Assembly (NCBI GenBank): GCA_045105115.1 | Contig: JBGCDE010000056.1 | Location: forward strand, 13,323-77,322 | DNA: 64,000 nucleotides | DNA from: Pseudomonadales bacterium | GTDB lineage: Bacteria; Pseudomonadota; Gammaproteobacteria; Pseudomonadales; JAUIET01 | Reading direction: 5' to 3' | Shown: positions 1-64,000 of the stretch, piece after piece | Layout: each line of letters starts with the position of its first letter | Position numbering within the stretch: position 1 is the stretch's first letter | Program-made: the position numbers and the translations under genes | Notes under the pieces: generated by a model | What the model saw: only the letters and a program-made list of their open reading frames with translations | Database searches by the model: none | What the model was told of the DNA's origin: nothing

Positions 1-1369
1 GACCGACGTTCAAAGACTCAATGCCTGGCTGACCGCCCGTAATGGTCAAGCACAGATTGTGATTGGCACACGCTCGGCTTTGTTGGCGCCACTGCCGGCT
101 TTGGGTCTAATTATTGTGGACGAAGAACACGACGGCTCATTCAAGCAGCAAGACGGACTGCGCTATTCAGCGCGCGACCTTGCCATTAAACGTGCTCATT
201 TAAATGATATTCCCGTGTTGCTCGGTTCAGCTACACCATCGCTGGAAAGTCTTGCGAATGCAAAACAAGGTAAATACAGTCTGTTAGAGCTAACTCAGCG
301 TGCTGGTGGCGCATTGCCACCGCACATTAATTTGAGCGATTGCAACGAGCCTTTCGCGGCAGACGGGCTAGCCTTCACTGTAATCGACGCCGCACGTCGT
401 CATCTAAAAGAAGGCGCCCAAGTACTAATCTTCATTAACCGGCGCGGCTTCGCACCGTCCCTGCTGTGTTCACAGTGTGGCTGGATTGCCAAATGCTCAG
501 CGTGCGATGTTCGCATGACCGCCCATTTGATGGGAAATCAATTAATCTGCCACCATTGCGAGCGACGCGAAATCTGGCCAAAACAATGCCCGACTTGCCA
601 GCATCAACCCTTGCAGACCCTGGGCAGCGGCACGCAAAAACTTGAGCAAACCCTGGAGCAGCATTTTCCGGATGTGGCAGTCATCAGGGTGGATCGCGAT
701 TCAACCCAGCGTAAAGGATCACTGCACAGCAAGCTTGCCAAGGCTCAATCAGGCGAACCCTGTGTATTGCTGGGCACACAGATGCTGGCCAAGGGACACC
801 ATTTTCCCAATCTTTCGATGGTCGCGATTCTGGACGCCGACACTGCTTTATACAGCTCGGATTACCGCGGCCCGGAACGTATGGCGCAAACAATTACGCA
901 AGTGGCTGGTCGCGCTGGTCGTGGAGAACGACCAGGTGAAGTGTTTGTCCAAAGCCAGCTACCCGACCACCCGCTGCTTATTCAAATAACCACCGACAGC
1001 TACGGCGAATTCGCAGACAGACTATTAGAGGAACGCTCTGCATTAGCCTTACCGCCCTTCAGCAAATCGGCTGCCTTGTTTGGCGAACATCGAGCGCTGG
1101 ATGAGCTTCTGGAATGCATGCGCGTCTTGCGTCAAAACGTGGAACGATCACTTGGCAAACAAGGCCTTGGCGACATAATGACCGTTGGGCCTGTGCCTGC
1201 TCCTATGCCGCGCAAGTCAAACCGCTTTCGGGCACAAATGATCTTATACAGTCAGCAACCGAGTACCCTCCACCGCTATTTGTCGTCACTGAGAAAAACA
1301 CTTGATCAAAATACAACACCCAGAGGCATGCGCCTGGCCATTGACGTTGACCCAATAGATACAAATTAG
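1..1369 (+). CDS. priA: Primosomal protein N' (PriA helicase), C-terminal ~455 aa; the 5' end lies upstream of the window
   Basis: Frame 2 is open from nt 2. The translation shows IVIGTRSALLAPLP..LIIVDEEHD (DExH motif II), the Cys-rich zinc insert CSQCGWIAKCSACDVRM..CHHCERRE..CPTC, and helicase C motifs LLGTQMLAKGHHFP and QVAGRAGRG. The 'M' at nt 59 in the ORF track is an internal GTG. Confidence 0.93.
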   Translation, partial: TDVQRLNAWLTARNGQAQIVIGTRSALLAPLPALGLIIVDEEHDGSFKQQDGLRYSARDLAIKRAHLNDIPVLLGSATPSLESLANAKQGKYSLLELTQRAGGALPPHINLSDCNEPFAADGLAFTVIDAARRHLKEGAQVLIFINRRGFAPSLLCSQCGWIAKCSACDVRMTAHLMGNQLICHHCERREIWPKQCPTCQHQPLQTLGSGTQKLEQTLEQHFPDVAVIRVDRDSTQRKGSLHSKLAKAQSGEPCVLLGTQMLAKGHHFPNLSMVAILDADTALYSSDYRGPERMAQTITQVAGRAGRGERPGEVFVQSQLPDHPLLIQITTDSYGEFADRLLEERSALALPPFSKSAALFGEHRALDELLECMRVLRQNVERSLGKQGLGDIMTVGPVPAPMPRKSNRFRAQMILYSQQPSTLHRYLSSLRKTLDQNTTPRGMRLAIDVDPIDTN

Positions 1370-1449
1370 ACCATTCTGCCCCTGACTCGATTGGCAACAC
1401 CGACCTTGGTTTGCATAATAGCGCCGACCAATCCCTTCTGTTTCTCACC

Positions 1450-2043
1450 ATGGCCTACGATTTTGCCAAGCGCAAAAAAAAGCGCAAACGCACCTCTAAA
1501 AAACAACAAGAACTGAGTTCACGACCAGTTTGGTTTGGAACCGGTGTTGCCTGTGGTTTGTTTATTGCCTACTTGTTGCACCTGACACAATGGCTACCTC
1601 ATAGCGCGCCCGACAACGCAGTAGCCAAACAAACCGCCCCTGTGGCAATAGAGCCAAAGCAAGCGCCGAAGAAAGCGGAACAAGCCGCCGGATCTGGGAA
1701 CAAGACCGCGCGATTCGAGTTTTACGACATGTTGCCTGAACGCCAGGCTAAAGTAAGCCAAAGCAGTAAAGGCGCCTACAAAACCCGTGAAGAACTCAAG
1801 CAAAAGCCCATATCATATTTACTGCAAGCCGGTTCTTTTGCGGTGGCCAAAGACGCCGAAAATCATCGAGCAACGATTACTCTGCTGGGCTTAACACCCA
1901 GGGTTGAGGCGCAAACCTTGCCTTCCGGCACAACAGCGCACCGGGTGTTTGTTGGTCCGTATGCATCGCATGGCGCCATGGAGCATGCCCGCGCCACTCT
2001 GCACTCAGAAGGAATCGAGACTCTGCTACTTGAGAAACGCTAA
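1450..2043 (+). CDS. SPOR-domain peptidoglycan-binding / cell-division protein (FtsN/DedD-like)
   Basis: ATG at 1450 (MAYDFAKRKKKRKR), one TM segment (VWFGTGVACGLFIAYLL), and a C-terminal SPOR repeat YLLQAGSFAVAKDAENHRATITLLGL..HRVFVGPYASHGAMEHA. The ORF-track start at 1411 is an upstream TTG. Confidence 0.8.
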   Translation: MAYDFAKRKKKRKRTSKKQQELSSRPVWFGTGVACGLFIAYLLHLTQWLPHSAPDNAVAKQTAPVAIEPKQAPKKAEQAAGSGNKTARFEFYDMLPERQAKVSQSSKGAYKTREELKQKPISYLLQAGSFAVAKDAENHRATITLLGLTPRVEAQTLPSGTTAHRVFVGPYASHGAMEHARATLHSEGIETLLLEKR

Positions 2044-2095
2044 GCTCGCCCCCATACAATAGAATTACGCTCACTTCTCAGCTTCGGAGACCCCA

Positions 2096-2638
2096 ATGGA
2101 GCAATATCGCGGCACAACTATCGTGTCGGTTAGACGCAATGGCCACGTAGTCATTGGCGGTGACGGCCAGGTCAGTCAGGGCAACACCATCATGAAAGGT
2201 AATGCCCGCAAAGTGCGACGCCTGCACAACAATCAGGTATTGGCCGGATTTGCAGGCGGAACAGCTGATGCGTTTACCTTGTTCGAGTTGTTCGAAGCGC
2301 AACTGGACAAATATCAGGGCAAGCTAATGCGCGCCGCTGTGGAACTGGCGAAAGCCTGGCGCACAGAGCGCTCTCTAAGACGCCTTGAGGCCTTGCTCGC
2401 GGTGGCCGACAAAGACACATCATTGATCATAACTGGCAATGGCGACGTAATAGAACCTGAAGACAGTCTGATAGCAATTGGCTCAGGCGGCCCATTTGCA
2501 CAATCGGCTGCACGCGCCCTGCTGGACAACACCGAACTCAGCGCTCGTGAAATTACCGAGAAAGCACTGGGCATTGCCGGCGATATTTGCATCTATACCA
2601 ACCACAATCACACCATCGAAGAACTGGCAGAAAAATGA
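2096..2638 (+). CDS. hslV: ATP-dependent protease subunit HslV
   Basis: [44 protein letters not shown] Shine-Dalgarno sits 6 nt upstream. Six residues (MEQYRG) precede the catalytic Thr. The stop overlaps the hslU start (ATGA). Confidence 0.95.
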
Positions 2639-3954
2639 GCAATATGACGCCACGTGAAATCGTTCACGAACTTGACCGCCACATAGTTGGCCAGTCGGAC
2701 GCAAAACGCGCTGTAGCGATAGCCCTGCGTAACCGCTGGCGGCGCATGCAACTCGATGAGGATATGCGCGAAGAGATCACGCCAAAAAATATCTTGATGA
2801 TTGGCCCGACTGGTGTCGGCAAGACCGAGATTGCGCGCCGTCTGGCTAAACTGGCGAACGCGCCATTTATAAAAGTAGAGGCCACCAAATTCACCGAAGT
2901 CGGCTACGTAGGCCGAGACGTAGAATCGATTGTGCGCGACCTGGTAGACGGTTCAATTAAAAAACTGCGTGAAGAAGAGTACGCAAAGGTCGATCACCGC
3001 GCGATGGACGCCGCCGAAGAACGCGTTTTGGACGCGTTACTCCCGCCTGCACGCGACGCTGATACGGAAGAAAAGGAAACCAGCACCCGTCAGATTTTCA
3101 GAAAAAAACTGCGTGAAGGCGAGCTCGATGACAAAGAAATCGAAATCGACCTAAGCAGCTCACCGATGGTAGCCCAGATCATGGCACCACCCGGTATGGA
3201 GGAAATGACAGACCAACTGCAATCCATGTTTTCCAACATGGGCAGTGGCAAAAAGAGCACCAGAAAACTCACTGTTAAAGCGGCTCTCTCGAGCTTGCGA
3301 GATGAAGAAGCTGCCAAACTAATTAATGAAGACGACCTCAAACTACGCGCCGTTGAAGAAGCCGAGCAAAACGGCATCGTATTCATTGACGAGTTAGACA
3401 AAGTGGCAAAACGCAGCGAAGGCGCAGGCGCTGATGTATCCCGTGAGGGCGTTCAACGCGACCTGCTGCCGCTGATTGAAGGCTGCACAGTCACCACAAA
3501 ATACGGCACCGTGAAAACCGACCATATTCTGTTTATTGCATCGGGTGCATTTCACCTGGCCAAGCCCAGCGACCTGATACCGGAATTACAAGGCAGACTG
3601 CCAATCCGGGTAGAGCTCAGTGCACTAAGCCCGGACGACTTCCGTAGAATTCTAACCGAGCCCAAAGCCTCGCTCACCGAGCAATACCGCGCACTGCTCG
3701 CCACAGAAGGGGTCAAGGTTGAATTCACCGACGACGGCATACAGAAAGTTGCAGAGATTGCTTGGGAAGTGAATGAGCGCACCGAAAACATAGGTGCCCG
3801 ACGCTTGCATACTGTTTTGGAACGCTTGCTGGAAAGCGCCTCTTTTGATGCGGCCGATAAAGGTGACAGCACACTGAACATTGACAGCGCCTATGTTGAA
3901 GAACAAGTTGGCGAACTAGCTCAGGATGAAGACCTGAGCCGATTTATTCTATAG
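2635..3954 (+). CDS. hslU: ATP-dependent protease ATPase subunit HslU
   Basis: [34 protein letters not shown], Walker [16 protein letters not shown], Walker [11 protein letters not shown], and C-terminal [17 protein letters not shown]. The start at ATG 2635 was chosen over the longer ORF-track start at 2587. Confidence 0.95.
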
Positions 3955-3963
3955 CCGCACACC

Positions 3964-4353
3964 ATGTCAGACGCACCCATTCCCAACAATATTCATCTGC
4001 ACAAGCATTCCGCCGAACTGGAGCTAGGCTACAGTGACGGCGCTTCGTACCGCCTGAGCTGCGAATACCTGCGGGTATATTCCCCGTCAGCCGAAGTTCG
4101 TGGCCACGGCAAAGGCCAGGAAGTGCTACAAACCGGCAAAAAGTACGTCAATATTGAGGGGATAGAAGCCACCGGCAACTACGCCATTCAAATCAGCTTC
4201 AATGACGGCCACGACACCGGTATTTATTCCTGGGACTATCTGTACGATCTGTGCGCAAATCAGCAAGCCAAATGGCAAGATTATCTGGCAAGGCTTAAGG
4301 CTGAGGAAGGTAGTCGGGAACCAAATTCGGATCCGATAATCTTTAAATCCTAG
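3964..4353 (+). CDS. DUF971 (gamma-butyrobetaine hydroxylase N-terminal-like) family protein
   Basis: 129 aa with YSPSAEVRGHG..NYAIQISFNDGHDTGIYSWDYLY, the typical DUF971 signature. It sits directly downstream of hslU, as in many gammaproteobacteria. Confidence 0.7.
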   Translation: MSDAPIPNNIHLHKHSAELELGYSDGASYRLSCEYLRVYSPSAEVRGHGKGQEVLQTGKKYVNIEGIEATGNYAIQISFNDGHDTGIYSWDYLYDLCANQQAKWQDYLARLKAEEGSREPNSDPIIFKS

Positions 4354-4369
4354 AGATCAATCCCATCGC

Positions 4370-4496
4370 GTCCGGCGCTGGACTGCCTATTAGCTAGCTG
4401 GACACGCCGTGAATCCATCCATGGAGTCTCATTTTCGACATCCATGTCTCAAACGGTCCAGCTAGCTAATAGGCAGCCCAGCACCTCAGTGCCAAT
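4370..4496 (-). repeat. Core-52 foldback element, copy A (subtype 1)
   Basis: Arms 4374-4403 and 4456-4485 pair over 30 bp; the two non-Watson-Crick positions are both G:U on the minus strand. The 52-nt core is 4404-4455 (acgccgtgaatccatccatggagtctcattttcgacatccatgtctcaaacg). It is flanked by gtccggc (4370-4376) and cctcagtgccaat (4484-4496). Confidence 0.85.
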
Positions 4497-4520
4497 CATC
4501 GGCAGCACCTACCAAAGAGA

Positions 4521-4665
4521 GTTTCAGTATCGATTACCCCCTTTGCGAAGGTAAAAAACGCAGGCCGAGAGAACAAAAAAGACTTTCGCAGAAAGGCTTT
4601 TTTGAGAAAGAGGGAACCGCGGAGCGGCCCAGTTGCGCAGCAAAGGGGGTAATCGATACTGAAAC
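4521..4665. repeat. Long perfect inverted repeat (25/25 bp arms) enclosing a 95-nt insert; possible distant relative of the core-52 family
   Basis: 4521-4545 gtttcagtatcgattaccccctttg is the exact reverse complement of 4641-4665. The insert contains a terminator-like hairpin and gagaaagagggaacc, which resembles gaaaagagggacc in cores D and E. Confidence 0.8.
4575..4603 (+). terminator. Rho-independent terminator-like hairpin, symmetric (A-tract / stem / T-tract), inside the 4521-4665 palindrome
   Basis: aaaaaa-gactttc-gca-gaaaggc-tttttt. It lies downstream of the hslVU-DUF971 unit and upstream of ubiE. Confidence 0.45.
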
Positions 4666-4725
4666 GTATTAAGAACCCATCACGAGAATCGCGTACACCG
4701 CCCCCACAAGCGGTACAATACCCAA

Positions 4726-5475
4726 ATGACAAAGCAAGACAAAACCCACTTCGGCTACCAACAAGTAGACACCGATAAAAAACAAAGCATGGTCGCCGAC
4801 GTATTCCACTCCGTCGCCAGCCAATACGACATCATGAACGACCTCATGTCGGCCGGAATCCACCGCATCTGGAAACGCTTCACCATCGAAGTAAGCGCCG
4901 TACGTCCAGGCCACAAAGTACTCGACATAGCCGGCGGTACAGGTGACCTCGCCGAGAAGTTTCACGCACTCGTCGGCAGCGAAGGCCACGTTATTTTGGC
5001 TGACATTAACGACTCGATGCTCACAATGGGCAGAGACCGCCTGACCGATGCCGGCGTCTGCGGACACCTCGACTATGTGCAGGCTAACGCTGAAGATTTA
5101 CCCTTTGAATCCGACAGCTTCGATTGCGTCACGATTTCTTTTGGCCTCAGGAACGTCACAGATAAAGACAAAGCCCTGAGATCCATGTTGCGGGTCCTAA
5201 AGCCCGGCGGCAAATTGCTGATACTCGAGTTTTCAAAGCCAAAAAATGAATTGATGAGTAAAGCCTACGACGCATACTCATTCAGTATCTTGCCGGCGCT
5301 TGGCAAGATGATCACCAACGACAGTGACAGCTATCGCTACCTTGCAGAATCTATTCGCAAGCACCCCGACCAGGAAACACTGAAAGACATGGTGTATGAC
5401 GCCGGTTTTGAAAACGTTGAATACCATGACATGACCGGTGGTGTAGTCGCACTGCACACTGGAGTAAAACCCTGA
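4726..5475 (+). CDS. ubiE: Ubiquinone/menaquinone biosynthesis C-methyltransferase UbiE
   Basis: [44 protein letters not shown] motif [11 protein letters not shown], and [11 protein letters not shown]. Confidence 0.93.
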
Positions 5476-6113
5476 TGGCAGATCCGGCTCTGCAAACTGC
5501 CGCCTTGGCCGGATTAGAATTTGTCGTTAACAAAGCGCTCGAGCTCGATCCCGCCACATTAAAAAGACTGGCAGAGCTGGATGGCAAAGTGCTATTAGTC
5601 CATTGCCACAGCCCTGACATCAAAGTGTATTGCTTGCCTGGCAAAACCGGTGTGCAATTCAAGTCCTGGCATGATGATAACGACGTCGACAGCTCGCTCA
5701 GCGGTAAGCTTTCCCAATTCGTGCAATTGATGCAAGCACAAGACAAAGCAGCCGCTCTGATTAATGGCGAACTGAGTGTGCATGGCAACAGTCAAGATTT
5801 CGTTAGCTTGCAGGCTATACTCGCGCAGCTTGATATAGATTGGGAGCAACCCATCGCACGTGTATTTGGCGACGTTGGCGGGCATCAGCTGGGTCGTCTT
5901 ATTCGTGGTGGCCTGGCGTTTGGACAACAAGCCCAGGAAAACCTGCACACCCAGCTTGAGCAGTTTGTACATCAGGAAGCGGGAATACTTCCTGCACGGA
6001 AAGAGCTGGAAAGCTTTTATCAGGAAGTGGGCGACTTGAATTTACGGGTTGATCGACTGCAAGCCCGGGTTGCTCGGATTGCGCAACGCCTTGCTAAGCA
6101 AAATCCGGCTTAA
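5475..6113 (+). CDS. ubiJ: Ubiquinone biosynthesis accessory factor UbiJ (SCP2-like, YigP family)
   Basis: 212 aa placed between ubiE and ubiB, with a 1-nt TGATG overlap with ubiE. The N-terminal region is SCP2-like, followed by a C-terminal amphipathic helix. The call rests mainly on conserved position. Confidence 0.7.
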   Translation: MADPALQTAALAGLEFVVNKALELDPATLKRLAELDGKVLLVHCHSPDIKVYCLPGKTGVQFKSWHDDNDVDSSLSGKLSQFVQLMQAQDKAAALINGELSVHGNSQDFVSLQAILAQLDIDWEQPIARVFGDVGGHQLGRLIRGGLAFGQQAQENLHTQLEQFVHQEAGILPARKELESFYQEVGDLNLRVDRLQARVARIAQRLAKQNPA

Positions 6114-6126
6114 CTCTACGAACATT

Positions 6127-7782
6127 ATGGCCTTGATACAAAACTGCAAACGATCGGCACGCATACTCAGAGTAGCTGCGCGCTATCGTCTCGATGCACT
6201 GATTGATAAATCGCGCCTGCCATGGGCTCTGCGTGCATTACTTTCACCATTAGCGATATTACCAAACAACAAAGCGGCTCGAGGTGAGCGAATTCGCCTG
6301 GCACTGCAAGATCTTGGCCCTGTGTTTATCAAGCTAGGGCAAATGCTGTCAACACGGCCGGATCTGTTACCCGATGATATCGCCGCGTCATTAAACCAAC
6401 TGCAAGACCAGGTAGAGCCGTTTGCGAGTGACCAGGCAATCAAAGTAGTTGAGCAAGCGTTTGGTCAATCTGTAAATGATCTGTTCACACGATTTGACAC
6501 AACACCACTGGCCTCGGCATCAATTGCACAAGTACACGCCGCGGAGCTGACCTTACCCGGTCAGGATAAGCCACTTGATGTGGTGGTGAAAATTGTGCGG
6601 CCAGGTATCGAGCGGCTTATAGAGCAAGACACCGACCTTATGTTTTCCCTGGCGCGTATGGTCAAGCGTTACGCGCCCGACGGTGAGCGCTTGAAGCCCA
6701 TCGAAGTCGTTAGTGATTATCGCGATATCATTTATGACGAATTGAATATGCAGCTCGAGGCCGCTAATACCAGCCAGTTGCGGCGCAACTTCCTCAATTC
6801 AGACTTGCTGTACGTACCGGAAGTGTATTGGGATTTCGTTCGCAGTAATGTATTGGTGATGGAGCGCATATACGGCACACCCATATGTAATATTGATGAG
6901 TTGCATGCGGCAAACGTTAATATGAAAGAATTGGCTGAGCGTGGTGTTGAAATATTTTTCTCTCAAGTCTTCCGCGACAGTTTCTTCCACGCCGATATGC
7001 ACCCTGGCAATATTTTCGTCAACGTTAGCAACCCGGACAAGCCGCAATACATAGGTATCGATTGCGCGATAATAGGCAGTCTCGACGACGATGACCTTTA
7101 TTATCTTGCGCGCAATTTGCTAGCCATCTTTCAGCGCGACTACCGCACTGTGGCCGAAATGCACGTTGAAAGTGGCTGGGTGCCTGAGCATATTCGACCA
7201 GGCGATTTCGAATCAGCGATACGCAGTGTCTGCGAGCCAATTTTTGAAAAGCCATTGGCAGAAATATCCTTTGGTCAAATCTTGTTGTATTTGTTTACCG
7301 TAGCGCGCCGCTTCGAAATGAGTGTGCAACCAAATCTGGTACTGTTGGAAAAAACACTATTAGCCGTGGAGGGCCTTGGTCGCCAGCTCTACCCACAACT
7401 AGACCTGTGGCAAACGGCGCAACCTTTTCTGGAAGACTGGATGGCCAAGCGCTATGCGCCTGCTCAGGTTTTACAGCGCATGCAAAAGCAGGCCCCCACT
7501 TTGTTACAACACCTGCCGCAGCTGCCCGAACTATTGATCGACAATCTGAAATCATCGGCAGCGCTGCGAGAATCTGCACAGCAACAGCAGCGCCAACTAC
7601 AGATTCTCGAAGAACAAGGCCGGCGGCGGGAACGTCGTCAGAAGCTTGCTGCAGGCATATTGCTTGTGGCCGGCGCCCTGCTATTCTTTGGTCCGCAAGC
7701 GTCATTGTTTGAGGGTTACGATTTTCGCACCTCTGCTGCTATTGTTGGTGGCTTGGGAGTTACCTGGTTATTACTGGGTTAG
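6127..7782 (+). CDS. ubiB: Ubiquinone biosynthesis regulatory kinase-like protein UbiB (ABC1/ADCK family)
   Basis: LGPVFIKLGQMLSTRPDLLP..ASASIAQVHAA..VVVKIVRPG..FFHADMHPGNIF, plus C-terminal TM helices. The start at ATG 6127 (MALIQNCKR) was chosen over 6049. Confidence 0.9.
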   Translation: MALIQNCKRSARILRVAARYRLDALIDKSRLPWALRALLSPLAILPNNKAARGERIRLALQDLGPVFIKLGQMLSTRPDLLPDDIAASLNQLQDQVEPFASDQAIKVVEQAFGQSVNDLFTRFDTTPLASASIAQVHAAELTLPGQDKPLDVVVKIVRPGIERLIEQDTDLMFSLARMVKRYAPDGERLKPIEVVSDYRDIIYDELNMQLEAANTSQLRRNFLNSDLLYVPEVYWDFVRSNVLVMERIYGTPICNIDELHAANVNMKELAERGVEIFFSQVFRDSFFHADMHPGNIFVNVSNPDKPQYIGIDCAIIGSLDDDDLYYLARNLLAIFQRDYRTVAEMHVESGWVPEHIRPGDFESAIRSVCEPIFEKPLAEISFGQILLYLFTVARRFEMSVQPNLVLLEKTLLAVEGLGRQLYPQLDLWQTAQPFLEDWMAKRYAPAQVLQRMQKQAPTLLQHLPQLPELLIDNLKSSAALRESAQQQQRQLQILEEQGRRRERRQKLAAGILLVAGALLFFGPQASLFEGYDFRTSAAIVGGLGVTWLLLG

Positions 7783-7810
7783 GCACTGAGCTTATTGAGC
7801 GCATTCACCT

Positions 7811-8203
7811 ATGACTACTGACATTCTTGACGAGATTGCCTGGAATAGCGATGGCCTGGTGCCGGCAATTGCACAAGACCACGAAAGCCGCGACGTGCTG
7901 ATGATGGCCTGGATGAATCGTGATGCATTGCAACATACTATAGACAGTCAAACGGCGGTGTACTGGTCCCGGTCACGTGCTCGGTTGTGGCACAAAGGCG
8001 AAGAGTCAGGACACCAACAGCAGGTACATGAAATAAGGCTGGACTGCGACAATGATGTCATTATATTGTTGGTCGAACAGATCGGCGGCATCGCCTGTCA
8101 CACTGGGCGGAGATCGTGCTTCTATCGTCGTCTGGAAGACGGACAATGGCAATCCGTTGAGCCCGTGCTTAAAGACCCCAACGACATATACTCAAAGCGC
8201 TAA
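7811..8203 (+). CDS. hisI: Phosphoribosyl-AMP cyclohydrolase
   Basis: [74 protein letters not shown]. Confidence 0.92.
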
Positions 8204-8221
8204 CAGGTAAGAAACTCACAA

Positions 8222-8560
8222 ATGCATGACGTACTTCAGGAATTAACTGACATCATCGAAGAACGATTAAGGTCGTCCGATGATCAAAGTTCCTACGTGG
8301 CCAAGTTGGGCAGCGCGGGCCTGGACAAGATACTTGAAAAAGTGGGCGAAGAGTCTATTGAAGTCATATTGGCGGCCAAACACGCTGAGCAATTTAATAA
8401 TAATGAGAAGTTGATACACGAATCAGCCGACTTGTTGTTCCATACTTTAGTGATGCTTGCCTCACTGGGTGCAAACATCAATCAGGTGCTTGATGAACTT
8501 GCGACGCGGTTTGGCACCTCCGGGCTTGAAGAAAAGAGACTTAGGCGCGAGCAGGATTAG
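8222..8560 (+). CDS. hisE: Phosphoribosyl-ATP pyrophosphatase
   Basis: SYVAKLGSAGLDKILEKVGEESIEVILAAK..ESADLLFHTLVML. It is adjacent to hisI. Confidence 0.9.
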   Translation: MHDVLQELTDIIEERLRSSDDQSSYVAKLGSAGLDKILEKVGEESIEVILAAKHAEQFNNNEKLIHESADLLFHTLVMLASLGANINQVLDELATRFGTSGLEEKRLRREQD

Positions 8561-8588
8561 CAAAGGGTTTTAAGAGGGTTATAGAATC

Positions 8589-8810
8589 ATGGGTATTAGT
8601 GGAATCAGTATCTGGCAATTGCTTATTATTCTGGCCATTGTGGTGATGCTATTTGGCACCAAGCGCTTGCGTAATATGGGCAGCGATCTTGGCGAGGCGA
8701 TCAAGGGCTTTCGAAATTCAATCAATGATAAGGAAGAAGAGGCCCTTGAAGAGCAAGCCAATGGCGACGTAATTGACGCCAAAGCAGAGAAAGTGGAAGA
8801 CAGTAAGTAA
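8589..8810 (+). CDS. tatA: Sec-independent translocase subunit TatA
   Basis: [42 protein letters not shown]. Confidence 0.9.
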
Positions 8811-8839
8811 GCCACTGATTACTCGCCGGACATATTCCC

Positions 8840-9172
8840 ATGTTTGATATCGGATTCGCCGAATTGCTGGCAATAGCCGTTGTTGGCTTGTTAGTCATTG
8901 GTCCTGAGCAGCTGCCAGGCACCGTGCGTACCGTCATGTTATGGCTTGGCCGACTGCGGTCCAGTTTCAGTGATGTTAGACGCGATATTGAACGCGAAAT
9001 CGGTGCTGAAGATATTCGCCGCCAGTTGCACAATGAATCTGTGATGCGCGAACTCGAAAAAACGCGCAAGGACATTAATAGCATTGCCGATGATGCTCGC
9101 GATACCATCGCAGAAAGCAAGGCCTCGATCGAGGCCGACTTGACGTCCAACAAACAATCCCGAGATGACTGA
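8840..9172 (+). CDS. tatB: Sec-independent translocase subunit TatB
   Basis: MFDIGFAELLAIAVVGLLVIGPEQLP. It lies between tatA and tatC. Confidence 0.85.
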   Translation: MFDIGFAELLAIAVVGLLVIGPEQLPGTVRTVMLWLGRLRSSFSDVRRDIEREIGAEDIRRQLHNESVMRELEKTRKDINSIADDARDTIAESKASIEADLTSNKQSRDD

Positions 9173-9929
9173 AGACGACAAAGCACTTCCCTTGGTAGAA
9201 CATCTTACCGAGTTACGCGATCGTTTACTGCGCTGTCTGATGGCGATACTACTGGTGTTTGTCGCCTTGTATTCGTTTGCGAATGAAATTTACGCTTTCG
9301 TGTCAGAGCCATTGCGTAAGTTTCTGCCAGAAGGCGCGACTATGATTGCGACCGATGTAGCGTCGCCTTTTCTAACGCCGTTTAAGCTAACCCTTGTGCT
9401 GTCAGTATTTGCCGCTGTTCCTTACTTATTGTTTCAAATTTGGTCTTTTGTGGCACCCGGTATGTATCGCCATGAAAAGCGCTTTGCAATTCCATTACTA
9501 CTGTCGAGCGTGTTGTTGTTTTATGGTGGCATTGCGTTTGCGTACTTCGTGGTGTTTCCGCTGGTCTTCGGGTTTTTCACCAGCATTGGACCCACCGAAA
9601 TGACGGTGATGACCGACATCAACAGCTATCTGAATTTTATTCTTAAACTTTTTTTCGCATTCGGTATCGCTTTTGAAATACCTATCGCCACCGTTTTGTT
9701 GGTGTGGGCTGGAATTACCACACCCGACAGCTTGGCCAGCAAACGCCGTTTTATTGTGGTCGGTTGTTTTATTTTGGGGATGCTATTAACACCGCCCGAT
9801 GTGATTTCACAAGCTCTACTCGCATTCCCCATGTGGGTTCTGTTTGAGGTTGGCGTGATAATGAGCCGCTGGATTGAAAAGGATCGTGAAGGGCAGACTG
9901 TAAAACAAAGTAAGGAAGGAAATGTCTGA
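9165..9929 (+). CDS. tatC: Sec-independent translocase subunit TatC
   Basis: PLVEHLTELRDRLLR, six predicted TM segments, and LLTPPDVISQ. Confidence 0.93.
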   Translation: MTEDDKALPLVEHLTELRDRLLRCLMAILLVFVALYSFANEIYAFVSEPLRKFLPEGATMIATDVASPFLTPFKLTLVLSVFAAVPYLLFQIWSFVAPGMYRHEKRFAIPLLLSSVLLFYGGIAFAYFVVFPLVFGFFTSIGPTEMTVMTDINSYLNFILKLFFAFGIAFEIPIATVLLVWAGITTPDSLASKRRFIVVGCFILGMLLTPPDVISQALLAFPMWVLFEVGVIMSRWIEKDREGQTVKQSKEGNV

Positions 9930-11151
9930 CGCCATTACTGGCTCTTCGGAATACTATGACCTGATTGTTGTTGGTGGCGGTATCAACGGAGTTGCTGTTG
10001 CTCAAGCCGCGGCTGCAAAAGGTCATTCAGTTTTATTACTTGAAAAATCCGCACTGGCCGCCGGCACTTCATGTGCATCCAGCAAATTAATTCACGGTGG
10101 ATTGCGATACCTGGAAAGCTACGAATTTTCTTTAGTGTATGAAGCCTTGCGCGAACGAGCGATGATGTTGCGCAACGCGCCCGATCTGGTGGCACTCAAG
10201 AAATTCTATATTCCTGTGTATCGACACACGCGTCGGGCTCCCTGGCTTATTTTTGCAGGCCTGAGCCTGTATGCCTTATGCGACCGTTTGCGGCCATCCA
10301 GTCGCTTTCGAGTGGTGCCTAAATCTGAATGGAAAGAGCTTGATGGTATTGAAACCAAAGACCTGCGTGCTGTGTTTCAGTATCAGGATGCGCAAACCGA
10401 TGACGTGGAGCTAACACGGGCTGTGATGAACTCAGCTGCAGAGCTGGGCGCCTGTGTGATGGAGCAAACCCAGCTATTGAGCGCACACTGGCATAAGGAC
10501 CACTTCAGAGTGCTCGTGAATAAGGAAGGGGCACGGGTAAATTTTCGCTGCGGCACAATTGTGAATGCTGGCGGCCCTTGGGTTAATCGCATTAACGAGT
10601 GTGTTGAACCCGCCCCCAGAACCCTGGGCATAGACTTGATACAAGGCACTCACGTAGAACTAGAGGGGCAAATGAGTGAGCGCTTCTATTACGTTGAATC
10701 GCCACGCGACGGGCGCGCAGTATTCGTCATGCCCTGGTATGAAAACACCTTGATAGGCACTACTGAGGCTCGCTTTAGCGGCAATCCAGATGATATTAAG
10801 GCGTTGGACTCATCGGTAAGATATTTGCTTGGCGTGTTTCGTCACTATTTCCCGGATTTTAATGAGGGTGCAGATGCCAGAATAGTTAGCCGCATGGCTG
10901 GTGCCCGCGTACTGCCCGAAGCACAGACCAGCGCTTTCAAGCGCTCTCGCGAAACCATTTTGTACTGGCAGCCAGACTTCACGCCTAATGGACCCGCACT
11001 GTGCACCATTTATGGTGGCAAGCTGACAGCCTGGCGCGCAACAGCAGAAAAGGTATTGAAAACTATTCAGACAACATTACCTCAACCTACAGCTAATATA
11101 GATACGAAAACACTGCGACTGCAGCGTGTCAGACAGGACCAGAAACCATGA
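9922..11151 (+). CDS. FAD-dependent oxidoreductase, GlpD (glycerol-3-phosphate dehydrogenase)-like but short (409 aa)
   Basis: YDLIVVGGGINGVAVA..LLLEKSALAAGTSCASSKLIHGGLRYLESYEFSLVYEAL is the GlpD-type N-terminus. The gene overlaps tatC by 8 nt and prlC by 4 nt. Confidence 0.7.
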   Translation: MSDAITGSSEYYDLIVVGGGINGVAVAQAAAAKGHSVLLLEKSALAAGTSCASSKLIHGGLRYLESYEFSLVYEALRERAMMLRNAPDLVALKKFYIPVYRHTRRAPWLIFAGLSLYALCDRLRPSSRFRVVPKSEWKELDGIETKDLRAVFQYQDAQTDDVELTRAVMNSAAELGACVMEQTQLLSAHWHKDHFRVLVNKEGARVNFRCGTIVNAGGPWVNRINECVEPAPRTLGIDLIQGTHVELEGQMSERFYYVESPRDGRAVFVMPWYENTLIGTTEARFSGNPDDIKALDSSVRYLLGVFRHYFPDFNEGADARIVSRMAGARVLPEAQTSAFKRSRETILYWQPDFTPNGPALCTIYGGKLTAWRATAEKVLKTIQTTLPQPTANIDTKTLRLQRVRQDQKP

Positions 11152-13187
11152 GCAACCCCCTTCTTGAGCATAATGAGCTGCCTCCTTTTCAACACATTGA
11201 GGCAGACCATATTGAGCCCGCCATGCAAACGATTATTGACGATAACTTAACGGCTATCGATGAATTACTCGCGAACCAAACCCAAGTGAGCTGGCAGACT
11301 TTGTATGAACCGCTTGAGGAAATTAACGATCGACTTGAGCAAGCCTGGTCGCCGGTGAGCCACCTAAACGGTGTTGTTCAAACCGAAGAATTGCGCAAGG
11401 CCTACGAAACCTGCCTTCCATTGTTGTCGAAATACAGTACGCAATTGGGCCAGAACGAACAATTGTTCAAGGCTTACAAGACCCTGCATGACAGCGAGGG
11501 CTTTAATGCGTTAGCCCCAGCACAACAACAAATTGTTCGTAACAATTTACGCGATTTCAAATTATCCGGTATTGATCTGGACGAGAACGCCCGGCATCGC
11601 TACGGTGAGCTTAAGCAGCGCTTGTCTGAAGCAAGCAATCAGTTTTCAAATAACGTGCTGGATGCAACGCAAGCCTGGACCCGACATGTAGTGGATCTCG
11701 CTGAACTTGAGGGCATGCCAGACGCTGCGATTACAGCCGCAAAAGCAGCCGCACAAGCAAAACAGATGGAAGGTTATCTGCTAACTCTGGATGCACCTTG
11801 TTACATCGCGGTGGTCAGTTATGCAGATAGTGCAGGGCTTCGTAAAGACATGTATACAGCCTACACCACACGCGCATCTGACAAAGGCCCAAATGCTGGC
11901 GAGTTCAGCAACAGTGATCTGATGGTAGAGATCACAACACTACGACATGAGTTGGCCACTTTATTAGGTTTTGCCAATTATGCCGAATACTCTTTGGCGA
12001 AGAAAATGGCCGACACGCCCGATCAGGTAATTGATTTTCTGGAGCAACTGTCTGGGCGCACCAGAGCTGTTGCACAATCAGAACTGGAGGCTCTGCAGCA
12101 GTACGCCAGCGCTGAACACCAGCACGTTCAATTGGAAGCCTGGGATGTCAGCTATTTTTCCGAGAAGTTAAGAAAGCAGCAATTTGATATAGATCAGGAA
12201 GAACTGCGACCGTATTTTCCGGCCCAAAAAGTCACCCAGGGTTTATTCTCTGTTGCTAGCCGTTTGTTCGATATAGAGATCACGCCCGATGCCAGCATGT
12301 CGACCTGGCACTCTGACGTTAGCGCGTTTCAAATTTCCAGAAATGGTTCAACAATCGCCCGGTTTTATCTTGACTTGTACGCGCGCGAACATAAACGCGG
12401 TGGCGCATGGATGGCAGATTGTCGAGTACGCCGGCGCTTGAACAGTGGCGGTCTACAAAATCCGGTCGCCTTCCTAACCTGCAACTTTATGGCCCCCGCT
12501 GGCGGTCAGCCCAGTTTGCTAACCTTCAATGAAGTGACCACACTGTTTCATGAATTTGGTCATGGCCTGCACCATATGCTGAGCCAAATAGAATACGCCG
12601 AGGTGTCTGGTATCAATGGCGTGGCATGGGACGCGGTTGAATTACCCTCGCAGTTTCTGGAAAACTGGTGCTGGCAGGCACAAGTGATCGAACAATTATC
12701 CGAACATCATGAAACCGGTGAAAGCTTACCGCAGGAATTATTGAACAAGTTATTGGCCGCAAAGAATTTTCAAGCCGGCATGCAAATGCTCAGGCAAATT
12801 GAGTTTGCGTTGTTTGATTTTCGCATGCATCAGCAATCGGGTATGCAATCGGCAGATGACATTCAAGCCTTGCTTAACCAGGTTCGTGCAGACGTCGCTG
12901 TGCTTACGCCACCGGCGGATAATCGCTTTCAACACGGATTCAGTCATATTTTTGCGGGGGGCTATGCCGCAGGGTATTACAGTTACAAGTGGGCCGAGGT
13001 GTTGTCAGCCGATGCGTTTTCCGAGTTCGAAGAACACGGCATTTATCACGACGCAACACGCAAACGCTACTTGAGTGAAATACTTGAGAAAGGTGGAGCC
13101 GCACCGGCCATGGAGTTGTTCAAGAACTTCATGGGGCGAGAGCCTGAGGTTGATGCCCTGCTGAAACAATCTGGTATTGCGGCCTAG
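11148..13187 (+). CDS. prlC: Oligopeptidase A (M3 metallopeptidase)
   Basis: 679 aa with the zinc motif TLFHEFGHGLHHML and M3-family C-terminal motifs (FSHIFAGGYAAGYYSYKWAEVLSADAF). Confidence 0.9.
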   Translation: MSNPLLEHNELPPFQHIEADHIEPAMQTIIDDNLTAIDELLANQTQVSWQTLYEPLEEINDRLEQAWSPVSHLNGVVQTEELRKAYETCLPLLSKYSTQLGQNEQLFKAYKTLHDSEGFNALAPAQQQIVRNNLRDFKLSGIDLDENARHRYGELKQRLSEASNQFSNNVLDATQAWTRHVVDLAELEGMPDAAITAAKAAAQAKQMEGYLLTLDAPCYIAVVSYADSAGLRKDMYTAYTTRASDKGPNAGEFSNSDLMVEITTLRHELATLLGFANYAEYSLAKKMADTPDQVIDFLEQLSGRTRAVAQSELEALQQYASAEHQHVQLEAWDVSYFSEKLRKQQFDIDQEELRPYFPAQKVTQGLFSVASRLFDIEITPDASMSTWHSDVSAFQISRNGSTIARFYLDLYAREHKRGGAWMADCRVRRRLNSGGLQNPVAFLTCNFMAPAGGQPSLLTFNEVTTLFHEFGHGLHHMLSQIEYAEVSGINGVAWDAVELPSQFLENWCWQAQVIEQLSEHHETGESLPQELLNKLLAAKNFQAGMQMLRQIEFALFDFRMHQQSGMQSADDIQALLNQVRADVAVLTPPADNRFQHGFSHIFAGGYAAGYYSYKWAEVLSADAFSEFEEHGIYHDATRKRYLSEILEKGGAAPAMELFKNFMGREPEVDALLKQSGIAA

Positions 13188-13220
13188 TTTTATTGCCGCC
13201 AGATATGATGACGGTTTGGC

Positions 13221-13793
13221 TTAGAACTTAGTGTGCTTTGATTTGGTCGCTAATTTTTGCGCATCGCTTTTTCGAAACAACACATAAACCGCGCCCGAGC
13301 CACCGTGTTGTTTTTGCGCCGTGTGAAACGCCAGCACATCTGGTAAATCCTTGAGCCAATGGTTTACGCAGCTTTTGATGGTTGCTTGCTTGCCCTTGCC
13401 ATGCACGATAAGTGCTGTGCGAACGTCGTATTGCAAACAGTCTTTACAAAACTGATAAACCGCCGTGCGCGCTTGTTCAACCGTATGTTTATGCAGATCA
13501 AGCCGTGCGTCCACTGCGTACTTTCCAAGACGCATTTTCTTCAGCACACCGTGTTGCACGCCTGGGCGGGCGAATTCCAGAATCGCGTCCGGACTTATCT
13601 CAGGAATAAAGTTATCAGCCAGCGGGTTGTCATCGTGCTCCAACTCTTGTGTAGCAACCGTGCGTGCACGACTGAGCGTAGGGTCAAGACTCTTACGACC
13701 AGCTTCTCTAGGCGCACGATCACTACTGATCGGCTTAACATCAAGCATTTGCTCTCTAAATAGATCGTCGTCTTTATTGTCAGAACCAGACAT
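13221..13793 (-). CDS. Smr-domain protein (SmrA/YdaL-like endonuclease)
   Basis: The C-terminal Smr domain reads RLDLHKHTVEQARTAVYQF..ALIVHGKGK..VNHWL..VLAFHTA..GGSGAVYV. Confidence 0.75.
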   Translation of the reverse strand: MSGSDNKDDDLFREQMLDVKPISSDRAPREAGRKSLDPTLSRARTVATQELEHDDNPLADNFIPEISPDAILEFARPGVQHGVLKKMRLGKYAVDARLDLHKHTVEQARTAVYQFCKDCLQYDVRTALIVHGKGKQATIKSCVNHWLKDLPDVLAFHTAQKQHGGSGAVYVLFRKSDAQKLATKSKHTKF

Positions 13794-14242
13794 CAGCTTT
13801 CCAGTAAGAAGGTTACTGGCCCATCATTAATGAGGTGTACCTGCATGTTCGCACCAAATTCACCTGTAGCGACGGAACCCAATTTGTTAAATACATATTC
13901 TGCCGCTTGTTGGTATAAATCTTCCGCCAGTGCAGGAGGTGCCGCTTTGCTGAAACTGGGCCGCAGACCACGACCGGTATCAGCACACAGCGTAAACTGA
14001 GACACTAATAGCAACTCGCCACCGCTGGCGACCAGGTTAAGATTCATTTTCCCATTGTCGTCTGCGAAAATTCGATAATCGAGACACTTTTGCATTAGCT
14101 TCTGCATAGTGTCGTGTGAGTCTCGCGCTTCCACCCCCAACAACACCAGCAGGCCAGCGCCTATCTGGCCAGTGGTTTGGACACCATCAGGGCGGCTTAC
14201 ATCAACTCGAGCTTCCTGCACACGCTGGATCAAGGCTTTCAT
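13793..14242 (-). CDS. dtd: D-aminoacyl-tRNA deacylase
   Basis: MKALIQRVQEARV..GAGLLVLLGV..RIF.D..GKMNL..LLLVSQFTL.ADT.RGLRPSF..FGA.MQV.L.NDGPVT. Confidence 0.92.
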   Translation of the reverse strand: MKALIQRVQEARVDVSRPDGVQTTGQIGAGLLVLLGVEARDSHDTMQKLMQKCLDYRIFADDNGKMNLNLVASGGELLLVSQFTLCADTGRGLRPSFSKAAPPALAEDLYQQAAEYVFNKLGSVATGEFGANMQVHLINDGPVTFLLES

Positions 14243-14285
14243 AGTCTAACTCTACAATCACTACGCTCAGCTTCAAGCCTTTGGA

Positions 14286-15251
14286 TTACACCGAGTAATC
14301 ATCAGCGTAACGCATGGACATATCTCGCGTCGCACGAATCAAGGCGTCAACCGTGCCAGGTTCGGTGGCTGAATGGCCAGCATCTCGAACAATATTGAGT
14401 GACGCGTCGTGCCATACCTTGCTTAGCTCAAATGCGTTATCCAATGGGCAGATCATGTCGTAGCGTCCGTGCACAATCGTACCCGGTATACCATTCAAAC
14501 GACTGGCTTCGCGCAGAATCTGATTAGGTTCCAGAAAGCCACGGTGCGCAAAGAAATGGGCTTCTATGCGCGCCATTGCCAGGGCGAGGTGTGGCTGGGA
14601 AAAAAATTCGACTGAACTGGCACTCGGTCTTAGCGTCGAGCATCTTGCTTCCCACAAGCACCACGCTTTTGCTGCCGCCATTCTAGCCAGCTCATTATTA
14701 CTCACCAGACGCTTGTAATACGCGGCCAGTAAATCATCACGTTCAGCCTCAGGAATAGGCGCTATGAAATCCTCCCAGTAGTCTGGAAATACCAGGCTTG
14801 CCCCATGGCGATACAACCAGTCGATTTCATTTTTACGGCACAAAAATATTCCACGCAGAATCATGCCCAGCACATGCTCGGGATGTTTCTCGGCATACAG
14901 TAGCGACAAGGTAGAACCCCAACTGCCACCAAACAAAACCCAGCTCTTGATTTTTAGAGTGCGCCGAATCACTTCTATATCATCAAGCAGAGACTGTGTG
15001 TCGTTGTTCATCAACTCAGCATGTGGCGTTGATTTTCCAGCACCGCGTTGATCAAACAAAATGATTCTATATTTTTGCGGATCAAAGAAACGGCGGTGCT
15101 GAGGGGTACAACCGCTTCCAGGTCCGCCATGCACAAAAAGAACCGGTATGCCACGCGGGTTGCCTGATTCCTCTACATAGATCTCGTGAGGTGGCGACAC
15201 CTTAAGGTGTTGTCGGTGATAGGGCTTAATGTCAGGATAAAGTACCAGCAT
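14286..15251 (-). CDS. pip: Proline iminopeptidase (alpha/beta hydrolase)
   Basis: LYPDIKPY..GNPRGIPVLFVHGGPGSG..FDQRGAGKSTPHA, nucleophile elbow FGGSWGSTL, and GRYDMICP. Confidence 0.88.
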   Translation of the reverse strand: MLVLYPDIKPYHRQHLKVSPPHEIYVEESGNPRGIPVLFVHGGPGSGCTPQHRRFFDPQKYRIILFDQRGAGKSTPHAELMNNDTQSLLDDIEVIRRTLKIKSWVLFGGSWGSTLSLLYAEKHPEHVLGMILRGIFLCRKNEIDWLYRHGASLVFPDYWEDFIAPIPEAERDDLLAAYYKRLVSNNELARMAAAKAWCLWEARCSTLRPSASSVEFFSQPHLALAMARIEAHFFAHRGFLEPNQILREASRLNGIPGTIVHGRYDMICPLDNAFELSKVWHDASLNIVRDAGHSATEPGTVDALIRATRDMSMRYADDYSV

Positions 15252-15319
15252 TCCTTAACGATAAGCGATGGCATGCTGCTTTACTACCAGCGATCTTGCT
15301 ACAAATCCCAATCAGTGAC

Positions 15320-16210
15320 TCAATCTGGGTAAAGCTGCAGCATTCTGTCTGGATAGTCGGTAATGATACCTGTTACACCGAGGTCAATTATGCGGCGCAT
15401 TTCTTGTTGGTCATTAATCGTCCATGGTAAAACATGCATACCTTGTGCAGCGGCATCCTCCACTCTTCCCTTAGTGAGTATTTCAATGCCATGACTGCTT
15501 GGCGGTATCTCCAGGGCATACGCTCTCGGGTGATAAAACCCCAGTAATCCCACCGTTTGATTCACAACAAATCCAACGGTCTCAGAGTAGCTTGTCGCTG
15601 TTGGAGTATTCGGGCAGGCCAATCGGAACGCATTGATGGATGAGGCGTGCTCTGAAGCAATCAAGACTCGCTGTTCAGCGCCTGCGCTTTTCACAAGCTC
15701 GCAGGTCGCCTCAGCGATTAATTCATCACTCTCTTTAATTTCTATATTCAAACGGTATTCGGGAAACTCTTCCAGCACCTGTGACAGCTTGGGAATCTGA
15801 ATACCATCGCCTTGATAGGGCGGAATGCTACCTTCAACACCTTGCCCTTCGGGTAGCCAGTGATAAGCAGCATCGAGTTGTGACAGCTGCGCGTAGGTCA
15901 TTTCAGCTACCGCGCCACTGCCATTGGTTGTACGGTCTACCGTGTCATCGTGCATTAGCACCAACTGATCATCGAGAGTTTGCCGTACGTCGAATTCCAG
16001 AACGTCTACACCCAGGCGCGACGCGTGGCGAAACGCGATCAAGGTATTTTCAGGTCGCAGGCCGGCACCGCCACGATGCGCAATCACCAACGGGCGATCG
16101 CGCTCAAAGTAAGGATGGTCAGGCAATGTTTGCTTACTGGTAGCGCGTAAAGACAAAATAACCACCACCATCAATATAACCAGTACCCAACCGCGGGTTG
16201 CTCTGTTCAT
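15320..16210 (-). CDS. Glycerophosphodiester phosphodiesterase (GDPD family), exported or membrane-anchored
   Basis: An N-terminal TM/signal segment, VIAHRGGAGLRPENTLIAFRHA, LEFDVRQTLDDQLVLMHDDTVDRTTNG, and IITDYPD. Confidence 0.8.
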   Translation of the reverse strand: MNRATRGWVLVILMVVVILSLRATSKQTLPDHPYFERDRPLVIAHRGGAGLRPENTLIAFRHASRLGVDVLEFDVRQTLDDQLVLMHDDTVDRTTNGSGAVAEMTYAQLSQLDAAYHWLPEGQGVEGSIPPYQGDGIQIPKLSQVLEEFPEYRLNIEIKESDELIAEATCELVKSAGAEQRVLIASEHASSINAFRLACPNTPTATSYSETVGFVVNQTVGLLGFYHPRAYALEIPPSSHGIEILTKGRVEDAAAQGMHVLPWTINDQQEMRRIIDLGVTGIITDYPDRMLQLYPD

Positions 16211-16216
16211 TTTACC

Positions 16217-18649
16217 TTACGCCAGCGACGCCTCCCGATTATTCATATCACTATCAGCAAGCAATTCAAACTCAGGACCAAACGCTTTGAATCGAATCAA
16301 CAATACCGGCAGCAGGAACAGGTCAGCCAACAAAGCCATGCATATCGCACTGATAAGCAAACTTCCAAAACTGGCCATGGTCGCCATATCTGAAGAAAAA
16401 TGGGTTGAGAATGAAACCACTAAAATGATAGTGGTAATCACCAAGGCATGCCCAACACCGCCTATCGCTTGCCGTAACGCCTGCTGGTAATTTCCACAGC
16501 GAAAAAACTCCTGTCGCATCCGGCTGACCAGATGCACTGTGTCATCAACCGCAATGCCTATCGCAATGGTTGCGATCATCATCCGGATGTAATCCAGATT
16601 GATTCCTGCAAAGCCCATATACCCCATTGTTAGAAGTATCGGCGCCAGGTTTGGAATCATCGCCAGCGCACCTACTTTTAGCGAGCGAAAGATTATACAC
16701 ATCAACATGAATATCATTACGAAGACTAGCAAATAGCCTTTAGTGAAACTTGTGAATATATAATCTGCCAGTTTTACCCACAGCAAACCGACACCGCTTG
16801 GCTCTACTCTCAACCCGGCGTCGCTTGTATTGAACTCCGTGTCTACGTAGTCAGTAAGCACATCGAACAATTCACGAACTTTTTGAGAGCCCACCATAGC
16901 CACTCGCAAATCAACAACGGCTCTCGAAAAATCACTGGTCATGTATTTTTCAAGTTGGTCGCCGCCCGATAATTCGTACATCAGTAAATACTGAGCAACT
17001 AAATCGCGATTATCTGGCAAACGATAGTACTCAGGATCATCACCATGAAATGTTTGATTCAAGTCTTTAAGAATATCAACGATTGACAGCGACTTATGCA
17101 CTAAAGGTTGTTGGTCGGCAAACTCCTGAAAGCGCTCCAGTGCTGCCAAGTATTCCGGCGATTTCATACCGTCTTGTTCGGATTCGAAGACAAACACCAA
17201 ACTGAGCATACCGCCCATAGTGTCTTCTGCGAATTCGGTATGCTGGCGAATTTGCATGTGCGGCTTGAAATCGGTGATGAAATTGAAATCAATGCGCAGT
17301 TTACTCACGCCAATCAGCCCGGTGACTATTAAGCCAGCCGACAGCAGTATGATCAGTCCCGGTCGCTTCAGATCTACTTTGACGACCCAATCCAGAACCT
17401 TGTTAAGCCATTGCTGCTGCAGAGTCCACTGCCTTGGCTTATCTCCCCCAAATGAAAGCAGACTCAGCAATAAAGTGGCCGTTAGAAAGAACGTGCATAA
17501 AACACCGAAGGCGCCATAGAGAGATAAATTCGCAATACCTTTCAAGTCAGAAACTGCCATGGCCATAAAACCAACCGCGGTTGATAGCGCAGCGAGAAGA
17601 CAAGGATTACCGACTAGCTCCATGGTTTCTCTAAGCGCATCTCGCCGACAAAGACCATGCGACCTCGCTAAATGAAACTCCGACAGCAGGTGCACAGCCT
17701 GCGCCACACCAATAGCGATTAGCAAATTGGGCACCATCGCAAACAACATATCAATGTCCCAGCCTATCAGCGCCATAAAGGCTACCGTCATGGTCATCGC
17801 TACCAATACGACCAGCAAAGGGCCTAGCAAGGATAAAACACCACCACGGATTAATACCAAACCAAGTACCATGATAATGATCACGCTAATGCCCATTTGC
17901 GAAACAGGCTCAGAAAACGCTATTTCGTTATAGACGGTGTTGAGCTCAACATCGCCAATATTGTAAAAGTCGATGTCTTGATATTCTGGTCGGCTGAGCA
18001 AGTCTTGTATCGCGTGGCCGCTCACTTGCGGGTACAAGTTCTGCAATCCATCACCACCTTCAGGGTCATAGCGAACCATGTCGGGCGGGTCTGTGGCGGC
18101 CCGGGTCATTTCGATCACAATCGCAGCGTGCTTGCCTTCCGGCGAGACGATGTTGTTCAGATAAATATCTTTGCTAAGTATCAGATCTCTGAGCTCAAGC
18201 ATTTCTTGTTGGCTTTCAGGGAAATCATGCAAAATTTCGTGCACCTGAATATCATCACCGTCAGATTGCATGAACTCGGCAGAGCTTAGGCTCAACACAT
18301 CATTTACAAACGGTACTTCCGTTTCAAGCGCCCGACTGAGTTGTGCGATAGTGCGCATGACTTCGATGTCAAAAACACCGTGTTCTTTTTCAGGCACTGA
18401 ATACAACAGGAACGCAATTTCGTCAGATCCAAAATCTTCACGATAATCGTAATAGTGTTGATACGTTGGGTCGTCTTGATCAAAGAACGCATCCAGCGAA
18501 GAGTCACTACCAACGCCGCTAGCCACCCATGCAGACAGCGCTGCAATAAATAGAGAGGCCAACAGTACAGGCCACCGATTGTCGTGTACCCACACGGCAA
18601 AGTTGCCAAACGCATGCGAAGAACGTGCGAGATAATCTCTTGGCGCCAT
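16217..18649 (-). CDS. MMPL/RND-superfamily inner-membrane transporter (two 6-TM bundles, HpnN-like architecture)
   Basis: 810 aa with two hydrophobic blocks, each preceded by a large periplasmic loop. It is paralogous in layout to the CDS at 43489-46071 and ends 6 nt upstream of the GDPD gene. Confidence 0.8.
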   Translation of the reverse strand: MAPRDYLARSSHAFGNFAVWVHDNRWPVLLASLFIAALSAWVASGVGSDSSLDAFFDQDDPTYQHYYDYREDFGSDEIAFLLYSVPEKEHGVFDIEVMRTIAQLSRALETEVPFVNDVLSLSSAEFMQSDGDDIQVHEILHDFPESQQEMLELRDLILSKDIYLNNIVSPEGKHAAIVIEMTRAATDPPDMVRYDPEGGDGLQNLYPQVSGHAIQDLLSRPEYQDIDFYNIGDVELNTVYNEIAFSEPVSQMGISVIIIMVLGLVLIRGGVLSLLGPLLVVLVAMTMTVAFMALIGWDIDMLFAMVPNLLIAIGVAQAVHLLSEFHLARSHGLCRRDALRETMELVGNPCLLAALSTAVGFMAMAVSDLKGIANLSLYGAFGVLCTFFLTATLLLSLLSFGGDKPRQWTLQQQWLNKVLDWVVKVDLKRPGLIILLSAGLIVTGLIGVSKLRIDFNFITDFKPHMQIRQHTEFAEDTMGGMLSLVFVFESEQDGMKSPEYLAALERFQEFADQQPLVHKSLSIVDILKDLNQTFHGDDPEYYRLPDNRDLVAQYLLMYELSGGDQLEKYMTSDFSRAVVDLRVAMVGSQKVRELFDVLTDYVDTEFNTSDAGLRVEPSGVGLLWVKLADYIFTSFTKGYLLVFVMIFMLMCIIFRSLKVGALAMIPNLAPILLTMGYMGFAGINLDYIRMMIATIAIGIAVDDTVHLVSRMRQEFFRCGNYQQALRQAIGGVGHALVITTIILVVSFSTHFSSDMATMASFGSLLISAICMALLADLFLLPVLLIRFKAFGPEFELLADSDMNNREASLA

Positions 18650-18707
18650 AAGCTGAATTCCTTAAACGATAGGGACTAGTGTATCGGCTGTAGTCACAGA
18701 GTCCCGC

Positions 18708-18902
18708 TTACAGTGCCTTCACTTTGAATTTGCCACAACGCTCACACTCGTAGCGGGTTACCAACTTGCCCTTTTTCGAATCGAATACTTGCTTATCAAC
18801 AATTCGCCACTTGTGATGACCATTGCCACACAAAGTGTTGCCTTTGGCCTTTTTTGATTGGGCAGCACTGCGCTTTTTGTCGAACGAAATAATATCAGCC
18901 AT
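18708..18902 (-). CDS. Small hypothetical zinc-ribbon-like protein (64 aa)
   Basis: MADIISFDKKRSAAQSKKAKGNTLCGNGHHKW..YECERCGKFKVKAL, with a C..HH / CxxC arrangement. ATG at 18902. No family recognised. Confidence 0.45.
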   Translation of the reverse strand: MADIISFDKKRSAAQSKKAKGNTLCGNGHHKWRIVDKQVFDSKKGKLVTRYECERCGKFKVKAL

Positions 18903-18934
18903 CGAGCTTTCCCTGCTAAAACTGCATTGCCATC

Positions 18935-19570
18935 TTAAGCCGGTGCGCCGCGATAGTAATGCCAAAGAAACAAACTGCCCGCTGTTCTCCGTGGCGCCCA
19001 GTGCTCCACCAACTGTCTGGCTTGCTTGCCGCTGGGTTTCTCTGCCAGGCCTTTCAATCGCTGTAAGGCAATTTGCAAAGCCAGATCATCCGCCGCAAAC
19101 ACATCCGCGCGCTGCAGAGAAAACATCAAATAGATCTCGGCACTCCACGGCCCAAATCCACGCAATCCAACAATTTGCTGCAGCACCTGCTCATCACTCA
19201 TTTCGGGAAGCTCGTCGGGATTGAACTCTTTGTTCAAAATAGCGTGCGCCAAACCTTGGGCGTATTCCACTTTGCGACCCGACAGGCCAGCGCCACGCAA
19301 CACTTCCGGTTTACAACCAGCGACTTTTTTCGGCGTCATCTTCGGTAGAGTCGTACATACCTTTTGCCAAATACTGGCGGCAGCTTCCGTAGAAACCTGC
19401 TGGCTGACAATGATCGACAAAAAGGTCTCAAAGCCAGTATCTCGAAGCCTCGGTTCCGGGTAGCCCACCTCTTCCACTGCGCGCGCAACATCTCGGTCTG
19501 AAGCCGCAATCGCATCGATATGGCGCTTTAATTTGCGCTTCTGATTACGGTATTCGGTACTCTGTGCCAT
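18935..19570 (-). CDS. DNA-3-methyladenine glycosylase II family (HhH-GPD, AlkA-like, short form)
   Basis: FETFLSIIVSQQVSTEAAASIW..GLSGRKVEYAQGLA..GLRGFGPWSAEIYLMFSLQRADVFAADDLAL (HhH motif plus catalytic Asp). Confidence 0.75.
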   Translation of the reverse strand: MAQSTEYRNQKRKLKRHIDAIAASDRDVARAVEEVGYPEPRLRDTGFETFLSIIVSQQVSTEAAASIWQKVCTTLPKMTPKKVAGCKPEVLRGAGLSGRKVEYAQGLAHAILNKEFNPDELPEMSDEQVLQQIVGLRGFGPWSAEIYLMFSLQRADVFAADDLALQIALQRLKGLAEKPSGKQARQLVEHWAPRRTAGSLFLWHYYRGAPA

Positions 19571-19766
19571 TAAGTCTTAACCGGCCGTTCGTCGGTCCTT
19601 TTATCGATTCAGAGGCCAACTAGTGAACAATAAATGTGCTGTTCGAAATTTGAACTACACTGAAATTTAGAAGCAGAAATAAGCACCGAGGAACATTTTC
19701 CGAGGTGCCTGCAAATATTAACCGCTTTGACATACGAATGTCATAAAGCAGGGCCATAGTCGTAAC

Positions 19767-20309
19767 ATGGGATTAGCAAACACCACTTTATTCAAGACGA
19801 TCCACGACTGGGACGTGGACGTGTTCCAGCGTTGGCAGCGACGCGCCCACCGGGCCCAAATCATGCGGGTTGCACGCAAGGTGTCGTTAACCGCTGATGG
19901 TTGGCCTTATGTGCTGTTCGCCTTCGTGTACTATCTCGTTGAACCAGTACAAGGCGCTGTATTTGCCACCGCGCTAGCCTGGGCATTGCTGCTAGAGCGC
20001 AGCTGCTACTTCGTTATGAAAAACAGCTTTCGGCGCAAACGACCCCCGGCGGCGCTGCCAAACTTCACCAGCTTTATTGTCGCCTCAGACGAGTTCAGCT
20101 TTCCATCCGGCCACACGTCGGGCGCTTTCCTGTTCGCAAGCTGTCTGGTACTGGTATTCGGCCCAATGTTCATGATTACCTATGTTTGGGCAGGCCTGGT
20201 AGCACTGTCTCGAATCAGCCTTGGGGTGCACTTCCCCACTGATACGGCAATGGGCGCTCTGATGGGCAGCAGTATTGCGCTTCTTAGTTATTACTACTTG
20301 GTGATCTAA
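19767..20309 (+). CDS. PAP2-family membrane phosphatase
   Basis: PAP2 motifs KNSFRRKRP, SFPSGHTSGAF and SRISLGVHFPTD. Confidence 0.8.
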   Translation: MGLANTTLFKTIHDWDVDVFQRWQRRAHRAQIMRVARKVSLTADGWPYVLFAFVYYLVEPVQGAVFATALAWALLLERSCYFVMKNSFRRKRPPAALPNFTSFIVASDEFSFPSGHTSGAFLFASCLVLVFGPMFMITYVWAGLVALSRISLGVHFPTDTAMGALMGSSIALLSYYYLVI

Positions 20310-20359
20310 GACAGGGTAGTGATTTCATTAATCTCGACGCAATCTTGCGTGGTCAACAG

Positions 20360-20484
20360 GTCCGGCTTTAAATCGTGTATTGGCTAGCGAGACACGCCGT
20401 AAACCCATCCATGGGGGCTTGTGTTCGAGGTCCCTCTCTCACACAGTCTCGCTAACCAATACACGATTTAAATCCTCTGTGCTA
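20360..20484 (-). repeat. Core-52 foldback element, copy B (subtype 2)
   Basis: Arms 20367-20393 and 20446-20472 pair at 27 positions with one exception (C/A on plus = G:U on minus). Core 20394-20445 is acgccgtaaacccatccatgggggcttgtgttcgaggtccctctctcacaca. The gtccggc flank at 20360-20366 is identical to that of copy A. Confidence 0.85.
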
Positions 20485-20536
20485 TATCTCACCATCAGTT
20501 CGCCCAAATCTTTACGCGCTTTCAAAGCAAGTGCAT

Positions 20537-20665
20537 ATTGGCACTGAGGCTTCGGATTGAGTGTTTGACTGGCGGGACTGTTTGAGACAGGATGTCGAAA
20601 ATCAAGCCCCCATGGATGGGTCCACGGCGTGTCCCGACAGTCAAACACTCAAGTCGGAGCCGGTC
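20537..20665 (+). repeat. Core-52 foldback element, copy C (subtype 1)
   Basis: Arms 20548-20578 and 20631-20661 form a 31-bp stem with 2 G:U and 2 purine-purine mismatches. Core 20579-20630 is tgtttgagacaggatgtcgaaaatcaagcccccatggatgggtccacggcgt. The 5' flank attggcactgagg (20537-20549) is identical to the copy A flank. Confidence 0.85.
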
Positions 20666-20786
20666 CTGGACGCCAGATTTACACCACGGCTTCTGCCCAA
20701 CACATCGTAAACAAACGCTAAACACACCAAGGCACGCGAGTTTCCACCCTTTTGCGTTTATAATTTGGCCCGACCCCAAGAAATGC

Positions 20787-22364
20787 ATGGAGACACGCGT
20801 GCTTATTCTCAAACGATCACTCGCACTACTTGTTATCACCGGCCTGCTGGCAGCATGTGGTGTTAACCCTGTTACCGGCGACCGCGAAATACAGTGGATC
20901 TCTACCGCCCAGGAAATCGAAATTGGCAAGCAGAATTACCTGCCTGCTCGCCAGGTGCAAGGTGGCGATTATGTGGTTGATAAAGATATCTCACGCTACG
21001 TGTCAGGTGTGATGGAAAGAGTCGCGGAAGCGTCGGTGAAGGTGAATGCCGATCAAAACCGAAAACTGCCCTACGAAATTGAAGTAATCAATAGTTCGGT
21101 GCCCAATGCCTGGGCCATGCCTGGCGGCAAAATGGCGATTAACCGCGGTCTGTTAACTGAGTTAAACAGCGAAGCTGAGCTAGCCGCCGTACTGGGCCAT
21201 GAGCTAGTGCATGCCGCAGCAAGACACGGCGCAAAAGCGCAAGAACGCGGTATGTTGATGCAAGGTGGTTTACTTGCCACTCAAATCGCCGCCTCTGGCA
21301 GTCGTTACGGAAACTTGATTGCAGGTGGCGCCATGGTGAGCGCGCAATTGGTTAGCACTAAATACGGTAGAAGCGCTGAGCTGCAGTCCGATCTGTATGG
21401 TATGCGGTATATGGTGGAGGCAGGTTACAACCCACAGGCAGCCGTCGACTTACAGCAGACATTCGTGCGATTGTCAGAAGGGCGACAAACCAACTGGCTT
21501 GACGGTCTGTTTGCGTCTCACCCTCCTTCTGCAGAACGTGTGGCGCGAAACCGCGATACCGCAGCTGAACTCGGCGGCAGTGATTTGGAGTATGGTCGCG
21601 AAAAATACAAACGCGCTATTGCAAGTTTGATTCGGGACCAGGAAGCGTACGCCGCGCATGACGAGGCGCTTAAGGCCGCTGGTAAAGACAAAGACTTTAA
21701 AACGGCCAAAACTCTAGTAGCTAAAGCTATTCGGCTACAACCCAAAGAGCCAAAGTTTTATGGGCTGAAGGGTGATATTGCTATGAACGATAAGCATTTC
21801 AAAACCGCCGTTACAAATTACGACAAGGCGATCAATCTGTATCCGGAGTATTTCGCGTTTTACCTAAACAAAGGCTACGCCAAGCAAGAGCTGGGTGACA
21901 AAAGCGGCGCCAAACTGGCGTTTGAAAAAAGTAATTCGATAGTACCTACTCCCAACGCACAGAAAGCACTCGGCGATCTGGCCTTGGCTTCCGGCGACCA
22001 AAGTACGGCACTGAAATATTTCTCTTCAGCGGCGCGCTCAAATTCGCCGGTTGGTAAGCAAGCACTGTCATCAATGGCTCGTCTCGATTTGCCCCAAAAT
22101 CCAGATAAGTACATCAAGACCCGCCTGGCTCTCAACAATGACGGCAAAGTTATTGTTCAAGTACAAAACCAGGCACCTGTAGCTGTTAAGAACGTGCAAG
22201 TGATCACCGCGTATTTTGATGGCTCGGGCAATCAAGTGAGCCGTACCCAAACTTTGTCCGTGCGCGGAACGCTGGCGGCAGGAGCAGCCACCACTATCAC
22301 AACCAGAATTACTGAAGGTAATGGCTTGCGAGCGCAAGTCAGCAAAGCCACCGTTGCTGAGTAG
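20787..22364 (+). CDS. M48-family zinc metalloprotease lipoprotein with C-terminal TPR repeats (BepA/YfgC-like architecture)
   Basis: ATG 20787 gives the lipoprotein signal METRVLILKRSLALLVITGLLAACG. Zinc site AAVLGHELVHAAARHG, then TPR-like repeats (YYGLKGDIAMNDKHFKTAVTNYDKAINLYPEY). The ORF-track start at 20592 runs through repeat copy C and is rejected. Confidence 0.8.
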   Translation: METRVLILKRSLALLVITGLLAACGVNPVTGDREIQWISTAQEIEIGKQNYLPARQVQGGDYVVDKDISRYVSGVMERVAEASVKVNADQNRKLPYEIEVINSSVPNAWAMPGGKMAINRGLLTELNSEAELAAVLGHELVHAAARHGAKAQERGMLMQGGLLATQIAASGSRYGNLIAGGAMVSAQLVSTKYGRSAELQSDLYGMRYMVEAGYNPQAAVDLQQTFVRLSEGRQTNWLDGLFASHPPSAERVARNRDTAAELGGSDLEYGREKYKRAIASLIRDQEAYAAHDEALKAAGKDKDFKTAKTLVAKAIRLQPKEPKFYGLKGDIAMNDKHFKTAVTNYDKAINLYPEYFAFYLNKGYAKQELGDKSGAKLAFEKSNSIVPTPNAQKALGDLALASGDQSTALKYFSSAARSNSPVGKQALSSMARLDLPQNPDKYIKTRLALNNDGKVIVQVQNQAPVAVKNVQVITAYFDGSGNQVSRTQTLSVRGTLAAGAATTITTRITEGNGLRAQVSKATVAE

Positions 22365-22584
22365 ATCAGCAGTCAATTTGTAACAGACGCATAAACTGTT
22401 AACCAGTGCGTGTATACGCACTGGCCAGTTTCCAGCCAAAGACTACCCTCAAACATTCAGCTTCAATTCAGCTGTAGACGACTATTATTTAGCTATCGAC
22501 TCACCATCGAAGGCTTAATAGCAATGGGGCCATTGATCTTCGATGAGCACCGGAACCCACTCAACCCCACATTGGGAGCGAATT

Positions 22585-23268
22585 ATGAAATTAAAAGCCA
22601 GCATCGCATTAGTATCAGCTATGACCTTGGCCGGTTGCGCCACGCAGCCAGGCGAAGACAGAAACAACGCAGCCATTGGCGCGGCGATTGGCGCCGTAGC
22701 CGGTGCAGTGATTGGCGGTCAAACCGACAACGACGGTAATCGTGACCGAGGTGTAATCGCCGGTGCCGTTATTGGTGCAGCAGCCGGCGCGGGCATTGGC
22801 CATCACATGGACAAGCAAGAAGACGAATTTCGTGCCGCTTTAGAAGAAGAAGAACGACGCTCTGAAATTGAGATTGAGCGAGTACGTGATGACTTACTCA
22901 AACTGACCTTCGAGAACGAAGTCACCTTCGACGTTGACAGTGCGGAAGTAAAAACACATTCCTATTCGTCACTCGAGAAAGTAGCCCAGGTTATGAATAA
23001 GTACGGCTCAACTGCTGAGATTGTTGGTCATACCGATTCAACCGGTTCAGACAGTTACAATTTGCAGCTTAGCGAGAAGCGGGCTTACAGTGTTAAGAAC
23101 TTTCTGGTTAGCAGTGGAGTACCGGGCAGCATGTTGAGCTACCGCGGACGTGGTGAAGCAGAGCCACGCGCTGCCAATGACAATGCCGCAGGTCGGCAAC
23201 TGAATCGACGGGTTGAGTTGTTTGTACAACCCAGCGATGCGACTCGTAGTAATGTAGTGGGTCGTTAA
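22585..23268 (+). CDS. OmpA-family lipoprotein (glycine-zipper N-terminus plus OmpA_C peptidoglycan-binding domain)
   Basis: MKLKASIALVSAMTLAGCAT lipobox, Gly/Ala zipper AIGAAIGAVAGAVIGG, and OmpA_C motifs FDVDSAEV..IVGHTDSTGSDSYNLQLSEKRAYSV..NRRVEL. Confidence 0.85.
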   Translation: MKLKASIALVSAMTLAGCATQPGEDRNNAAIGAAIGAVAGAVIGGQTDNDGNRDRGVIAGAVIGAAAGAGIGHHMDKQEDEFRAALEEEERRSEIEIERVRDDLLKLTFENEVTFDVDSAEVKTHSYSSLEKVAQVMNKYGSTAEIVGHTDSTGSDSYNLQLSEKRAYSVKNFLVSSGVPGSMLSYRGRGEAEPRAANDNAAGRQLNRRVELFVQPSDATRSNVVGR

Positions 23269-23286
23269 GGCCATCGAGCCTGGAGG

Positions 23287-23315
23287 AAGCCCGCTTTATG
23301 CGGGCTTTTCTTTTT
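23287..23315 (+). terminator. Rho-independent terminator of the OmpA-family gene
   Basis: aagcccgc-tttat-gcgggctt followed by ttcttttt. Confidence 0.8.
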
Positions 23316-23338
23316 GTGGAATCAATTAACGGAGTTGC

Positions 23339-24595
23339 TTACGCATTAAGTGCAGGGAAGGCTTCGAAATAAAAGTCGAATTGTTGCCGCAGCTCCTCAG
23401 GTTCAATACCAAACTGACCTTTAAGGTCGTACACAACGCGCCCATATGACCCTTGATGAGCGTTAACAAACTCACTGAGTTGTTGACGTGACTGCACGCT
23501 CATCTCAAGACCGGCTTTGGCGTAGATTTTTTCAACCATACCAATATCATCTTTAATCAACTGCTTAAACGGAATATCTATCGTTTGTGCATCTGGCAGG
23601 ATAGGTCGGTCGCTCGTGCAAGCAGCCAGCAAGTGTTTAATCCGATCGGACCAATACTCTAGTAATTCAGCTGTCAACACACGGTCACGGTTTAAGCGCT
23701 GACCGTAAGCAAGCATGGTAATAGCTGACTGAATCACTGCCACTGGATCACGGTGGGTTACAGCAATGGTCGCATCGGGAAATACTTTGTGTAAAACAGG
23801 CAATTGCTCTAAATGCTGCGGGCACTTCAACACCCAGCGATCAGGTTTGTCGTTATCACGCTGTTGCCACGTCAGCAACTTCAAAACATCTCGCATGTAC
23901 TCGTATTGGTAGGTTTGATCTTCCGCGTAGTAGTGATCGCGCCAACGAGGTGAAAAACTCAGCCACTCATAATTATAGGAACCGAAGTTAGGACCCATCA
24001 ATTCGAGCTCTTCGTGAATGTGCTCAGGATTCATCGGATGCATTGCCGCCAGTAAGGGCACCATCACCTGACTGGTCTCCCAGGCATCCGCACAACGTTG
24101 AAAGCGTGGATCAGTGCCATCTGCTAGCAAACCCTCACCGGGCATTGGTACCGGCTCGTAGCTTTCCCATAATGGCAGCGATCGCAATCTGGAATCTGCA
24201 GCCATCAAATTCAGCAAATGGGTTGTACCCGATCTAGGCAGGCCGGCAACGATAATCGGTTTTTCAATTTGAATATCGTGTATTTCCGGGTGCTGATTAA
24301 ACTCGTTTTGAATCAGCAAACGGCTACAGGCGTGTTGCAGTAACTTATTGCGCAAGGAAAGCCGGCCGATTCCGTTTAATCCAGAATCGCTATTCCACTC
24401 ATCACACAATAGATCCAGGCGTTCCAGAAAATCCTTATCACCCCAGTCGTCAAGACCGGTTTTTTCTTCAGCCTCATTGAGAATCGAATCGCGTGTTAGC
24501 TCGACACTGAGCGTTTTTCCGTAGTCTACGGCCGCCTGTTGAATCTCACTTAGAACGGGATGAGCAAGGTCTGTTATATGAATATCATTACTCAT
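23339..24595 (-). CDS. Sulfotransferase-family protein (PAPS-dependent type)
   Basis: 5'-PSB loop IIVAGLPRSGTTHLLNLMA and a 3'-PB-like region VAVTHRDPVAVIQS; 418 aa. Confidence 0.7.
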   Translation of the reverse strand: MSNDIHITDLAHPVLSEIQQAAVDYGKTLSVELTRDSILNEAEEKTGLDDWGDKDFLERLDLLCDEWNSDSGLNGIGRLSLRNKLLQHACSRLLIQNEFNQHPEIHDIQIEKPIIVAGLPRSGTTHLLNLMAADSRLRSLPLWESYEPVPMPGEGLLADGTDPRFQRCADAWETSQVMVPLLAAMHPMNPEHIHEELELMGPNFGSYNYEWLSFSPRWRDHYYAEDQTYQYEYMRDVLKLLTWQQRDNDKPDRWVLKCPQHLEQLPVLHKVFPDATIAVTHRDPVAVIQSAITMLAYGQRLNRDRVLTAELLEYWSDRIKHLLAACTSDRPILPDAQTIDIPFKQLIKDDIGMVEKIYAKAGLEMSVQSRQQLSEFVNAHQGSYGRVVYDLKGQFGIEPEELRQQFDFYFEAFPALNA

Positions 24596-24609
24596 GACAA
24601 TGCTCGGTA

Positions 24610-25893
24610 TTACTTAAACGCCAAGGCGTCAGTTTTGCCACCTTCTAATAATTTTATTTGATTTTCCAACCAACCTTCCAACCAAAAATTATCCGCATCT
24701 GGTAACAATAGTGAATGCACTTCCACCGCTAACTCTACTGCCGAATCATACTGCGGGTGCTCAGTGAATATGATGTCGAGTAGATGCAAACACTGTTCAA
24801 GCTCACCGTTATTGCGTTTTTGTTGCGCACGCTCAAGCAAGGCATCCACTCCGGCAAGCTCTAACAAGTCTTTATGTACGCTAGACTGCGGCACTGAGTA
24901 CAATTCAGTCGTAGACCGGTGATGAAACCAACCGGCATAGTGCTCCCAAATAGCACGAATACTCCAGGAAACCTTGCCGTATCCCTGCCCCAATTCAAGT
25001 TCCGCTGGCAACTGAATCGCTTGCATTAAAGTATGCAAGTCCTTCCCTTCATTCATACCCTTGACTGTTTCGTCATGCACATACAAAACAGCGTCTCGAA
25101 ATACAGTAAGCTCGGTTTCGATCAACTCGGTACCAATCACTGGTGCATGGTGCCCGTAAAGAATGGTCTCGGCCTTAAGATCCAATACTGTTTGTGCTGC
25201 AGCAGCGCACACTAGAGCATCACGATAGCGATCACCGCGTATGGTTACCAAGTTTGGAAAATGGCCAAACGGGCACCCAAATAAATTACCTGTCAGGCAG
25301 ATCTTATGCTGTGGCAACCAAACCACCAATGAATCATTTGTTTCCGCGCCCTTCGCTGCTATCAGCACAAAATCTACGCCGCCTAATGAAAACTCGTAGC
25401 GGTCGTCAAAATAAATATCGGCCGTTGGACGATCTTGTGGATTAATATCGGTGTAGCCTTGCTCAGCGTAGTAGGAGAAATCACGAATGAAGGCGTCTTT
25501 GAAACGAAACGCAGAACGGGCACCCCGAAATGCTTGCAAGCGGCCATCATACGTCTGATGCTCCTCATTATCAGACTGCGCTATGTATTGCAGACCAGGA
25601 TTGCGATCACGAAAAAACTGCACGCCCCCCACATGGTCAACATGCCCTTGGGTCGTTATCACATACTTGATTGAGTCAGTGGCCGAACTGTACTTTTCAT
25701 AGTTACTAAAATGCACAGGCGCTTCATAACCCATACCTGTGTTAACCAGCACGTTGCCTTCTGCGGTTTCAATCAGATAGCTATTGGAGTTACCCTCTGA
25801 CATCACAATGAAGTCGTTGATACGCTCAGCTTCAAAGCGAGCTGAATGCGGGCCGTAAGGTCTGGATTTATAGATTGGTGTTCTCATATTCAT
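24610..25893 (-). CDS. MBL-fold metallo-hydrolase, alkyl/aryl-sulfatase-like
   Basis: The metallo-beta-lactamase motif ITTQGHVDHVGG is followed by a helical C-terminal region. It ends 14 nt upstream of the sulfotransferase gene on the same strand. Confidence 0.6.
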   Translation of the reverse strand: MNMRTPIYKSRPYGPHSARFEAERINDFIVMSEGNSNSYLIETAEGNVLVNTGMGYEAPVHFSNYEKYSSATDSIKYVITTQGHVDHVGGVQFFRDRNPGLQYIAQSDNEEHQTYDGRLQAFRGARSAFRFKDAFIRDFSYYAEQGYTDINPQDRPTADIYFDDRYEFSLGGVDFVLIAAKGAETNDSLVVWLPQHKICLTGNLFGCPFGHFPNLVTIRGDRYRDALVCAAAAQTVLDLKAETILYGHHAPVIGTELIETELTVFRDAVLYVHDETVKGMNEGKDLHTLMQAIQLPAELELGQGYGKVSWSIRAIWEHYAGWFHHRSTTELYSVPQSSVHKDLLELAGVDALLERAQQKRNNGELEQCLHLLDIIFTEHPQYDSAVELAVEVHSLLLPDADNFWLEGWLENQIKLLEGGKTDALAFK

Positions 25894-25934
25894 ACCTTAC
25901 TGCAAAACGCATTCAGCGCCAGCTTAATTCGCGG

Positions 25935-27395
25935 TTAGAACTTGGTGCGCACCGTATAACTCAATGTGTTGCTACTTTCGGCAGGCACTTTGATTCGCCA
26001 TTCGGCGGTTCCAGCCGCGCGCTTGGTGTGCTTGGCGCTTTGCTTCAGCATTTCCCAGTCGCCGGGGATCGGTTCTCTTACAACTACCGTCACCGCTTCG
26101 TCTTTGGCGTTTTTGAGCTTGATCTCAAAGCTGGAATCATAGACATTTTTCGACATTATCCGCTCAACCACTTTGAAATTGGTTTGCTTTTTGTCGGCTG
26201 TTACATCAAAGGATTCGCCAAGTTTGAGACGAATATTCTCTTTCTTCGGTGTATGGTCAATTCTGTCTTCACCAACAAACTGCGCATTGCCATTTGAATC
26301 ACGTTTATAAACCCGAACAACCCCTTTAGGCAGCGGCATACCAAGGCCGTCTTTTTTCTCATTGTTAAAGTGCACATAAACGCCAAGCTTCATCTTTTGG
26401 CCTATGTCACCATAACTAGAGTGATAGTAATAATTGCTACCCTGCAACACCAATTCTTTCTTCACAGGAATATTATCTGCGCTCAACAACGAGACTTGTT
26501 TTTTCTGCTTGTCCGCAATTGTTGTTGGCCGATTCAAGGTATAAAGATGGTATTCAAAAAGACTCTCTTCGCTCATACCCTGGTCCATGCTACTTTCAGC
26601 CATGGCCATCATTTCTTTACGCATACGCACATGCTGCACCTGCGGCTGAACCTGATTCACATCACCGGCTACCAGCTGCATTTTGGCATTGTTATAAGAC
26701 GCACCACTGGTATTGTTTAAAGTGACCCAACCCAGCAAGTCCAGTCGGTTATCATCTTTATTCAGCTCAGCTACGTAGTCTGCCTGCCAAGACAAACCTC
26801 CAGTCAAATAACTAAGCTCAACGTTTTGCTTACCCGCTGTTTTGTTGTTTAGCTGTATCGACAGTGTGGGCTGATCCCGGAGATTACTTGGAACATCAGC
26901 AAAGATGATTCGCCCACCCGGGTTCGTTTCAATACGATCACCAATACGAACAACTACACCGTTCTGTGTGCTAAGCACAGTTGCTTCTTCAATAGTTTCC
27001 TTACCCGTAGCCGGATTCATACGCGCAATCTGCACAGTGCGGCCGGTGTATTTCTCCAACAACTTTTGCGGCGTGAGTAAATCAAAATCAAAATTCTGTT
27101 CAATCACACGCAAACTGCGGTCAACCGTAGTATTGCGAAGCATGGCTGTTTCAGGACGCATACGCGCGCTCACACCACGAAACGCAAGTGCGTTGTCACC
27201 CTTGGGCAGAACAATCGAACGCTTGTCTTTTACCAGCGCGAGATTCTCGTTATAAATTGTTACAGCAACGGCCTGTTGGTCATCTAATGAACTGGTAATT
27301 TCGTCATCTGCTGCCACACCTTGTGATACACCAACCATAACCGCACCTGCTACTCCTGCCGCAATTGAACGTTTCTTTGCTGTATTGAAAACCAT
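25935..27395 (-). CDS. Secreted DUF4139/DUF4140-like protein (TIGR02231-type), function unknown
   Basis: Signal peptide, AVTIYNENLALVKDKRSIVLPKGDNALAFRGVSARM, and a beta-rich C-terminus. Family assignment is from memory of the N-terminal pattern only. Confidence 0.5.
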   Translation of the reverse strand: MVFNTAKKRSIAAGVAGAVMVGVSQGVAADDEITSSLDDQQAVAVTIYNENLALVKDKRSIVLPKGDNALAFRGVSARMRPETAMLRNTTVDRSLRVIEQNFDFDLLTPQKLLEKYTGRTVQIARMNPATGKETIEEATVLSTQNGVVVRIGDRIETNPGGRIIFADVPSNLRDQPTLSIQLNNKTAGKQNVELSYLTGGLSWQADYVAELNKDDNRLDLLGWVTLNNTSGASYNNAKMQLVAGDVNQVQPQVQHVRMRKEMMAMAESSMDQGMSEESLFEYHLYTLNRPTTIADKQKKQVSLLSADNIPVKKELVLQGSNYYYHSSYGDIGQKMKLGVYVHFNNEKKDGLGMPLPKGVVRVYKRDSNGNAQFVGEDRIDHTPKKENIRLKLGESFDVTADKKQTNFKVVERIMSKNVYDSSFEIKLKNAKDEAVTVVVREPIPGDWEMLKQSAKHTKRAAGTAEWRIKVPAESSNTLSYTVRTKF

Positions 27396-27604
27396 GAATA
27401 TCTCCTTGTTGAGTGTCTACATAGCTTTAACGCAGCATATCCAAATAAGGGGTTAAGGGCCACGAAAAAACTCATTGCTCTTGGTCGGCCGCGTCTTGAT
27501 TTTCTGATCGAGAACGGTATTGCGTGCAGTACCTCAGTGCCACACCCAACTCTGTAAAAATTTGTAAAGTAGAAAAACTGAAATTTTAATGTGGCAGGTT
27601 TTAA

Positions 27605-27718
27605 GGCAGAGGTCGTTACCCCATGTGCCAGACTGTTGAAAAGAGGGACCTTTTCAACAAGCCCCCATGGATGGGTTTACGGCGTGTCTGGCACATGGGG
27701 TAACGGCCTCTGCCGAAC
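27605..27718 (+). repeat. Core-52 foldback element, copy D (subtype 2)
   Basis: Arms 27605-27633 and 27686-27714 form a 29-bp stem with a single T:G wobble at 27613/27706. Core 27634-27685 is tgttgaaaagagggaccttttcaacaagcccccatggatgggtttacggcgt. Confidence 0.9.
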
Positions 27719-27742
27719 TACGGAGCACTTTTTCCATCACAT

Positions 27743-28615
27743 TCAAGAAAACTGAGAAATAGTCTCCTCACCAAACCGCTTAATACTGTCCACCTTCTGC
27801 TCAAGCGTAGCCTCCGGCCCCGCACTAAACATCCACGGCATAGTAGTCAAGGTACTCAAGCCTTCATCAGCCAGCATTTTGTAATCATCAACACCAAACG
27901 CATCCATCGGCCCAAAACTCAGCATTTTGAAATCATCCAAACTGCCTCCCGCTTCCACCCGATATTTTTTTGCCTTGCCCATAAGCTCAACAAGCTCCTG
28001 CTTGGTATGCAGATCTGCAATCCAGCCATCATTACGAGCCGCACGTCGCATGGCAGGCTCTGAGAAACCGCCCACGTAAATCGGAATATGCTGCTCAGGA
28101 TAGGGATGCATACGCACACCAGGCAGATCATAAAATTCACCCTTATGCTCCACCATTTCCCCAGTCCAGAGTTTGCGCATTACCTCTATCATTTCATCCG
28201 CCCGTTTACCACGGCGCGCAAATGGCTGCTCTCCGGCCGCAAACTCTTCAGGCATCCAACCCATTCCTATACCAAGTGCCAATCGATAGTCACTCATCAC
28301 TGCCGCAGTAGCCAGTATTTTGGCTACATGCACCGGGTTACGCGCCGGCAGCACATACACATTGGTGTAGAACTTCAGTTTTTGGGTTACGGCCGCCATA
28401 GACGCCACAGCAATCCAGGGATCTGGGAAATCGTCCGTCTCAGTAAAGCGCGGCACGCCGTCTTCGGTATACGGGTATGGTTTAGACAAGGTTTTCGGGT
28501 AAATCAAATGATCTGACAGGGTGGCATAGGTAAAGCCCGCTTCGTCGGCCGCCTTAGCAAGCGCCTGATATTCTGATGGTGCGCAAAAACTGATTGATAA
28601 ACCAAATTCCAACAT
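27743..28615 (-). CDS. Luciferase-like (LLM-class) flavin/F420-dependent oxidoreductase
   Basis: MLEFGLSISF..FTYATLSDHLIYP..LKFYTNVYVLPARNPVHVAK..LALGIGMGWMPEEF. ATG at 28615 is preferred over the TTG at 28627. Confidence 0.7.
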   Translation of the reverse strand: MLEFGLSISFCAPSEYQALAKAADEAGFTYATLSDHLIYPKTLSKPYPYTEDGVPRFTETDDFPDPWIAVASMAAVTQKLKFYTNVYVLPARNPVHVAKILATAAVMSDYRLALGIGMGWMPEEFAAGEQPFARRGKRADEMIEVMRKLWTGEMVEHKGEFYDLPGVRMHPYPEQHIPIYVGGFSEPAMRRAARNDGWIADLHTKQELVELMGKAKKYRVEAGGSLDDFKMLSFGPMDAFGVDDYKMLADEGLSTLTTMPWMFSAGPEATLEQKVDSIKRFGEETISQFS

Positions 28616-28753
28616 ACTGACTCTCAAATACTGGCTGAGCCTGCATGGTACTCAATCCATCGTGCATGCGACGCAATCCTTGCCAATCGGAAATGATCTG
28701 GCGTTTACTCTCAGGTCTGGTTAATCTGCAGGAAGTGAGCAGGAGAGAAACCT

Positions 28754-30160
28754 TTGAGCCCAGTAGATATAACAATAATTGTCAGCTATTTTTTACTGAT
28801 GCTGGCCCTGGGTTGGTACGCCAGCCGCCAACAGCAATCTGTGGAAGATTATTATGTGGCCGGCGGCCGACTCGGTCGCTTTTCCATCGCCTGCGTATGG
28901 TTTGCATCATGGATTGGCGGCGCGGCTGTGGTGGGTGTGGCCGACAAGGCTTATGAGCTAGGAATTTCCGGCGTCTGGTACGTGGCAGCAATGGCAATAG
29001 GCTGCCTGGCATTTGGTTTGTTTTTTGCAGCTCGCGTGAAACGCCTGGGTACGCAGCACAATCTTCTTACCTATCCTGATCTAATTGAACTGCGCTATGA
29101 CAGCCGCACGCGAATTGTAGCCACTGTTACTACTGTACTTGCATTCATCGCCTATGCAGCGGGTCAACTTGCTGCTGCCGCGGGAATATTGCATACGCTG
29201 TTGGGCATAGACTACGGAACAGCGCTGCTGTTATCGGGCACAGTAATAGTGTTATACACCGCAACCGGGGGCTATCTTGCCATTACCTACACAGATTGGG
29301 TGCAGGTTATCTTACTATTTGTTGGCATAGTGCTCATAGGTGTACCCATTGCCATTTCCCAAGGTGGCGATTGGACGGCAATGAATAACACGCTGCCGGC
29401 GAGCCATTTTGAATTAGGCAATTGGGGCTGGGGGGCTATTGCGGCTTTGGTGGTTTCATTGTCACTAAGCTTTTTCACCGCCATGGACAGTTACACACGC
29501 ATGTTTGCGGCAAAGGATGAACGAACCGCCAAGCAAGGAACCTTGTTAACCGTCGCTTTGTTACTGCCGATTGCAATCGGCGCAACCTGGTTAGGCATGG
29601 CCGCCGCCACTTTGTTTCCAGGGCTGGAAAACAACAGCGATGTGTTGACTACGTTTATTGTGCAAACCTTTCCAATCGGTCTCAAGGGATTAGTTCTGGT
29701 TGGGCTTTTGGCCGCACTAATGTCGACGGCAGATATTTGCATACTTACAGCGTCGGCCAATCTCACTCGTGACGTTTATCAGCGCTATATCAATCCTGAG
29801 GTTAAACCGGATCGCTTGCTGCGCATAAGCATGCTGACATCATTGGCGGTGGGTGTATTAGCCGCACTAATGGCCTGGCAGCTGCAGGACGTGGTGAGTA
29901 TTCTTTTGCTTGGTTTCACTATAAATTCTGCAGCCTTATTTATTCCCAGCCTGGCCATGGTCTATTTTAGTAAATGGAATTCGAATGCGGCATTCTGGAG
30001 CATCAGCTTGTCGCTATTAGTTGTGGTGATCTGGAGTATTGCAACGCGATTTGACGGTTTTCCTCTAGGGCATATCGATGCGCTGTGGCCCGGCTTAATG
30101 GTTTCCTTCGTGGTGTTTGGATTGTTGAATCGAAATAGTCCAACCGCCGCTGTATTATAA
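28754..30160 (+). CDS. Sodium:solute symporter (SSS family)
   Basis: 468 aa with ~13 TM segments. N-terminal pattern SVEDYYVAGGRLGRFSIACVWFASWIGGAAVVG. TTG start with AGGAGA 8 nt upstream. Confidence 0.8.
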   Translation: MSPVDITIIVSYFLLMLALGWYASRQQQSVEDYYVAGGRLGRFSIACVWFASWIGGAAVVGVADKAYELGISGVWYVAAMAIGCLAFGLFFAARVKRLGTQHNLLTYPDLIELRYDSRTRIVATVTTVLAFIAYAAGQLAAAAGILHTLLGIDYGTALLLSGTVIVLYTATGGYLAITYTDWVQVILLFVGIVLIGVPIAISQGGDWTAMNNTLPASHFELGNWGWGAIAALVVSLSLSFFTAMDSYTRMFAAKDERTAKQGTLLTVALLLPIAIGATWLGMAAATLFPGLENNSDVLTTFIVQTFPIGLKGLVLVGLLAALMSTADICILTASANLTRDVYQRYINPEVKPDRLLRISMLTSLAVGVLAALMAWQLQDVVSILLLGFTINSAALFIPSLAMVYFSKWNSNAAFWSISLSLLVVVIWSIATRFDGFPLGHIDALWPGLMVSFVVFGLLNRNSPTAAVL

Positions 30161-30193
30161 GAAGCCGAATATCTTCATTCATAAAGAGAAATC

Positions 30194-31756
30194 ATGAACG
30201 GCGCAGAAAGTCTGATCAAAACCCTGGTAAGCAATGGCGTAGAAGTCTGCTTTAGTAATCCTGGCACATCGGAGATGCATTTTGTTGCGGCTCTGGATGA
30301 AGTTGAGGGTATGCGCTGCGTACTAGCGCTGTTTGAAGGTGTGGCAAGCGGTGCGGCCGATGGTTACGCGCGAATGGCTGGTAAACCTGCGGCTACCTTA
30401 TTGCATCTGGGGCCTGGGCTCGGTAATGCGTGGGCAAATATTCATAACGCAAGCAAAGGCAATGTGCCAATGATTAATATCATTGGCGACCACGCCAGTT
30501 ATCACCTTCAATACGACGCACCACTAACCTCAGATTTACACGGTTTGGCCGCATCAATCTCAGACACGGTAATAGCCTCTCAATCATCCGCTGAAATCGC
30601 GCACGACGCCGCTGATGCACTAGCGGCTGTAGCAGACAACAAAGTCGCCAGTCTCATTTTGCCGGCCGATGTTTCCTGGAGTGACAATCCGTCGCCATTA
30701 CCACCTACTGTTCCAACGCCCACGCCTGCCAAAATCGATTCCGACAAAATACAGCGGGCCGCCGAGCTACTGAAAAACAGTAAGACCGGAATGTTGTTTG
30801 TTGGCGGGCAAGTGTCTGTTGAGCTGGGCCATGAGCTGAGCCGCATTAGCCAGGTGACTGGCTGTAGAATTTGCCTGGAAACGTTCCCCACGCGAGTGAG
30901 TCGTGGTGCTGGCAGCGCAAAAATGGAAAAACTGCCGTATCTGGCCGAGATGGCGATTGACCATATTAAAGAAGTTGATGCGCTAATTTTAATCGGCGCA
31001 CCTGCACCTGTGTCTTTCTTTGCCTACCCCAATGTTCCGAGTGTTATACAGTCAGACACGTGCACTGTTCTTGAGTTGTGTTCTGCCGGCACTGATGTGC
31101 TTACAAACACCAAGGCTTTAGTGAATGCGCTCAACGCGGAAGCTGCTGAGCCTGCTCTCAACACAGAGCAACTGCCGCAATTGCCGAGCGGTGACCTGGA
31201 TGCAATGACGCTGGCGCAATCACTCGCAGCACTAATACCAGAAAACGCGATTGTTGTTGATGAAGGTGCAACCACCGGCCTTGCCTGCTACCCATTTACC
31301 GAGCAAGCGAAGCCGCATGATTGGCTAAGCCTGACCGGCGGCTCTATTGGTTTTGGTCTGCCCTGCGCAGTAGGTGCGGCGATAGCGTGCCCGGATCGCA
31401 AAGTAATTTGCCTTGAAGGCGACGGCAGTGCGATGTACACCATCCAGGCACTCTGGACAATGGTACGCGAACAGCTGGACGTAACCGTGGTGATTTGCAA
31501 TAACAGCAAATACAATATTCTTGAATTGGAATTTGCGCGCACCGGTGCGCGTGGCGGTGTACCCGGTGACAAAGCCGCCTCCATGATGGACATAAGCAAT
31601 CCGTCTATGGACTTTGCAGAAATGGCCAGAGGCTTTGGCATGCAAGCCAGCAGGGCAACTACCGCCGAGGAATTCTCCAGCCAGTTAGCACACGCTCTTG
31701 AATCAACTGGCCCAACATTGATTGACGCTGTTGTACCTTGTATGAAGCTAGGATAG
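30194..31756 (+). CDS. Thiamine-diphosphate-dependent enzyme (acetolactate synthase large subunit / benzoylformate decarboxylase-like)
   Basis: N-terminal PYR domain GVEVCFSNPGTSEMHF..GAADGYARMAGKPAA and a C-terminal ThDP-binding motif CLEGDGSAMYTIQALWT..VVICNNSKYNIL (GDG..N). Confidence 0.75.
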   Translation: MNGAESLIKTLVSNGVEVCFSNPGTSEMHFVAALDEVEGMRCVLALFEGVASGAADGYARMAGKPAATLLHLGPGLGNAWANIHNASKGNVPMINIIGDHASYHLQYDAPLTSDLHGLAASISDTVIASQSSAEIAHDAADALAAVADNKVASLILPADVSWSDNPSPLPPTVPTPTPAKIDSDKIQRAAELLKNSKTGMLFVGGQVSVELGHELSRISQVTGCRICLETFPTRVSRGAGSAKMEKLPYLAEMAIDHIKEVDALILIGAPAPVSFFAYPNVPSVIQSDTCTVLELCSAGTDVLTNTKALVNALNAEAAEPALNTEQLPQLPSGDLDAMTLAQSLAALIPENAIVVDEGATTGLACYPFTEQAKPHDWLSLTGGSIGFGLPCAVGAAIACPDRKVICLEGDGSAMYTIQALWTMVREQLDVTVVICNNSKYNILELEFARTGARGGVPGDKAASMMDISNPSMDFAEMARGFGMQASRATTAEEFSSQLAHALESTGPTLIDAVVPCMKLG

Positions 31757-31766
31757 AAAAGTCTAA

Positions 31767-32930
31767 ATGAGTATTTTCTACGTCACGCCAGTAAGCACTG
31801 GTGACTATCGCAAACGTGCGAAACGCAAACTGCCGCGATTTTTGTTTGATTATATCGACGGGGCAGCCAATGCCGAAGTAACACTAGGGAAAAACACGTC
31901 TGACTTTAACCATTGGCAGTTGCGACAAAGAGTGATGCGCAATGTTGATTCCATCAGCACGCAAACAAGGTTGATGGGCCAAGATTGCAGTATGCCGCTG
32001 GCCTTAGCACCAATTGGTATGGCTGGCATGATGGCACGACGCGGCGAAACAAGTGCGGCAAGTGCAGCCAAAAACAAACAAGTACCTTTTGCGGCTTCCA
32101 CTTTGAGCATTTGTCCCATCGAGGAAATACAGCAATCGGTCAACGCGCCCTTCTGGTTTCAACTCTATATGTTGCGAGACCGCGATTTGGTGTTGAAACT
32201 GATGCAAAGAGCGAAACAAGCTCAGTGCAATACACTTGTTTTTACCGTAGACCTTCCAGTAACAGGCGCGCGATTGCGCGATTTCAAAAACGGCATGATC
32301 GGTGGAGGCGCGGCTGGGAAACTGTCGCAGGCTGCACAGATTGCCTGCAGCCCACAGTGGCTCATTGATGTAGCTCTACAAGGCAAGCCGCTGACCTTTG
32401 GTAACTTCAGTGAGGTAATGGAGGACATAGCTAAGCTAACATCCTATAAGGCATTTATTGATGCGCAATTCGATCCAAGCGTTACCTGGAAAGACATTGC
32501 CTGGATACGCGAGCAGTGGCACGGCAAGCTCGTCATCAAAGGTGTAATGGAAGTAGACGATGCAAAAGCCGCAATAGATGCAGGTGCTGACGGCATTGTC
32601 GTATCAAACCATGGCGGTCGACAACTCGATGGTATCGCCTCCAGCATCAGCAAACTTAAGCCAATCAGCGACGCGGTAGGTGATACGACGGAAGTGCTTG
32701 TAGACAGCGGTATACGCAACGGAATTGATGTACTGAAAGCCCTGGCTTTAGGCGCCGATGGCGCTTTGATCGGCCGAGCATGGATCTACGCCGTGGCAGC
32801 CGGTGGTCAGCCTGCTTTAGAGAACCTGCTGGATTCACTTCAAAATGAAATCGCAACCGGCATGGCTCTGATGGGCGTTAATTCAATTGAAGAAATTAAC
32901 GCTGATCTTATCGAATCAATCTCGCTCTAA
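31767..32930 (+). CDS. FMN-dependent alpha-hydroxy-acid dehydrogenase/oxidase (LldD / mandelate dehydrogenase family)
   Basis: DYRKRAKRKLPRFLFDYIDGAA..APIGMAGM..FWFQLYMLRDR..LVFTVDLPVTGARLRD..IVVSNHGGRQLDG..DSGIRNGIDVLKALALGA. Confidence 0.85.
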   Translation: MSIFYVTPVSTGDYRKRAKRKLPRFLFDYIDGAANAEVTLGKNTSDFNHWQLRQRVMRNVDSISTQTRLMGQDCSMPLALAPIGMAGMMARRGETSAASAAKNKQVPFAASTLSICPIEEIQQSVNAPFWFQLYMLRDRDLVLKLMQRAKQAQCNTLVFTVDLPVTGARLRDFKNGMIGGGAAGKLSQAAQIACSPQWLIDVALQGKPLTFGNFSEVMEDIAKLTSYKAFIDAQFDPSVTWKDIAWIREQWHGKLVIKGVMEVDDAKAAIDAGADGIVVSNHGGRQLDGIASSISKLKPISDAVGDTTEVLVDSGIRNGIDVLKALALGADGALIGRAWIYAVAAGGQPALENLLDSLQNEIATGMALMGVNSIEEINADLIESISL

Positions 32931-34750
32931 GGTTGATACCAAATGGGCGAGGTATAGGCTCGCTCTTGAGTAATCATTGGCACTTCATCAGACATCTCAA
33001 CATCAAAACGCACCGCGTCATAGGCCGTCCAGCGTGGTGTTGGTATTTCCAGAACTCGCACATAGTAGAACGCTGATTGCTCAGGGTTGAATTCGGGGTC
33101 TTGCCATTCGCGGTTCAATTGCGTTGCGCCAATGGTATTGCTGTAGGTCGCGTTACTTAGATCAACTGTGTTTCCAACCGCGGGAAGTTTGCCTTTGCGA
33201 TTGATTTTTCGATCACCAGACCATGCCACGTTAAACACTTTTTCCTGCGCATCACCGTTTCTATCTAACCACCCTTTAACAAGCTGGATTCTATCCAGAT
33301 TAGCGCCAATCGGGTCTTTAAGTGCGCTGATAACAAAGGTTGGTGCTGTATTAGCTGAGGCCTTCAGTTCACCGCCCATAGGCACGTTCTGATCAGCAAG
33401 TTTTGCATCAAAACGCACAGTCATACGCGGGCCTGTTGTTGCATAGGTTTCGCGACGCATCATCGCGTCAAATATTGCTTCGCGAGTGTTTTCTTCAGCC
33501 CAAACCGCAGCGTATCCTGAGGCGGCCATTTGCCAACCAAAGGTAATAGAGCCATTTACGTTGGCCAGATGACCCATGGCACGCTGGGCGCTCGGTTCCA
33601 TATAACTCATCTTGCCGAAAAAATTATCTTCTTCACCAGTGGCTAACCCTGTGTGACTGTCGGTCGAACCAATCATGCCGAACTGATACGGATTGGTGCC
33701 AAGTTCTTGCTGACGCTGCAAGCCCATTTTCAAAGCCTCTCTGGCATATTCATACGCCAACATATCCTTCGTTTTTTTGACTCCTCTAAAATTCGCTCTG
33801 TCCCAAGTTTCGTAGTCTGCAAATTCGTCGTTCTTTGAAATAAAAGGATGAGTCTCTCCGTCACCTTTTATCTGCGTTACTTCGTACAAAGGCTCCCAGC
33901 GTGCGCGCGCTTCTACGTATTCCTTGCTAAGCGCCTTGCCGGTTCTTGGGTTGATTTCAGGAAACATTATCCCGTTACTGATATTGCCGTTGTGCGCCAA
34001 TGCCAAAACCTGACCGCCCGTACTGCGCTCATAGGCAGCCATCCAGTTCCACAAGTCTTCGGGGTAACTGCTGTCTCTGGTTGTATACGGCAGTACACCA
34101 TTGGCCTTATCCGCACCGTCCCGGTAGAGAATATTCCGATGCAAGTTGTTTCCGTTTTCTGACGACGTCCACTCGTAACCAATAACCGTGGTAAATTGGC
34201 CGGGTTGATTAAACGCATCGGCCGTTGTCAGATAATCACTCCAGACTTTTCCGAAGAACTCCTGATCAAAAAGAATATCCGGTGCCGATCCATCAGTTAA
34301 TGCAGTCATCACTTCCATGCGCGTCGCAAGCTGCTTATCACTACTGTCGTTGTTGAGGCGGCGATTCCAGTCTTTGATCTTCTCATCAAGCATAAAATCC
34401 TTTCTGCCAGCGATAATCTCCGACATCGTGCCCATCGCATCAGAATGATCCGAGACCACCAGAAAATCCAGCGGCCTAGATAGCTTCACCTTAAGCCCAT
34501 GAGTTGACGTCACTTGATCGCCACGCGCAAAGCGGTATGCCGTCGCCTGATCAAGTTCAACGCCGAAGGCTCTGGCATCCAACGACAAGGTTGTATGCAA
34601 ATGCGTATCGCCCCACAACACTTGTTTGTCGCCGATACCAGAAGCATAAGGCGAAAAATTTGTTGCGGGCGGCTCAGCCAGTGCCAGCGTCGATACGCCT
34701 AGTAAACCGCTTGTTAGTATTCGACACGCAAATGACGATAGTGATCGCAT
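32927..34750 (-). CDS. Periplasmic DUF3604-family protein (PHP-like metal-dependent hydrolase fold), function unknown
   Basis: ATG 34750 (MRSLSSFACRILTSGLLGVSTLALA signal) with AGGTG 6 nt upstream; an alternative GTG lies at 34759. The WGDTHLHTTLSLDA motif is typical of DUF3604. Confidence 0.55.
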   Translation of the reverse strand: MRSLSSFACRILTSGLLGVSTLALAEPPATNFSPYASGIGDKQVLWGDTHLHTTLSLDARAFGVELDQATAYRFARGDQVTSTHGLKVKLSRPLDFLVVSDHSDAMGTMSEIIAGRKDFMLDEKIKDWNRRLNNDSSDKQLATRMEVMTALTDGSAPDILFDQEFFGKVWSDYLTTADAFNQPGQFTTVIGYEWTSSENGNNLHRNILYRDGADKANGVLPYTTRDSSYPEDLWNWMAAYERSTGGQVLALAHNGNISNGIMFPEINPRTGKALSKEYVEARARWEPLYEVTQIKGDGETHPFISKNDEFADYETWDRANFRGVKKTKDMLAYEYAREALKMGLQRQQELGTNPYQFGMIGSTDSHTGLATGEEDNFFGKMSYMEPSAQRAMGHLANVNGSITFGWQMAASGYAAVWAEENTREAIFDAMMRRETYATTGPRMTVRFDAKLADQNVPMGGELKASANTAPTFVISALKDPIGANLDRIQLVKGWLDRNGDAQEKVFNVAWSGDRKINRKGKLPAVGNTVDLSNATYSNTIGATQLNREWQDPEFNPEQSAFYYVRVLEIPTPRWTAYDAVRFDVEMSDEVPMITQERAYTSPIWYQP

Positions 34751-34759
34751 AAAATTCAC

Positions 34760-36871
34760 CTATTGTTTTTCTTGGTAAAGACGATCCGCTGCCGCAAGAA
34801 CGTATTGACGTACGGCTTCAGCGTCGTCCGTGGAGATGTATTCTTTAAAGCCAACCATCCCAAGCTGACTCAATACACCCTCGAGAACAATGTCATTCCA
34901 TACAGTGTGAATACCTTCACCTGAATAACGCAGATCAGGTGTGATACCACCAGTGCGCAAGCCATCACCATGACAATAAGCGCAATGGCGCTGATAAATA
35001 ACCTGACCGTGTGACACAGTTTCCGCGTTAGCAGTCACAGCCTCAGGCTTCGTTAACTCGCGCTCTGCGATCACTTTCGGTTCAGGCAACTCATGCGTAC
35101 CACCGAGCTTATAAACCAACACGCGGGAACGATTGGGTATTTTCCAATGATGGGCAATGGCGCCACCTTGTGCGGCAAAACCACCACCAAAGCCAACCGC
35201 AACAGCAATGTATTGCACACCGTCTACCGCGTAACTGATCGGTGCAGCCATGGCGCCGGTTTGTGTATAGTGCGACCAAAGCTCAGCGCCATTTTCTGCG
35301 TCATGCGCTGTCAGATTGCCATGCTTGCCCGGCTGGAAAACCAGCATACCCGCGGTACTCAGTGTGCCACCCAAAGTCGGCCGCTCTGGCTCCTGCACCC
35401 AGACCTTTTGCTGTTTTATCGGGTCCCAGGCTAGTAACTGGCCATTGAACTGTTGATCAAGTACCGCATCTATTTGCTCTGATGGAATCGGCGGCGGCGC
35501 CATGCCCATATTATTGAAGCCCAGATTCCACAGACCTTGGCCCGGCTTGGAATCGATGTCGTCAGTGGCTTCCAGATACGCTGATGGAAAGCGCATAGTG
35601 GGTATGTAGACCAGACCTGTATCGGGGTTATACGACATAGGCGGCCAGTTGTGCCCGCCCCCCATTGCAGGGACTACCTGCTTCTTGCCATCAAATACGC
35701 GCGAACCTTCTGTTTCCACAGGCCTGCCGGTTTCCATGTCAACATGGCTTGCCCAACTGACCTCGGTAAACTTCTCAGCCGATATCAATTCGCCAGTAAC
35801 CCTGTCCAGCACATAGAAGAAGCCATTCTTGGGCGCTTGCATTAACACTTTGCGCTGCTTGCCATCAATTTCCAGATCAGCCAGCATAATGTGCTGGGTA
35901 GCGGTGAAGTCCCAGGTCTCTCCGGGTGTCGTTTGGTAATGCCAAACGTATTCGCCACTATCAGCGCTGAGTGCAACTATCGAAGAAAGGAATAGATTGT
36001 CACCACCTTCCGGGCTGCGAACGCGTTGATTCCAGGGCGAACCATTGCCCACTCCTATGTACACCAGATTAAGCTCTGGCTCGTACACAATGGCGTCCCA
36101 AACGGTGCCGCCACCTCCCCATTTCCACCACTCACCATTCCAGGTAGCTGCAGCTTCTTTCATGGCCTCATTTTCAAAACCATCGGCTGGGTTACCTGGC
36201 ACCGTGAAGAATCGCCAAACTTGCTTACCCGTCTCGATGTCGTAGGCCGTGACATAACCACGCACACCCAACTCGGCACCACCATTGCCGATGATAACTT
36301 TGTCACCGGCAATACGCGGCGCACCTGTAATGGTGTACGACTGCTCGCGATCCGTTGTTTGCACGTCCCAGGCTACACTGCCGTCATTGCTGTTCAATGC
36401 AATCAGTCGACCGTCATAGGCTCCCACAATGACTTTGCCATTTGCGTACGCAACCCCACGATTCACGGCATCGCAACAACCTTTTGCCAAAAAAGCCTTA
36501 TCAACTTTGGGGTCATAAGACCACTTAAGGGTTCCGTCAGTGGCATTCAATGCATACACAATAGACCAGCTACCGCTGACAAACATGGTTCCATCAATCA
36601 CCAGAGGTGTTGCTTCAACGCCGCGACGCGTAAACATATCAAACGACCAATGCAGGCCAAGGTCTTTGACATTGTCGCGAGTTACTTGATCCAGTGATGA
36701 ATGCCGCTGCTCGCCCCAATCATTGCCGTGCAGCGACCAGTCCACACTGGAATTTGCGCCAGCTATCGACTTGGGCGCCGGCCTGGCTTCCGGATTTATC
36801 GGGTCTTCATTCTTGCTTGCGCCGCACGCACAAAGCGCTAAAAGCAAAACAGCAATAGCTATTTGCCGCAT
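34760..36871 (-). CDS. Quinohemoprotein PQQ-dependent alcohol dehydrogenase (8-bladed propeller plus C-terminal cytochrome c)
   Basis: Lipoprotein-like signal LLLALCACG, PQQ-ADH N-terminal pattern DWSLHGNDWGEQRHSSLDQV..TPLVIDGTMFV, adjacent-Cys GCCDAVNRGVA, and a C-terminal heme site CAYCHG. Confidence 0.85.
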   Translation of the reverse strand: MRQIAIAVLLLALCACGASKNEDPINPEARPAPKSIAGANSSVDWSLHGNDWGEQRHSSLDQVTRDNVKDLGLHWSFDMFTRRGVEATPLVIDGTMFVSGSWSIVYALNATDGTLKWSYDPKVDKAFLAKGCCDAVNRGVAYANGKVIVGAYDGRLIALNSNDGSVAWDVQTTDREQSYTITGAPRIAGDKVIIGNGGAELGVRGYVTAYDIETGKQVWRFFTVPGNPADGFENEAMKEAAATWNGEWWKWGGGGTVWDAIVYEPELNLVYIGVGNGSPWNQRVRSPEGGDNLFLSSIVALSADSGEYVWHYQTTPGETWDFTATQHIMLADLEIDGKQRKVLMQAPKNGFFYVLDRVTGELISAEKFTEVSWASHVDMETGRPVETEGSRVFDGKKQVVPAMGGGHNWPPMSYNPDTGLVYIPTMRFPSAYLEATDDIDSKPGQGLWNLGFNNMGMAPPPIPSEQIDAVLDQQFNGQLLAWDPIKQQKVWVQEPERPTLGGTLSTAGMLVFQPGKHGNLTAHDAENGAELWSHYTQTGAMAAPISYAVDGVQYIAVAVGFGGGFAAQGGAIAHHWKIPNRSRVLVYKLGGTHELPEPKVIAERELTKPEAVTANAETVSHGQVIYQRHCAYCHGDGLRTGGITPDLRYSGEGIHTVWNDIVLEGVLSQLGMVGFKEYISTDDAEAVRQYVLAAADRLYQEKQ

Positions 36872-36956
36872 ATCGGTCTCCTGTTATTTTTTTGAAAGCT
36901 GCCTATAGACTTGCAACAAATTTACCACACATGCCCCAACAGCACTCTACAAGCTG

Positions 36957-37370
36957 TTAGCTTTGTCGCCCGGAGTATTCAAGAATCGCCCATAGAATGT
37001 TACGACAACTCAGCTGACCAACCAACTTGCCATTTTTGATTACCGGTCTACGGCGATGTCTGGCGGCAAGCATCGACTGGGCTACAGCAACGATATCATC
37101 ATCCGGGCTACAAGACTCGACGTCAGTAGTCATGTAATCGGCCACCAGACCACCGGCTGCCGTACCTTCGTTATAAACGTCACCAAGTACCGCCTTTAAG
37201 CAATCAAGCTCGGAGATCACGCCCACAACACAACGCTGATCATCAATGACCGTCAAACCGGTAATTCGATGTTCCTGAATCAACTGGATGGCTTCATACA
37301 CCGTCGCATCCGCTCTCACAGTGGCGGGCTTGGTATGCATGCAGTTTTCAATAAGATAGGGGTTAGACAC
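36957..37370 (-). CDS. CBS-pair domain protein
   Basis: 137 aa with two CBS repeats (TVYEAIQLIQEHRITGLTVIDD..VVGVISELD and VAVAQSMLAARHRRRPVIKNGKLVGQLS). Confidence 0.8.
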   Translation of the reverse strand: MSNPYLIENCMHTKPATVRADATVYEAIQLIQEHRITGLTVIDDQRCVVGVISELDCLKAVLGDVYNEGTAAGGLVADYMTTDVESCSPDDDIVAVAQSMLAARHRRRPVIKNGKLVGQLSCRNILWAILEYSGRQS

Positions 37371-37565
37371 TGTTACGCTCCCTTGTTTTGTTACTTAGGT
37401 TTCGATACTTAGTTTTCGATACTAAGATTGCGGCACCAAGGCAGTGCCATTTACACCGAATATGACATTGACGACAGGTGCTTGCAACACCTGTCTACTT
37501 CGCAATGGACGTGCGGTACACTTCTCGCACAACTGCAGACCTTGAATACCGCCTGGAGCAAGAAA

Positions 37566-38150
37566 ATGTCCAATAACACCGACCGTCAGGTTTTAAACAA
37601 AGCCAATCTTGGAATAGTCGATGGCCTAGCCCTGCAAGCCTCTGATGGCGGCTTGGACGAGTTGAGAAAGAACATTCAGCATCTGATGGACATTGAAGCT
37701 ATCAAGCAACTAAAGCACGCCTACTTTCGGTGTATCGACACGGCTAATCTCGAAGAATTGGCCACATTGTTCCACCCGGATGTAAAAGTACACTTTATTG
37801 GTGGTACCTATGAATGGCAGCTCACGGGCAGTGACGAATACGTCGCGTCTATCGGGCAAAGTTTCAACAAGCGGTCTGTTGGGCACCACAATGGGCATCA
37901 GCCTGAAATACAAGTGTTGAGCGAAACCGAAGCCACAGGAATATGGTATCTAACTGATAATATGTGGGTGATGCAGCACAAGGCGTTCACCACAGGTACG
38001 GCAATTTATTGGGACAGCTATGTTAAGCAAGATGGCCGTTGGCTGATCAGCGAAACCCGTTATGAACGGCTGTATGAATTAAACGAGCAACTTACACAAG
38101 ACCCTGCTTTTAGCTCTCATTACCTTGGCGCACATGGCGGCGACGCATAA
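37566..38150 (+). CDS. SnoaL-like / NTF2-fold protein
   Basis: DIEAIKQLKHAYFRCIDTANLEELATLFHPDV..GRWLISETRYERLY is typical of the SnoaL_4/NTF2 fold. Start at ATG 37566. Confidence 0.55.
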   Translation: MSNNTDRQVLNKANLGIVDGLALQASDGGLDELRKNIQHLMDIEAIKQLKHAYFRCIDTANLEELATLFHPDVKVHFIGGTYEWQLTGSDEYVASIGQSFNKRSVGHHNGHQPEIQVLSETEATGIWYLTDNMWVMQHKAFTTGTAIYWDSYVKQDGRWLISETRYERLYELNEQLTQDPAFSSHYLGAHGGDA

Positions 38151-38247
38151 GCTTATTTCGACACAGTCTAGCAAACGTCTTTACGCCTGTTTACTATCCA
38201 ATAGAGTCGGCCTATTCTGCAAACCTGCAGATTAATATGGCGCGTAA

Positions 38248-38910
38248 ATGGAGTTTCTAAACCGCACTCGCGGTTATAACCTGAACGAAATCATGGCGGA
38301 CAAGTCCGCTCTCACGCGGATCAACCGCATTGTAAAAGTCGCTACAGGTCCCGTGATCATGACCACCAGCGGTGGTGAGTTTTCAGCGCTAATGCCACAT
38401 TTGGTGAGACGGGCCAGCGGCAAGGATATTCCGTTGATATTCGTAGATACGCGCCATTACAGCAAACCGACCTACGATATGATCGACTATCTAAAAGCGG
38501 AGAACTTTGATGTCAGAACATTTACCGCAGAGTTTAGCCAGGAAGAAATTCTGGAGCAGTACCCGGATTGGTGGAGTGAAACTGATGAGAACTTCTCCCA
38601 AACGATATTTGACGAAGTAGTCAGAAAAATCAAGCACGAACCATTGGAGCGCGCCATTGATGAATTACGCCCGCAAATGTGGCTTAGTGGTTTAACCGGG
38701 TTCAAAACGGCCGCGCGCGCTAATAAATCCATTATCGAATATAACGCTCGCGAGATTGTGAAACTTCACCCAATAATTGATTGGGACAAAGACGACGTAG
38801 AGGAATACCTCAATTGGCATTCGCTTCCTAAAAATGTACATCACTTCGATATAACGAAGGGTCTTGATCAAAAGAACGAGTGCGGCATTCACACCACGTT
38901 TGGTGAATAG
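38248..38910 (+). CDS. Phosphoadenosine-phosphosulfate reductase family protein (CysH-like)
   Basis: PAPS_reduct pattern PLIFVDTRHYSKPTYDMIDYL..WLSGLTGFKTAAR and the CysH-type C-terminal ECGIH motif. There are no Fe-S Cys pairs. Confidence 0.65.
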   Translation: MEFLNRTRGYNLNEIMADKSALTRINRIVKVATGPVIMTTSGGEFSALMPHLVRRASGKDIPLIFVDTRHYSKPTYDMIDYLKAENFDVRTFTAEFSQEEILEQYPDWWSETDENFSQTIFDEVVRKIKHEPLERAIDELRPQMWLSGLTGFKTAARANKSIIEYNAREIVKLHPIIDWDKDDVEEYLNWHSLPKNVHHFDITKGLDQKNECGIHTTFGE

Positions 38911-38926
38911 CCCGCAAACAGGCTGC

Positions 38927-39424
38927 TTAACTCATACCTGGCAGATCTTTAGGCACAATAAAATCCAGTAGTTCGCCGTTGGTTTCCGAGATGTCTGCCC
39001 AAGCATCCATCTCAAAACTGATTCGCGCGTAACCACAAGTGGGCACGTTATCAATTCGCACATTGCTACGTTGATTGCAAAATTCTGTGATGGCCGGATT
39101 GTGTCCTACGAGCAACACCTCATTATAACTGTCTGCCAGTTTCGCAACACACTCCTGCAATGCCCGCCAGTCAAAGGTATACATTGACTCTTCGGTAAAC
39201 CAGTCGCCAAAGTTGATCACATTGGCAACACCCTGAATGGTTTGCTGAGCACGCAGTGCCGGGCTAACAACCACGTACTCGAAACTGCAACCGGCTAGCT
39301 CAATAGCAGCAGCCATCTGCACACTGGCTTTCTCACCACGTGCATTCAAAGGTCGGTCAATGTCTTCCAGACCACCAGTAGCCCAGCTGGATTTTGCATG
39401 ACGCAATAGATTCAGAGTTTTCAT
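38927..39424 (-). CDS. Histidine-phosphatase family protein (SixA-like)
   Basis: MKTLNLLRHAKSSW (RHG-type catalytic motif), ..RPLNARGEKA..VSPALRAQQT..LLVGHNP. Confidence 0.7.
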   Translation of the reverse strand: MKTLNLLRHAKSSWATGGLEDIDRPLNARGEKASVQMAAAIELAGCSFEYVVVSPALRAQQTIQGVANVINFGDWFTEESMYTFDWRALQECVAKLADSYNEVLLVGHNPAITEFCNQRSNVRIDNVPTCGYARISFEMDAWADISETNGELLDFIVPKDLPGMS

Positions 39425-39512
39425 AGCGATAGCACGCATTCGAAGTTTGGAGTGGGTATGCTAATGCTATCATTGCGCCCCCTCGCACGATAGCTCTAGA
39501 AAACTTCTGAAC

Positions 39513-40736
39513 GTGAACTCCGCGCACACCCCTATTTCAAACAAAACTGTCGCCGTTCTAGCGCTACTGATTATGATGGGAGCAGCCGCTTCGGATGCCA
39601 TCATTGCCATTATTCCGGCAATAGCTAAAGATGCGGGCGTAGATATTGGGCATGCGCAGCTAATGATTACGCTGTTTATTGGCGGCTATTCATTTGGTCA
39701 GATTCCCAGCGGCTATCTTGGTGATCGCTTTGGCCGACTTCCAACCTTATACGCGGGCACCATTTTGTTTTGCCTGGCCAGTTTTCTTTGTTTGCTACTG
39801 GATGACTTCTATCAATTGCTGGCAGCTCGCTTCTTGCAGGGCGTTGGCGCATCAACCGGCGCTGTTTTGTCACGCGGTATCGCCAGAGATCTGCGCAGCG
39901 GCGTAGAGCTTGCGCGACTGTTGGCAATTCTTGGCGTTGCATTGAGCACTACCACGGTTGTAGCACCACTGCTGGGTGCTTGGGTGGCCAGTTATATTCA
40001 TTGGAGCTGGCTGTTTGCGTTTTATGTTGCACAAGGTCTTGTTACTCTGGTTTTGTGTTATTTGTGGCTGGAAGAAACGCACCCTCGAATTCGAGCAGAA
40101 AAATCGAATATCAACGCTGAGCAAATACCGCGTATGCTGCCATTGAAAGAATGCGCACGTTTGTTTTTCGCTAGCAAGCAGTCCGTTTGGGCAACTGGAA
40201 TGATGGCGTTTGGGTTTTTTGGCATGATGTCTATCCTCTGCTTGTTTGGCACCATCGTTATTCAATATCACGGTATTGCGATGAAATACGCTGGTCCCTT
40301 ACTCAGCCTGGGTATCTTGTTTTTTGTGGCTGGTAACGTATTCAGCCACCGACTGGTCGCCAGAATGGGAAGCTTAAAGCTGGTGCGGTTTTCGGTGATT
40401 CTGTTCTGCGCATCAGCACTGGTGTTTACGGTCAGCTGGTATCTCAGCAGCGAATTGCTCAGCACATTTTGGTTCGCCTCAGTTTTGTATTTTTTCGGCA
40501 TTGGACTGCTGTTTCCGAATATCTCCAGCATTGCACTTAACCCATTGCCGGGTGTGGCAGGTTTTGCGTCATCAATATTAGGCACAATCCAGACTTTTTT
40601 CGCGTTTCTTGCCGCTCTTATAGGCGGCTTGCTGTACAGCGGGGATTTCAGCAACGTGACTTTCGGTGTATTGGTTGCCGCAATCGCAACACTTGCGCTA
40701 TACCAAAAGCGCCCCATCATTTCTGATCATTCCTGA
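39513..40736 (+). CDS. MFS transporter (Bcr/CflA drug-resistance subfamily-like)
   Basis: 12 TM segments with the MFS motif GYLGDRFGRLPTL. GTG start. Confidence 0.8.
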   Translation: MNSAHTPISNKTVAVLALLIMMGAAASDAIIAIIPAIAKDAGVDIGHAQLMITLFIGGYSFGQIPSGYLGDRFGRLPTLYAGTILFCLASFLCLLLDDFYQLLAARFLQGVGASTGAVLSRGIARDLRSGVELARLLAILGVALSTTTVVAPLLGAWVASYIHWSWLFAFYVAQGLVTLVLCYLWLEETHPRIRAEKSNINAEQIPRMLPLKECARLFFASKQSVWATGMMAFGFFGMMSILCLFGTIVIQYHGIAMKYAGPLLSLGILFFVAGNVFSHRLVARMGSLKLVRFSVILFCASALVFTVSWYLSSELLSTFWFASVLYFFGIGLLFPNISSIALNPLPGVAGFASSILGTIQTFFAFLAALIGGLLYSGDFSNVTFGVLVAAIATLALYQKRPIISDHS

Positions 40737-40740
40737 CAGC

Positions 40741-40768
40741 TGTTGAAAAAGCGCCATGTTGTTACAAT
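40741..40768 (+). promoter_or_regulatory. Putative sigma70 promoter giving a leaderless mRNA for the Rieske oxygenase gene
   Basis: TGTTGA (40741-40746), 16 nt, then TACAAT (40763-40768). The ATG at 40775 lies 7 nt after the -10 box and has no Shine-Dalgarno. Confidence 0.25.
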
Positions 40769-40774
40769 AGCCGG

Positions 40775-41923
40775 ATGCAAAACGCCGAACCTATCCTGGA
40801 CCAGCTGCAGCGCCTTCTTGACCTGGCAACTGGCCGCGCTGAAGGGCCCGCACCTTGTCTGCACCGCATTCCTGTAGACCTGTACGCCAGCCAGGAACAC
40901 TTTGAACGGGAATGGGAAACCATATTCTCTCGCCGTCCCTTGGTACTTTGCCACAGCAGCCAGCTGCCCAAGGCCGGTAGCAGCCTGGTACATGATGAAT
41001 TTGGCTTACCGCTAATAACCGCGCGAGACGACACAGGGGTGGTTCGCACGTTTATGAATGTGTGCCGCCACCGCAATATGCGTTTGGTGAACGCTACAGG
41101 ATTTCATGAACTTAAATCACTGGTATGCCCCTACCATCAATGGACTTATGGAATTGACGGTCAACTGCGCAACATTCCACGTGAAGCCGACTTTTGTGAC
41201 ATTAACAAAGCCGATTTAGGTTTAGTGGAATTACCCACCGAAGAACGCGATGGTCTTGTGTGGTTTAAACTCGCACCCAGAGGACGGATTGATCTGGATG
41301 AGTATCTAAGCGACATTGGACCAGATCTGGTCGCGTTCGGCCTGGCAGATGCGGTCGTGTATACCGAGCACACGCGCGAACTGCAATGTAATTGGAAGCT
41401 GATACACGATGCTTTTCTGGACGGCTACCACGTTATTCGCCTGCACAAAAATACAGTGGGCGATTTTTTCCCTGACTGCGTTTCATCCTCTGAGCAATGC
41501 GGCATGCACATTCGCTCTGCGGTCGCACGAAACGAAATTTTCGATGCCGACAAGCAGCAACGTAATGAATGGGATCCCCGCCTGTTAAGTACGTTTGCTT
41601 ACACATTGTTTCCCAACGCTATTGTTATCATGCACCCTGACTACACCAGTCTACTGCGCATGGTACCAATGTCAGCCGACAGAACCCTTTTCTCACACAG
41701 CATGTTACTGAGTGAGATGCCCAATTCGGATAAAGCCAGGGCTCATTTCGATAAGTCTTTTGATCTAATTGACCAAGGGGTCTTTCAGGCAGAAGATATT
41801 TTTGTGTGTGAAGGCGCGCAGAAAGGGATTCGATCAGGGGCTAATCAAGACCTTTTGCTTGGCGCCAACGAAATTGCCGTTAAGCAATTTCATGACTTGG
41901 TAGAACGCGAGGTCAACGGCTGA
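40775..41923 (+). CDS. Rieske [2Fe-2S] non-heme-iron oxygenase, alpha subunit
   Basis: Rieske ligands CRHRNMRL..CPYHQWTY and the catalytic-domain His pair DAFLDGYHVIRLH. Confidence 0.8.
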   Translation: MQNAEPILDQLQRLLDLATGRAEGPAPCLHRIPVDLYASQEHFEREWETIFSRRPLVLCHSSQLPKAGSSLVHDEFGLPLITARDDTGVVRTFMNVCRHRNMRLVNATGFHELKSLVCPYHQWTYGIDGQLRNIPREADFCDINKADLGLVELPTEERDGLVWFKLAPRGRIDLDEYLSDIGPDLVAFGLADAVVYTEHTRELQCNWKLIHDAFLDGYHVIRLHKNTVGDFFPDCVSSSEQCGMHIRSAVARNEIFDADKQQRNEWDPRLLSTFAYTLFPNAIVIMHPDYTSLLRMVPMSADRTLFSHSMLLSEMPNSDKARAHFDKSFDLIDQGVFQAEDIFVCEGAQKGIRSGANQDLLLGANEIAVKQFHDLVEREVNG

Positions 41924-42126
41924 AGATCCGTAATTAAACAGTGTAAATTGTGGTTAAGCTATTGGGCTTTTGCGACTTATACAACCCTTATTCGCTGGAT
42001 TCCTCTGTATACAGGCAGTATTATTCCGCCTTAAGCCCCTGCGGCTCAGTGCGGCTTCAGCGGAACTTATCTGATGCCTACGTTTCTAATAATGACAGGG
42101 CTTTTGCTCGATACATGCATTAAAAA

Positions 42127-42717
42127 ATGATACTCAAGTTCCGTCGCCTTCTTACCCTAATATTTGTCTTCAGCTGCTCGCCCGCATTGCTGGCAGATGA
42201 AGCGGCGTTGCGCAGCACTATCGAGCAATTTCACAACGTTTTGATTGATGTGATGAAAAGTGACGCAGAATTTCAGGAACGCTACACCACTTTGGAAACC
42301 GCGATTGACACGACTTTCGATATGAAAACAGTATCGCGCATGAGTGTTGGTACGCCATGGCGAAAACTGGACGCCGACGCCAAACAGGAATTCAGCCAAT
42401 TAATGCGTGAGCTTATCACCGCTACTTACGCAGATCGCTTTGACAGCTTCAATGACCAGTCATTCGAGATTGTGAGCATTGCAGAGCCACGCCCCGGCCG
42501 TTGGTTGATTAGAACCCGCCTTATTCGTAAAAGCGGTAAACCAGTATCACTTGATTATTACTTCAAAGGTCAGCGCGTGTTCAATGTGGTCGCCGACGGC
42601 GTTTCAGATCTTGCCGTGCGCCGCGCAGACTATACCGCGGTACTAAATACCGATGGATTTCAAGGACTGTTAGACAGCGTCCGCGCTAATATCGCCGGAC
42701 TTCGGAATGAGTCTTGA
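42127..42717 (+). CDS. MlaC/Ttg2D-like periplasmic lipid-binding protein
   Basis: Signal peptide, then the Ttg2D-type pattern FDMKTVSRMSVGTPWRKLDADAKQEFSQLMRELITATYADRF..YFKGQRVFNVVADGVSDL. Confidence 0.65.
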   Translation: MILKFRRLLTLIFVFSCSPALLADEAALRSTIEQFHNVLIDVMKSDAEFQERYTTLETAIDTTFDMKTVSRMSVGTPWRKLDADAKQEFSQLMRELITATYADRFDSFNDQSFEIVSIAEPRPGRWLIRTRLIRKSGKPVSLDYYFKGQRVFNVVADGVSDLAVRRADYTAVLNTDGFQGLLDSVRANIAGLRNES

Positions 42718-43492
42718 CCATTCCTGTCATCTGATAGCCACATGCCTACTTATTGCCAGCCTTGCTTCTTGCAGTACTCTGCAAGGACCTGAGCTTGGTG
42801 TATATGATCGCAATGAGTCGATCAATAGAAGCAGCTTTAACATCATGGAAGGTTTCGATACGTTTATCGGTAAACCCGCCGCTCGCGCCTATCAAACATT
42901 GCTGCCAGATTGGGCGGAAAAAGGCATAAGCCATTTTTTTTTGAATCTTCGTACTGTCGACAGCGCACTGAATGCGTATTTGCAGGGCAATGTTGAAGCG
43001 GGCACAAAAAATGTCGGTCGAGTGTTAATCAATTCAACCTTAGGAGTGGGCGGCTTGTTTGATGTTGCGTCACAAATGAATATTGATTATCGGCAAGAAG
43101 ACTTCGGCCAAACATTAGCTCATTGGGGTTACACCCGATCGCGCTACGTGTACTTTCCTGTCATAGGTCCCACCACGGTTCGCGATCTACCGGGAGATCT
43201 GTTCCATCTGATTATTTCACCACGGCTGTTACTGGGTAATGGCTATGACGTTTGGGTGGGATCAGTGGATACTTTGTCGCGCCGCTCAGATGCCCTGCTG
43301 TTAACTGACGCACGTGATGATGCGGCCTTAGACAAATACATTTTTACTCGTGAAGCATTCAACCAGAAACGCCGGTTTGACATACTAAACGGGCAATTGC
43401 CAGTAGACGACTCAATGTTTGATGACCTGGATGACTGGGACGACCTGGACGCAGATGATTCCGTTGAAACTACCCGTGATCCGGCTGAATGA
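42707..43492 (+). CDS. MlaA/VacJ-family outer-membrane lipoprotein
   Basis: Lipobox LASCST and VacJ motifs YDRNESINRSSFNIMEGFD..PAARAYQTLLP..GISHFFLNLR..NSTLGVGGLFDVAS..EDFGQTLAHWG. It overlaps the preceding gene by 11 nt. Confidence 0.8.
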   Translation: MSLDHSCHLIATCLLIASLASCSTLQGPELGVYDRNESINRSSFNIMEGFDTFIGKPAARAYQTLLPDWAEKGISHFFLNLRTVDSALNAYLQGNVEAGTKNVGRVLINSTLGVGGLFDVASQMNIDYRQEDFGQTLAHWGYTRSRYVYFPVIGPTTVRDLPGDLFHLIISPRLLLGNGYDVWVGSVDTLSRRSDALLLTDARDDAALDKYIFTREAFNQKRRFDILNGQLPVDDSMFDDLDDWDDLDADDSVETTRDPAE

Positions 43493-46071
43493 ACGACAAC
43501 AAGCTTAAGCAGCTGCTTGGCAGCTGGGTTGGACTATGCTGGAATCACGGTCAGCTTGTTTTATTCGGTTTACTTCTAACGACGGTGCTTGCAGGAACCT
43601 ACGCTGCAACCGAATTTCGAATGTATTCCAAATTGGGCGAACTCATTCGCCAGGAAGGCGACTGGAAAAAACAGTGGGACGATTACAAAACACAGTTTCC
43701 GTCACTGATAGAAACAGTAATTGTGGTTGTCTCTTCTGACTCAAGAGCGGAAGTGGATTACCTGGCTACCCAGCTGAACAGCACTTTCTTACAGCAGGCA
43801 GACAAGTACTCAGACGTATTCTCTCCCACAGCCGATTCGTTTATGCGTGATCGCGCCTTGCTCTACTTACCTGTCGATGAACTTGAACAAGTTAGCAACC
43901 GCCTGATTGAAGCCCAGCCTATGCTAACCCGATTTGCACAAGACCCAAGCTTGCGTGGCGTGCTGGGCTTGATCATTGACGGCATGAGTAACGACGCACC
44001 AGAAGGCTTTCAACGAATTATGTCTTCAGTCGCAAATGCTTCAGACCAGGCATTGCTGTCAAACCAGCGCCAGCTATGGGGTGATGAGTTTTTGAGTCAC
44101 AGCAATGAAGGTTTGCACTATGCGATGATTTTTCTAAAAGGCCCACAAAGCTTTACTGAAAAACTTCCTAACTCTGAACTACTAAAAAATGTACGCGCTG
44201 AAATTGCAGCTCTCCCCTTGCCTGGAAATGCGCGCGTACAACTCACCGGTGAAGTTGCACTTTCCCATGAAGAAATTGGCGCAGCGATGCATGGCGTCAA
44301 AATTGCTGGCTTTGTCAGCGCTGTCGCATTGATAATAATTCTCGGGTTTGGGGTACGCTCGGCGCATATAGTGCTTGCGTGTGCGTCAATGCTACTGACC
44401 GGGGTTGTTTGGACAGCTGCATTAGCCTTATTCCTGGTTGGCAGTTTTAATACTATTTCACTGATTTTTCTGGTGATGTTTCTGGGCCTGGGTGTCGACT
44501 TCGCCTTACATTTTTGCCTACGCTTTAACGAAGCCTTATACGGTCACGAAAAACCCGCTGAAGCCATCCAGCACTCGACGCGCAGTGTGGGCGGCGCCAT
44601 TAGCTTGTGCACAGTAACTACCGCAGTTGGATTCATGGGGTTCTGGCCAACTGATTACCTGGGGTTAGCGGAACTTGGCGTGATTTCTGCCGCGGGCATG
44701 CTTGTGGCCGGTCTACTGACCTTTAGTTTTTTACCCGCGTTTTTCAGTGTGTTTGGTGCACCATCACCCACCCGAAGTGTTGATCTATTGTTGTCCGAGC
44801 GATTCCTTGCTGTGCTGCGACCACGTAAGCGCAGTGTGTTTATCTCGCTTGGTGTGCTAACCGTTGCCGCGCTGATTCTCGACAGCCGCATGTATTTCGA
44901 TTACAGCGTATTGGCAATGCGAGATAAGCAAGCAGAATCAATGCGGGCAATGTCTGAGCTGGCAGACGCTGGTGAGATTACAGACTACAGCATGGCCTTA
45001 CTCAGTAATGAGCTAATTCTTGACCCAAACCTGGAACGCAAACTTGAAGCTTTAGCTGAAGTTGACAGCGTTCGCTCAGCTCACAAAATAGTACCCGAAC
45101 ACAATGAAGACAGAGAATTCATTCTGGAAGAACTGCGTGATATTTTGTGGAGCGCCATCGAGCCTTCTACACTTCAGCCAGCGCCAACTAGCGAAGAATT
45201 AAGAACGCTGCTGGCAGAAACGATCACAGCCATTCGCGAAGGCGAAACCAGCACTTCTAACACTGAGAATGCGCAGCGTTTGGCCAGCACATTGGAACAA
45301 GCGCTCGCGTCCTCCGACATTCTGCAGTGGCAGGAAAACGTGCTGGGAGATATGCCAGAACAACTACAATGGCTGCAGCACGCCTTGATCGCGGAACCAC
45401 CCAGCTATGAACAATTGCCCGCTGGTGTTCGGTCACGGCTACAGGGTTTGGATGGTCGGTTTCAACATACGATTTTACCAGCGGAGGATATCGTTGATGT
45501 GCGGTCACTAGGAGCGTATGTAGATAGCGTAAGAGCGGTCGCTCCTCAAGCAACCGGTCGGCCAGTGGTTGAGCAGGGTGTTGGTCGGGTAGTGGTCGAG
45601 TCTTTTAAGCAAGCGCTGTTGTTCGCCTTTGTCGCAGTGTCAATCATACTTATGCTGGCATTGCGTAACATCAAATACACTTTGATGGTATTGTTGCCAC
45701 TGATGCTCACAGCCGTCTTCACGGTTGCAATCGCCGTACTGATCGATATGCCCTTTAATATGGCCAACATACTGGTTTTACCCTTGATTTTTGGTCTGGG
45801 TGTAGATAATGGAATTCATGTAGTTGATCGTTTCCGGAATGAGGGTAACGTTGATGAGCTCGTGCATTCCAGTACACCGCGGGCGGTGCTACTGAGCACG
45901 CTAACCACAATAGGTACGTTTGCGTCACTTTCTTTATCGCCGCATGTTGGCACCGCATCGATAGGGATATTTCTGACCATTGCAGTAGCTTTCATTCTCA
46001 TATTCAGCGTTTTCCTGCTTCCCTTGTTGCTTGAAAACTTTGCCCCGCAAGTGAGCGCCACAGAAGAATGA
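43489..46071 (+). CDS. MMPL/RND-superfamily transporter (HpnN-like, 860 aa)
   Basis: Two 6-TM bundles with large periplasmic loops and GLGVDFALHF / GLGVDNGIHV motifs in TM4/TM10-like positions. ATGA overlaps occur at both ends. Confidence 0.8.
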   Translation: MNDNKLKQLLGSWVGLCWNHGQLVLFGLLLTTVLAGTYAATEFRMYSKLGELIRQEGDWKKQWDDYKTQFPSLIETVIVVVSSDSRAEVDYLATQLNSTFLQQADKYSDVFSPTADSFMRDRALLYLPVDELEQVSNRLIEAQPMLTRFAQDPSLRGVLGLIIDGMSNDAPEGFQRIMSSVANASDQALLSNQRQLWGDEFLSHSNEGLHYAMIFLKGPQSFTEKLPNSELLKNVRAEIAALPLPGNARVQLTGEVALSHEEIGAAMHGVKIAGFVSAVALIIILGFGVRSAHIVLACASMLLTGVVWTAALALFLVGSFNTISLIFLVMFLGLGVDFALHFCLRFNEALYGHEKPAEAIQHSTRSVGGAISLCTVTTAVGFMGFWPTDYLGLAELGVISAAGMLVAGLLTFSFLPAFFSVFGAPSPTRSVDLLLSERFLAVLRPRKRSVFISLGVLTVAALILDSRMYFDYSVLAMRDKQAESMRAMSELADAGEITDYSMALLSNELILDPNLERKLEALAEVDSVRSAHKIVPEHNEDREFILEELRDILWSAIEPSTLQPAPTSEELRTLLAETITAIREGETSTSNTENAQRLASTLEQALASSDILQWQENVLGDMPEQLQWLQHALIAEPPSYEQLPAGVRSRLQGLDGRFQHTILPAEDIVDVRSLGAYVDSVRAVAPQATGRPVVEQGVGRVVVESFKQALLFAFVAVSIILMLALRNIKYTLMVLLPLMLTAVFTVAIAVLIDMPFNMANILVLPLIFGLGVDNGIHVVDRFRNEGNVDELVHSSTPRAVLLSTLTTIGTFASLSLSPHVGTASIGIFLTIAVAFILIFSVFLLPLLLENFAPQVSATEE

Positions 46072-47957
46072 AGAGACTGCAGGCGCCGCTTCGCTGGCTA
46101 TTAGCGTTTCTGTTCGCGAATCTGTTACTGCGCGTATGGATGTGGTGGTATGAAAAGCCCAGTGGCGTATTCAAGGAAATAGCTGAAGTCGTTCAGGCCA
46201 TGGCTATTGGTTTGATAAACGATTCGATGCTATTTATCGTTTTTCTCGCGGCATTGGTACTAACAGCCCTGATTAAACCTGTGCTTGCCCGATTGCTACT
46301 GGCAATCAGCATTTTACTTTGGATACTGTTCGTCATAGTTGACGTATTTTTCTGGATAGATTTTGACGGTAGAGCTGACCGTCTGGTGTTTCACTACCTG
46401 GCGTTTCCTGTTGAAGTTCTGGTATTTCTCGAAGACCAGTTTGCATTAAGCCTGCTGATTCTGCCTCTCTTGTTGTTGGTTTATCTCGTTTATCGGCAAA
46501 TGTTGCCAAGCTTGAAGGCTCTGCAAACGACGATTGCACCCAGCAAAGGTGCTTGGGCGGTTAGCGCCATATGCGTGCTTGGTGGTCTTATTCAGTGGCA
46601 GCTCGAACCTCTGATGCCCTGGCCATCCAGACATTTGAACGACCTGGGCAGCAATGGTATGCAAAAGGTTTTTCATGCCGGTCTGATTGACGAAACGCAA
46701 TGGGAAGGCGTGTATGCCAGCCCTGCCTCTACTGCTCGCCATTCTTTAACCGAAGTAGCTGTGACAAGACATTCTAATGCTGGTAAAACGGCACCCGCAA
46801 AGCACGTGCTACTCATTATCGAAGAGTCTCTAGCAGGCCCCAACTGGTGGAACGAACAACGCCGCGCTCGCTACATGCCGCATTTTGATCGCTGGCGTAA
46901 GAAAGGTATTTACTTAAGTCATGTAATGGCGACAGGCACACGCACCACACGCGGTGTAGAGGCAATCTTGCACGGCGTGCCACCGCTACCAGGCATTGCG
47001 CTGAACCAACGCGATGGCTTTGAAAAGCTGAGTTCCTTACCGCGCGAACTGCAAAACGCCGGCTTTAAAACCAGCTTTGTGTATGGTGGTTGGCCAGGGT
47101 TTTCAAACTTCAAGCCATACTGGTCAAATATCGGATTTGACACCGTCTATACGCGCGACGACTTCAGCGATAAATGGTTTGAAACCTCCTGGGGCGTCGC
47201 CGATGAAATATTGTTTGATCGCGTACTGACAGAAATGGACGAAAAAACCCAAGCACATGAGCGCGTGTTTGTCTCAACGCTCACTGTCAGCAATCACCGC
47301 CCATACGATTTCCCTGACGAGCGCATTGAATACCCTGCCGATGAACGCAAACAGGAGTATGCCGTGGCGTACGCCGACTGGGCATTGGGGCAGTTCCTGG
47401 ACAAAGCACAACAAAAGCCATGGTTTAAAGATACGTTGATTATCATCACACCAGATCACGGACCCAATCCGCAGGGCGACAGCCTGATACCGATAGACAG
47501 CTACCGTCTGCCGGCTATTATGCTTGTGCCCGGGCTATCACCGTCAGAGCGACAAGGTGTTGGTTCTCTTATGGACATTCCAATGACCGTGGTTAGTACG
47601 CTAGGACTGCAAAACACCGAGGGCTTTATTGGCAGGAACTTGCTTGAAGAAAATGTCAGTGGCGTTGCTCCAGTAGAGCATGACTACTTGCTGGGTTTGT
47701 ACGACGGGCATTCGCTCACTGTGTTGCGCCGCAATGAGCGGGTAGCGGCATGGCAACGCGGCTTGCACGGTGAATTAGTGCCCGCGCAGCCGCAAGAACA
47801 GATGAGCAATGCGGCATTGTCGCTATTTCGCTACGCGCACGAACGCTACATAGAGCCCAACACAAATACGCAGCATGAGGCGCAACTCAGCACCGTGTTG
47901 CCAGTGTATTCGCTTCAGTATTTGCTCAGTCCCTCCGCCACTCGCACGCAGCACTAA
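46068..47957 (+). CDS. LTA-synthase/sulfatase-family membrane enzyme (alkaline-phosphatase superfamily; phosphoglycerol/phosphoethanolamine-transferase-like)
   Basis: An N-terminal ~5-TM domain is followed by an extracytoplasmic sulfatase-fold domain (HVLLIIEESL..MATGTRTTRGVEAIL..TLTVSNHRPY..IIITPDHGP). Confidence 0.7.
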   Translation: MKRLQAPLRWLLAFLFANLLLRVWMWWYEKPSGVFKEIAEVVQAMAIGLINDSMLFIVFLAALVLTALIKPVLARLLLAISILLWILFVIVDVFFWIDFDGRADRLVFHYLAFPVEVLVFLEDQFALSLLILPLLLLVYLVYRQMLPSLKALQTTIAPSKGAWAVSAICVLGGLIQWQLEPLMPWPSRHLNDLGSNGMQKVFHAGLIDETQWEGVYASPASTARHSLTEVAVTRHSNAGKTAPAKHVLLIIEESLAGPNWWNEQRRARYMPHFDRWRKKGIYLSHVMATGTRTTRGVEAILHGVPPLPGIALNQRDGFEKLSSLPRELQNAGFKTSFVYGGWPGFSNFKPYWSNIGFDTVYTRDDFSDKWFETSWGVADEILFDRVLTEMDEKTQAHERVFVSTLTVSNHRPYDFPDERIEYPADERKQEYAVAYADWALGQFLDKAQQKPWFKDTLIIITPDHGPNPQGDSLIPIDSYRLPAIMLVPGLSPSERQGVGSLMDIPMTVVSTLGLQNTEGFIGRNLLEENVSGVAPVEHDYLLGLYDGHSLTVLRRNERVAAWQRGLHGELVPAQPQEQMSNAALSLFRYAHERYIEPNTNTQHEAQLSTVLPVYSLQYLLSPSATRTQH

Positions 47958-48033
47958 TCCGTACGCTACAAGCGTGTAACCCAATATCACCGAACGCGGC
48001 GCATAATGGGCTTTACAGCGGAGGAAACTGGAC

Positions 48034-49251
48034 ATGCTAAAAAAACTGGCGTTCGCTTTAGTACTGCTTGTTGCCGGAATCGTTATCGGACAACAATTGC
48101 CACGAGGTGCTGCATTGTTTGCAACATTGGGCAGTTTAGGTAGCAGTGCTACGACCGACTACAGTACCTTAAAATCACATCAAGCCTTGCTCGATCTTGA
48201 GGCAATGATTGGCAGTACTCGCCAACTGGTTCTGGAAGACGCTCGCACTGAGCAGGAAGCGGTTGAAGGAATGCGTTGGGTGCTGCGCCTGGTCGCACAA
48301 GCCAGTGAACTTGCCGGAGATGGCAATCCGAAGTTGCCTCATTTCCAACGCATGGACACGCTTAAACGTAAACTGGGTGGCGACAACCCGGATGCTGAGT
48401 ACGAGCATGCCTGGATAGACGGCCAGTATGATTACATCATTACAGGCAACGTTGGCAGTGTTGCCTACCTCGGTTTCACAATCAATGCAGGCCAGGGTAA
48501 AAGCCCGCGGCGCAACGTTGACTACATCAGTGACAAAATGCTGAGTAAAGATGAAGACGGCAATTTCACCTTAATACTAGCTAAAGAAAAACCGGCTCTT
48601 GCTGGCGACTGGATTCAAATTCCAGCGGACGCCTCAGGTATTTTAGTGCGCCAATATATTGCTGACAGATCAACCGAAGTGCTTCCCCAACTGAACATTC
48701 GTGTGCTTGGTCAACAACCCGAATATGTACCGCCAACTGATGAAGGCGTTGCAGGGCTAATAGAGGGTGCAAGCTTTACTATGTTGAAGCTATCTACCTT
48801 ACACCGCTACATATTACCCGAGCTGATGGAAGACACTAACAGCTTTATAAGGGCAACTTCAGAAAATTTTGGTGATGACATTGCCGGCACTGACAACTTA
48901 TACATGTTGGGAAGTTATCAGCTGGATAATCATGAAGCCTTGATTATAAAAGTAGTGCCCCCACAAACGCGTTATTGGAACCTGGCACTGGAATCACGTT
49001 GGCATGAATTACCAGACTATTTACACCGCCCCATTTCACGCACGATGAAAGAAGTAGAGTTCGAGGCCGATGGTTCAGTAGAATTTGTTGTTGCTCATAG
49101 TGATCCAGGGCACCCAAACTGGTTAGACACCAGCATGCACAATTTCGGCTTTATGACCCTGCGTTGGTTAGACGCCAAGTCTGAAAGCGTACCGATGCCC
49201 GAAGTACGCAAGGTCAAATTCGAAACCTTGCTAAAGGAAAATGGCCAATGA
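48034..49251 (+). CDS. Hypothetical membrane-anchored/exported protein (possibly DUF1214/DUF1254-like)
   Basis: 405 aa with an N-terminal anchor MLKKLAFALVLLVAGIVIG. The RYWNLALES pattern is reminiscent of DUF1254/1214. The function call is weak. Confidence 0.5.
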   Translation: MLKKLAFALVLLVAGIVIGQQLPRGAALFATLGSLGSSATTDYSTLKSHQALLDLEAMIGSTRQLVLEDARTEQEAVEGMRWVLRLVAQASELAGDGNPKLPHFQRMDTLKRKLGGDNPDAEYEHAWIDGQYDYIITGNVGSVAYLGFTINAGQGKSPRRNVDYISDKMLSKDEDGNFTLILAKEKPALAGDWIQIPADASGILVRQYIADRSTEVLPQLNIRVLGQQPEYVPPTDEGVAGLIEGASFTMLKLSTLHRYILPELMEDTNSFIRATSENFGDDIAGTDNLYMLGSYQLDNHEALIIKVVPPQTRYWNLALESRWHELPDYLHRPISRTMKEVEFEADGSVEFVVAHSDPGHPNWLDTSMHNFGFMTLRWLDAKSESVPMPEVRKVKFETLLKENGQ

Positions 49252-49706
49252 AAGTCTGGATCGATGGCGATGCCTGTCCAGTAGTGATCAAAGAAATTTT
49301 ATTTCGCGCGGCCGACAAGCGTGAGGTCGAAACAGTGATAGTGGCCAATCACCATGTTCGCACGCCGGCCTCAAAGTTCATTCGCAGCATGCAGGTAGCC
49401 TCCGGGTTTGATGCAGCAGACAATGAAATTGTGCGTTTACTGGAAGCGGGAGACCTTGTTATCACCAGTGACATACCACTGGCGGCTGAAGTTATGGAAA
49501 AGGGCGGTCTGGCGTTAAGCCCACGCGGCAGCCTGCACACCGAGGAAAATATACGCCAGCGTCTAAACATGCGAGATTTCAATGAAACCTTGCGAGCCAG
49601 CGGTATCAATAGTGGTGGACCGCCGCCAATCAACCAGACTAACAAGCAAGATTTCGCCAATCATCTGGACCGCATAATCACTCGCGCGCAACGCTTGGTT
49701 CGCTAA
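49248..49706 (+). CDS. YaiI/YqxD-family protein (UPF0178)
   Basis: MKVWIDGDACPVVIKEILFRAADKREV..DAADNEIV..GDLVITSDIPLAAEV. Confidence 0.85.
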   Translation: MKVWIDGDACPVVIKEILFRAADKREVETVIVANHHVRTPASKFIRSMQVASGFDAADNEIVRLLEAGDLVITSDIPLAAEVMEKGGLALSPRGSLHTEENIRQRLNMRDFNETLRASGINSGGPPPINQTNKQDFANHLDRIITRAQRLVR

Positions 49707-49728
49707 AACCGGGGGACATTACAGCACA

Positions 49729-50190
49729 ATGAAGACAGCAATTAGCGTTCACCCGGTATCCATAGACAGTGATCTGGTCACATTAGTACAGCAAATCAAT
49801 GGCGCAAGCTGGACGGTAGAGAACGATATAGGTGAAGGCGAATACACCGCCGAAGGTTTACACCGCTACCTTCTGCAATCTGGCCACATATTCTTAAGCG
49901 CCAGCGTCAATGGCGAATTTGCCGGCATGGCAGCGGCGGCCATTCTGGAAAAGGCTTACGCTAATAATCGTTGGCTGTATGTTGATGAGTTGGATGTGGC
50001 CGCCAACTTCCGACGACTTGGCGTGGGAGCTGCCATAATGCGCTTTTTATTGCGCTTGGCCAAAGAGCATGAGTGCATGGAATTATGGTTGGGCACAGAA
50101 ACTGACAATGTTGCCGCAAAAGCACTTTATAAATCTCTGGCCCCCAGTGAAACAGAGCCTTTCGTTGGTTTTACCTACAGCCTTTTATAA
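49729..50190 (+). CDS. GNAT-family N-acetyltransferase
   Basis: Acetyl-CoA-binding motif VAANFRRLGVGAAIMRFLL and ALYKSLAP. Confidence 0.8.
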   Translation: MKTAISVHPVSIDSDLVTLVQQINGASWTVENDIGEGEYTAEGLHRYLLQSGHIFLSASVNGEFAGMAAAAILEKAYANNRWLYVDELDVAANFRRLGVGAAIMRFLLRLAKEHECMELWLGTETDNVAAKALYKSLAPSETEPFVGFTYSLL

Positions 50191-50270
50191 TACTTCACGA
50201 GCACCAACCAACAGAAACTCAGTCGCCATTAGTCTCCATGCTTGCCTCAGTCAGTAAAGATTCTGACAGA

Positions 50271-51377
50271 CTAGAACGGCAGTCCAGCAATATGTTGTGT
50301 TATATACTCCTTCAAACCAGCCACTTCAGATTGAGTTCCCCAGGGTTTTTGATACACAAAGGCTCCTGTCAACATGGCTACGCCTGCGCTGGCACGTAGC
50401 CTAGCTTGATCTCTAGGCAACTCAGGGTTAACTTCCAATATTGCTCTTGCCGCAAACAGGCGTATATCTTTGTAATAGCCCTCCAGGGTTTCAGCAATGG
50501 TGCCGTCCTTGTTTGATATCGCCCAGAACTCTCTCAGTAACGGTAAGGTCTTGTTTTCCCTCTCTTCACTCAAAATATACTCTGTGAACAAAACGAGCCT
50601 ATCCAGTGGGCTACTAATTCTTGCTATATGCTGTTGGTAATACTGTCGGAAATGTACCTCAACGCGCTCCAGCATCGCGTGGTAAAGGTCGCCACGTGTT
50701 TTGAAGTAATGCTGTAAATGACCAGGTGTGATATCAAGTGCCAACGCTACTTTGCGAACAGAGAAATTCGCAACACCAAACTCCACCAAGGTATCAATCG
50801 CTTGCTCAACGATTTCAATACGCCTACTGGTGTCTTCACTTATCTCTGTGGTGTTTGAGCGTTCTTTTACCAATAAATCTACGACAACATCACCCAGGCG
50901 TGCCAGCGCGTTAATTTGCCCTTTATCCATACGCCGGGGCTTTTGATCAATAACACACAAGGTTCCCACCTGGTGCCCACTGGGAAGCCGCAAGGGTGCA
51001 CCCGCATAGAAACGCACATCTGGTGATCCTCTCACCATTGGATTGTCGCAAAAATCCGGATCAATTTGCGCATTCTCCACGCAGAAAACGCCGTGGTCTC
51101 GAATAGCATGATCGCAAAACGCGATCGATCGCCCGGTTTCGCTCACGCCGTCAAGGCCATAATTTGCTTTGAACCATTGCCGGTTTTTGTCGACCAAAGA
51201 CACCAGCGCAATTGGCACATCCAATAGCTTTGCGGCAGCTACCACTACCGCGTCAATTGCGGGGTTAGACTCGGTATCCAGTACCTTGAGGGCTCGCAAA
51301 GCCGCAACGCGCTCCTCTTCGATGACCTCTGCTTGCTCTGCCACAACTACTCCCGAAATCCATTCGCGATCAATCAT
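50271..51377 (-). CDS. GAF-domain / TetR-family transcriptional regulator fusion
   Basis: The N-terminal GAF domain (LRALKVLDTESNPAIDAVVVAAAKLLDVPIALVSLVDKNRQWFKANYGL..FCDHAI..FYAGAPL) is followed by a TetR HTH (IDTLVEFGVANFSVRKVALALDITPGHLQHYFKTRGDL) and a TetR C-terminal domain. Confidence 0.7.
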   Translation of the reverse strand: MIDREWISGVVVAEQAEVIEEERVAALRALKVLDTESNPAIDAVVVAAAKLLDVPIALVSLVDKNRQWFKANYGLDGVSETGRSIAFCDHAIRDHGVFCVENAQIDPDFCDNPMVRGSPDVRFYAGAPLRLPSGHQVGTLCVIDQKPRRMDKGQINALARLGDVVVDLLVKERSNTTEISEDTSRRIEIVEQAIDTLVEFGVANFSVRKVALALDITPGHLQHYFKTRGDLYHAMLERVEVHFRQYYQQHIARISSPLDRLVLFTEYILSEERENKTLPLLREFWAISNKDGTIAETLEGYYKDIRLFAARAILEVNPELPRDQARLRASAGVAMLTGAFVYQKPWGTQSEVAGLKEYITQHIAGLPF

Positions 51378-51511
51378 GTCACTCTATAACACGAAGCACA
51401 ACCCTGCGCTCCTAGGTCCAAATTGCGGGCGCAATCTGTCGAAGAAGTTCTCATTATGACCCGAGAACACACCACACATAAAAAAGGCCTCTTGCGAGAC
51501 CTTTTGTATGT

Positions 51512-51553
51512 GTGGCGCGCCCTGAGAGATTGATTCGATCGGCCTAAGGGCCG
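51512..51553 (-). pseudogene. Internally deleted tRNA-Arg remnant
   Basis: It keeps the tRNA 3' end (tggcgcgccctgagagatt) and a 5'-end-like ctaagggc, but the anticodon, D and most T arm sequences are missing. Confidence 0.6.
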
Positions 51554-51654
51554 CTCTCACCCCTGCGGGGCGTAGTCGCTGCGCTTCTACGTCCAAATTG
51601 CTGACGCAATCTGTCGAAGGAGTTCTCATCATGACCCGAGAACACACCACACAT

Positions 51655-51680
51655 AAAAAAGGCCTCTTGCGAGACCTTTT
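51655..51680 (-). terminator. Rho-independent terminator downstream of tRNA-Arg (duplicated at 51479-51504)
   Basis: On the minus strand: aaaa-ggtctc-gcaa-gaggcc-tttttt. Confidence 0.7.
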
Positions 51681-51687
51681 GTATGTG

Positions 51688-51764
51688 TGGCGCGCCCTGA
51701 GAGATTCGAACTCCCGACCACCTGGTTCGAAGCCAGGTACTCTATCCAGCTGAGCTAAGGGCGC
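51688..51764 (-). tRNA. tRNA-Arg (anticodon UCG), CCA encoded
   Basis: Minus strand GCGCCCT-TA-GCTC-AGCTGGATA-GAGT-A-CCTGG-CTTCGAA-CCAGG-TGGTC-GGGAG-TTCGAAT-CTCTC-AGGGCGC-G-CCA. All four stems pair. The anticodon loop is CT-TCG-AA. Confidence 0.92.
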
Positions 51765-51788
51765 TGTAAATCTATTCTATCTTGTTCA

Positions 51789-51847
51789 GCGCCCTGCTGG
51801 TTCGAAGCCAGGTACTCTCTCTTTACATTGAGCAGAGCTAAGGGCGC
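51789..51847 (-). pseudogene. tRNA-Arg-derived, T-arm-less tRNA-like remnant
   Basis: Minus strand GCGCCCT-TAGCTCTGCTCAATGTAAAGAGAGAGTA-CCTGG-CTTCGAA-CCAGC-AGGGCGC. The 7-bp acceptor stem and the anticodon arm (UCG) are intact, the D loop is replaced, and the variable and T arms are deleted. Confidence 0.6.
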
Positions 51848-51874
51848 TTTAAGGCCACGCACTATACACGATTT

Positions 51875-53005
51875 CTACTCGTCAAAAAACAAGCGAATCT
51901 CGTTTTCAAGTTCCATGGTGTCTTCGTATCCGTGCTGGATCAGCTCTTTGCAAAATTCGCTTTCAAACAGCAAATAACTGGCCAGGCTGGCACCGCCTCC
52001 TTTGCCAGTGGCGCCGATTATTCGCATCAATGTGCGCATTGCGGGCGGTAAGTCGGGTACGTGTTTGGCGGCCAGTTCATCAAATTCTATGGAAGGGTTG
52101 ATGGCCAGCAAATCGACAGTTTTCAGTCCATCGGTTTCTGCGTAGGGGTTTTCCAGCTGGATCATGCCAAGCAAATTATTGATTCGCATTAAGTGCTCTA
52201 GATCGGCTTCCATGCTATCTATAAACGCACTTTTAAATACATGGCCAATCATCTGTGCCAGCGAGGGTGAGTGCTTCTCTTCATCATGTCGTATCGGAAC
52301 TCTGGCATTGCCGCTAACACCAATCACCAGTAAACGATTTGCGCCCAGACGCAAAGCCGGGTTTAACGGCGTCAGCTGGCGAAGAGCACCATCACCAAAA
52401 TATTCGCGGCTGAGCTTTTCAGCTGGAAATATGGCAGGTATTGCACTGGAGGCTAACAGATGACCCACCGATAAGTCCGCAGGCACACCAACATGGCGCA
52501 GCCTACGCCACTTTTCCATTTCAGGTCTGCCTTCAAAAAAAGTAACGCACTCGCCAGATTGATACCCGGTTGCGGTGACCGCAACGGCGTCAAGATGACC
52601 AGCCTCTATCCGGCGCTGTATGTTGCCAAATTTAACACGCTTTTCCAGAAGCTGCCGCAGTGGCTCATTGTCTAGCAAAGCAACCGGGCGGGTCTTACCT
52701 ACGCCGTCGTTAAATAATGAGCCGAGCAGCCGGGCCACACTGTAGGCAACGTCTCTGCGTTGAGCCTTGTAGATTAAATCCACATGCAGGCTGTTCCAGA
52801 GGCGCTCCACTTTTTTAACAGCCAGGCGAAAGTTATTGGCAGAAGACGCCAGAGCAACAGCGTTAATCGCGCCTGAGGAGGTGCCACTGATAATTGAAAA
52901 AGGGTTGTGTGCGTTCTTGGGGCGCAGGTCACCGATCGCTTTCAGTACGCCTACTTGATAAGCGCCACGTGCACCACCACCCGATAAAACCAGGCCTGTT
53001 TTCAC
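51875..53005 (-). CDS. Patatin-like phospholipase (RssA-like)
   Basis: GLVLSGGGARGAYQVGVLKA (oxyanion Gly-rich loop), catalytic GTSSGA, and the Asp of the dyad in FGDGAL. Confidence 0.85.
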   Translation of the reverse strand: MKTGLVLSGGGARGAYQVGVLKAIGDLRPKNAHNPFSIISGTSSGAINAVALASSANNFRLAVKKVERLWNSLHVDLIYKAQRRDVAYSVARLLGSLFNDGVGKTRPVALLDNEPLRQLLEKRVKFGNIQRRIEAGHLDAVAVTATGYQSGECVTFFEGRPEMEKWRRLRHVGVPADLSVGHLLASSAIPAIFPAEKLSREYFGDGALRQLTPLNPALRLGANRLLVIGVSGNARVPIRHDEEKHSPSLAQMIGHVFKSAFIDSMEADLEHLMRINNLLGMIQLENPYAETDGLKTVDLLAINPSIEFDELAAKHVPDLPPAMRTLMRIIGATGKGGGASLASYLLFESEFCKELIQHGYEDTMELENEIRLFFDE

Positions 53006-53007
53006 GC

Positions 53008-53493
53008 TTACTTCAGTTTGAAGCTTTTGTGAATATCCTTGGCAAGAGCAATATTGATTTCATCCATGCCCTGCAACGCGTAATTCGCTGTGATCAGCTT
53101 ACCGCTGCAATACATATAGAAATCAACATTGGTACCTTCTTTTTCTGGCTTAAAATAGGCCAGATAATCTACCGTACAACCTTTGCGCTTGTAACGAGCC
53201 GACTCTTGAATATTGCCACCGCGAGCTTTTACTTCCCGGGTTGCTTCGCCGATCAACTCTGAACTTAGCTGGTCTGTGTAATTCTTGTCTTTCTCTTTAC
53301 CAATGTGGAAGAACACGAACGCCTTATCTTCGCGATTTCCATAACTGTAGTAATACTTCTGCTCGTCTTGACCAGCGGTCATCTCGGACCAACCGGGTCC
53401 CATATCAATTCTGAAAACCTGGTTCTCGGTCGCCTGGGCATGCGCTTGTACAGCCACCAAGCAAACGATAAAGAATAATCTAACTAATCTCAT
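53008..53493 (-). CDS. Hypothetical secreted protein
   Basis: ATG 53493 gives the signal peptide MRLVRLFFIVCLVAVQAHA. It ends 2 nt before the patatin gene start. No family recognised. Confidence 0.5.
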   Translation of the reverse strand: MRLVRLFFIVCLVAVQAHAQATENQVFRIDMGPGWSEMTAGQDEQKYYYSYGNREDKAFVFFHIGKEKDKNYTDQLSSELIGEATREVKARGGNIQESARYKRKGCTVDYLAYFKPEKEGTNVDFYMYCSGKLITANYALQGMDEINIALAKDIHKSFKLK

Positions 53494-53585
53494 GAGCGCA
53501 GTCCCACTGTTCACAGCCATTAAGTATATGGCAAGCAGTAGCGGGTTTTGAGCGCAGAGTTCGGCATTACTGCGCAAGCGTGCAG

Positions 53586-54407
53586 TCAGTGCGCAGTCTG
53601 CATGCTGCGGAAAAAGTCGCTTGTGGCACTGTCGCCGGGATAGAACGCCTCAACTCTTAGCTCATCAGCGGTTATGTCTTGCGCGGTGCCAAACGTTGAA
53701 ATCACTGAAAACAGGCTTAGCTTTAAATCATCTCGTTCCAGCTCCAGCGGCAAAACAGGTAACAGCTGTTCATCGGGAAGTTCTACTGCCTCGATCGGTC
53801 CGGCAAGCTCGAGCAATTTGGCCAGCAGTTTTCCATATTCTGCATCGCCATTTTCATTCGCTTCACGCCTCAAGCGGCGCACAAAAGTTGGGGCCGCCTG
53901 ATGCCAATTGCTAATAAATGGCCGGAAACCATCTGGGTGCAGCGTTAGTGCGGCTAAATTATGACGTGCTTGTTCTCCCATATCAGCAATAAATCGTTCA
54001 CTGGGTTCTGCCAGGCTGAACAGTAACTCGCCGGCCGTATTCATCATCACCACGTTCCAGAAGCGATCTATTACGACCGCCGGCAACGGGTTGTGATGTT
54101 CGAGCACTCTGTTTAACGCATCCAGCACCGGCGCCATATCCGGCTCTTGCAAACTGCGCTCGGAATACACCGCGGCAAAACCTGCAGCGCGCAGTAAGTT
54201 GTTTCGTTCACGAAGTGGAATATCCAGGGCTTCTGACAAACGAATAACCATTTCTCGACTGGGCTTGCTGCGCCCAGTCTCTAGCCAGCTGATGTGACGT
54301 TGAGAAACATTGGCCTCCAATGCCAATTCCAGCTGCGACAATTTTCGGTACTGTCGCCACTGGCGACAGTGCGAAGGAAATTCGTGCCCTGCTAACTGTC
54401 CCGCCAT
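53586..54407 (-). CDS. XRE-family HTH regulator with MmyB-like ligand-binding domain
   Basis: HTH LSQLELALEANVSQRHISWLETGRSKPSREMVIRLSEALDIP followed by an MmyB-like C-terminal domain (PAVVIDRFWNVVMMN). Confidence 0.75.
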   Translation of the reverse strand: MAGQLAGHEFPSHCRQWRQYRKLSQLELALEANVSQRHISWLETGRSKPSREMVIRLSEALDIPLRERNNLLRAAGFAAVYSERSLQEPDMAPVLDALNRVLEHHNPLPAVVIDRFWNVVMMNTAGELLFSLAEPSERFIADMGEQARHNLAALTLHPDGFRPFISNWHQAAPTFVRRLRREANENGDAEYGKLLAKLLELAGPIEAVELPDEQLLPVLPLELERDDLKLSLFSVISTFGTAQDITADELRVEAFYPGDSATSDFFRSMQTAH

Positions 54408-54536
54408 ACGCCACGCTCCAGATCATGAATACGGTCATTCTTGTCGCAAAGTGTAACTGGTTCAATAACCTTGGAGGTAATTGATGCTATTCAACTGGCA
54501 ATCCACACTGATAGCTCAACTGATGGAGTAACCACT

Positions 54537-54821
54537 ATGAACATGAAACCAATCGCACTCACTCTGCTGATACCCTTTCTGGCTCTGACCGCCTACACCA
54601 TTATGGATGTGGGCTACATCGGTATCTTCGAATACCATCTGCACAGTTCTGCAGGCTGGCAGGTAATCACCGACCTGGTCATTGGCATGTTTCTGATTAT
54701 GATCTGGATGTATCGCGACGCCAAAAAAAATGGCAGTAATCCATGGCCCTATCTAATTGCTACTTGTTTCCTGGGCTCGATTGCACCGTTGACTTATCTG
54801 GTATTACGCAAGCAAGCTTAG
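54537..54821 (+). CDS. Small integral membrane protein (3 TM), function unknown
   Basis: MNMKPIALTLLIPFLALTAYTIMDV..WQVITDLVIGMFLIMIWMY..WPYLIATCFLGSIAPLTYLVL. It is divergent from the XRE/MmyB regulator. Confidence 0.5.
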   Translation: MNMKPIALTLLIPFLALTAYTIMDVGYIGIFEYHLHSSAGWQVITDLVIGMFLIMIWMYRDAKKNGSNPWPYLIATCFLGSIAPLTYLVLRKQA

Positions 54822-54853
54822 AAAGTTGTAACGCCATGCAGGCGGGTGATTAT

Positions 54854-55705
54854 TCAGGCCGAGGTTTGAACAAAGGTGCCACTTTGCGACACAAATCGAA
54901 GGCTTAGGAATTGAGCGCCCAATAAAAAACCCGCGTCGGCACCTACACAATGTGCCACCCGGGCCACAGCAGTGAAACTTGGGCTTTCAACTTTAATCAA
55001 GTGCCCAGCATGCAGTGGATGCGTAAAACGAAGTTTTAAGCCATGCAAGGATAAGTCCACCAGCACAGCGTGTTGCTTCTCGCCTGGCCAAAAAGGCCAT
55101 ATATCAAGCGGGCTGTTGCGTGGTTGTCGCTGAATAGACCGATCGCCTGATTGCTCCATGGCATCAGGGTTGAGCTTCAGCAGAGGACTGCTGCACTTTG
55201 TGCAATCAGAATCGATACCAGGGGTTGCCTTGTATGGCGTTTTGCAGAAAAAACAGCTGTTCGCCGGTATCGGTTCGTCATTGGGGCTGTATCTGCGCTC
55301 TGAAGTTTGCTCGGAGCTGGTCTTTTCTTCGCCGCGTGTATCATCTTCTGTTTTTTGAGCGTGATCGTTTCCGTTTTTTGCAGTTTGATCGTGGCCTTGC
55401 GCGTCGGTATCTTCTTGAGCCTGGGCCTTACCCTCACTACCACCGTCGCGCTGTTCTTCACCCTGCTGGCCGGCATCTGCCATGGTTCGCTCACGCAATA
55501 GCCGCGCATCGTAGGCCGCGCGTAATTTTTTGTCAGACAGCACCGCATACGCTTCATTGATTACTGAGGCATCCCATTCGTCGCCGCCAAGATCCGGATG
55601 TTTCTTCAACTTTTGCATGATGGTGCGATAAGACATTTTTATCAGCTCAAGCGGCGCGTCTGGTTGCACATGCAAGATTCGATAATAGTTACGCTTGTTT
55701 TTCAT
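54854..55705 (-). CDS. J-domain / zinc-ribbon / PilZ-domain fusion protein
   Basis: The J domain is NYYRILHVQPDAPLELIKMSYRTIMQKLKKHPDLGG (HPD present). An acidic low-complexity linker and a CFFC..CTKC zinc ribbon follow. The C-terminal PilZ domain has RSIQR (RxxxR) and DLSLHG (DxSxxG). Confidence 0.75.
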   Translation of the reverse strand: MKNKRNYYRILHVQPDAPLELIKMSYRTIMQKLKKHPDLGGDEWDASVINEAYAVLSDKKLRAAYDARLLRERTMADAGQQGEEQRDGGSEGKAQAQEDTDAQGHDQTAKNGNDHAQKTEDDTRGEEKTSSEQTSERRYSPNDEPIPANSCFFCKTPYKATPGIDSDCTKCSSPLLKLNPDAMEQSGDRSIQRQPRNSPLDIWPFWPGEKQHAVLVDLSLHGLKLRFTHPLHAGHLIKVESPSFTAVARVAHCVGADAGFLLGAQFLSLRFVSQSGTFVQTSA

Positions 55706-55971
55706 GAGTCTGAATGTGGGACGTTTGTGTGACTTATTAAAGTTATATCGCCCTATTATGCTTTTCGGTGATGCAATTCAGCTTCAATTCACATTTAAAG
55801 CCATAAAGTGCGAACAATTTCACAAAAAGCGCACCTGGAGACACGCCTCTAATGGTAAGTTTTCACGTAAACTCGGTGCATTATTGCCAACTTGAACATT
55901 CACTACGTTGGCACTTAAAACGGAAGCACGTCGCTGAAGCATTGCGACATACAACGGAGCTTGATAATCAC

Positions 55972-56073
55972 ATGAAACAACTAAGCGCATTAGTTGACGT
56001 AGCCGCAGTAGCGGCATTCGCCTACGCGGTTTGGGTCGTAGTATCCGAAACCTATGCCTTACTGATTTTATAA
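55972..56073 (+). CDS. Possible 33-aa hydrophobic small protein
   Basis: MKQLSALVDVAAVAAFAYAVWVVVSETYALLIL, a single TM segment. GGAG lies 12 nt upstream. It is the only plausible plus-strand coding unit upstream of the orphan terminator at 56178. Confidence 0.2.
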   Translation: MKQLSALVDVAAVAAFAYAVWVVVSETYALLIL

Positions 56074-56177
56074 TCAGTAACATCAGCTTTACCTACCGGG
56101 CCTTACGGTAAGGCCGTGAAATCGCCGGCTCCCTGTTATTGATAGCAGACGATCAGCGTGCTGTTTTCACTCCTATA

Positions 56178-56212
56178 CTGCGAACCCCGTTTTGGGGTTC
56201 GCAGCTTTTTTT
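56178..56212 (+). terminator. Strong Rho-independent terminator with no annotated upstream gene
   Basis: ctgcgaacccc-gtttt-ggggttcgcag followed by cttttttt (11-bp perfect stem). Confidence 0.75.
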
Positions 56213-56242
56213 AGGCATTAACAGATTTTACATCTGCGCTTT

Positions 56243-57124
56243 TTACATCTGGGGAATAGAAGCCAAATCAAACGGTAATTCAGCCCGACCATAGCGTTGC
56301 GCGCGGTCTGCCAGCTGTGCCTCGGCGTCTTCAACGTTAATCATAATGATGAAGCGCTGATCCAACACACCTTCCACCGCATACTTACCAAGCTCATCCA
56401 GGTCTTGAAAATTCAATTCCATACCAGCGTCACTGGCCGCTTTCTTAAAGTCTTCGATTTTAGGTGCGGGTATGCCTGGCTTTTCACGCTTTAATTCTTG
56501 CGGTCTATTACGCTCTGTGGTCCAGATGCCAGTATCAAGCATGCCACCTGATGGGTAAAAAATGGAAGCACGCAAATTCGTACCTTCTGATTCTAGCTGC
56601 GCACCCAGGCATTCAGTAATAATCGACACGGCCGCTTTGCTGGAGGCGTAAACACTTTGATAAGGAAGCGGTGAAATGCCTCCATCACCAGATGAGGTGT
56701 TAATCACATGCCCCCCTTCGCCCGCCTCAATCATGCGCGGCACAAACGACTGAATGCCGTGAATAACACCCATCACATTCACACCATGTACCCATCGCCA
56801 ATCATTCGGGGTGGTTTCCCACACGTTGGCAGAAGGCGCCGCCACACCGGCGTTATTCCACAACGCATGACAGGCGCCATGAAGATCAAATACATGGGCC
56901 GCTAGAGACTCAACCGACTCAGCATCAGAAACATCCACCACAAAACCGCTGGCGGCATCTGTGTTCAGCTCACCAAGTGTGGCATCCAACGCAGATTGCT
57001 CTACATCAGCAATAACCACTTTCGCACCTTCTGCCAGCAGAGCTTTGACAATACCTTTGCCAATGCCACCCGCGCCTCCGGTAACAACCGCTACCTTGCC
57101 ACTAAAATTATCAATACCGGCCAT
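56243..57124 (-). CDS. Short-chain dehydrogenase/reductase (SDR)
   Basis: VAVVTGGAGGIGKG, NNAG, and catalytic YASSKAA. Confidence 0.85.
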   Translation of the reverse strand: MAGIDNFSGKVAVVTGGAGGIGKGIVKALLAEGAKVVIADVEQSALDATLGELNTDAASGFVVDVSDAESVESLAAHVFDLHGACHALWNNAGVAAPSANVWETTPNDWRWVHGVNVMGVIHGIQSFVPRMIEAGEGGHVINTSSGDGGISPLPYQSVYASSKAAVSIITECLGAQLESEGTNLRASIFYPSGGMLDTGIWTTERNRPQELKREKPGIPAPKIEDFKKAASDAGMELNFQDLDELGKYAVEGVLDQRFIIMINVEDAEAQLADRAQRYGRAELPFDLASIPQM

Positions 57125-57228
57125 AATGCCCTCATCTGTTTACAGTGAAATCCAGATGAATTCTAGCAAAGGCAACATGGAAACATCGTGTCGGAATGTT
57201 TATTGGAAGCTTCCAGGTCCGCAGCCAA

Positions 57229-58239
57229 CTATGGTGCAGTTGCGGTCAACACAGCGCGACGCGGTGCAGGATAACCCTCAATGGTTTTACTTGAGTCATT
57301 TGGGTCTAGAAAGTTTTTCAGCGACTCAAAGTGCATCCATTCAGTGCTGCGTTGTTCTTCGCAGCTTGTCGCCGAAACATCCACCGTGGCAACGTCTTTA
57401 AACCGCATTTTTCTTAGCCATACCTCAAGATTTGACACGCTGGGTATAAACCAGACGTTGCCCATTTTCGCATAGCGGCCTTCCGGCACCAGACAATCAC
57501 CGTCTGACTCGTCAATGACCAAAGTTTCAAGCACTAGTTGACCGCCAGGTTTAAGCGACTCTCTCAGCGCCTGTAAGTGTTCAAAAGGGGCGCGCCGATG
57601 GTACAAAATGCCCATGGAAAACACGGTGTCAAAAGCCTTCAGGTTTGCAGGCACCTGTTCCATACGCTGCGGTACAACCCACACTCGTTGATTTTGGATA
57701 TAGCGCTGCAAAGCCCAATATTGCATCACAAACAAAGGGGAAGGCTCGATGCCAATCGTTAAGGCCGCACCTTTACCGGCCATCCGCCAGCAGTGATAAC
57801 CGCTACCACAGCCAACGTCCAACACAGTACGACCCGCCAGCGGCTCTATATGATCTATCAGACGCTGCCACTTCAAGTCAGAACGCCACTCAGTATCAAT
57901 GGTCACACCCGCAATATTAAATGGCCCTTTACGCCACGGGTGAAACTTCATCAGCGATTCTTTAAGTTCACTCTTTGCCGGCGCCTCAAGCTCAGTCGAC
58001 GGCGTTAGTGTGATGAAGCGGCTATCCAGGTCAACATCGGCAATATCCAACACGGGCAATTCCGACAGTGCCTGCTGCCAACGAGGCAAGTCACCATAGC
58101 GAGCAATGCTTAGATTATCAGGTAGTTGCTGCGCCAGCGCCTCTGCCCAGGCAGCCAAAGAAGTGCCTTTAAGACCCTCAATCAATGGCGAATAATCTGA
58201 ACCGCTGAAATCATTAAAGCGATCACTTTGCGTCAGCAT
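57229..58239 (-). CDS. cmoB: tRNA U34 carboxymethyltransferase CmoB
   Basis: PWRKGPFNIAGVTIDTEWRSDLKWQRL..VLDVGCGSGYHCWRM..GIEPS..FSMGILYHRR.PFEHL. There is a 1-nt overlap with cmoA. Confidence 0.9.
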   Translation of the reverse strand: MLTQSDRFNDFSGSDYSPLIEGLKGTSLAAWAEALAQQLPDNLSIARYGDLPRWQQALSELPVLDIADVDLDSRFITLTPSTELEAPAKSELKESLMKFHPWRKGPFNIAGVTIDTEWRSDLKWQRLIDHIEPLAGRTVLDVGCGSGYHCWRMAGKGAALTIGIEPSPLFVMQYWALQRYIQNQRVWVVPQRMEQVPANLKAFDTVFSMGILYHRRAPFEHLQALRESLKPGGQLVLETLVIDESDGDCLVPEGRYAKMGNVWFIPSVSNLEVWLRKMRFKDVATVDVSATSCEEQRSTEWMHFESLKNFLDPNDSSKTIEGYPAPRRAVLTATAP

Positions 58240-58970
58240 TATTTAAACGCAACCAATGAAGCGAAGTTAAGACACTGAAACCACAATTCTACCCGCGCAA
58301 ACCCCGCTGAACGCAATCGCTGTTGATGTACTTCCAGAGTCTCTGGGATCAACACGTTTTCGAGTGCGGCACGTTTCTGGCTAATCTCTAAATCGCTATA
58401 GCCTTTGCTGCGTTTAAAATCATGATGCAAGTCGCTGAACAAATTCGTAAGCTCGTCATCATCAAACGCAATTTTTTCAGACAGAATCAACACGCCACCT
58501 GAATTCATGCCACCAGCCAGGCGTCGCAGCAATGTCTCACGCTGATCAAGCTCAATAAATTGCAGGGTATAATTTAGCGCCACAATCGATGCGTTGCTCA
58601 ACTCAACGTTGTTAATATCAGCGCAAATCAATGAGATGTTTGAGTGCGCGCTATTGTTAGCAATTAAGTTATGCGCTTTTTCAAGCATTGCTTCTGAATT
58701 ATCAACGCCAATTACTTCGCACTCATTCTGTTCAGGCCCAAGTGCTTTCGCCATGGCCAGACTGGTTGCCCCAAGCGAACAACCAAGATCGTACAAGCGC
58801 GTACCCGGTTTCGCAAAACGCTGTGCAAGAAAACCGCTCATAGCTACCGCACTTGCGTAACCAGGCACAGAGCGCTGAATCATGTCTGGAAAAACATCGG
58901 CTACCGCAGAATCAAATTCGAAGCCGCTAACATCCATCTGAGGGCGTGCAAATAAATCGTCTTTACTCAT
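58239..58970 (-). CDS. cmoA: Carboxy-S-adenosyl-L-methionine synthase CmoA
   Basis: FEFDSAVADVFPDMIQRSVPGY..YDLGCSLG..VALNYTLQFI..GGVLILSEK. Confidence 0.9.
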   Translation of the reverse strand: MSKDDLFARPQMDVSGFEFDSAVADVFPDMIQRSVPGYASAVAMSGFLAQRFAKPGTRLYDLGCSLGATSLAMAKALGPEQNECEVIGVDNSEAMLEKAHNLIANNSAHSNISLICADINNVELSNASIVALNYTLQFIELDQRETLLRRLAGGMNSGGVLILSEKIAFDDDELTNLFSDLHHDFKRSKGYSDLEISQKRAALENVLIPETLEVHQQRLRSAGFARVELWFQCLNFASLVAFK

Positions 58971-58974
58971 ACTC

Positions 58975-61140
58975 TTATTTACGACGCTTACCCGAAGGCC
59001 TGGAACTCCACTGGCTACCCCTGGCGGGTTTCAATTTTTTATTGCCTCGACCGCCGTGTTTCGCACCCTCGTGCGGTACCAAATGCTTATCAGAGTCGCC
59101 AATCAAATCCTGACGCTTCATGCGTACCAGCGACTCACGCAAATAACCCCAATTCTTCTCATCGTGATACCGCAGAAAAGCCTTCTGCCGACGACGCTGA
59201 TCCAAATTGCGCGCTGCAAACACACGCTCACCTTTTTTGTAATTCAGTTTTTTAAGCGGGTTGCGACCTGAGTGATACATAGCCGTTGCCAGTGCCATTG
59301 GCGACGGATAAAACGTTTGTACCTGATCAACCCGAAATTTATTTTTCTTCAGCCAAATCGCCAAATTCAGCATATCTTCATCCGTACAACCGGGGTGCGC
59401 CGCAATAAAATACGGAATCAGATACTGCTCTTTACCCGCTTGGCGCGAATACTTATCAAACATTTTCTTGAATTCATAATACGAACCCATACCTGGCTTC
59501 ATCATTTTTGACAGCGTGTGGTCTTCGCTGTGCTCTGGCGCTATTTTTAAATAACCACCCACATGATGCGTTACCAGTTCCTTCACGTACTCCTGATCCA
59601 ATACCGCCAGATCGTAACGCAATCCCGATGCGATCAAAATGCGCTTGATACCTGGAATAGCCCGCGCTTTACGATACAACTGTGTAGTGGGCGCGTGATT
59701 AGTTTCCAGGTTCTTACAAATAGTTGGGTACACACAACTCAAGCGCCGACAATTGGCCTGGGTAACATCATCGATGCAATTAAGCTGATACATGTTTGCA
59801 GTAGGACCACCAAGATCAGAGATGCTGCCAGTAAACCCAGGCACCTTGTCTCTGATGGCTTCAACTTCACGCAATATCGATTCTTCAGACCGGCTTTGTA
59901 TCACCCGCCCTTCGTGTTCTGTAATAGAACAAAACGTACAACCGCCAAAACAACCGCGCATAATATTCACGGAAGTCTTAATCATGTCATACGCTGGAAT
60001 TTGCAAGTCACCGTAAGAGGGATGCGGCACACGCTGATACGGCAAATCAAAAACCGCGTCCATCTCTTCCGTGGTTAATGGAATCGGCGGCCTGGTAACC
60101 CATATTTCTTTAGTGCCGTGTTTTTGCACCAACACACGCGCATTGTGCGGATTACTCTCCTGATGCAACACCCTGGATGCATGCGCATACAAAACCGCAT
60201 CGCTTCTAACCTTTTCATAAGAAGGTAAGCGCACGTACACTTTTTCGGTGGAACCAAGCTTGCCAAGCTCTTTGGTACTCAGCGGCATTGGAATAATGCG
60301 GACCGGAGAAACATCATCTGAAGTAGCAGAAGGTGTTTTATCAGCCGCAAGCGAATCTTCAGCCTCGGCTTTATCAAACTCATACGGATCAGGAAGCTGG
60401 TCAATACGCCCCGGCCAGTCGATTCGGGTAGAGTCCACCTCTACCCACTGCGCCGGCACATCATCTAACACCAAAGTTATACCGCGAACATCTCGAAGAT
60501 CTCGCGTCGTTTTCCCATTCGCGAAACGGTCCGCCACTTCTGCCATGGCGCGCTCAGCATTACCGTACAAAAGCACATCAGCGCCCGAGTCAATCAACAC
60601 CGAGCGCCTGACTTCATCTTCCCAATAATCGTATTGCGCAATACGGCGTAAACTCGCCTCGATACCACCAATAACAATTGGGCTGTCTTTGTAGGCTTCA
60701 CGGCAGCGCTGGCTGTAAACAATCACCGAACGATCCGGTCTCTGTCCACCTTCACCACCCGGCGTATACGCATCATCGCTGCGCATGCGACGATCAGCCG
60801 TGTAACGGTTAATCATCGAGTCCATGTTGCCGGCAGTAACACCGAAAAACAGATTAGGCTTGCCAAGCTCTGTGAACGCCTCAGTGCTGCGCCAATCGGG
60901 CTGACTGATAATACCTACGCGATAACCCTGAGATTCCAGAAATCGGCCGATAACCGCCATACCAAAACTTGGATGATCTACGTAGGCATCACCGGTAACA
61001 ATAATGATGTCGCAGCTGTCCCAACCCAGCTCATCCATTTCTGTCCTGGACATTGGCAAGTAGGGCGCGGTGCCATAGCACTCGGCCCAATACTTTGGGT
61101 AGGAGAAAAGCTCTTTTGCGGTGCTTGGTTGTATTAACAT
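58975..61140 (-). CDS. ygiQ: YgiQ-family radical SAM protein (UPF0313)
   Basis: [51 protein letters not shown], the radical-SAM cluster site [11 protein letters not shown], and a basic C-terminal tail. Start at ATG 61140. Confidence 0.9.
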
Positions 61141-61174
61141 TAGTGCCACTGATCGTCGGGCGTAAACCACGGAA

Positions 61175-61292
61175 TTGAGGCTGAATTAAACGCGCGGCGC
61201 CCGGAACTGTTGAAAAGAGGGACCTTTTCAACAAGCCCCCATGGATGGGTTCACGGCGTGTTCCGGGCGTCGCGTGTTTAATTCAGCCGGCG
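61175..61292 (+). repeat. Core-52 foldback element, copy E (subtype 2)
   Basis: Arms 61179-61207 and 61260-61288 form a 29-bp stem whose two exceptions are both G:T wobbles on the plus strand. Core 61208-61259 differs from core D at one base. Confidence 0.9.
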
Positions 61293-61342
61293 AAGCTGGC
61301 ACAAACTAAAATTATACGAGCCCAGTACGAAAGGAAGGCAGG

Positions 61343-62521
61343 TTACAGAAAGAAGTCCTGATTATCCATCCCAAGATTCACTGCACCCAGATTTCTCGCA
61401 AAGCCAACTGGATTATTGGCCACGTGAGCCCTTGCAGTATGCACATCCAGGAAGCGTTGCTGGATCTCGCTGCCAATAAACACCGAACGACCACCCGCCA
61501 CCTCAAACAAACTATCAATGATGTTAATCGACTTCTCGATCACCAATGAAGCCTGGTAGCGATACTTGATGCGATCATCCAGCGGTATTTCTTCGCCAGC
61601 GTTCACACACGCCATGATGTGCTCGTAGTTACGCTGCATCACAACTTCCAACTCATCGATCGCATTAACCGCTTTGGCCACTCGCTCATGCGTTGCAATA
61701 TCGCCCGCCAGTTTGGTCGGGTCTCCACTGGCGCTGCCAGTAACCGCCTGCTTATAAAGGTCCAGTGCAGCTTTGCACGCACCGATCGCAGGTGTGCACA
61801 CTGTTCGAATAAATATTTGCGCCCACGGTATGCGATACAGAGGTGCTGTGTTTTCAGTCAGACCCGGGTTGCTGTGGACCAGAAAGCCGTCCATCTGCTT
61901 ATGCGTACGATGCTCTGGCACGAAACACCCTTCAATCACGATATCGTTACTGCCAGTACCCTGCAGACCCATTGCGTCCCAGGTGTCTTCAATCACGTAA
62001 TCGCCTTTTGGAATCAGGAATGTTCGGTAGCCCTCACCAGGAATGATGCCACCCAACAACACCCAGGTGCAGTGGTCTGACCCACTAGACCAACCCCAAC
62101 GACCGCTGAAGTTGAATCCGCCCTCAACGACCTCAACTTTACCCATGGGCGCATACGATGAGCTTACCCGGGTATGAATGCTCTCACCCCACACATCTTT
62201 TTGAGCCTGATCGGGCATCAGTGCCAGCTGAAACGCGTGCACCGCTACAATGCCGCAAGCCCAGGCAGACGACATACACGCCTCTGATATAGCAATCGAC
62301 ATCTTGAAAAAGTCTTGAGGATCCAGCTCATAGCCGCCCCAACGCTCTGGTTGCAGCGCTAAAAAGAAGCCTAATTCCTGCAGTTCGTCGACCGTGGCCT
62401 GAGCAACTTTGCGCTCAGACTTGGTCTGCGCTGCACGTTCGCGTATTTTCGGCTGCATTTCAATGATAGATTGCAACATGTTCGCTGCTATTTCTTTCTT
62501 TTTGGCATCATTCGCGGCCAT
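61343..62521 (-). CDS. Acyl-CoA-dehydrogenase-fold flavin-dependent monooxygenase/dehydrogenase
   Basis: 392 aa with the ACAD-type three-domain layout (RWGGYELD..F.GRWGWSSGSDHC..HTARAHVANN), resembling two-component monooxygenase oxygenase subunits. Substrate unknown. Confidence 0.65.
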   Translation of the reverse strand: MAANDAKKKEIAANMLQSIIEMQPKIRERAAQTKSERKVAQATVDELQELGFFLALQPERWGGYELDPQDFFKMSIAISEACMSSAWACGIVAVHAFQLALMPDQAQKDVWGESIHTRVSSSYAPMGKVEVVEGGFNFSGRWGWSSGSDHCTWVLLGGIIPGEGYRTFLIPKGDYVIEDTWDAMGLQGTGSNDIVIEGCFVPEHRTHKQMDGFLVHSNPGLTENTAPLYRIPWAQIFIRTVCTPAIGACKAALDLYKQAVTGSASGDPTKLAGDIATHERVAKAVNAIDELEVVMQRNYEHIMACVNAGEEIPLDDRIKYRYQASLVIEKSINIIDSLFEVAGGRSVFIGSEIQQRFLDVHTARAHVANNPVGFARNLGAVNLGMDNQDFFL

Positions 62522-62700
62522 GGAAATCTCCTGTTTGGGGCGCCATGCTCGATGCGTGACGCTACTTCGATCAGGTATGGTAAGGGAACTTTCACCGGAT
62601 TACATCAGTCTGTCTTATACGCAATGCTTGGCGGGGAAGATCAGTAGGGCTACACTGGCCCGGCATCTACAACCCGCTAACAATATAAGAGGTTAATACG

Positions 62701-63342
62701 ATGAAATTTTTAAAGTTCATCATCGGACTGATCGTCTTGGTGCTGGTCATTGGCGCGTTTTTGCCTTCCAGCACGACCTTTGAGCGATCAGTCACAATGA
62801 ATGCACCACAGGATCTGGTGTACGAGTACGTTAATAGCATGCCACGGTTCAATGAATGGTCGCCATGGCACTCCATAGACCCCAATACAAAGTACACGTT
62901 TACCGGCCCAGAGTCTGGGGTGGGTCACAAAATGGCCTGGCAAAGCGATCATGAGAATGTGGGCAGTGGCTCGCAGGAAATCATCGAAGCCTCGCCACCC
63001 AATAAAGTAGTCACATTTCTCGATTTTGGCCCCATGGGCAACGCCAATGCAACCTTTACTCTCGACGTACTTGGCGATGGCACCAAAGTAGTCTGGTCGT
63101 TTTATGACGAGCATGGCTGGGCGATTCAAGACCGATATTTTGGCTTAATGACAGAGAAATTTGTTGGGCCAATGTATGAAGACGGGCTGAGCAAGTTCAA
63201 AACGGTTGCCGAGAAAGCCGCCGCAGACAAAACGGCGGCAACGCAGGCCATTCAAGCTGCGTTGCGGGCCAAGGCCGCTGAAATGGCTGAATCGATGGTA
63301 GACGCTGCTGCACAGAGCGACCCGGCTACCACCGATCTTTAG
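62701..63342 (+). CDS. SRPBCC (START/polyketide-cyclase-like) protein with N-terminal anchor and Ala-rich tail
   Basis: TM anchor, then FERSVTMNAPQDLVYEYVNSMPRFNEWSPW..VVWSF, typical of the SRPBCC fold. Confidence 0.6.
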   Translation: MKFLKFIIGLIVLVLVIGAFLPSSTTFERSVTMNAPQDLVYEYVNSMPRFNEWSPWHSIDPNTKYTFTGPESGVGHKMAWQSDHENVGSGSQEIIEASPPNKVVTFLDFGPMGNANATFTLDVLGDGTKVVWSFYDEHGWAIQDRYFGLMTEKFVGPMYEDGLSKFKTVAEKAAADKTAATQAIQAALRAKAAEMAESMVDAAAQSDPATTDL

Positions 63343-63353
63343 GGCTTAAGAGA

Positions 63354-63656
63354 CTAGTCCAGCTGCTTTAGAGTGAGCTCTTCGCCACTCTTGGTCTTAT
63401 GCACCTTGCATAAGGCTTTAATGCGTTCGTCGCCGGTGCGCAGCTTCAACCATACGCGCATATAGCGCCCTGCTTGGCTCATTTGCCAAAAACGCGCGTC
63501 GGAGCGATCAATCTGGTACTGCTCAGTCGCATGCTCAATACACTCATCTATCGCCCGGTTAGCGCGTTCACCGGCATTGGCCGCGTTAGAGGCCGCGCCG
63601 ACTAATAGCGCTACCGCCAGTACACTGTTTCTTCTTCCAATCTGATGCAATTTCAT
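63354..63656 (-). CDS. Hypothetical small secreted protein
   Basis: ATG 63656 gives the signal peptide MKLHQIGRRNSVLAVALLVGAASNAANA. No family recognised. Confidence 0.45.
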   Translation of the reverse strand: MKLHQIGRRNSVLAVALLVGAASNAANAGERANRAIDECIEHATEQYQIDRSDARFWQMSQAGRYMRVWLKLRTGDERIKALCKVHKTKSGEELTLKQLD

Positions 63657-63784
63657 AATCGTATCCTCATTGATATGCGTCAAGGTTGAGAATAGTGTGT
63701 GCAGTATTGATCGTATATAGCGTATACTGCATTGTGATGGTGCATATATGCACGCGACAGCAGACCACACAAACGAGGCTTCTC

Positions 63785-64000
63785 ATGCAAAACCTGGACT
63801 GGAATGATCTGCGCTATTGCCTGGCCATTGTTGACGAAGGCTCTGTGACGGCGGCTGCAAAAAAACTGGGCGTAAACCACACAACAGTAAGCAGGCGCAT
63901 CACCGCGCTGGAAACCCAGCTGGGCGCCCCTTTATTCGACCGTTCAAACTCGGGCTGGCTAATAACACCGTTGGGTGAATCCATTTTGCCCGAGGCCAGC
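63785..64000 (+). CDS. LysR-family transcriptional regulator, N-terminal part (runs off the window)
   Basis: MQNLDWNDLRYCLAIVDEGSVTAAAKKLGVNHTTVSRRITALETQLGAPLFDR is the canonical LysR wHTH. Confidence 0.8.
   Translation, partial: MQNLDWNDLRYCLAIVDEGSVTAAAKKLGVNHTTVSRRITALETQLGAPLFDRSNSGWLITPLGESILPEAS

Follow-up and report, generated by a model that had tools for sequence, protein, structure and literature searches.

Compact relatives of the TwoAYGGAY RNA motif dispersed in gammaproteobacterial genomes, with strong support for selection on one folded strand

The window, i.e., the whole stretch of 64 kb analysed here, contains exactly five exact matches to the core sequence CCATGGATGGnTnnACGGCGTG, against 0.01 expected by chance, and each of them belongs to one copy of a hairpin element (copies A to E; Table 1). 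No sixth copy was found in the window with the covariance model R1 run with its filters off. In the MFE folds the five copies have outer stems of 27-31 bp around a conserved centre, and these stems have in common only the GG at the outer end and the GAC/GUC at the inner end. The cores of E and D are almost identical. Copies A, B, D, and E lie 17-57 nt past a stop codon; the site of A is located between a GBBH-like gene and ubiE. There is also a weakly conserved leader directly outside the basal stem, which reads TGGCACTGA ahead of the opening GG in the window and its relatives, CTGTC(A/G)(G/A)A ahead of GG in Xanthomonadales, and GCGAA ahead of GG in Microbulbifer. C, B, and the loci L089 and L010 have the same leader motif as copy A, whereas the orthologous site of the locus L120, which is unoccupied, lacks it.

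Table 1. Elements and other features of the window. Wobble pairs are stem pairs read base by base on the element strand; "swapped" marks pairs whose two bases had been given in reverse order in the preliminary description.
Feature	Positions	Strand	Details
Exact matches to core CCATGGATGGnTnnACGGCGTG	4403-4424; 20393-20414; 20610-20631; 27665-27686; 61239-61260	-; -; +; +; +	
Copy A	4374-4485	-	P1 30 bp, 2 G:U; model R1 91.2 bits
Copy A, P1 arms	4374-4403 and 4456-4485	-	
Copy A, core	4404-4455	-	AUGGAU loop in both P2 and P3; tandem G.A pairs in P2
Copy A, 5' leader	4486-4496	-	ATTGGCACTGA (element strand), adjoining the opening GG of P1 on its 5' side
Copy A, wobble pairs	4376/4483; 4382/4477 (swapped)	-	
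Perfect 26-bp inverted repeat	4521-4546 and 4640-4665		93 nt between arms
Terminator-like hairpin	4574-4604		A-run/T-run; between the arms of the inverted repeat
Copy B	20367-20472	-	P1 27 bp, 1 U:G; R1 97.9 bits; P2 with AGGGAC loop and tandem G.A pairs
Copy B, wobble pair	20384/20455 (swapped)	-	
B/C doublet			Divergent; B left member (-), C right member (+)
B/C spacer	20473-20547		75 bp; contains both 5' leaders, ATATAGCACAGAGGA for B (-) and CATATTGGCACTGA for C (+)
Copy C	20548-20661	+	P1 31 bp, 2 G:U, one A.G and one G.A; R1 75.5 bits; P2 loop AGGAU
Copy C, wobble pairs	20552/20657 (swapped); 20555/20654	+	
Weak rnk leader match	23203-23316	+	RF01772, full length; 26 bits against a gathering score of 55, E = 3.5
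Putative leader relic left of D	27532-27542	-	TGGCACTGAGG / CCTCAGTGCCA; resembles the 5' leader of a lost minus-strand partner
Copy D	27605-27714	+	P1 29 bp, 1 U:G; R1 101.4 bits; P2 GUUGAAAAG-AGGGAC-CUUUUCAAC
Copy D, wobble pair	27613/27706	+	
85-nt direct repeat	51447-51531 and 51622-51706		One mismatch; contains a hairpin
tRNA-Arg	51688-51764	-	3' end overlapped by the second 85-nt repeat
Copy E	61179-61288	+	P1 29 bp, 2 G:U; R1 97.2 bits
Copy E, wobble pairs	61192/61275; 61197/61270	+	

Some other features of the window were observed in passing. The second unit of an 85-nt direct repeat overlaps the 3' end of a tRNA-Arg gene, the first unit carrying a partial duplicate of that tRNA end, and the pair resembles the att-like scar of an integrated element. 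The weak match to the rnk leader family is probably due to chance. Behind an OmpA-like gene, the window and the related locus L206 carry sulfotransferase and lactamase-fold genes, and at this position the locus L208 (12717-20921) carries a type I-F CRISPR-Cas operon (Cas1, Cas2-3, Csy1-4).

According to the MFE folds and to a gapless alignment of 55 copies (alignment A1), the element is a three-way junction of about 110 nt that is formed by the helices P1, P2, and P3. P1 is the basal stem of 27-31 bp, and its sequence is different in every copy. P2 is a covarying 10-bp hairpin with the hexaloop A(U/G)GGA(U/C), and it has tandem G.A pairs in many copies. A single A links P2 to P3, which consists, in this order, of GCC, CCC-AUGGAU-GGG, a bulge UUYAC, and GGC, and which is almost invariant apart from one pair that covaries from C:G to U:A. 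The dinucleotide GU closes the core ahead of the 3' arm of P1, and the whole segment after the P3 hairpin reads UUYACGGCGU. Covariation agrees with this model: 95.6% of the cells of A1 are paired, a share that falls to 41-42% if the partners are shifted by one column, and changes on both sides were found in 33 of its 40 pairs (9 of the 10 in P2, 23 of the 24 modelled in P1).

The first loop, that of P2, contains GGA in every copy; it reads AUGGAU in many loci, among them A, whereas C has AGGAU and the copies B, D, and E have AGGGAC. The second loop is AUGGAU in all the copies because the scan pattern required this sequence there. The tandem G.A pairs of P2 are present in A, B, C, and many other loci (24 G.A/A.G cells in columns 30/45 and 31/44), whereas D and E have Watson-Crick pairs at these positions. 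In five copies from Halieaceae (L006, L022, L076(-), L102, and L107) an extra G+C-rich hairpin of 13-15 nt was observed in the 3' strand of P2, and the segment from the 5' arm of P1 to the core pattern measures 44-46 nt instead of the usual 31. As for P1, the 13 pairs of copies that have identical cores show a median arm identity of 0.65, compared with 0.50 for shuffled arms, and a comparison of the arms with the window and with about 200 loci revealed no spacer-like matches elsewhere.

The preliminary description of this DNA had claimed that all the transition-type mismatches of the five stems are G:U on the strand that ends the core with ...ACGGCGU. Reading the sequence base by base, we have found that the eight stem pairs cited (Table 1) are all G:T or T:G on that strand. 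The two bases had been swapped at one pair each in A, B, and C, which is immaterial, and the G:U class was right throughout. There is no A:C pair in any of the five stems of the window, and a one-sidedness of eight out of eight indeed corresponds to 1/128, the value calculated there. The mismatches of the window other than G:U are all A.G or G.A, two of them inside the stem of C and two outside that of B, at weakly paired positions just beyond the stem base.

A larger set of copies was obtained by scanning genomes, one per species, with the core pattern, which yielded at least 118 loci. Nearly all the loci among the matches listed are labelled Gammaproteobacteria, and the carriers among them include Stenotrophomonas, Xanthomonas, Luteimonas, Microbulbifer, Cellvibrio, Marinobacter, Rheinheimera, Halieaceae, Pseudohongiella, Aeromonadaceae, Sodalis, and others. 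The element is absent from E. coli, and only a single match was found on plasmids. Two loci labelled otherwise, L047 (a "Bacillus subtilis" contig) and L097 (a "Nocardiopsis" scaffold), have about 67% G+C and carry elements and flanks of the Stenotrophomonas type; they look like contaminating contigs.

The stems of these copies were extended without gaps and with an equal penalty for G:U and A:C, and thus the tally procedure cannot favour either of them. In the 118 copies among the matches listed there were 100 G:U and 9 A:C pairs. After removal of the stems with similar arms, the remaining 58 non-redundant stems among these matches, from about 100 gammaproteobacterial genomes, gave 82 G:U versus 6 A:C (binomial p = 4e-18). 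Among the matches listed, the ratio of G:U to A:C was 19:0 for elements sense to both neighbouring genes, 20:0 for antisense elements, and 17:0 for those between convergent genes; it was 51:2 where the element strand is locally G-rich and 37:5 where it is C-rich. The bias of the 82:6 set is tied to the orientation of the element, and not to gene direction or to GC skew. In the window itself, six of the eight 8-kb bins have a negative GC skew and two a skew near zero, and the trend is never reversed. This suggests that the window belongs to one replichore, and yet it carries copies on both strands (A and B on minus; C, D, and E on plus). A small sample of eight copies, taken from complete genomes, was distributed equally, four on the presumed leading and four on the presumed lagging strand, assuming that the records start at oriC. 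The preliminary description had named two outcomes that would speak against its reading, i.e., equal numbers of G:U and A:C in a larger set of copies, or a bias that follows the replication strand; neither appeared, since the larger set keeps the bias and the bias does not track gene direction or GC skew.

A second asymmetry points to the same strand, as A.G and G.A mismatches together number 31 and C.U and U.C mismatches 4 among the matches listed. Moreover, of 80 copies among the matches listed, 61 have a more stable fold on the element strand than on the complementary one, with a mean difference of 3.8 kcal/mol (p = 4e-9). P2 taken alone has no G:U excess among these matches (4 G:U versus 5 A:C, which are small numbers). 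The earlier proposal of selection for a single-stranded hairpin, formed by the strand with ...ACGGCGU, has therefore gained weight, since an independent sample about ten times larger keeps the bias and a sub-threshold match to the family RF01731, described below, lies on the same strand. We conclude that selection on one folded strand, the one ending ...ACGGCGU, is strongly supported. We infer the single strand from the G:U and G.A asymmetries, because the covariation of P1 alone could stem from a DNA palindrome. A G:T wobble is tolerated in folded single-stranded DNA (ssDNA) too, and thus the asymmetry alone cannot separate RNA from ssDNA. RNA is favoured as the functional molecule.

With respect to the neighbouring genes, it had been stated that the selected strand is antisense to the flanking genes for all the copies but C. 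This is correct in the window, where the selected strand of A, B, D, and E runs antisense to the genes on both sides and that of C runs sense, but it does not hold as a property of the family. Among the matches listed, 30 elements are antisense, 20 are sense, 15 lie between convergent genes, and 3 between divergent genes, according to heuristic gene calls that are noisy in high-GC genomes and that placed 36 copies inside spurious ORFs. The general rule is a position near the 3' end of a gene and away from divergent promoter regions. Many elements form doublets: 18 divergent, 3 convergent, and 2 tandem doublets were found among the matches listed, with a median spacing of 272 bp. The hits of model R1 repeat this pattern, of which B/C is the example in the window. 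Since divergent doublets are common, sense and antisense copies are often found side by side.

Scans for sigma-70 consensus promoters and for intrinsic terminators detected none at the boundaries of the five copies, and no proper site with a U-run after a G+C-rich stem was found there on either strand. A sigma-54 reading of the TGGCAC leader was rejected by eye, because the GC is either missing or one base too close to the GG. As four of the five copies are antisense, they would need promoters of their own or antisense read-through if they are transcribed.

The flanking proteins point to an uncultured gammaproteobacterium of Cellvibrionales-like affinity as the source of the window. The sites of the window were also compared with orthologous, syntenic loci of related genomes. 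At site A there is no element in L120, L121, and L122, and L119 has a degraded remnant. The window has about 250 extra bases at this place, which correspond to copy A plus about 140 bp; within the latter are a terminator-like hairpin and 26 nt that repeat the ancestral flank perfectly in inverted orientation. The right arm of this inverted repeat is the ancestral DNA upstream of ubiE, which is single in L120 and L119, and the left arm is located inside the insertion. A different insertion of about 74 nt, flanked by the direct repeat ACGGATTAAGA(T/A)CCC, was observed upstream of ubiE in L119 (about 9860-9935), and the ubiE intergenic spacer seems to collect small insertions.

At the B/C and D sites of L206, L207, and L208 there was no match to model R1, and in the orthologous PAP2-M48 spacer of L206, which has no model match, neither B nor C can be aligned. 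A scan of metagenomes with the M48 protein retrieved no close relatives. The relatives without a model match at A, B/C, and D share 92-95% protein identity with the window. However, L206 has at its otherwise unoccupied D site an 18-nt sequence, GGACACGCGTGAACCCAT (16671-16688), that looks like a relic of the core 3' end in the opposite orientation, and the short sequence to the left of D in the window is tentatively assigned as the probable leader relic of a lost partner of D. These two sequences suggest that the D site once held a doublet, of which each lineage has lost a different part, and some of the empty sites are thus probably losses.

Site E is occupied in a sister genome as well, by the orthologous copy L124 9845-9958. 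P2 is identical throughout in these orthologues, as are 50 of the 52 bases of the core, whereas the four-fold degenerate sites of the E-flanking genes are only 50-57% identical between the window and L124. The arms of P1 share 61% identity, compared with 50% for shuffled arms, and yet they still pair. It is possible that the two E copies were inserted independently at the same spot. The simplest reading is that the core is strongly constrained and that single mismatches in the long helix have almost no selective effect, the helix drifting at about the neutral rate through G:U and G.A intermediates. Active hypervariation of P1 was set aside as the main reading because the four-fold sites are nearly saturated. 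It also appears improbable that P1, instead of being inherited from a donor copy, is made anew at each insertion, when about 30 nt of the target would be duplicated in inverted orientation, or regenerated by template switching between the arms. The hints in this direction are the copies that have identical cores and almost unrelated stems, and the 26-nt inverted flank copy beside A; if it were true, a mobile structured RNA or ssDNA would build its own clamp from the local sequence.

A search of the whole window against Rfam, at both gathering and E-value thresholds, returned only the tRNA, and a literature search with the sequence string of the element gave nothing relevant. When a stretch of 151 nt was searched alone, and only then, copy A matched the full model of the TwoAYGGAY motif (RF01731) on the element strand with 36.3 bits and E = 1e-4, the gathering score being 43. 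The two AUGGAU loops, the AG linker, and the segment "guuuacgaCGG" line up with their counterparts in the model. The same model did not match B, C, or D at E <= 10, and none of 18 loci from other genera matched it at the gathering score. The elements of the window are a compact variant or relative of the TwoAYGGAY motif that has been missed by Rfam. This motif was described by Weinberg et al. 2010 (PMC2864571), and later by Gardner and Eldai 2015 (PMC4333381) and Li et al. 2026, and has had no assigned function since 2010; binding of CsrA had already been proposed for it (PMC4333381; bioRxiv 10.64898/2026.09.22.753630).

Considering these data together, we lean towards the reading that the element belongs to a dispersed, multi-copy family of structured RNAs, a compact TwoAYGGAY variant that is likely to work as a two-GGA binding module for Csr/Rsm proteins. 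The functional molecule would be the strand ending ...ACGGCGU, folded into the three-way junction. P1 would be constrained only to pair and would drift at about the neutral rate, always with one to three mismatches of the kinds that RNA tolerates, G:U first and then G.A. This drift through tolerated mismatches would be the source of the asymmetry noticed in the window. P1 may thus clamp the RNA and display the two GGA hairpin loops, about 23 nt apart, to one Csr/Rsm dimer, and the many copies may titrate Csr/Rsm, or a single copy may recruit the protein to its own transcript. At the DNA level the element would be an old repeat with slow turnover, in which head-to-head doublets near gene 3' ends are gained and then deleted. 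At the sequence level, both loops fit the CsrA consensus CANGGANG, and the GGA motifs are 23 nt apart, within the range of 10-63 nt taken for paired sites. The pair that closes the GGA loop is C-G in 42 of the 55 copies and G-C in 11. The invariant UUYACGGCGU is not explained by CsrA binding.

The selected strand could instead be DNA, the hairpin being the substrate of a mobile-element enzyme that acts on folded ssDNA, for instance an HUH/Y1 transposase like those of IS200/IS605 or REP-RAYT, and the core its recognition site. Such a substrate would fit the differing occupancy between close relatives, whose A, B/C, and D sites gave no model match, and also the inverted doublets, the conserved leader outside P1, the tolerance of ssDNA hairpins for G:T wobble, and the empty promoter scans at the five copies. 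We nevertheless regard this alternative as doubtful. No transposase gene was seen adjoining any copy of the window and no target-site duplication was seen, the arms are copy-specific, unlike REP/REPIN arms or MITE terminal repeats, the orientation is unrelated to GC skew, and GGA loops together with tandem G.A pairs are typical of RNA and of protein binding. In addition, site E is held in both sisters, with a near-identical core at near-saturated divergence, which suggests a constraint at the level of the host.

If the element is an RNA, it might act through its unique 30-bp stem, either by RNase III cutting or by pairing with the 3' end of a convergent mRNA, as a locus-specific antisense regulator in which the core is a protein handle. 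The fixed length of P1 and its unique sequence in each copy would agree with this, as would the many copies that face a converging gene with their 3' end about 45 nt from its stop codon. We consider it unlikely, because the arms match nothing else in the window and in about 200 loci, and because the near-neutral drift of P1 speaks against a sequence-specific target.

It is quite improbable that the functional RNA is the opposite strand, in the form of stable 3'-UTR or processed mRNA fragments (as Ysr224) with a stabilising or terminating role. Read on the opposite strand, the mismatches of the stems are A:C and C.U, i.e., those that are tolerated least; this strand also folds less stably, its loops would have AUCCAU in place of the conserved GGA, and no U-run stands behind the stems. 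Copies do lie 17-80 nt beyond stop codons, four of the five in the window are antisense to genes, and the model of Ysr224, a family known from RNA-seq, hits the Sodalis element on its complementary strand (82.9 bits against a gathering score of 70); however, among the matches listed 20 of the 50 copies between co-directional genes are oriented the other way. Finally, it is highly improbable that no folded strand is selected at all and that the palindromes are kept by template switching between the arms, with a G:T excess due to strand-biased mutation or repair: the concerted evolution of the arms, their length included, and the perfect 26-bp inverted copy of the ancestral flank beside A are compatible with it, but the 82:6 bias follows element orientation in both gene-orientation and both GC-skew classes and is present on both strands of what is apparently one replichore, and the core and P2 show RNA-like covariation and conservation.

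These results have several consequences. The strand test does not depend on orientation and, with 82 G:U to 6 A:C, fixes the strand that is under structural selection. The present analysis also reveals a compact subfamily, invisible to Rfam, in many gammaproteobacterial genera among the matches listed, in which the element is split into a strongly conserved core that resembles a protein handle and a helix that drifts almost neutrally. No Rsm-sponge RNA is known to occur in Xanthomonadaceae; if this is so, a dispersed family with two GGA loops would be, from its sequence, a concrete candidate there.

In TwoAYGGAY itself, a shared basal stem bears two hairpins whose loops read AYGGAY (bioRxiv 10.64898/2026.09.22.753630); one stem has tandem G.A pairs, and conservation of the external stem is poor (PMC4333381). 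It is found in a median of 11-23 copies per Pseudomonas genome, and 68% of its doublets are divergent, with a median spacing of 249 bp (bioRxiv 10.64898/2026.09.22.753630). The element described here likewise has two successive hairpins on a shared basal stem, as seen in the MFE folds and in the covariation of A1, with AUGGAU in the second loop, as demanded by the scan pattern, and also in the first loop of A and many other loci, and with tandem G.A pairs in one stem, on the same strand. The sequence of its external stem is unconserved, a CsrA-type motif is present, and it is multi-copy in Gammaproteobacteria, with divergent doublets about 250 bp apart. It differs in that the window variant lacks the 5' strand of the lower stem of hairpin 2, the 3' strand UUYACGGCG being invariant and unpaired, in that its first loop is often AGGGAC, AGGGAU, or AGGAU, and in that its basal stem of 27-31 bp is nearly perfect. 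The "extended" TwoAYGGAY of Pseudomonas has extra hairpins and a pseudoknot, none of which was seen in the variant. Upstream (5') arrays of repeats of 5-6 nt have been reported for Pseudomonas, and such GMTBT arrays were not found or enriched at the copies of the window. In Stenotrophomonas doublets (L027, L097, L117, L023, and L032) we have observed tandem repeats of 5-6 nt on the 3' side of each element (GCTCTG, GCTTTG, GCCGTT, and similar), followed by a small G+C-rich palindrome, and each doublet region is thus one large composite inverted repeat.

In Enterobacterales the same genomic element has been annotated as Ysr224 (RF02770), an sRNA of Yersinia known from RNA-seq, but on the other strand. 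Only the Sodalis copy passes the gathering score of its model, at L033 7247-7352 (-), i.e., on the reverse complement of the element; the model gives at most 16 bits with the copies of the window (16.2 for A, on the opposite strand, below the gathering score of 70). The G:U asymmetry argues that the Ysr224 annotation is on the wrong strand or reflects read-through transcripts, and Rfam seems to list one repeat twice, with a family for each strand.

The element resembles the sponges CsrB, RsmY, and RsmZ in that GGA is exposed in a hairpin loop closed as C-ANGGAN-G and in that paired sites lie within the reach of one dimer. In those sponges a single gene carries many sites, whereas here there would be two putative sites per unit in many dispersed copies, for which no promoter was identified. 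With REP/REPIN sequences and MITEs (ERIC, Correia) the element shares the form of short intergenic hairpin repeats near gene 3' ends, a variable copy number, and presence/absence polymorphism. No GTAG motif was found in the flanks inspected, no terminal inverted repeats are shared between copies, and there is no target-site duplication at the junctions of A, B/C, and D when compared with the unoccupied sites. Readings as an integron attC site, a REP/REPIN, a MITE, or a terminator were rejected because it is the arms, and not the centre, that vary. REPINs and MITEs have conserved arms and a loop that varies, whereas in the element described here the centre is conserved and the arms are specific to each copy.

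Follow-up and report, generated by a model that had tools for sequence, protein, structure and literature searches.

The window analysed here (the whole 64-kb stretch of DNA) contains five copies of an intergenic foldback element, designated A to E, at the places and on the strands given in the original prediction. The pattern CCATGGATGGNTNNACGGCGTG, which represents the conserved 3' half of the element's core, occurs five times in the window against 0.01 occurrences expected by chance, and the count stays at five when three mismatches are permitted. A covariance model built from 48 family members (R1) and run over the whole window with filters off retrieved exactly five copies with scores of 85-113 bits, the rest being noise. 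No linked protein gene was apparent near the copies, consistent with what had been reported before, and their neighbours are unrelated housekeeping genes. All five copies are intergenic: the open reading frame 20592-22364, which overlaps copy C, is an over-extension, since the orthologous M48 peptidase comprises 521 aa and thus places the true start near 20799.

Copy D (27602-27717, plus strand, 113.3 bits with the covariance model) consists of a 5' arm at 27605-27633, a core at 27634-27685 and a 3' arm at 27686-27714, and is located 25 nt past the stop codon of a minus-strand luciferase-like gene, to which it is antisense. Its core folds into two hairpins, P2 with the loop AGGGAC and P3 with the loop AUGGAU, its arms pair over 29 bp including one U-G pair, and its minimum free energy amounts to -81.1 kcal/mol (z-score -11.9). 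The core of copy E (61176-61291, plus strand, 108.1 bits; arms at 61179-61207 and 61260-61288, core at 61208-61259) agrees with that of D at 51 of 52 positions. Copies B and C form a divergent doublet. The left member, B (20360-20485, minus strand, 105.8 bits), has arms at 20367-20393 and 20446-20472 around a core at 20394-20445. The right member, C (20538-20665, plus strand, 84.8 bits), comprises a 5' motif TTGGCACTGAGG at 20538-20549, a core at 20579-20630 and a 3' motif GCCGGTC at 20659-20665; its P2 stem contains tandem G-A pairs and carries the loop AGGAU. Copy A (4370-4495, minus strand, 101.5 bits; arms at 4374-4403 and 4456-4485, core at 4404-4455) is the only copy in the window with AUGGAU in both loops. 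Copies A, B, D and E are antisense to flanking genes, each lying 17-50 nt after the stop codon.

The core measures exactly 52 nt in all five copies, with a single difference between D and E. The arms form 27-31 bp, of which one to four positions per copy are not Watson-Crick, and they finish in RAC and resume with GTY throughout, all as described originally. The stem base GG(C/U), which had been regarded as constant, is present in four copies, and B has GGA instead. When the four core-proximal base pairs are left out, the arms of different copies are identical at only 5-13 of 26 positions; the arm sequences of the five copies are near-randomly different, and their complementarity is kept. Homology reaches a few bases past the arms in A, B and C, as the motif TTGGCACTGAGG on the 5' side and a GCCGGAC motif on the 3' side. 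A solo 5' flank motif, TGGCACTGAGG, is retained at 27532-27542 (minus strand), about 60 nt from the 5' end of D and in the opposite orientation. Judged from this motif, it is probably the remnant of a decayed doublet partner, so that D was probably once half of a doublet.

Single-sequence folds of all copies gave a three-way junction closed by a basal stem and bearing two hairpins, the loops of which read A-N-G-G-A-Y. The free energies range from -64 to -82 kcal/mol over the five copies, with z-scores of -5.2 to -11.9 relative to dinucleotide shuffles. All five window copies carry AUGGAU as loop 2. Loop 1 has this sequence in A only; B, D and E have AGGGAC there, and C has AGGAU. The two GGA triplets are 23 nt apart. 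Family-wide, loop 1 follows A-(U/G)-G-G-A-(U/C) with a nearly invariant GGA, and AUGGAU is found in most members.

The fold is supported by covariation. An ungapped alignment of 48 copies with a 52-nt core from many gammaproteobacterial genera (A2, 116 columns) had 95% of its cells in standard pairs, compared with 62% after shuffling and about 41% with slid partners. Both sides had changed in 36 of 44 pairs in these 48 copies, P2 contributing nine of its ten pairs, and RNAalifold returned the same three-way junction from them without a supplied structure. Tandem G-A/A-G pairs occupy columns 38:53 and 39:52 in six to eight sequences, including A, B and C. The claim that the core is conserved and that the arms keep their pairing, not their sequence, is correct and extends to the whole family, since 26 of 28 basal-stem pairs have changed on both sides. 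The basal stem of 27-31 bp is constrained for pairing alone.

A comparison of wobble pairs identified the strand on which the fold is selected. Stems were extended with a score blind to the type of mismatch, and transition mismatches were counted afterwards. G-U outnumbered A-C by 65 to 9 among 104 copies and by 41 to 1 (p = 2e-11) among 35 copies with arms less than 60% alike. Moreover, the AYGGAY strand was more stable than its reverse complement in 29 of the 35 copies, by 5.2 kcal/mol on average. The excess of G-U implies selection of the fold on the strand carrying AUGGAU: what is selected is a single strand that folds in the AYGGAY orientation. This asymmetry points to RNA rather than to single-stranded DNA of the AYGGAY strand, although single-stranded DNA tolerates G-T wobbles too and the asymmetry is therefore no strict proof of RNA.

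The element had been put forward as belonging to no named Rfam family, which is wrong in substance: its architecture and the type of its loop motifs are those of TwoAYGGAY (RF01731), to which copy A and a locus of Cellvibrio (L034) give full-length sub-threshold matches. The claim of novelty falls with it, as the element matches a described family, the window copies doing so only below the Rfam gathering score. TwoAYGGAY was found in 2010 by comparative genomics in gut metagenomes, Gammaproteobacteria and Clostridiales (Weinberg et al., 2010; PMC2864571). Copy A aligned with model positions 1-168 at 36.3 bits (E = 1.5e-4) and the Cellvibrio locus full-length at 29.8 bits, both with permissive filters, the gathering threshold being 43 bits. 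No match of at least 43 bits was obtained in the window or in 18 related loci, and permissive filters gave no TwoAYGGAY match for D, B, C or a Stenotrophomonas doublet (L025). At Rfam gathering thresholds the window yields only a tRNA. The parts common to copy A and RF01731 in the alignment are the CAUGGAUG hairpin 1, the AG linker, the CCAUGGAUGG hairpin 2 and the ..UUYACGGCG.. 3' junction.

The likeness is manifold. Both have a basal stem, a three-way junction and two consecutive hairpins with AYGGAY-type loops, together with the AG linker and ..UUYACGGCG. Both show tandem G-A pairs in one hairpin and a long, poorly conserved external stem, and both are gammaproteobacterial, multi-copy and often arranged in divergent doublets. 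Tandem G-A pairs in one stem of TwoAYGGAY and the poor conservation of its external stem were noted in 2015 (PMC4333381); the latter corresponds to the hypervariable arms of the original prediction. The window variant differs in its hairpin 2, which is shortened on the 5' side to leave a 5-nt UUYAC bulge, and in its loop 1, which is AGGGAC or AGGAU in four of the five copies. Unlike TwoAYGGAY of Pseudomonas, the window copies lack extra hairpins, a pseudoknot and 5' GMTBT repeat arrays, the last not being enriched near them (0-3 per 200 nt against a null of 1.4). Their arms are also far more variable than TwoAYGGAY of P. fluorescens SBW25, in which most positions are reported to be conserved. 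We are therefore highly confident that the five loci represent a TwoAYGGAY-type structured element. We assign them to a known family as a compact variant that scores below its threshold; they are neither strict Rfam members nor a new class.

A second Rfam entry touches the same element. Ysr224 (RF02770, gathering threshold 70 bits) is a Yersinia small RNA defined by RNA-seq, which owes its place among the most abundant "sRNAs" to being a repeat (PMC9029176). The minus strand of a Sodalis copy (L031, 7219-7334, plus strand) scored 82.9 bits with Ysr224, above the 70-bit cut-off; the reverse strand of copy A reached 16.2 bits, below that threshold, and Stenotrophomonas copies gave weak reverse-strand matches. 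Ysr224 is the same genomic element, but annotated opposite to the strand that has the wobble pairs and the GGA loops. RF01731 and RF02770 appear to describe opposite strands of one repeat. The search output places TwoAYGGAY in clan CL00106 and Ysr224 in no clan, and we found no published statement of a link between the two.

The spread of the compact variant was surveyed by an exact-pattern scan with one genome per species, which gave at least 118 loci. Genera among the loci listed are Stenotrophomonas, Xanthomonas, Luteimonas, Microbulbifer, Cellvibrio, Marinobacter, Rheinheimera, Haliea, Halioglobus, Pseudohongiella, Oceanisphaera, Zobellella and Sodalis, along with some Pseudomonas. All the loci listed share a variable complementary stem, a variable P2 and the nearly invariant segment ..AGCCCCCAUGGAUGGGUUYACGGCGU. 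The element was not found in the collections of plasmid, phage or E. coli genomes. Divergent, convergent and tandem doublets occurred in a ratio of 17:2:2 among the loci listed, with a median core-to-core distance of 260 bp, and the hit list of the covariance model contained more divergent pairs. A preprint of September 2026 describes TwoAYGGAY in Pseudomonas as multi-copy and mobile-element-like, with up to 202 copies per genome and with close pairs that are divergent in 68% of cases at a median spacing of 249 bp, the same multi-copy, divergent-doublet behaviour as in B/C (bioRxiv 10.64898/2026.09.22.753630). The doublet spacer of the Stenotrophomonas maltophilia locus L025 holds another long GC-rich hairpin of the GCCGACCGTTGGTCGGCAC type (225-336), which recalls the REP association reported for Pseudomonas.

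Orthologous regions were located in related metagenome-assembled genomes with flanking proteins as probes. Relatives with a neighbouring protein of 78-95% identity had the loci of A, B/C and D either empty or reduced to remnants. At the site upstream of ubiE that is orthologous to that of copy A, L119-L123 have no copy or a degraded one; copy A is missing from this spacer in four relatives, among which L119 keeps the 3' half only. The B/C doublet is missing from the PAP2-M48 spacer of L124 and L128, which measures 154 and 207 nt, respectively, compared with 489 nt in the window. L124, L128 and L129 have no copy D; L124 and L127 carry partial element sequence at the D locus in sense orientation, i.e., opposite to that of D. 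Copies are gained, lost and decayed between close relatives. Model R1 misses a sub-variant that has a longer insert (..GCGAGTGCTTTGGGYCCGGCGKGTC..) in place of, or added to, the second AYGGAY hairpin. It is located at L119 9715-9830 (minus strand), L127 1-60 and L114 around 86-108, at loci orthologous to A and D in close relatives.

An ortholog of copy E occupies the same place and orientation in L130 (5211-5324). The 58-nt core block is identical at 56 of 58 positions between the two and the P2 hairpin at 26 of 26, and the 52-nt core differs at two positions. The arms are identical at only 11 of 29 positions (about 62% differ), each copy still being fully paired. Fourfold degenerate sites of an acyl-CoA dehydrogenase-family gene and of a radical-SAM (ygiQ-like) gene differ by 43% and 50%, respectively, between the window and L130. 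This implies a rate of change in the core of about one tenth of that at neutral sites, and the 52-nt core is under strong purifying selection at the sequence level. The arms drift at or above the neutral rate and nevertheless stay complementary. Moreover, where two copies share the 26-nt P2 exactly, their arm identity is often at random level.

On balance we favour, with moderate confidence, the reading that these elements are a compact variant of the dispersed gammaproteobacterial TwoAYGGAY repeat of about 115-130 nt, which folds on the AYGGAY strand and, as its likeliest function, would let a CsrA/RsmA dimer dock on a mobile-like repeat. The binding of CsrA itself, which we read from the loops, is suggested only tentatively. 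The consensus of a CsrA binding site is CANGGANG, and the loops with their closing pairs read CAUGGAUG, which fits this consensus in both hairpins. Known Csr/Rsm sponge RNAs (CsrB, CsrC, RsmX/Y/Z) are each encoded at a single locus, have terminators and promoters that depend on GacA, and contain 5-22 GGA sites. The elements described here resemble them in presenting GGA in hairpin loops that fit the consensus and in having two sites spaced so that one CsrA dimer could bridge them; they differ in having two sites only, a 30-bp clamp, no promoter that we could find, a dispersed occurrence and an unstable presence in the genome. The loops of TwoAYGGAY match the CsrA-site model of RMfam (PMC4333381), and binding of CsrA by TwoAYGGAY has already been proposed by others.

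The RNA might thus offer a docking site for one CsrA/RsmA dimer, with one GGA hairpin per binding face, and the long stem would merely clamp the two hairpins together. Many dispersed copies could act as a distributed decoy or recruit CsrA locally, and the family would spread as a non-autonomous mobile element. RNase III may excise the module from longer transcripts via the 27-31-bp duplex, and such a release would explain why no promoter or terminator came to light. Neither a sigma-70-like promoter nor an intrinsic terminator was detected beside D or B/C on the AYGGAY strand, and no upstream motif is shared across 70 copies. The only transcript on record for this type of element, Ysr224 from Yersinia RNA-seq, is of the opposite strand (PMC9029176). 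The gene csrA itself is absent from the 64-kb window, which is uninformative.

The strongest rival is a purely selfish, non-autonomous mobile DNA of the REPIN/MITE type with no RNA function, whose single-stranded DNA hairpin would be seen on one strand by a transposase encoded elsewhere (e.g., of the HUH/RAYT type) and whose conserved loops would be the recognition sites of that transposase. We regard this as rather unlikely, though it accounts for several features: the dispersed, multi-copy occurrence, the presence, absence or remnant state at orthologous loci of close relatives, the strong excess of divergent doublets, the promoters and terminators not found beside D and B/C, and the bias of G-T pairs to one strand, which is also expected from a single-stranded DNA intermediate. 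The elements are indeed similar to RAYT-mobilised REP/REPIN sequences and to MITEs as short intergenic palindromic repeats right after stop codons, with no gene of their own, often in inverted doublets and with presence/absence polymorphism. The insertion polymorphism between related genomes typical of REPs and MITEs is seen at the loci of A, B/C and D. However, copy-and-paste elements normally leave near-identical copies. In REPINs and MITEs the arms or terminal repeats are conserved in sequence from copy to copy, whereas only the centre is kept here, and the distinction from ordinary REP and MITE repeats drawn in the original prediction stands: arms are not common to copies of the same genome (5-13 of 26 positions), and pairs with an identical P2 can have arms at random level. 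The GTAG-type 5' tetranucleotide of REP/REPIN is lacking, no consistent target-site duplication surrounds the window copies, no transposase is linked to any copy, and plasmids and phages gave no match. The two changes in 52 core positions over about 0.7 substitutions per neutral site look like a host-level or long-term functional constraint. A further point for mobility is that the Sodalis copy lies between 17-nt direct repeats (ATGAGTGAACTCATCTC; L031, 7174-7190 and 7356-7372). This repeat is a small palindrome that overlaps the stop codon of the upstream gene and may represent a duplicated hairpin target site; nothing comparable was noticed next to the window copies.

A different account concerns the arms. 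Their complementarity might be kept by copy correction at the DNA level (quasi-palindrome template switching), so that RNA selection would not be its sole cause. One arm would template the other, a mutation would be copied to the partner, and the stem would change in blocks, as fast as neutral sites or faster, without losing its pairing. Three findings are compatible with such a correction from arm to arm. The copy in L130 shares the core of E and has unrelated yet perfectly paired arms, the divergence of the arms equals or exceeds that of fourfold degenerate sites, and in close Stenotrophomonas copies compensated double changes (107) exceed single changes (69), the double changes clustering in a block of 3-4 bp beside the conserved top of the stem. 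The element would then be a self-maintaining palindromic carrier of a strongly conserved 52-nt regulator-binding cassette, a mobile CsrA decoy spread through much of Gammaproteobacteria. We consider this account speculative and assign it a low probability.

The docking-site reading has a weaker rival than the selfish DNA hairpin in the proposal that the reverse strand is the relevant molecule, forming a 3'-end hairpin in read-through transcripts, a REP-like stabiliser of mRNA or a small RNA from the 3'-UTR such as Ysr224. As A, B, D and E lie antisense 17-50 nt after stop codons, read-through transcripts would carry the reverse complement, and Ysr224 was detected by Yersinia RNA-seq on this strand, to which the Sodalis copy matches at 82.9 bits (PMC9029176). 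Between co-directional genes, a rough and noisy survey of the loci listed counted 28 antisense against 12 sense copies, and since the open-frame heuristic applied to the at least 118 loci is noisy, this antisense bias is a weak trend only. The wobble pairs, however, favour the other strand by 41 to 1, 29 of 35 copies fold less well as the reverse complement, and the conserved GGA loops would turn into UCC. The Sodalis copy and C are sense to the upstream gene, and no T-tract follows the hairpin in either orientation. A function of the reverse strand therefore appears improbable to us.

The reading implicit in the original prediction, an unnamed family with hypervariable arms as guide, spacer or address sequences on a constant scaffold, draws on arms that are unrelated between copies with identical P2, even between orthologous copies, but it is most improbable and arms as guides or spacers are essentially excluded, given that the arms have only chance matches (up to 13 nt) elsewhere in the window and none in phages, plasmids or E. 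coli genomes, that both arm strands are buried in a perfect duplex, that their divergence is about that of neutral drift at this evolutionary distance, and that the family is already described.

Several other candidates were considered and rejected. Self-cleaving ribozymes and retron RNA have no Rfam support, and neither has attC. Integron attC sites are comparable in that one folded strand is recognised by its structure and the paired parts are little conserved in sequence; however, attC has conserved R/L boxes at the ends and a variable centre, and the layout is reversed here, with a conserved centre, variable arms, no integrase or gene cassettes, and housekeeping neighbours. A sigma-54 promoter was dismissed as well, as the TGGCAC-type 5' motif comes without a -12 GC at the right spacing in most copies and has no Rfam support. 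An origin of the arms from the insertion site by inverted duplication does not agree with the empty sites in L124, L121 and L123, which are unlike the arms.

TwoAYGGAY is a structured RNA known since 2010 and now known to be very abundant in Pseudomonadota. Its compact subfamily in Xanthomonadales, Cellvibrio, Microbulbifer, Marinobacter and Rheinheimera is missed by the Rfam threshold, so that the family is under-counted by current annotation, with the opposite strand sometimes labelled Ysr224. A specialist would recognise the motif at once; what this analysis adds is covariation, strand, constraint at orthologous loci and turnover. The wobble-pair test settles which strand folds, the comparison of orthologous loci reveals a 52-nt core under strong sequence selection next to arms that are free to change, and the turnover between close relatives indicates that copies are gained and lost quickly. 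If the idea of a CsrA decoy, which others proposed earlier, were true, a mobile repeat would modulate a global regulator.

Two further repeats were observed in the window. Beside copy A lies a perfect 26-nt inverted repeat (GTTTCAGTATCGATTACCCCCTTTGC at 4521-4546 and GCAAAGGGGGTAATCGATACTGAAAC at 4640-4665) with 93 nt between its arms. Within this interval lies a hairpin resembling a terminator (about 4577-4605). L119 and L120 share the right arm, which is native sequence from upstream of ubiE, and have neither the left arm nor the interval, so that the repeat looks like a recent inverted duplication. The second is a 128-nt direct repeat (51404-51531 and 51579-51706, 95% identical, 175-nt spacing), the second copy of which enters the 3' end of a tRNA-Arg(TCG) gene at 51688-51764 (minus strand). 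Just upstream there is a 32-nt partial copy of the body of this tRNA (51715-51746 and 51790-51821), and the arrangement looks like the scar of an element integrated into the tRNA gene, or a local duplication.

Follow-up and report, generated by a model that had tools for sequence, protein, structure and literature searches.

A dispersed, structured repeat of Gammaproteobacteria with a conserved two-hairpin core and a variable, covarying closing helix

Element E and related copies in the window

Element E lies between an acyl-CoA-dehydrogenase-like gene and a ygiQ-like gene in the window, the term used here for the whole 64-kb stretch of DNA that was analyzed. It is one of exactly five copies (A–E) of a repeat recognized in the window by the covariance model R1. 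All five are intergenic, and four of them are antisense to neighboring genes. The copies, the parts of E, and associated sequences are given below with their window coordinates and strand; L-numbers (L008, L054, L119, L126, and so on) are labels of loci fetched from other genomes.

4371-4488, minus strand: element A, covariance model match (R1, 109.3 bits); 4374-4485 by repeat finder/alignment
20361-20478, minus strand: element B (R1, 110.8 bits), left half of a divergent pair with C; 20364-20475 by repeat finder/alignment
20538-20549, plus strand: 5' flank motif TTGGCACTGAGG, which travels with the element (motif match); second occurrence at 4484-4495, minus strand
20546-20663, plus strand: element C (R1, 89 bits), right half of the divergent pair with B; 20548-20661 by repeat finder/alignment
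27500-27543, minus strand: decayed partner of D, consisting of the 5' flank motif GTGGCACTGAGG and then an arm-like stretch, with the core gone (motif match)
27601-27718, plus strand: element D (R1, 116 bits), core identical to that of E at 51/52 positions, arms unrelated to those of E; ortholog with a related arm at L126 6746-6863
27605-27633 and 27686-27714, plus strand: arms of D, 28 Watson-Crick pairs and one G·T
61175-61292, plus strand: element E, whole unit of 118 nt (R1, 110.6 bits; fold z = -9.3)
61179-61207, plus strand: 5' strand of helix P1 of E (5' arm, 29 nt), inverted repeat with 27 Watson-Crick pairs and two G·T
61208-61259, plus strand: core of E, 52 nt, between the two 29-nt arms
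61208-61233, plus strand: hairpin P2 of E, 10-bp stem with loop AGGGAC at 61218-61223; covariation in 9/10 P2 pairs (45 copies), same helix from RNAalifold
61235-61257, plus strand: hairpin P3 of E, GCC/GGC plus CCCA/UGGG with loop AUGGAU and a 5-nt bulge, UUCAC; C64-G75 replaced by U-A in 8/45 copies
61260-61288, plus strand: 3' strand of helix P1 of E (3' arm), inverted repeat pairing with 61179-61207

The GGA of the P3 loop of E occupies 61243-61245. B and C point away from each other, with 67 nt between their 5' ends. D formerly had a partner as well, of which the remnant at 27500-27543 persists on the minus strand; the matching place in L126 holds an intact second copy (6931-7048). A preliminary description of this DNA had drawn attention to D and E, reporting that their cores agree at 51 of 52 positions and their arms at 12 of 29 while the two arms of each copy pair almost perfectly, and both its coordinates and its counts were confirmed. 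The single difference between the cores is TTTAC versus TTCAC. By our own count of the 5' arms, 12 identical positions in 29 is the level found between unrelated copies, and transition-aware alignment scores the D and E arms no higher than shuffled arms (p = 0.6).

Other repeats are present in the window. A long hairpin unrelated to the family (4521-4665) lies at a distance of 35 nt from element A; its 26-nt arms (GTTTCAGTATCGATTACCCCCTTTGC) are perfectly complementary and enclose a 93-nt loop, and it had no Rfam match at E ≤ 1. A tRNA-Arg(TCG) gene (51688-51764, minus strand) lies amid direct repeats (51404-51852). The longest spans 128 nt (51404-51531 and 51579-51706), with 95% identity between its two copies, and shorter ones overlap the tRNA gene; all look like partial duplications of the tRNA region.

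Structure and covariation

Each unit of ~118 nt contains a 26-31 bp helix, P1, which is formed by the arms and closes a 52-nt core carrying the hairpins P2 and P3. Folded as a single strand, E has a minimum free energy of -77 kcal/mol, compared with -42 ± 3.7 kcal/mol for shuffled sequences (z = -9.3). The resulting three-way junction is supported by an ungapped alignment of 45 copies, in which 37 of 43 pairs covary and 94.7% of cells are paired, versus 59% in shuffles and ~40% with slid partners. Covariation extends over 27 pairs of the ~29-bp P1 and nine of the 10 pairs of P2, the loop of which reads A[U/G]GGA[U/C]. P3 is built from GCC/GGC and CCCA/UGGG around the loop AUGGAU, and its C64-G75 pair is exchanged for U-A in eight of the 45 copies. 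RNAalifold independently returned the identical junction structure. Both hairpin loops take the form C-ANGGAN-G, and they are unchanged in subfamilies with other P3 stems (UACA/UGUA and CACA/UGUG). The arms vary in sequence, while their length is fixed at 26-31 bp and their ends are conserved as GG...GAC.

A small open reading frame that could encode MDGFTAC (ATG GAT GGR TTY ACG GCG TGT) was considered and rejected. Its seemingly synonymous variation is explained by the covariation of C64-G75 with U-A in P3, and it has neither a ribosome-binding site nor a conserved continuation.

The arms of 11 Microbulbifer loci (L010, L015, L016, L040, L056, L061, L066, L070, L072, L080, and L098) share a conserved outer segment, GGnnCTGATRCCGG, and a conserved inner segment, TTGCGAGAC. 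They also share an internal A·G mismatch, and most of their variation is confined to the central 8-10 bp of the arm.

Strand specificity, orientation, and transcription signals

Mismatches in the arms differ sharply in kind. When all non-Watson-Crick pairs were scored alike in 88 distinct copies among the matches listed, A·C was found eight times and G·T 93 times (p = 2e-19), an excess indicating that one specific strand folds. Judged from these mismatches, structural selection acts on the strand reading ...ACYGU...CCAUGGAUGG...ACGGCGUGU... In single-stranded DNA, too, no mismatch is milder than a G·T wobble, and an asymmetry between strands is therefore not enough to prove that the folded molecule is RNA.

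Orientation relative to neighboring genes, assigned by a simple ORF heuristic for 61 copies among the matches listed, is random (14 sense, 18 antisense, 22 convergent, and 7 divergent). These copies lie outside genes and favor gene 3' ends, with 22 of the 61 located between convergent genes and 7 between divergent genes. Orientation is likewise random with respect to GC skew (57:57 among the matches listed), and no replication-strand bias was seen.

Crude consensus scans at B/C and E detected no sigma-70-like sites and no terminator-like site at the 3' end of the element; the sole hit inside E, at 61254-61272, straddles the junction between the core and the 3' arm. The AT-rich hexamer GATATT 8 nt upstream of P1 is inconsistent among copies. 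A sigma-54 promoter, with the TGGCAC flank motif as its -24 box, was considered and rejected: A falls one base short of the GG-to-GC spacing, and C lacks a -12 box. No GacA/UvrY box (TGTAAG-N6-CTTACA) was seen by eye in the spacers of the pairs. With random orientation and no promoter or terminator, a role as RNA needs a source of transcription, and none was found.

Short flank motifs accompany the arms, which begin with GG, and these motifs are lineage-specific (GGCACTGA, GGAAACTGTC, or GCGAA). In the lineage of the window, (G)ATATTGGCAC(T/A)GA precedes P1 and GGAC follows it. The 5' flank motif of Stenotrophomonas is GGAAACTGTC, and Microbulbifer has GCGAA and GCCAC. No direct repeats flanking the units were found.

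Distribution of the repeat family

At least 118 loci were matched by a 23-nt core pattern with one genome per species, and the fetched loci contain at least 171 R1 matches from many genera, although E-values of the R1 model are rough. Gathering copies by a core pattern skews the sample toward conserved cores, the statements made here refer to the matches listed, and many of the loci are MAG contigs. Carriers among the matches listed include Stenotrophomonas, Xanthomonas, Luteimonas, Microbulbifer, Cellvibrio, Haliea/Halioglobus, Marinobacter, Rheinheimera, Aeromonadaceae, Oceanisphaera, Zobellella, Halopseudomonas, and Sodalis, together with MAGs of Methylococcales and Ectothiorhodospiraceae.

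Searches of Rfam 15 gave no match at the gathering score, and at E ≤ 10 returned only spurious microRNA hairpin models; the CsrB, CsrC, and RsmX/Y/Z models in this release showed no similarity. No description of the repeat was found in the searchable literature by topic or by sequence words. The family is thus apparently undescribed and is widespread in Gammaproteobacteria.

A few labels among the matches are at odds with the sequences that carry them. L042 (titled Bacillus subtilis SK7B5) and L089 (titled Nocardiopsis yanglingensis A18) hold Stenotrophomonas-type copies, the flank of L042 is ~83% identical to Stenotrophomonas loci, and both are probably contaminant or mis-assigned contigs in those assemblies. 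L039, L044, L090, and L109, labeled as Klebsiella or Enterobacteriaceae MAG, may be mis-binned likewise.

Inheritance of arms at orthologous sites

The window derives from a MAG of Pseudomonadales (Cellvibrionales-like), and four related genomes were fetched by way of the proteins flanking the copies. Neutral divergence among them is high. Their identity to the window at four-fold sites is 0.41-0.57, compared with 0.67 between the two closest relatives, and transitions are about as frequent as transversions at these sites. The preliminary description had named, as evidence that would speak against its reading, orthologous loci that carry the same arms with gradual divergence, and this is largely what was found.

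At the E site, the arms of L128 and L130 are identical to the window arm at 25 of 29 positions and to each other at all 29. Alignment of the L119 arm to that of E gives 18 identities, nine transitions, no transversions, and two indels; every change has its counterpart in the opposite arm, and shuffled arms align less well (p = 0.0005-0.005). An independent insertion in L119 was favored at first on the basis of ungapped arm identity of 38-45%, and was overturned by L128 and L130 together with the transition-aware alignment. The flanks next to the arms also differ between L119 and the window. L122 and L123 have a 29-nt spacer and no element at this site. In L128 a partner copy lies next to E, and L130 retains just the 5' arm of that partner. 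Comparison of L119 (11209-11326) with L128 (2722-2840) reveals a lineage-specific burst of nine compensated transitions and two compensated indels, with the arm unchanged between L128 and L130.

The D site gives a similar picture of inheritance with compensated change. In L126 the arm is 21/29 identical, the outer seven and inner seven base pairs are unchanged, and the core is 50/52 identical. All eight central differences are compensated (five transitions and three transversions), so that double changes outnumber half changes by eight to one, and four of the changes form an adjacent run. Decay is also evident at this site: the remnant in L127 comprises the 3' arm and 7 nt of core, and all that L124 retains is a piece of the partner's core. 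Orthologous arms in Stenotrophomonas, Xanthomonas, and Microbulbifer are 0.80-0.96 identical, compared with 0.64-0.83 at third codon positions. The core is 96-100% identical at orthologous sites in related genomes.

Relatedness can also be traced among paralogs. The A, B, and C arms share 16-19 identities and differ mostly by transitions (p ≤ 0.03), in agreement with the common ancestry that had been suggested for them, and among A, B, C, L126_C, and L081 every arm shows significant relatedness to the others. The arms of C and L126_C show 22 identities, eight transitions, and no transversions. Pooled over four independent comparisons, arm changes comprise 27 transitions and 4 transversions, versus 174:194 at four-fold sites (Fisher p = 1.7e-5); a transition-aware alignment favors transitions by design, which was controlled with shuffles, and the comparisons are few and partly non-independent.

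Within one genome, two different copies are interrupted by a stretch of ~36 nt, AAGCTGGCCCCGCGAGCGCAGCGAGTGCTTTGGGTC, and in both the break falls at GGGTTTA^CGGCGT in the core. The loci concerned are L126 (6985-7026) and L008 (3729-3882), and also L108 (1-140) and L120 (11210-11250); similar sequence is found in other loci. It could be a tiny nested insertion with a site preference or an optional extra hairpin.

Unequal constraint on core and arms

The contrast between core and arms is quite probably the product of unequal constraint combined with compensatory drift. The core, comprising its loops, junction, and 3' tail, is under strong purifying selection at the sequence level in all lineages sampled, while P1 is constrained solely in its length, in its first and last two to three pairs, and in its pairing. 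Substitutions in P1 are compensated and alter single base pairs in succession, for the most part through wobble intermediates (G:C - G:U - A:U), and indels are compensated too. By such compensated drift of P1, paralogs lose arm similarity while their cores remain near-identical. The preliminary description had held that ordinary divergence could not give this contrast; unequal constraint and compensatory change do give it. Inherited arms and a conserved core make D and E old paralogs rather than recent copies. The D core is 50/52 identical to a Microbulbifer copy (L054) and 51/52 identical to E, and being about as near to the one as to the other, it illustrates that core identity is no measure of age. 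Some observations fit this account less readily. Uneven rates (L128 and L130 are identical, yet L119 has accumulated nine transitions and two indels) speak against a simple clock for the arms, and the three transversions among the eight compensated changes at the D site fall outside what the wobble path explains.

In an improbable alternative, intrastrand template switching (quasipalindrome correction) is chiefly what keeps the arms complementary: a mutation in one arm would be either removed or copied into the other, and the arms would evolve at the neutral rate under no selection. Template switching is an established mechanism in bacteria. It would accommodate the near-complete compensation at the D site, with its transversions and its run of four changes, as well as the compensated indels in both arms of L119. 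Copying of this kind is, however, blind to mutation type and to strand, and it cannot account for the transition bias (27:4, versus ~1:1 at neutral sites) or for standing mismatches of eight A·C versus 93 G·T; in most lineages, moreover, the arms evolve more slowly than third codon positions. The earlier suggestion of rapidly mutating arms that are re-symmetrized by template switching therefore survives in part: the arms are usually slower than third codon positions, and the transition bias and G·T excess point to selection by way of wobble intermediates and not to blind copying, while template switching may contribute by keeping arms perfect where transversions and indels are compensated.

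The preliminary description had also offered a mobile core as an explanation, with a unit of 52-56 nt landing in existing palindromes or creating inverted target duplications. The differing arms of every copy, and the differences in both arms and adjoining flanks between L119 and the window at the same site, are what such a unit would leave behind. The fixed arm length and conserved ends, the inherited arms at orthologous sites, and the relatedness of paralogous arms are contrary to it, as are flank motifs that lie outside the arms and are inherited with the core as part of the unit. The one clean empty site, that of L122, has neither a bare palindrome nor a bare core, and the remnants consist of arm and core fragments (arm plus a piece of core in L127, an arm alone at 27500-27543 in the window) rather than bare palindromes. 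The mobile-core reading is largely refuted, and we consider it very improbable.

An equally remote explanation, likewise raised in the preliminary description, holds that the arms are acquired or templated; a constant scaffold would then display a 29-bp duplex of variable sequence, serving as a guide or as an RNase III substrate with target specificity. Constant length with variable sequence would suit this idea, as would the concentration of Microbulbifer variation in the central 8-10 bp. Database searches of the kind that had been recommended for the arms argue otherwise: element E has no match in 72,556 plasmids or 50,697 phages (E ≤ 1), 241 million metagenome records contain no instance of a 24-mer taken from the E arm, and the core is absent from viral contigs. 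Vertical inheritance of the arms, with change one base pair at a time, is likewise contrary to acquisition.

Divergent pairs and a possible role as single-stranded DNA

Copies often occur close together. Among the matches listed, 38 of 43 neighbors within 1 kb are divergent, three are convergent, and two are in tandem; in divergent pairs the 5' ends face each other across gaps of 8-860 nt. The partners of a pair belong to different subfamilies or subtypes, and their arms are 0.57 identical, compared with a background of 0.52 ± 0.09. Recent inverted duplication as the origin of the pairs was rejected, partner arms being no more alike than background. Between the B/C pair (20361-20663) and L126 (13957-14266), the P2/core subtypes are in swapped positions while the divergent layout is kept. 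The swap could reflect inversion of the pair or exchange between inverted cores; the arms of types 2 and 3 are all inter-related.

Pairing of this kind is among the features of a REP/BIME-like element acting as single-stranded DNA, in which a structure-specific enzyme, of the HUH/RAYT type or another, would recognize the fold on one DNA strand and bind the conserved core and the flank motifs. Needing only to pair, the stem would drift, and the GGA loops would be protein contacts in DNA or coincidental. The predominance of divergent pairs, each made of two subtypes, recalls BIMEs, in which Y and Z units alternate (PMC2817692). A location outside genes with a preference for gene 3' ends, random orientation with respect to both transcription and replication, a strand-specific fold that tolerates G·T, conserved 5' and 3' flank motifs, and a site that is empty in a relative (L122) are also in keeping with it. 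Other properties are difficult to reconcile with a REP. The core is conserved across many orders, whereas REPs are specific to species or genera; there is no GTAG or CGTC head; and the element is 3-4 times the size of a REP, with an asymmetric core. Pairing has been kept at orthologous sites over near-saturating neutral divergence, which implies continuing selection in the host beyond the moment of transposition. No partner enzyme was identified in the loci, which are windows of up to 21 kb around the copies. A REP-like role as single-stranded DNA is a serious rival to the RNA reading, although on balance we judge it unlikely.

A possible CsrA/RsmA-binding RNA

Two S-ANGGAN-S motifs are present in 110 of 141 distinct copies among the matches listed, with a modal spacing of 23 nt, and the GGA loops read CAUGGAUG, CAGGGAUG, and CAAGGAUG. 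Some P3 hairpins (GUACAGGGAUGU in L061) match in full the SELEX consensus RUACARGGAUGU. Both loops fit the hairpin bound by CsrA/RsmA (a C-[ANGGAN]-G hexaloop), which suggests a candidate RNA for clamping a CsrA dimer. A CsrA/RsmA dimer bridges two A(N)GGA sites that are 10-63 nt apart (PMC4066749). A homodimeric ligand is well matched by two identical loops borne on covarying stems, and if the ligand is itself very conserved, the conservation of the core across orders would be explained. The folded strand would in this case be RNA, and its two GGA hairpins, 23 nt apart, would hold a single CsrA/RsmA dimer between them, with the element working as a decoy or as a tag in cis; P1 may serve as a stabilizing or processing handle.

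The best overall explanation of element E, to which we assign a probability of roughly 0.7, is that it is one copy of a ~118-nt structured repeat family, with unequal constraint and compensatory drift joined to a presumed function as RNA. Its components differ in strength. The predicted function as a CsrA-binding RNA is a real possibility that falls somewhat short of probable. The fullest version, in which dispersed and vertically persistent hairpin RNAs throughout the Gammaproteobacteria would each clamp one CsrA/RsmA dimer and be arranged in BIME-like divergent pairs, is more doubtful still.

The puzzle of core and arms has an ordinary answer; the repeat in which it arises, structured and conserved across orders, is less so. 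If the RNA is made and CsrA is bound, the repeat would constitute a new and very widespread class of Csr/Rsm partner, including in lineages with poorly known antagonist RNAs. The copies would then form a Csr/Rsm sponge distributed over the genome or a set of cis tags, would include candidate RsmA antagonists in Xanthomonadales and Cellvibrionales, and would link the biology of repeat elements to global posttranscriptional control. If the element acts instead as single-stranded DNA, it would represent a REP-like system that is unusually large and unusually conserved. In both cases the family provides clean natural data for studying the evolution of long helices, with transition-only compensated changes and compensated indels.

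Comparison with known systems

The RNAs that sequester CsrA and its homologs (CsrB, CsrC, RsmX/Y/Z, and RsmU) share with the repeat GGA motifs in hairpin loops that fit the CsrA/RsmE consensus, a site spacing that suits one dimer, and an occurrence in Gammaproteobacteria that includes Xanthomonadales. They differ in that the repeat has only two sites per unit, a long closing helix, and many dispersed copies, and in that a decoy is an independent gene transcribed from its own promoter, in many cases accompanied by a GacA/UvrY box, and ending in an intrinsic terminator; none of these signals was recognized here. RsmU is an RsmA-sequestering RNA of Xanthomonadales (PMC7694677). The identity of the Xanthomonas copy with RsmU is ruled out by position, RsmU lying in the comEA 3' untranslated region and the copy between an AcrB-type pump gene and eda.

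Structured RNAs with a variable closing stem, such as riboswitches and ribozymes with their P1 helices, likewise combine a conserved core and a covarying helix that accumulates compensatory, transition-biased changes, and a variable, covarying stem that closes a conserved core is sufficient to produce the contrast between core and arms. The near-perfect helix of 26-31 bp is unusually long by comparison, and in place of single-copy genes or leaders there are dispersed repeats.

REP and BIME elements (palindromic units of E. coli and relatives) and REPINs resemble the repeat in being multi-copy, extragenic, and mostly near gene 3' ends, frequently between convergent genes, and in forming hairpins that tolerate G·T and are oriented independently of genes. 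REP/BIME clusters likewise contain two subtypes alternating in orientation and combine long vertical persistence with the decay of single units. A REP is an imperfect palindrome of 20-40 nt with a conserved stem, whereas the present unit is ~118 nt, with a variable stem and a conserved, asymmetric 52-nt core that carries two sub-hairpins. The GTAG or CGTC head next to the REP palindrome is absent here, where arms start with GG, and the present core is conserved across orders rather than within a species. In a REPIN, two near-identical inverted REPs pair into one hairpin; here each unit folds alone, and the partners of a pair do not base-pair with one another.

Integron attC sites share conservation of structure over variable sequence and a strand-specific fold. 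They have conserved boxes at the outer ends, a variable center, and an arrangement in cassette arrays of one orientation, whereas the present repeat has outer ends of GG...CC and is dispersed in both orientations, and it contains no R''/L'' or L'/R' boxes (GTTRRRY). MITEs have conserved terminal inverted repeats and a target-site duplication, in contrast to arms that vary by copy and are flanked by no direct repeats. In a CRISPR-like or guide element, the variable segment matches foreign or genomic DNA, unlike the variable segment here, for which the plasmid, phage, and metagenome searches gave no match.
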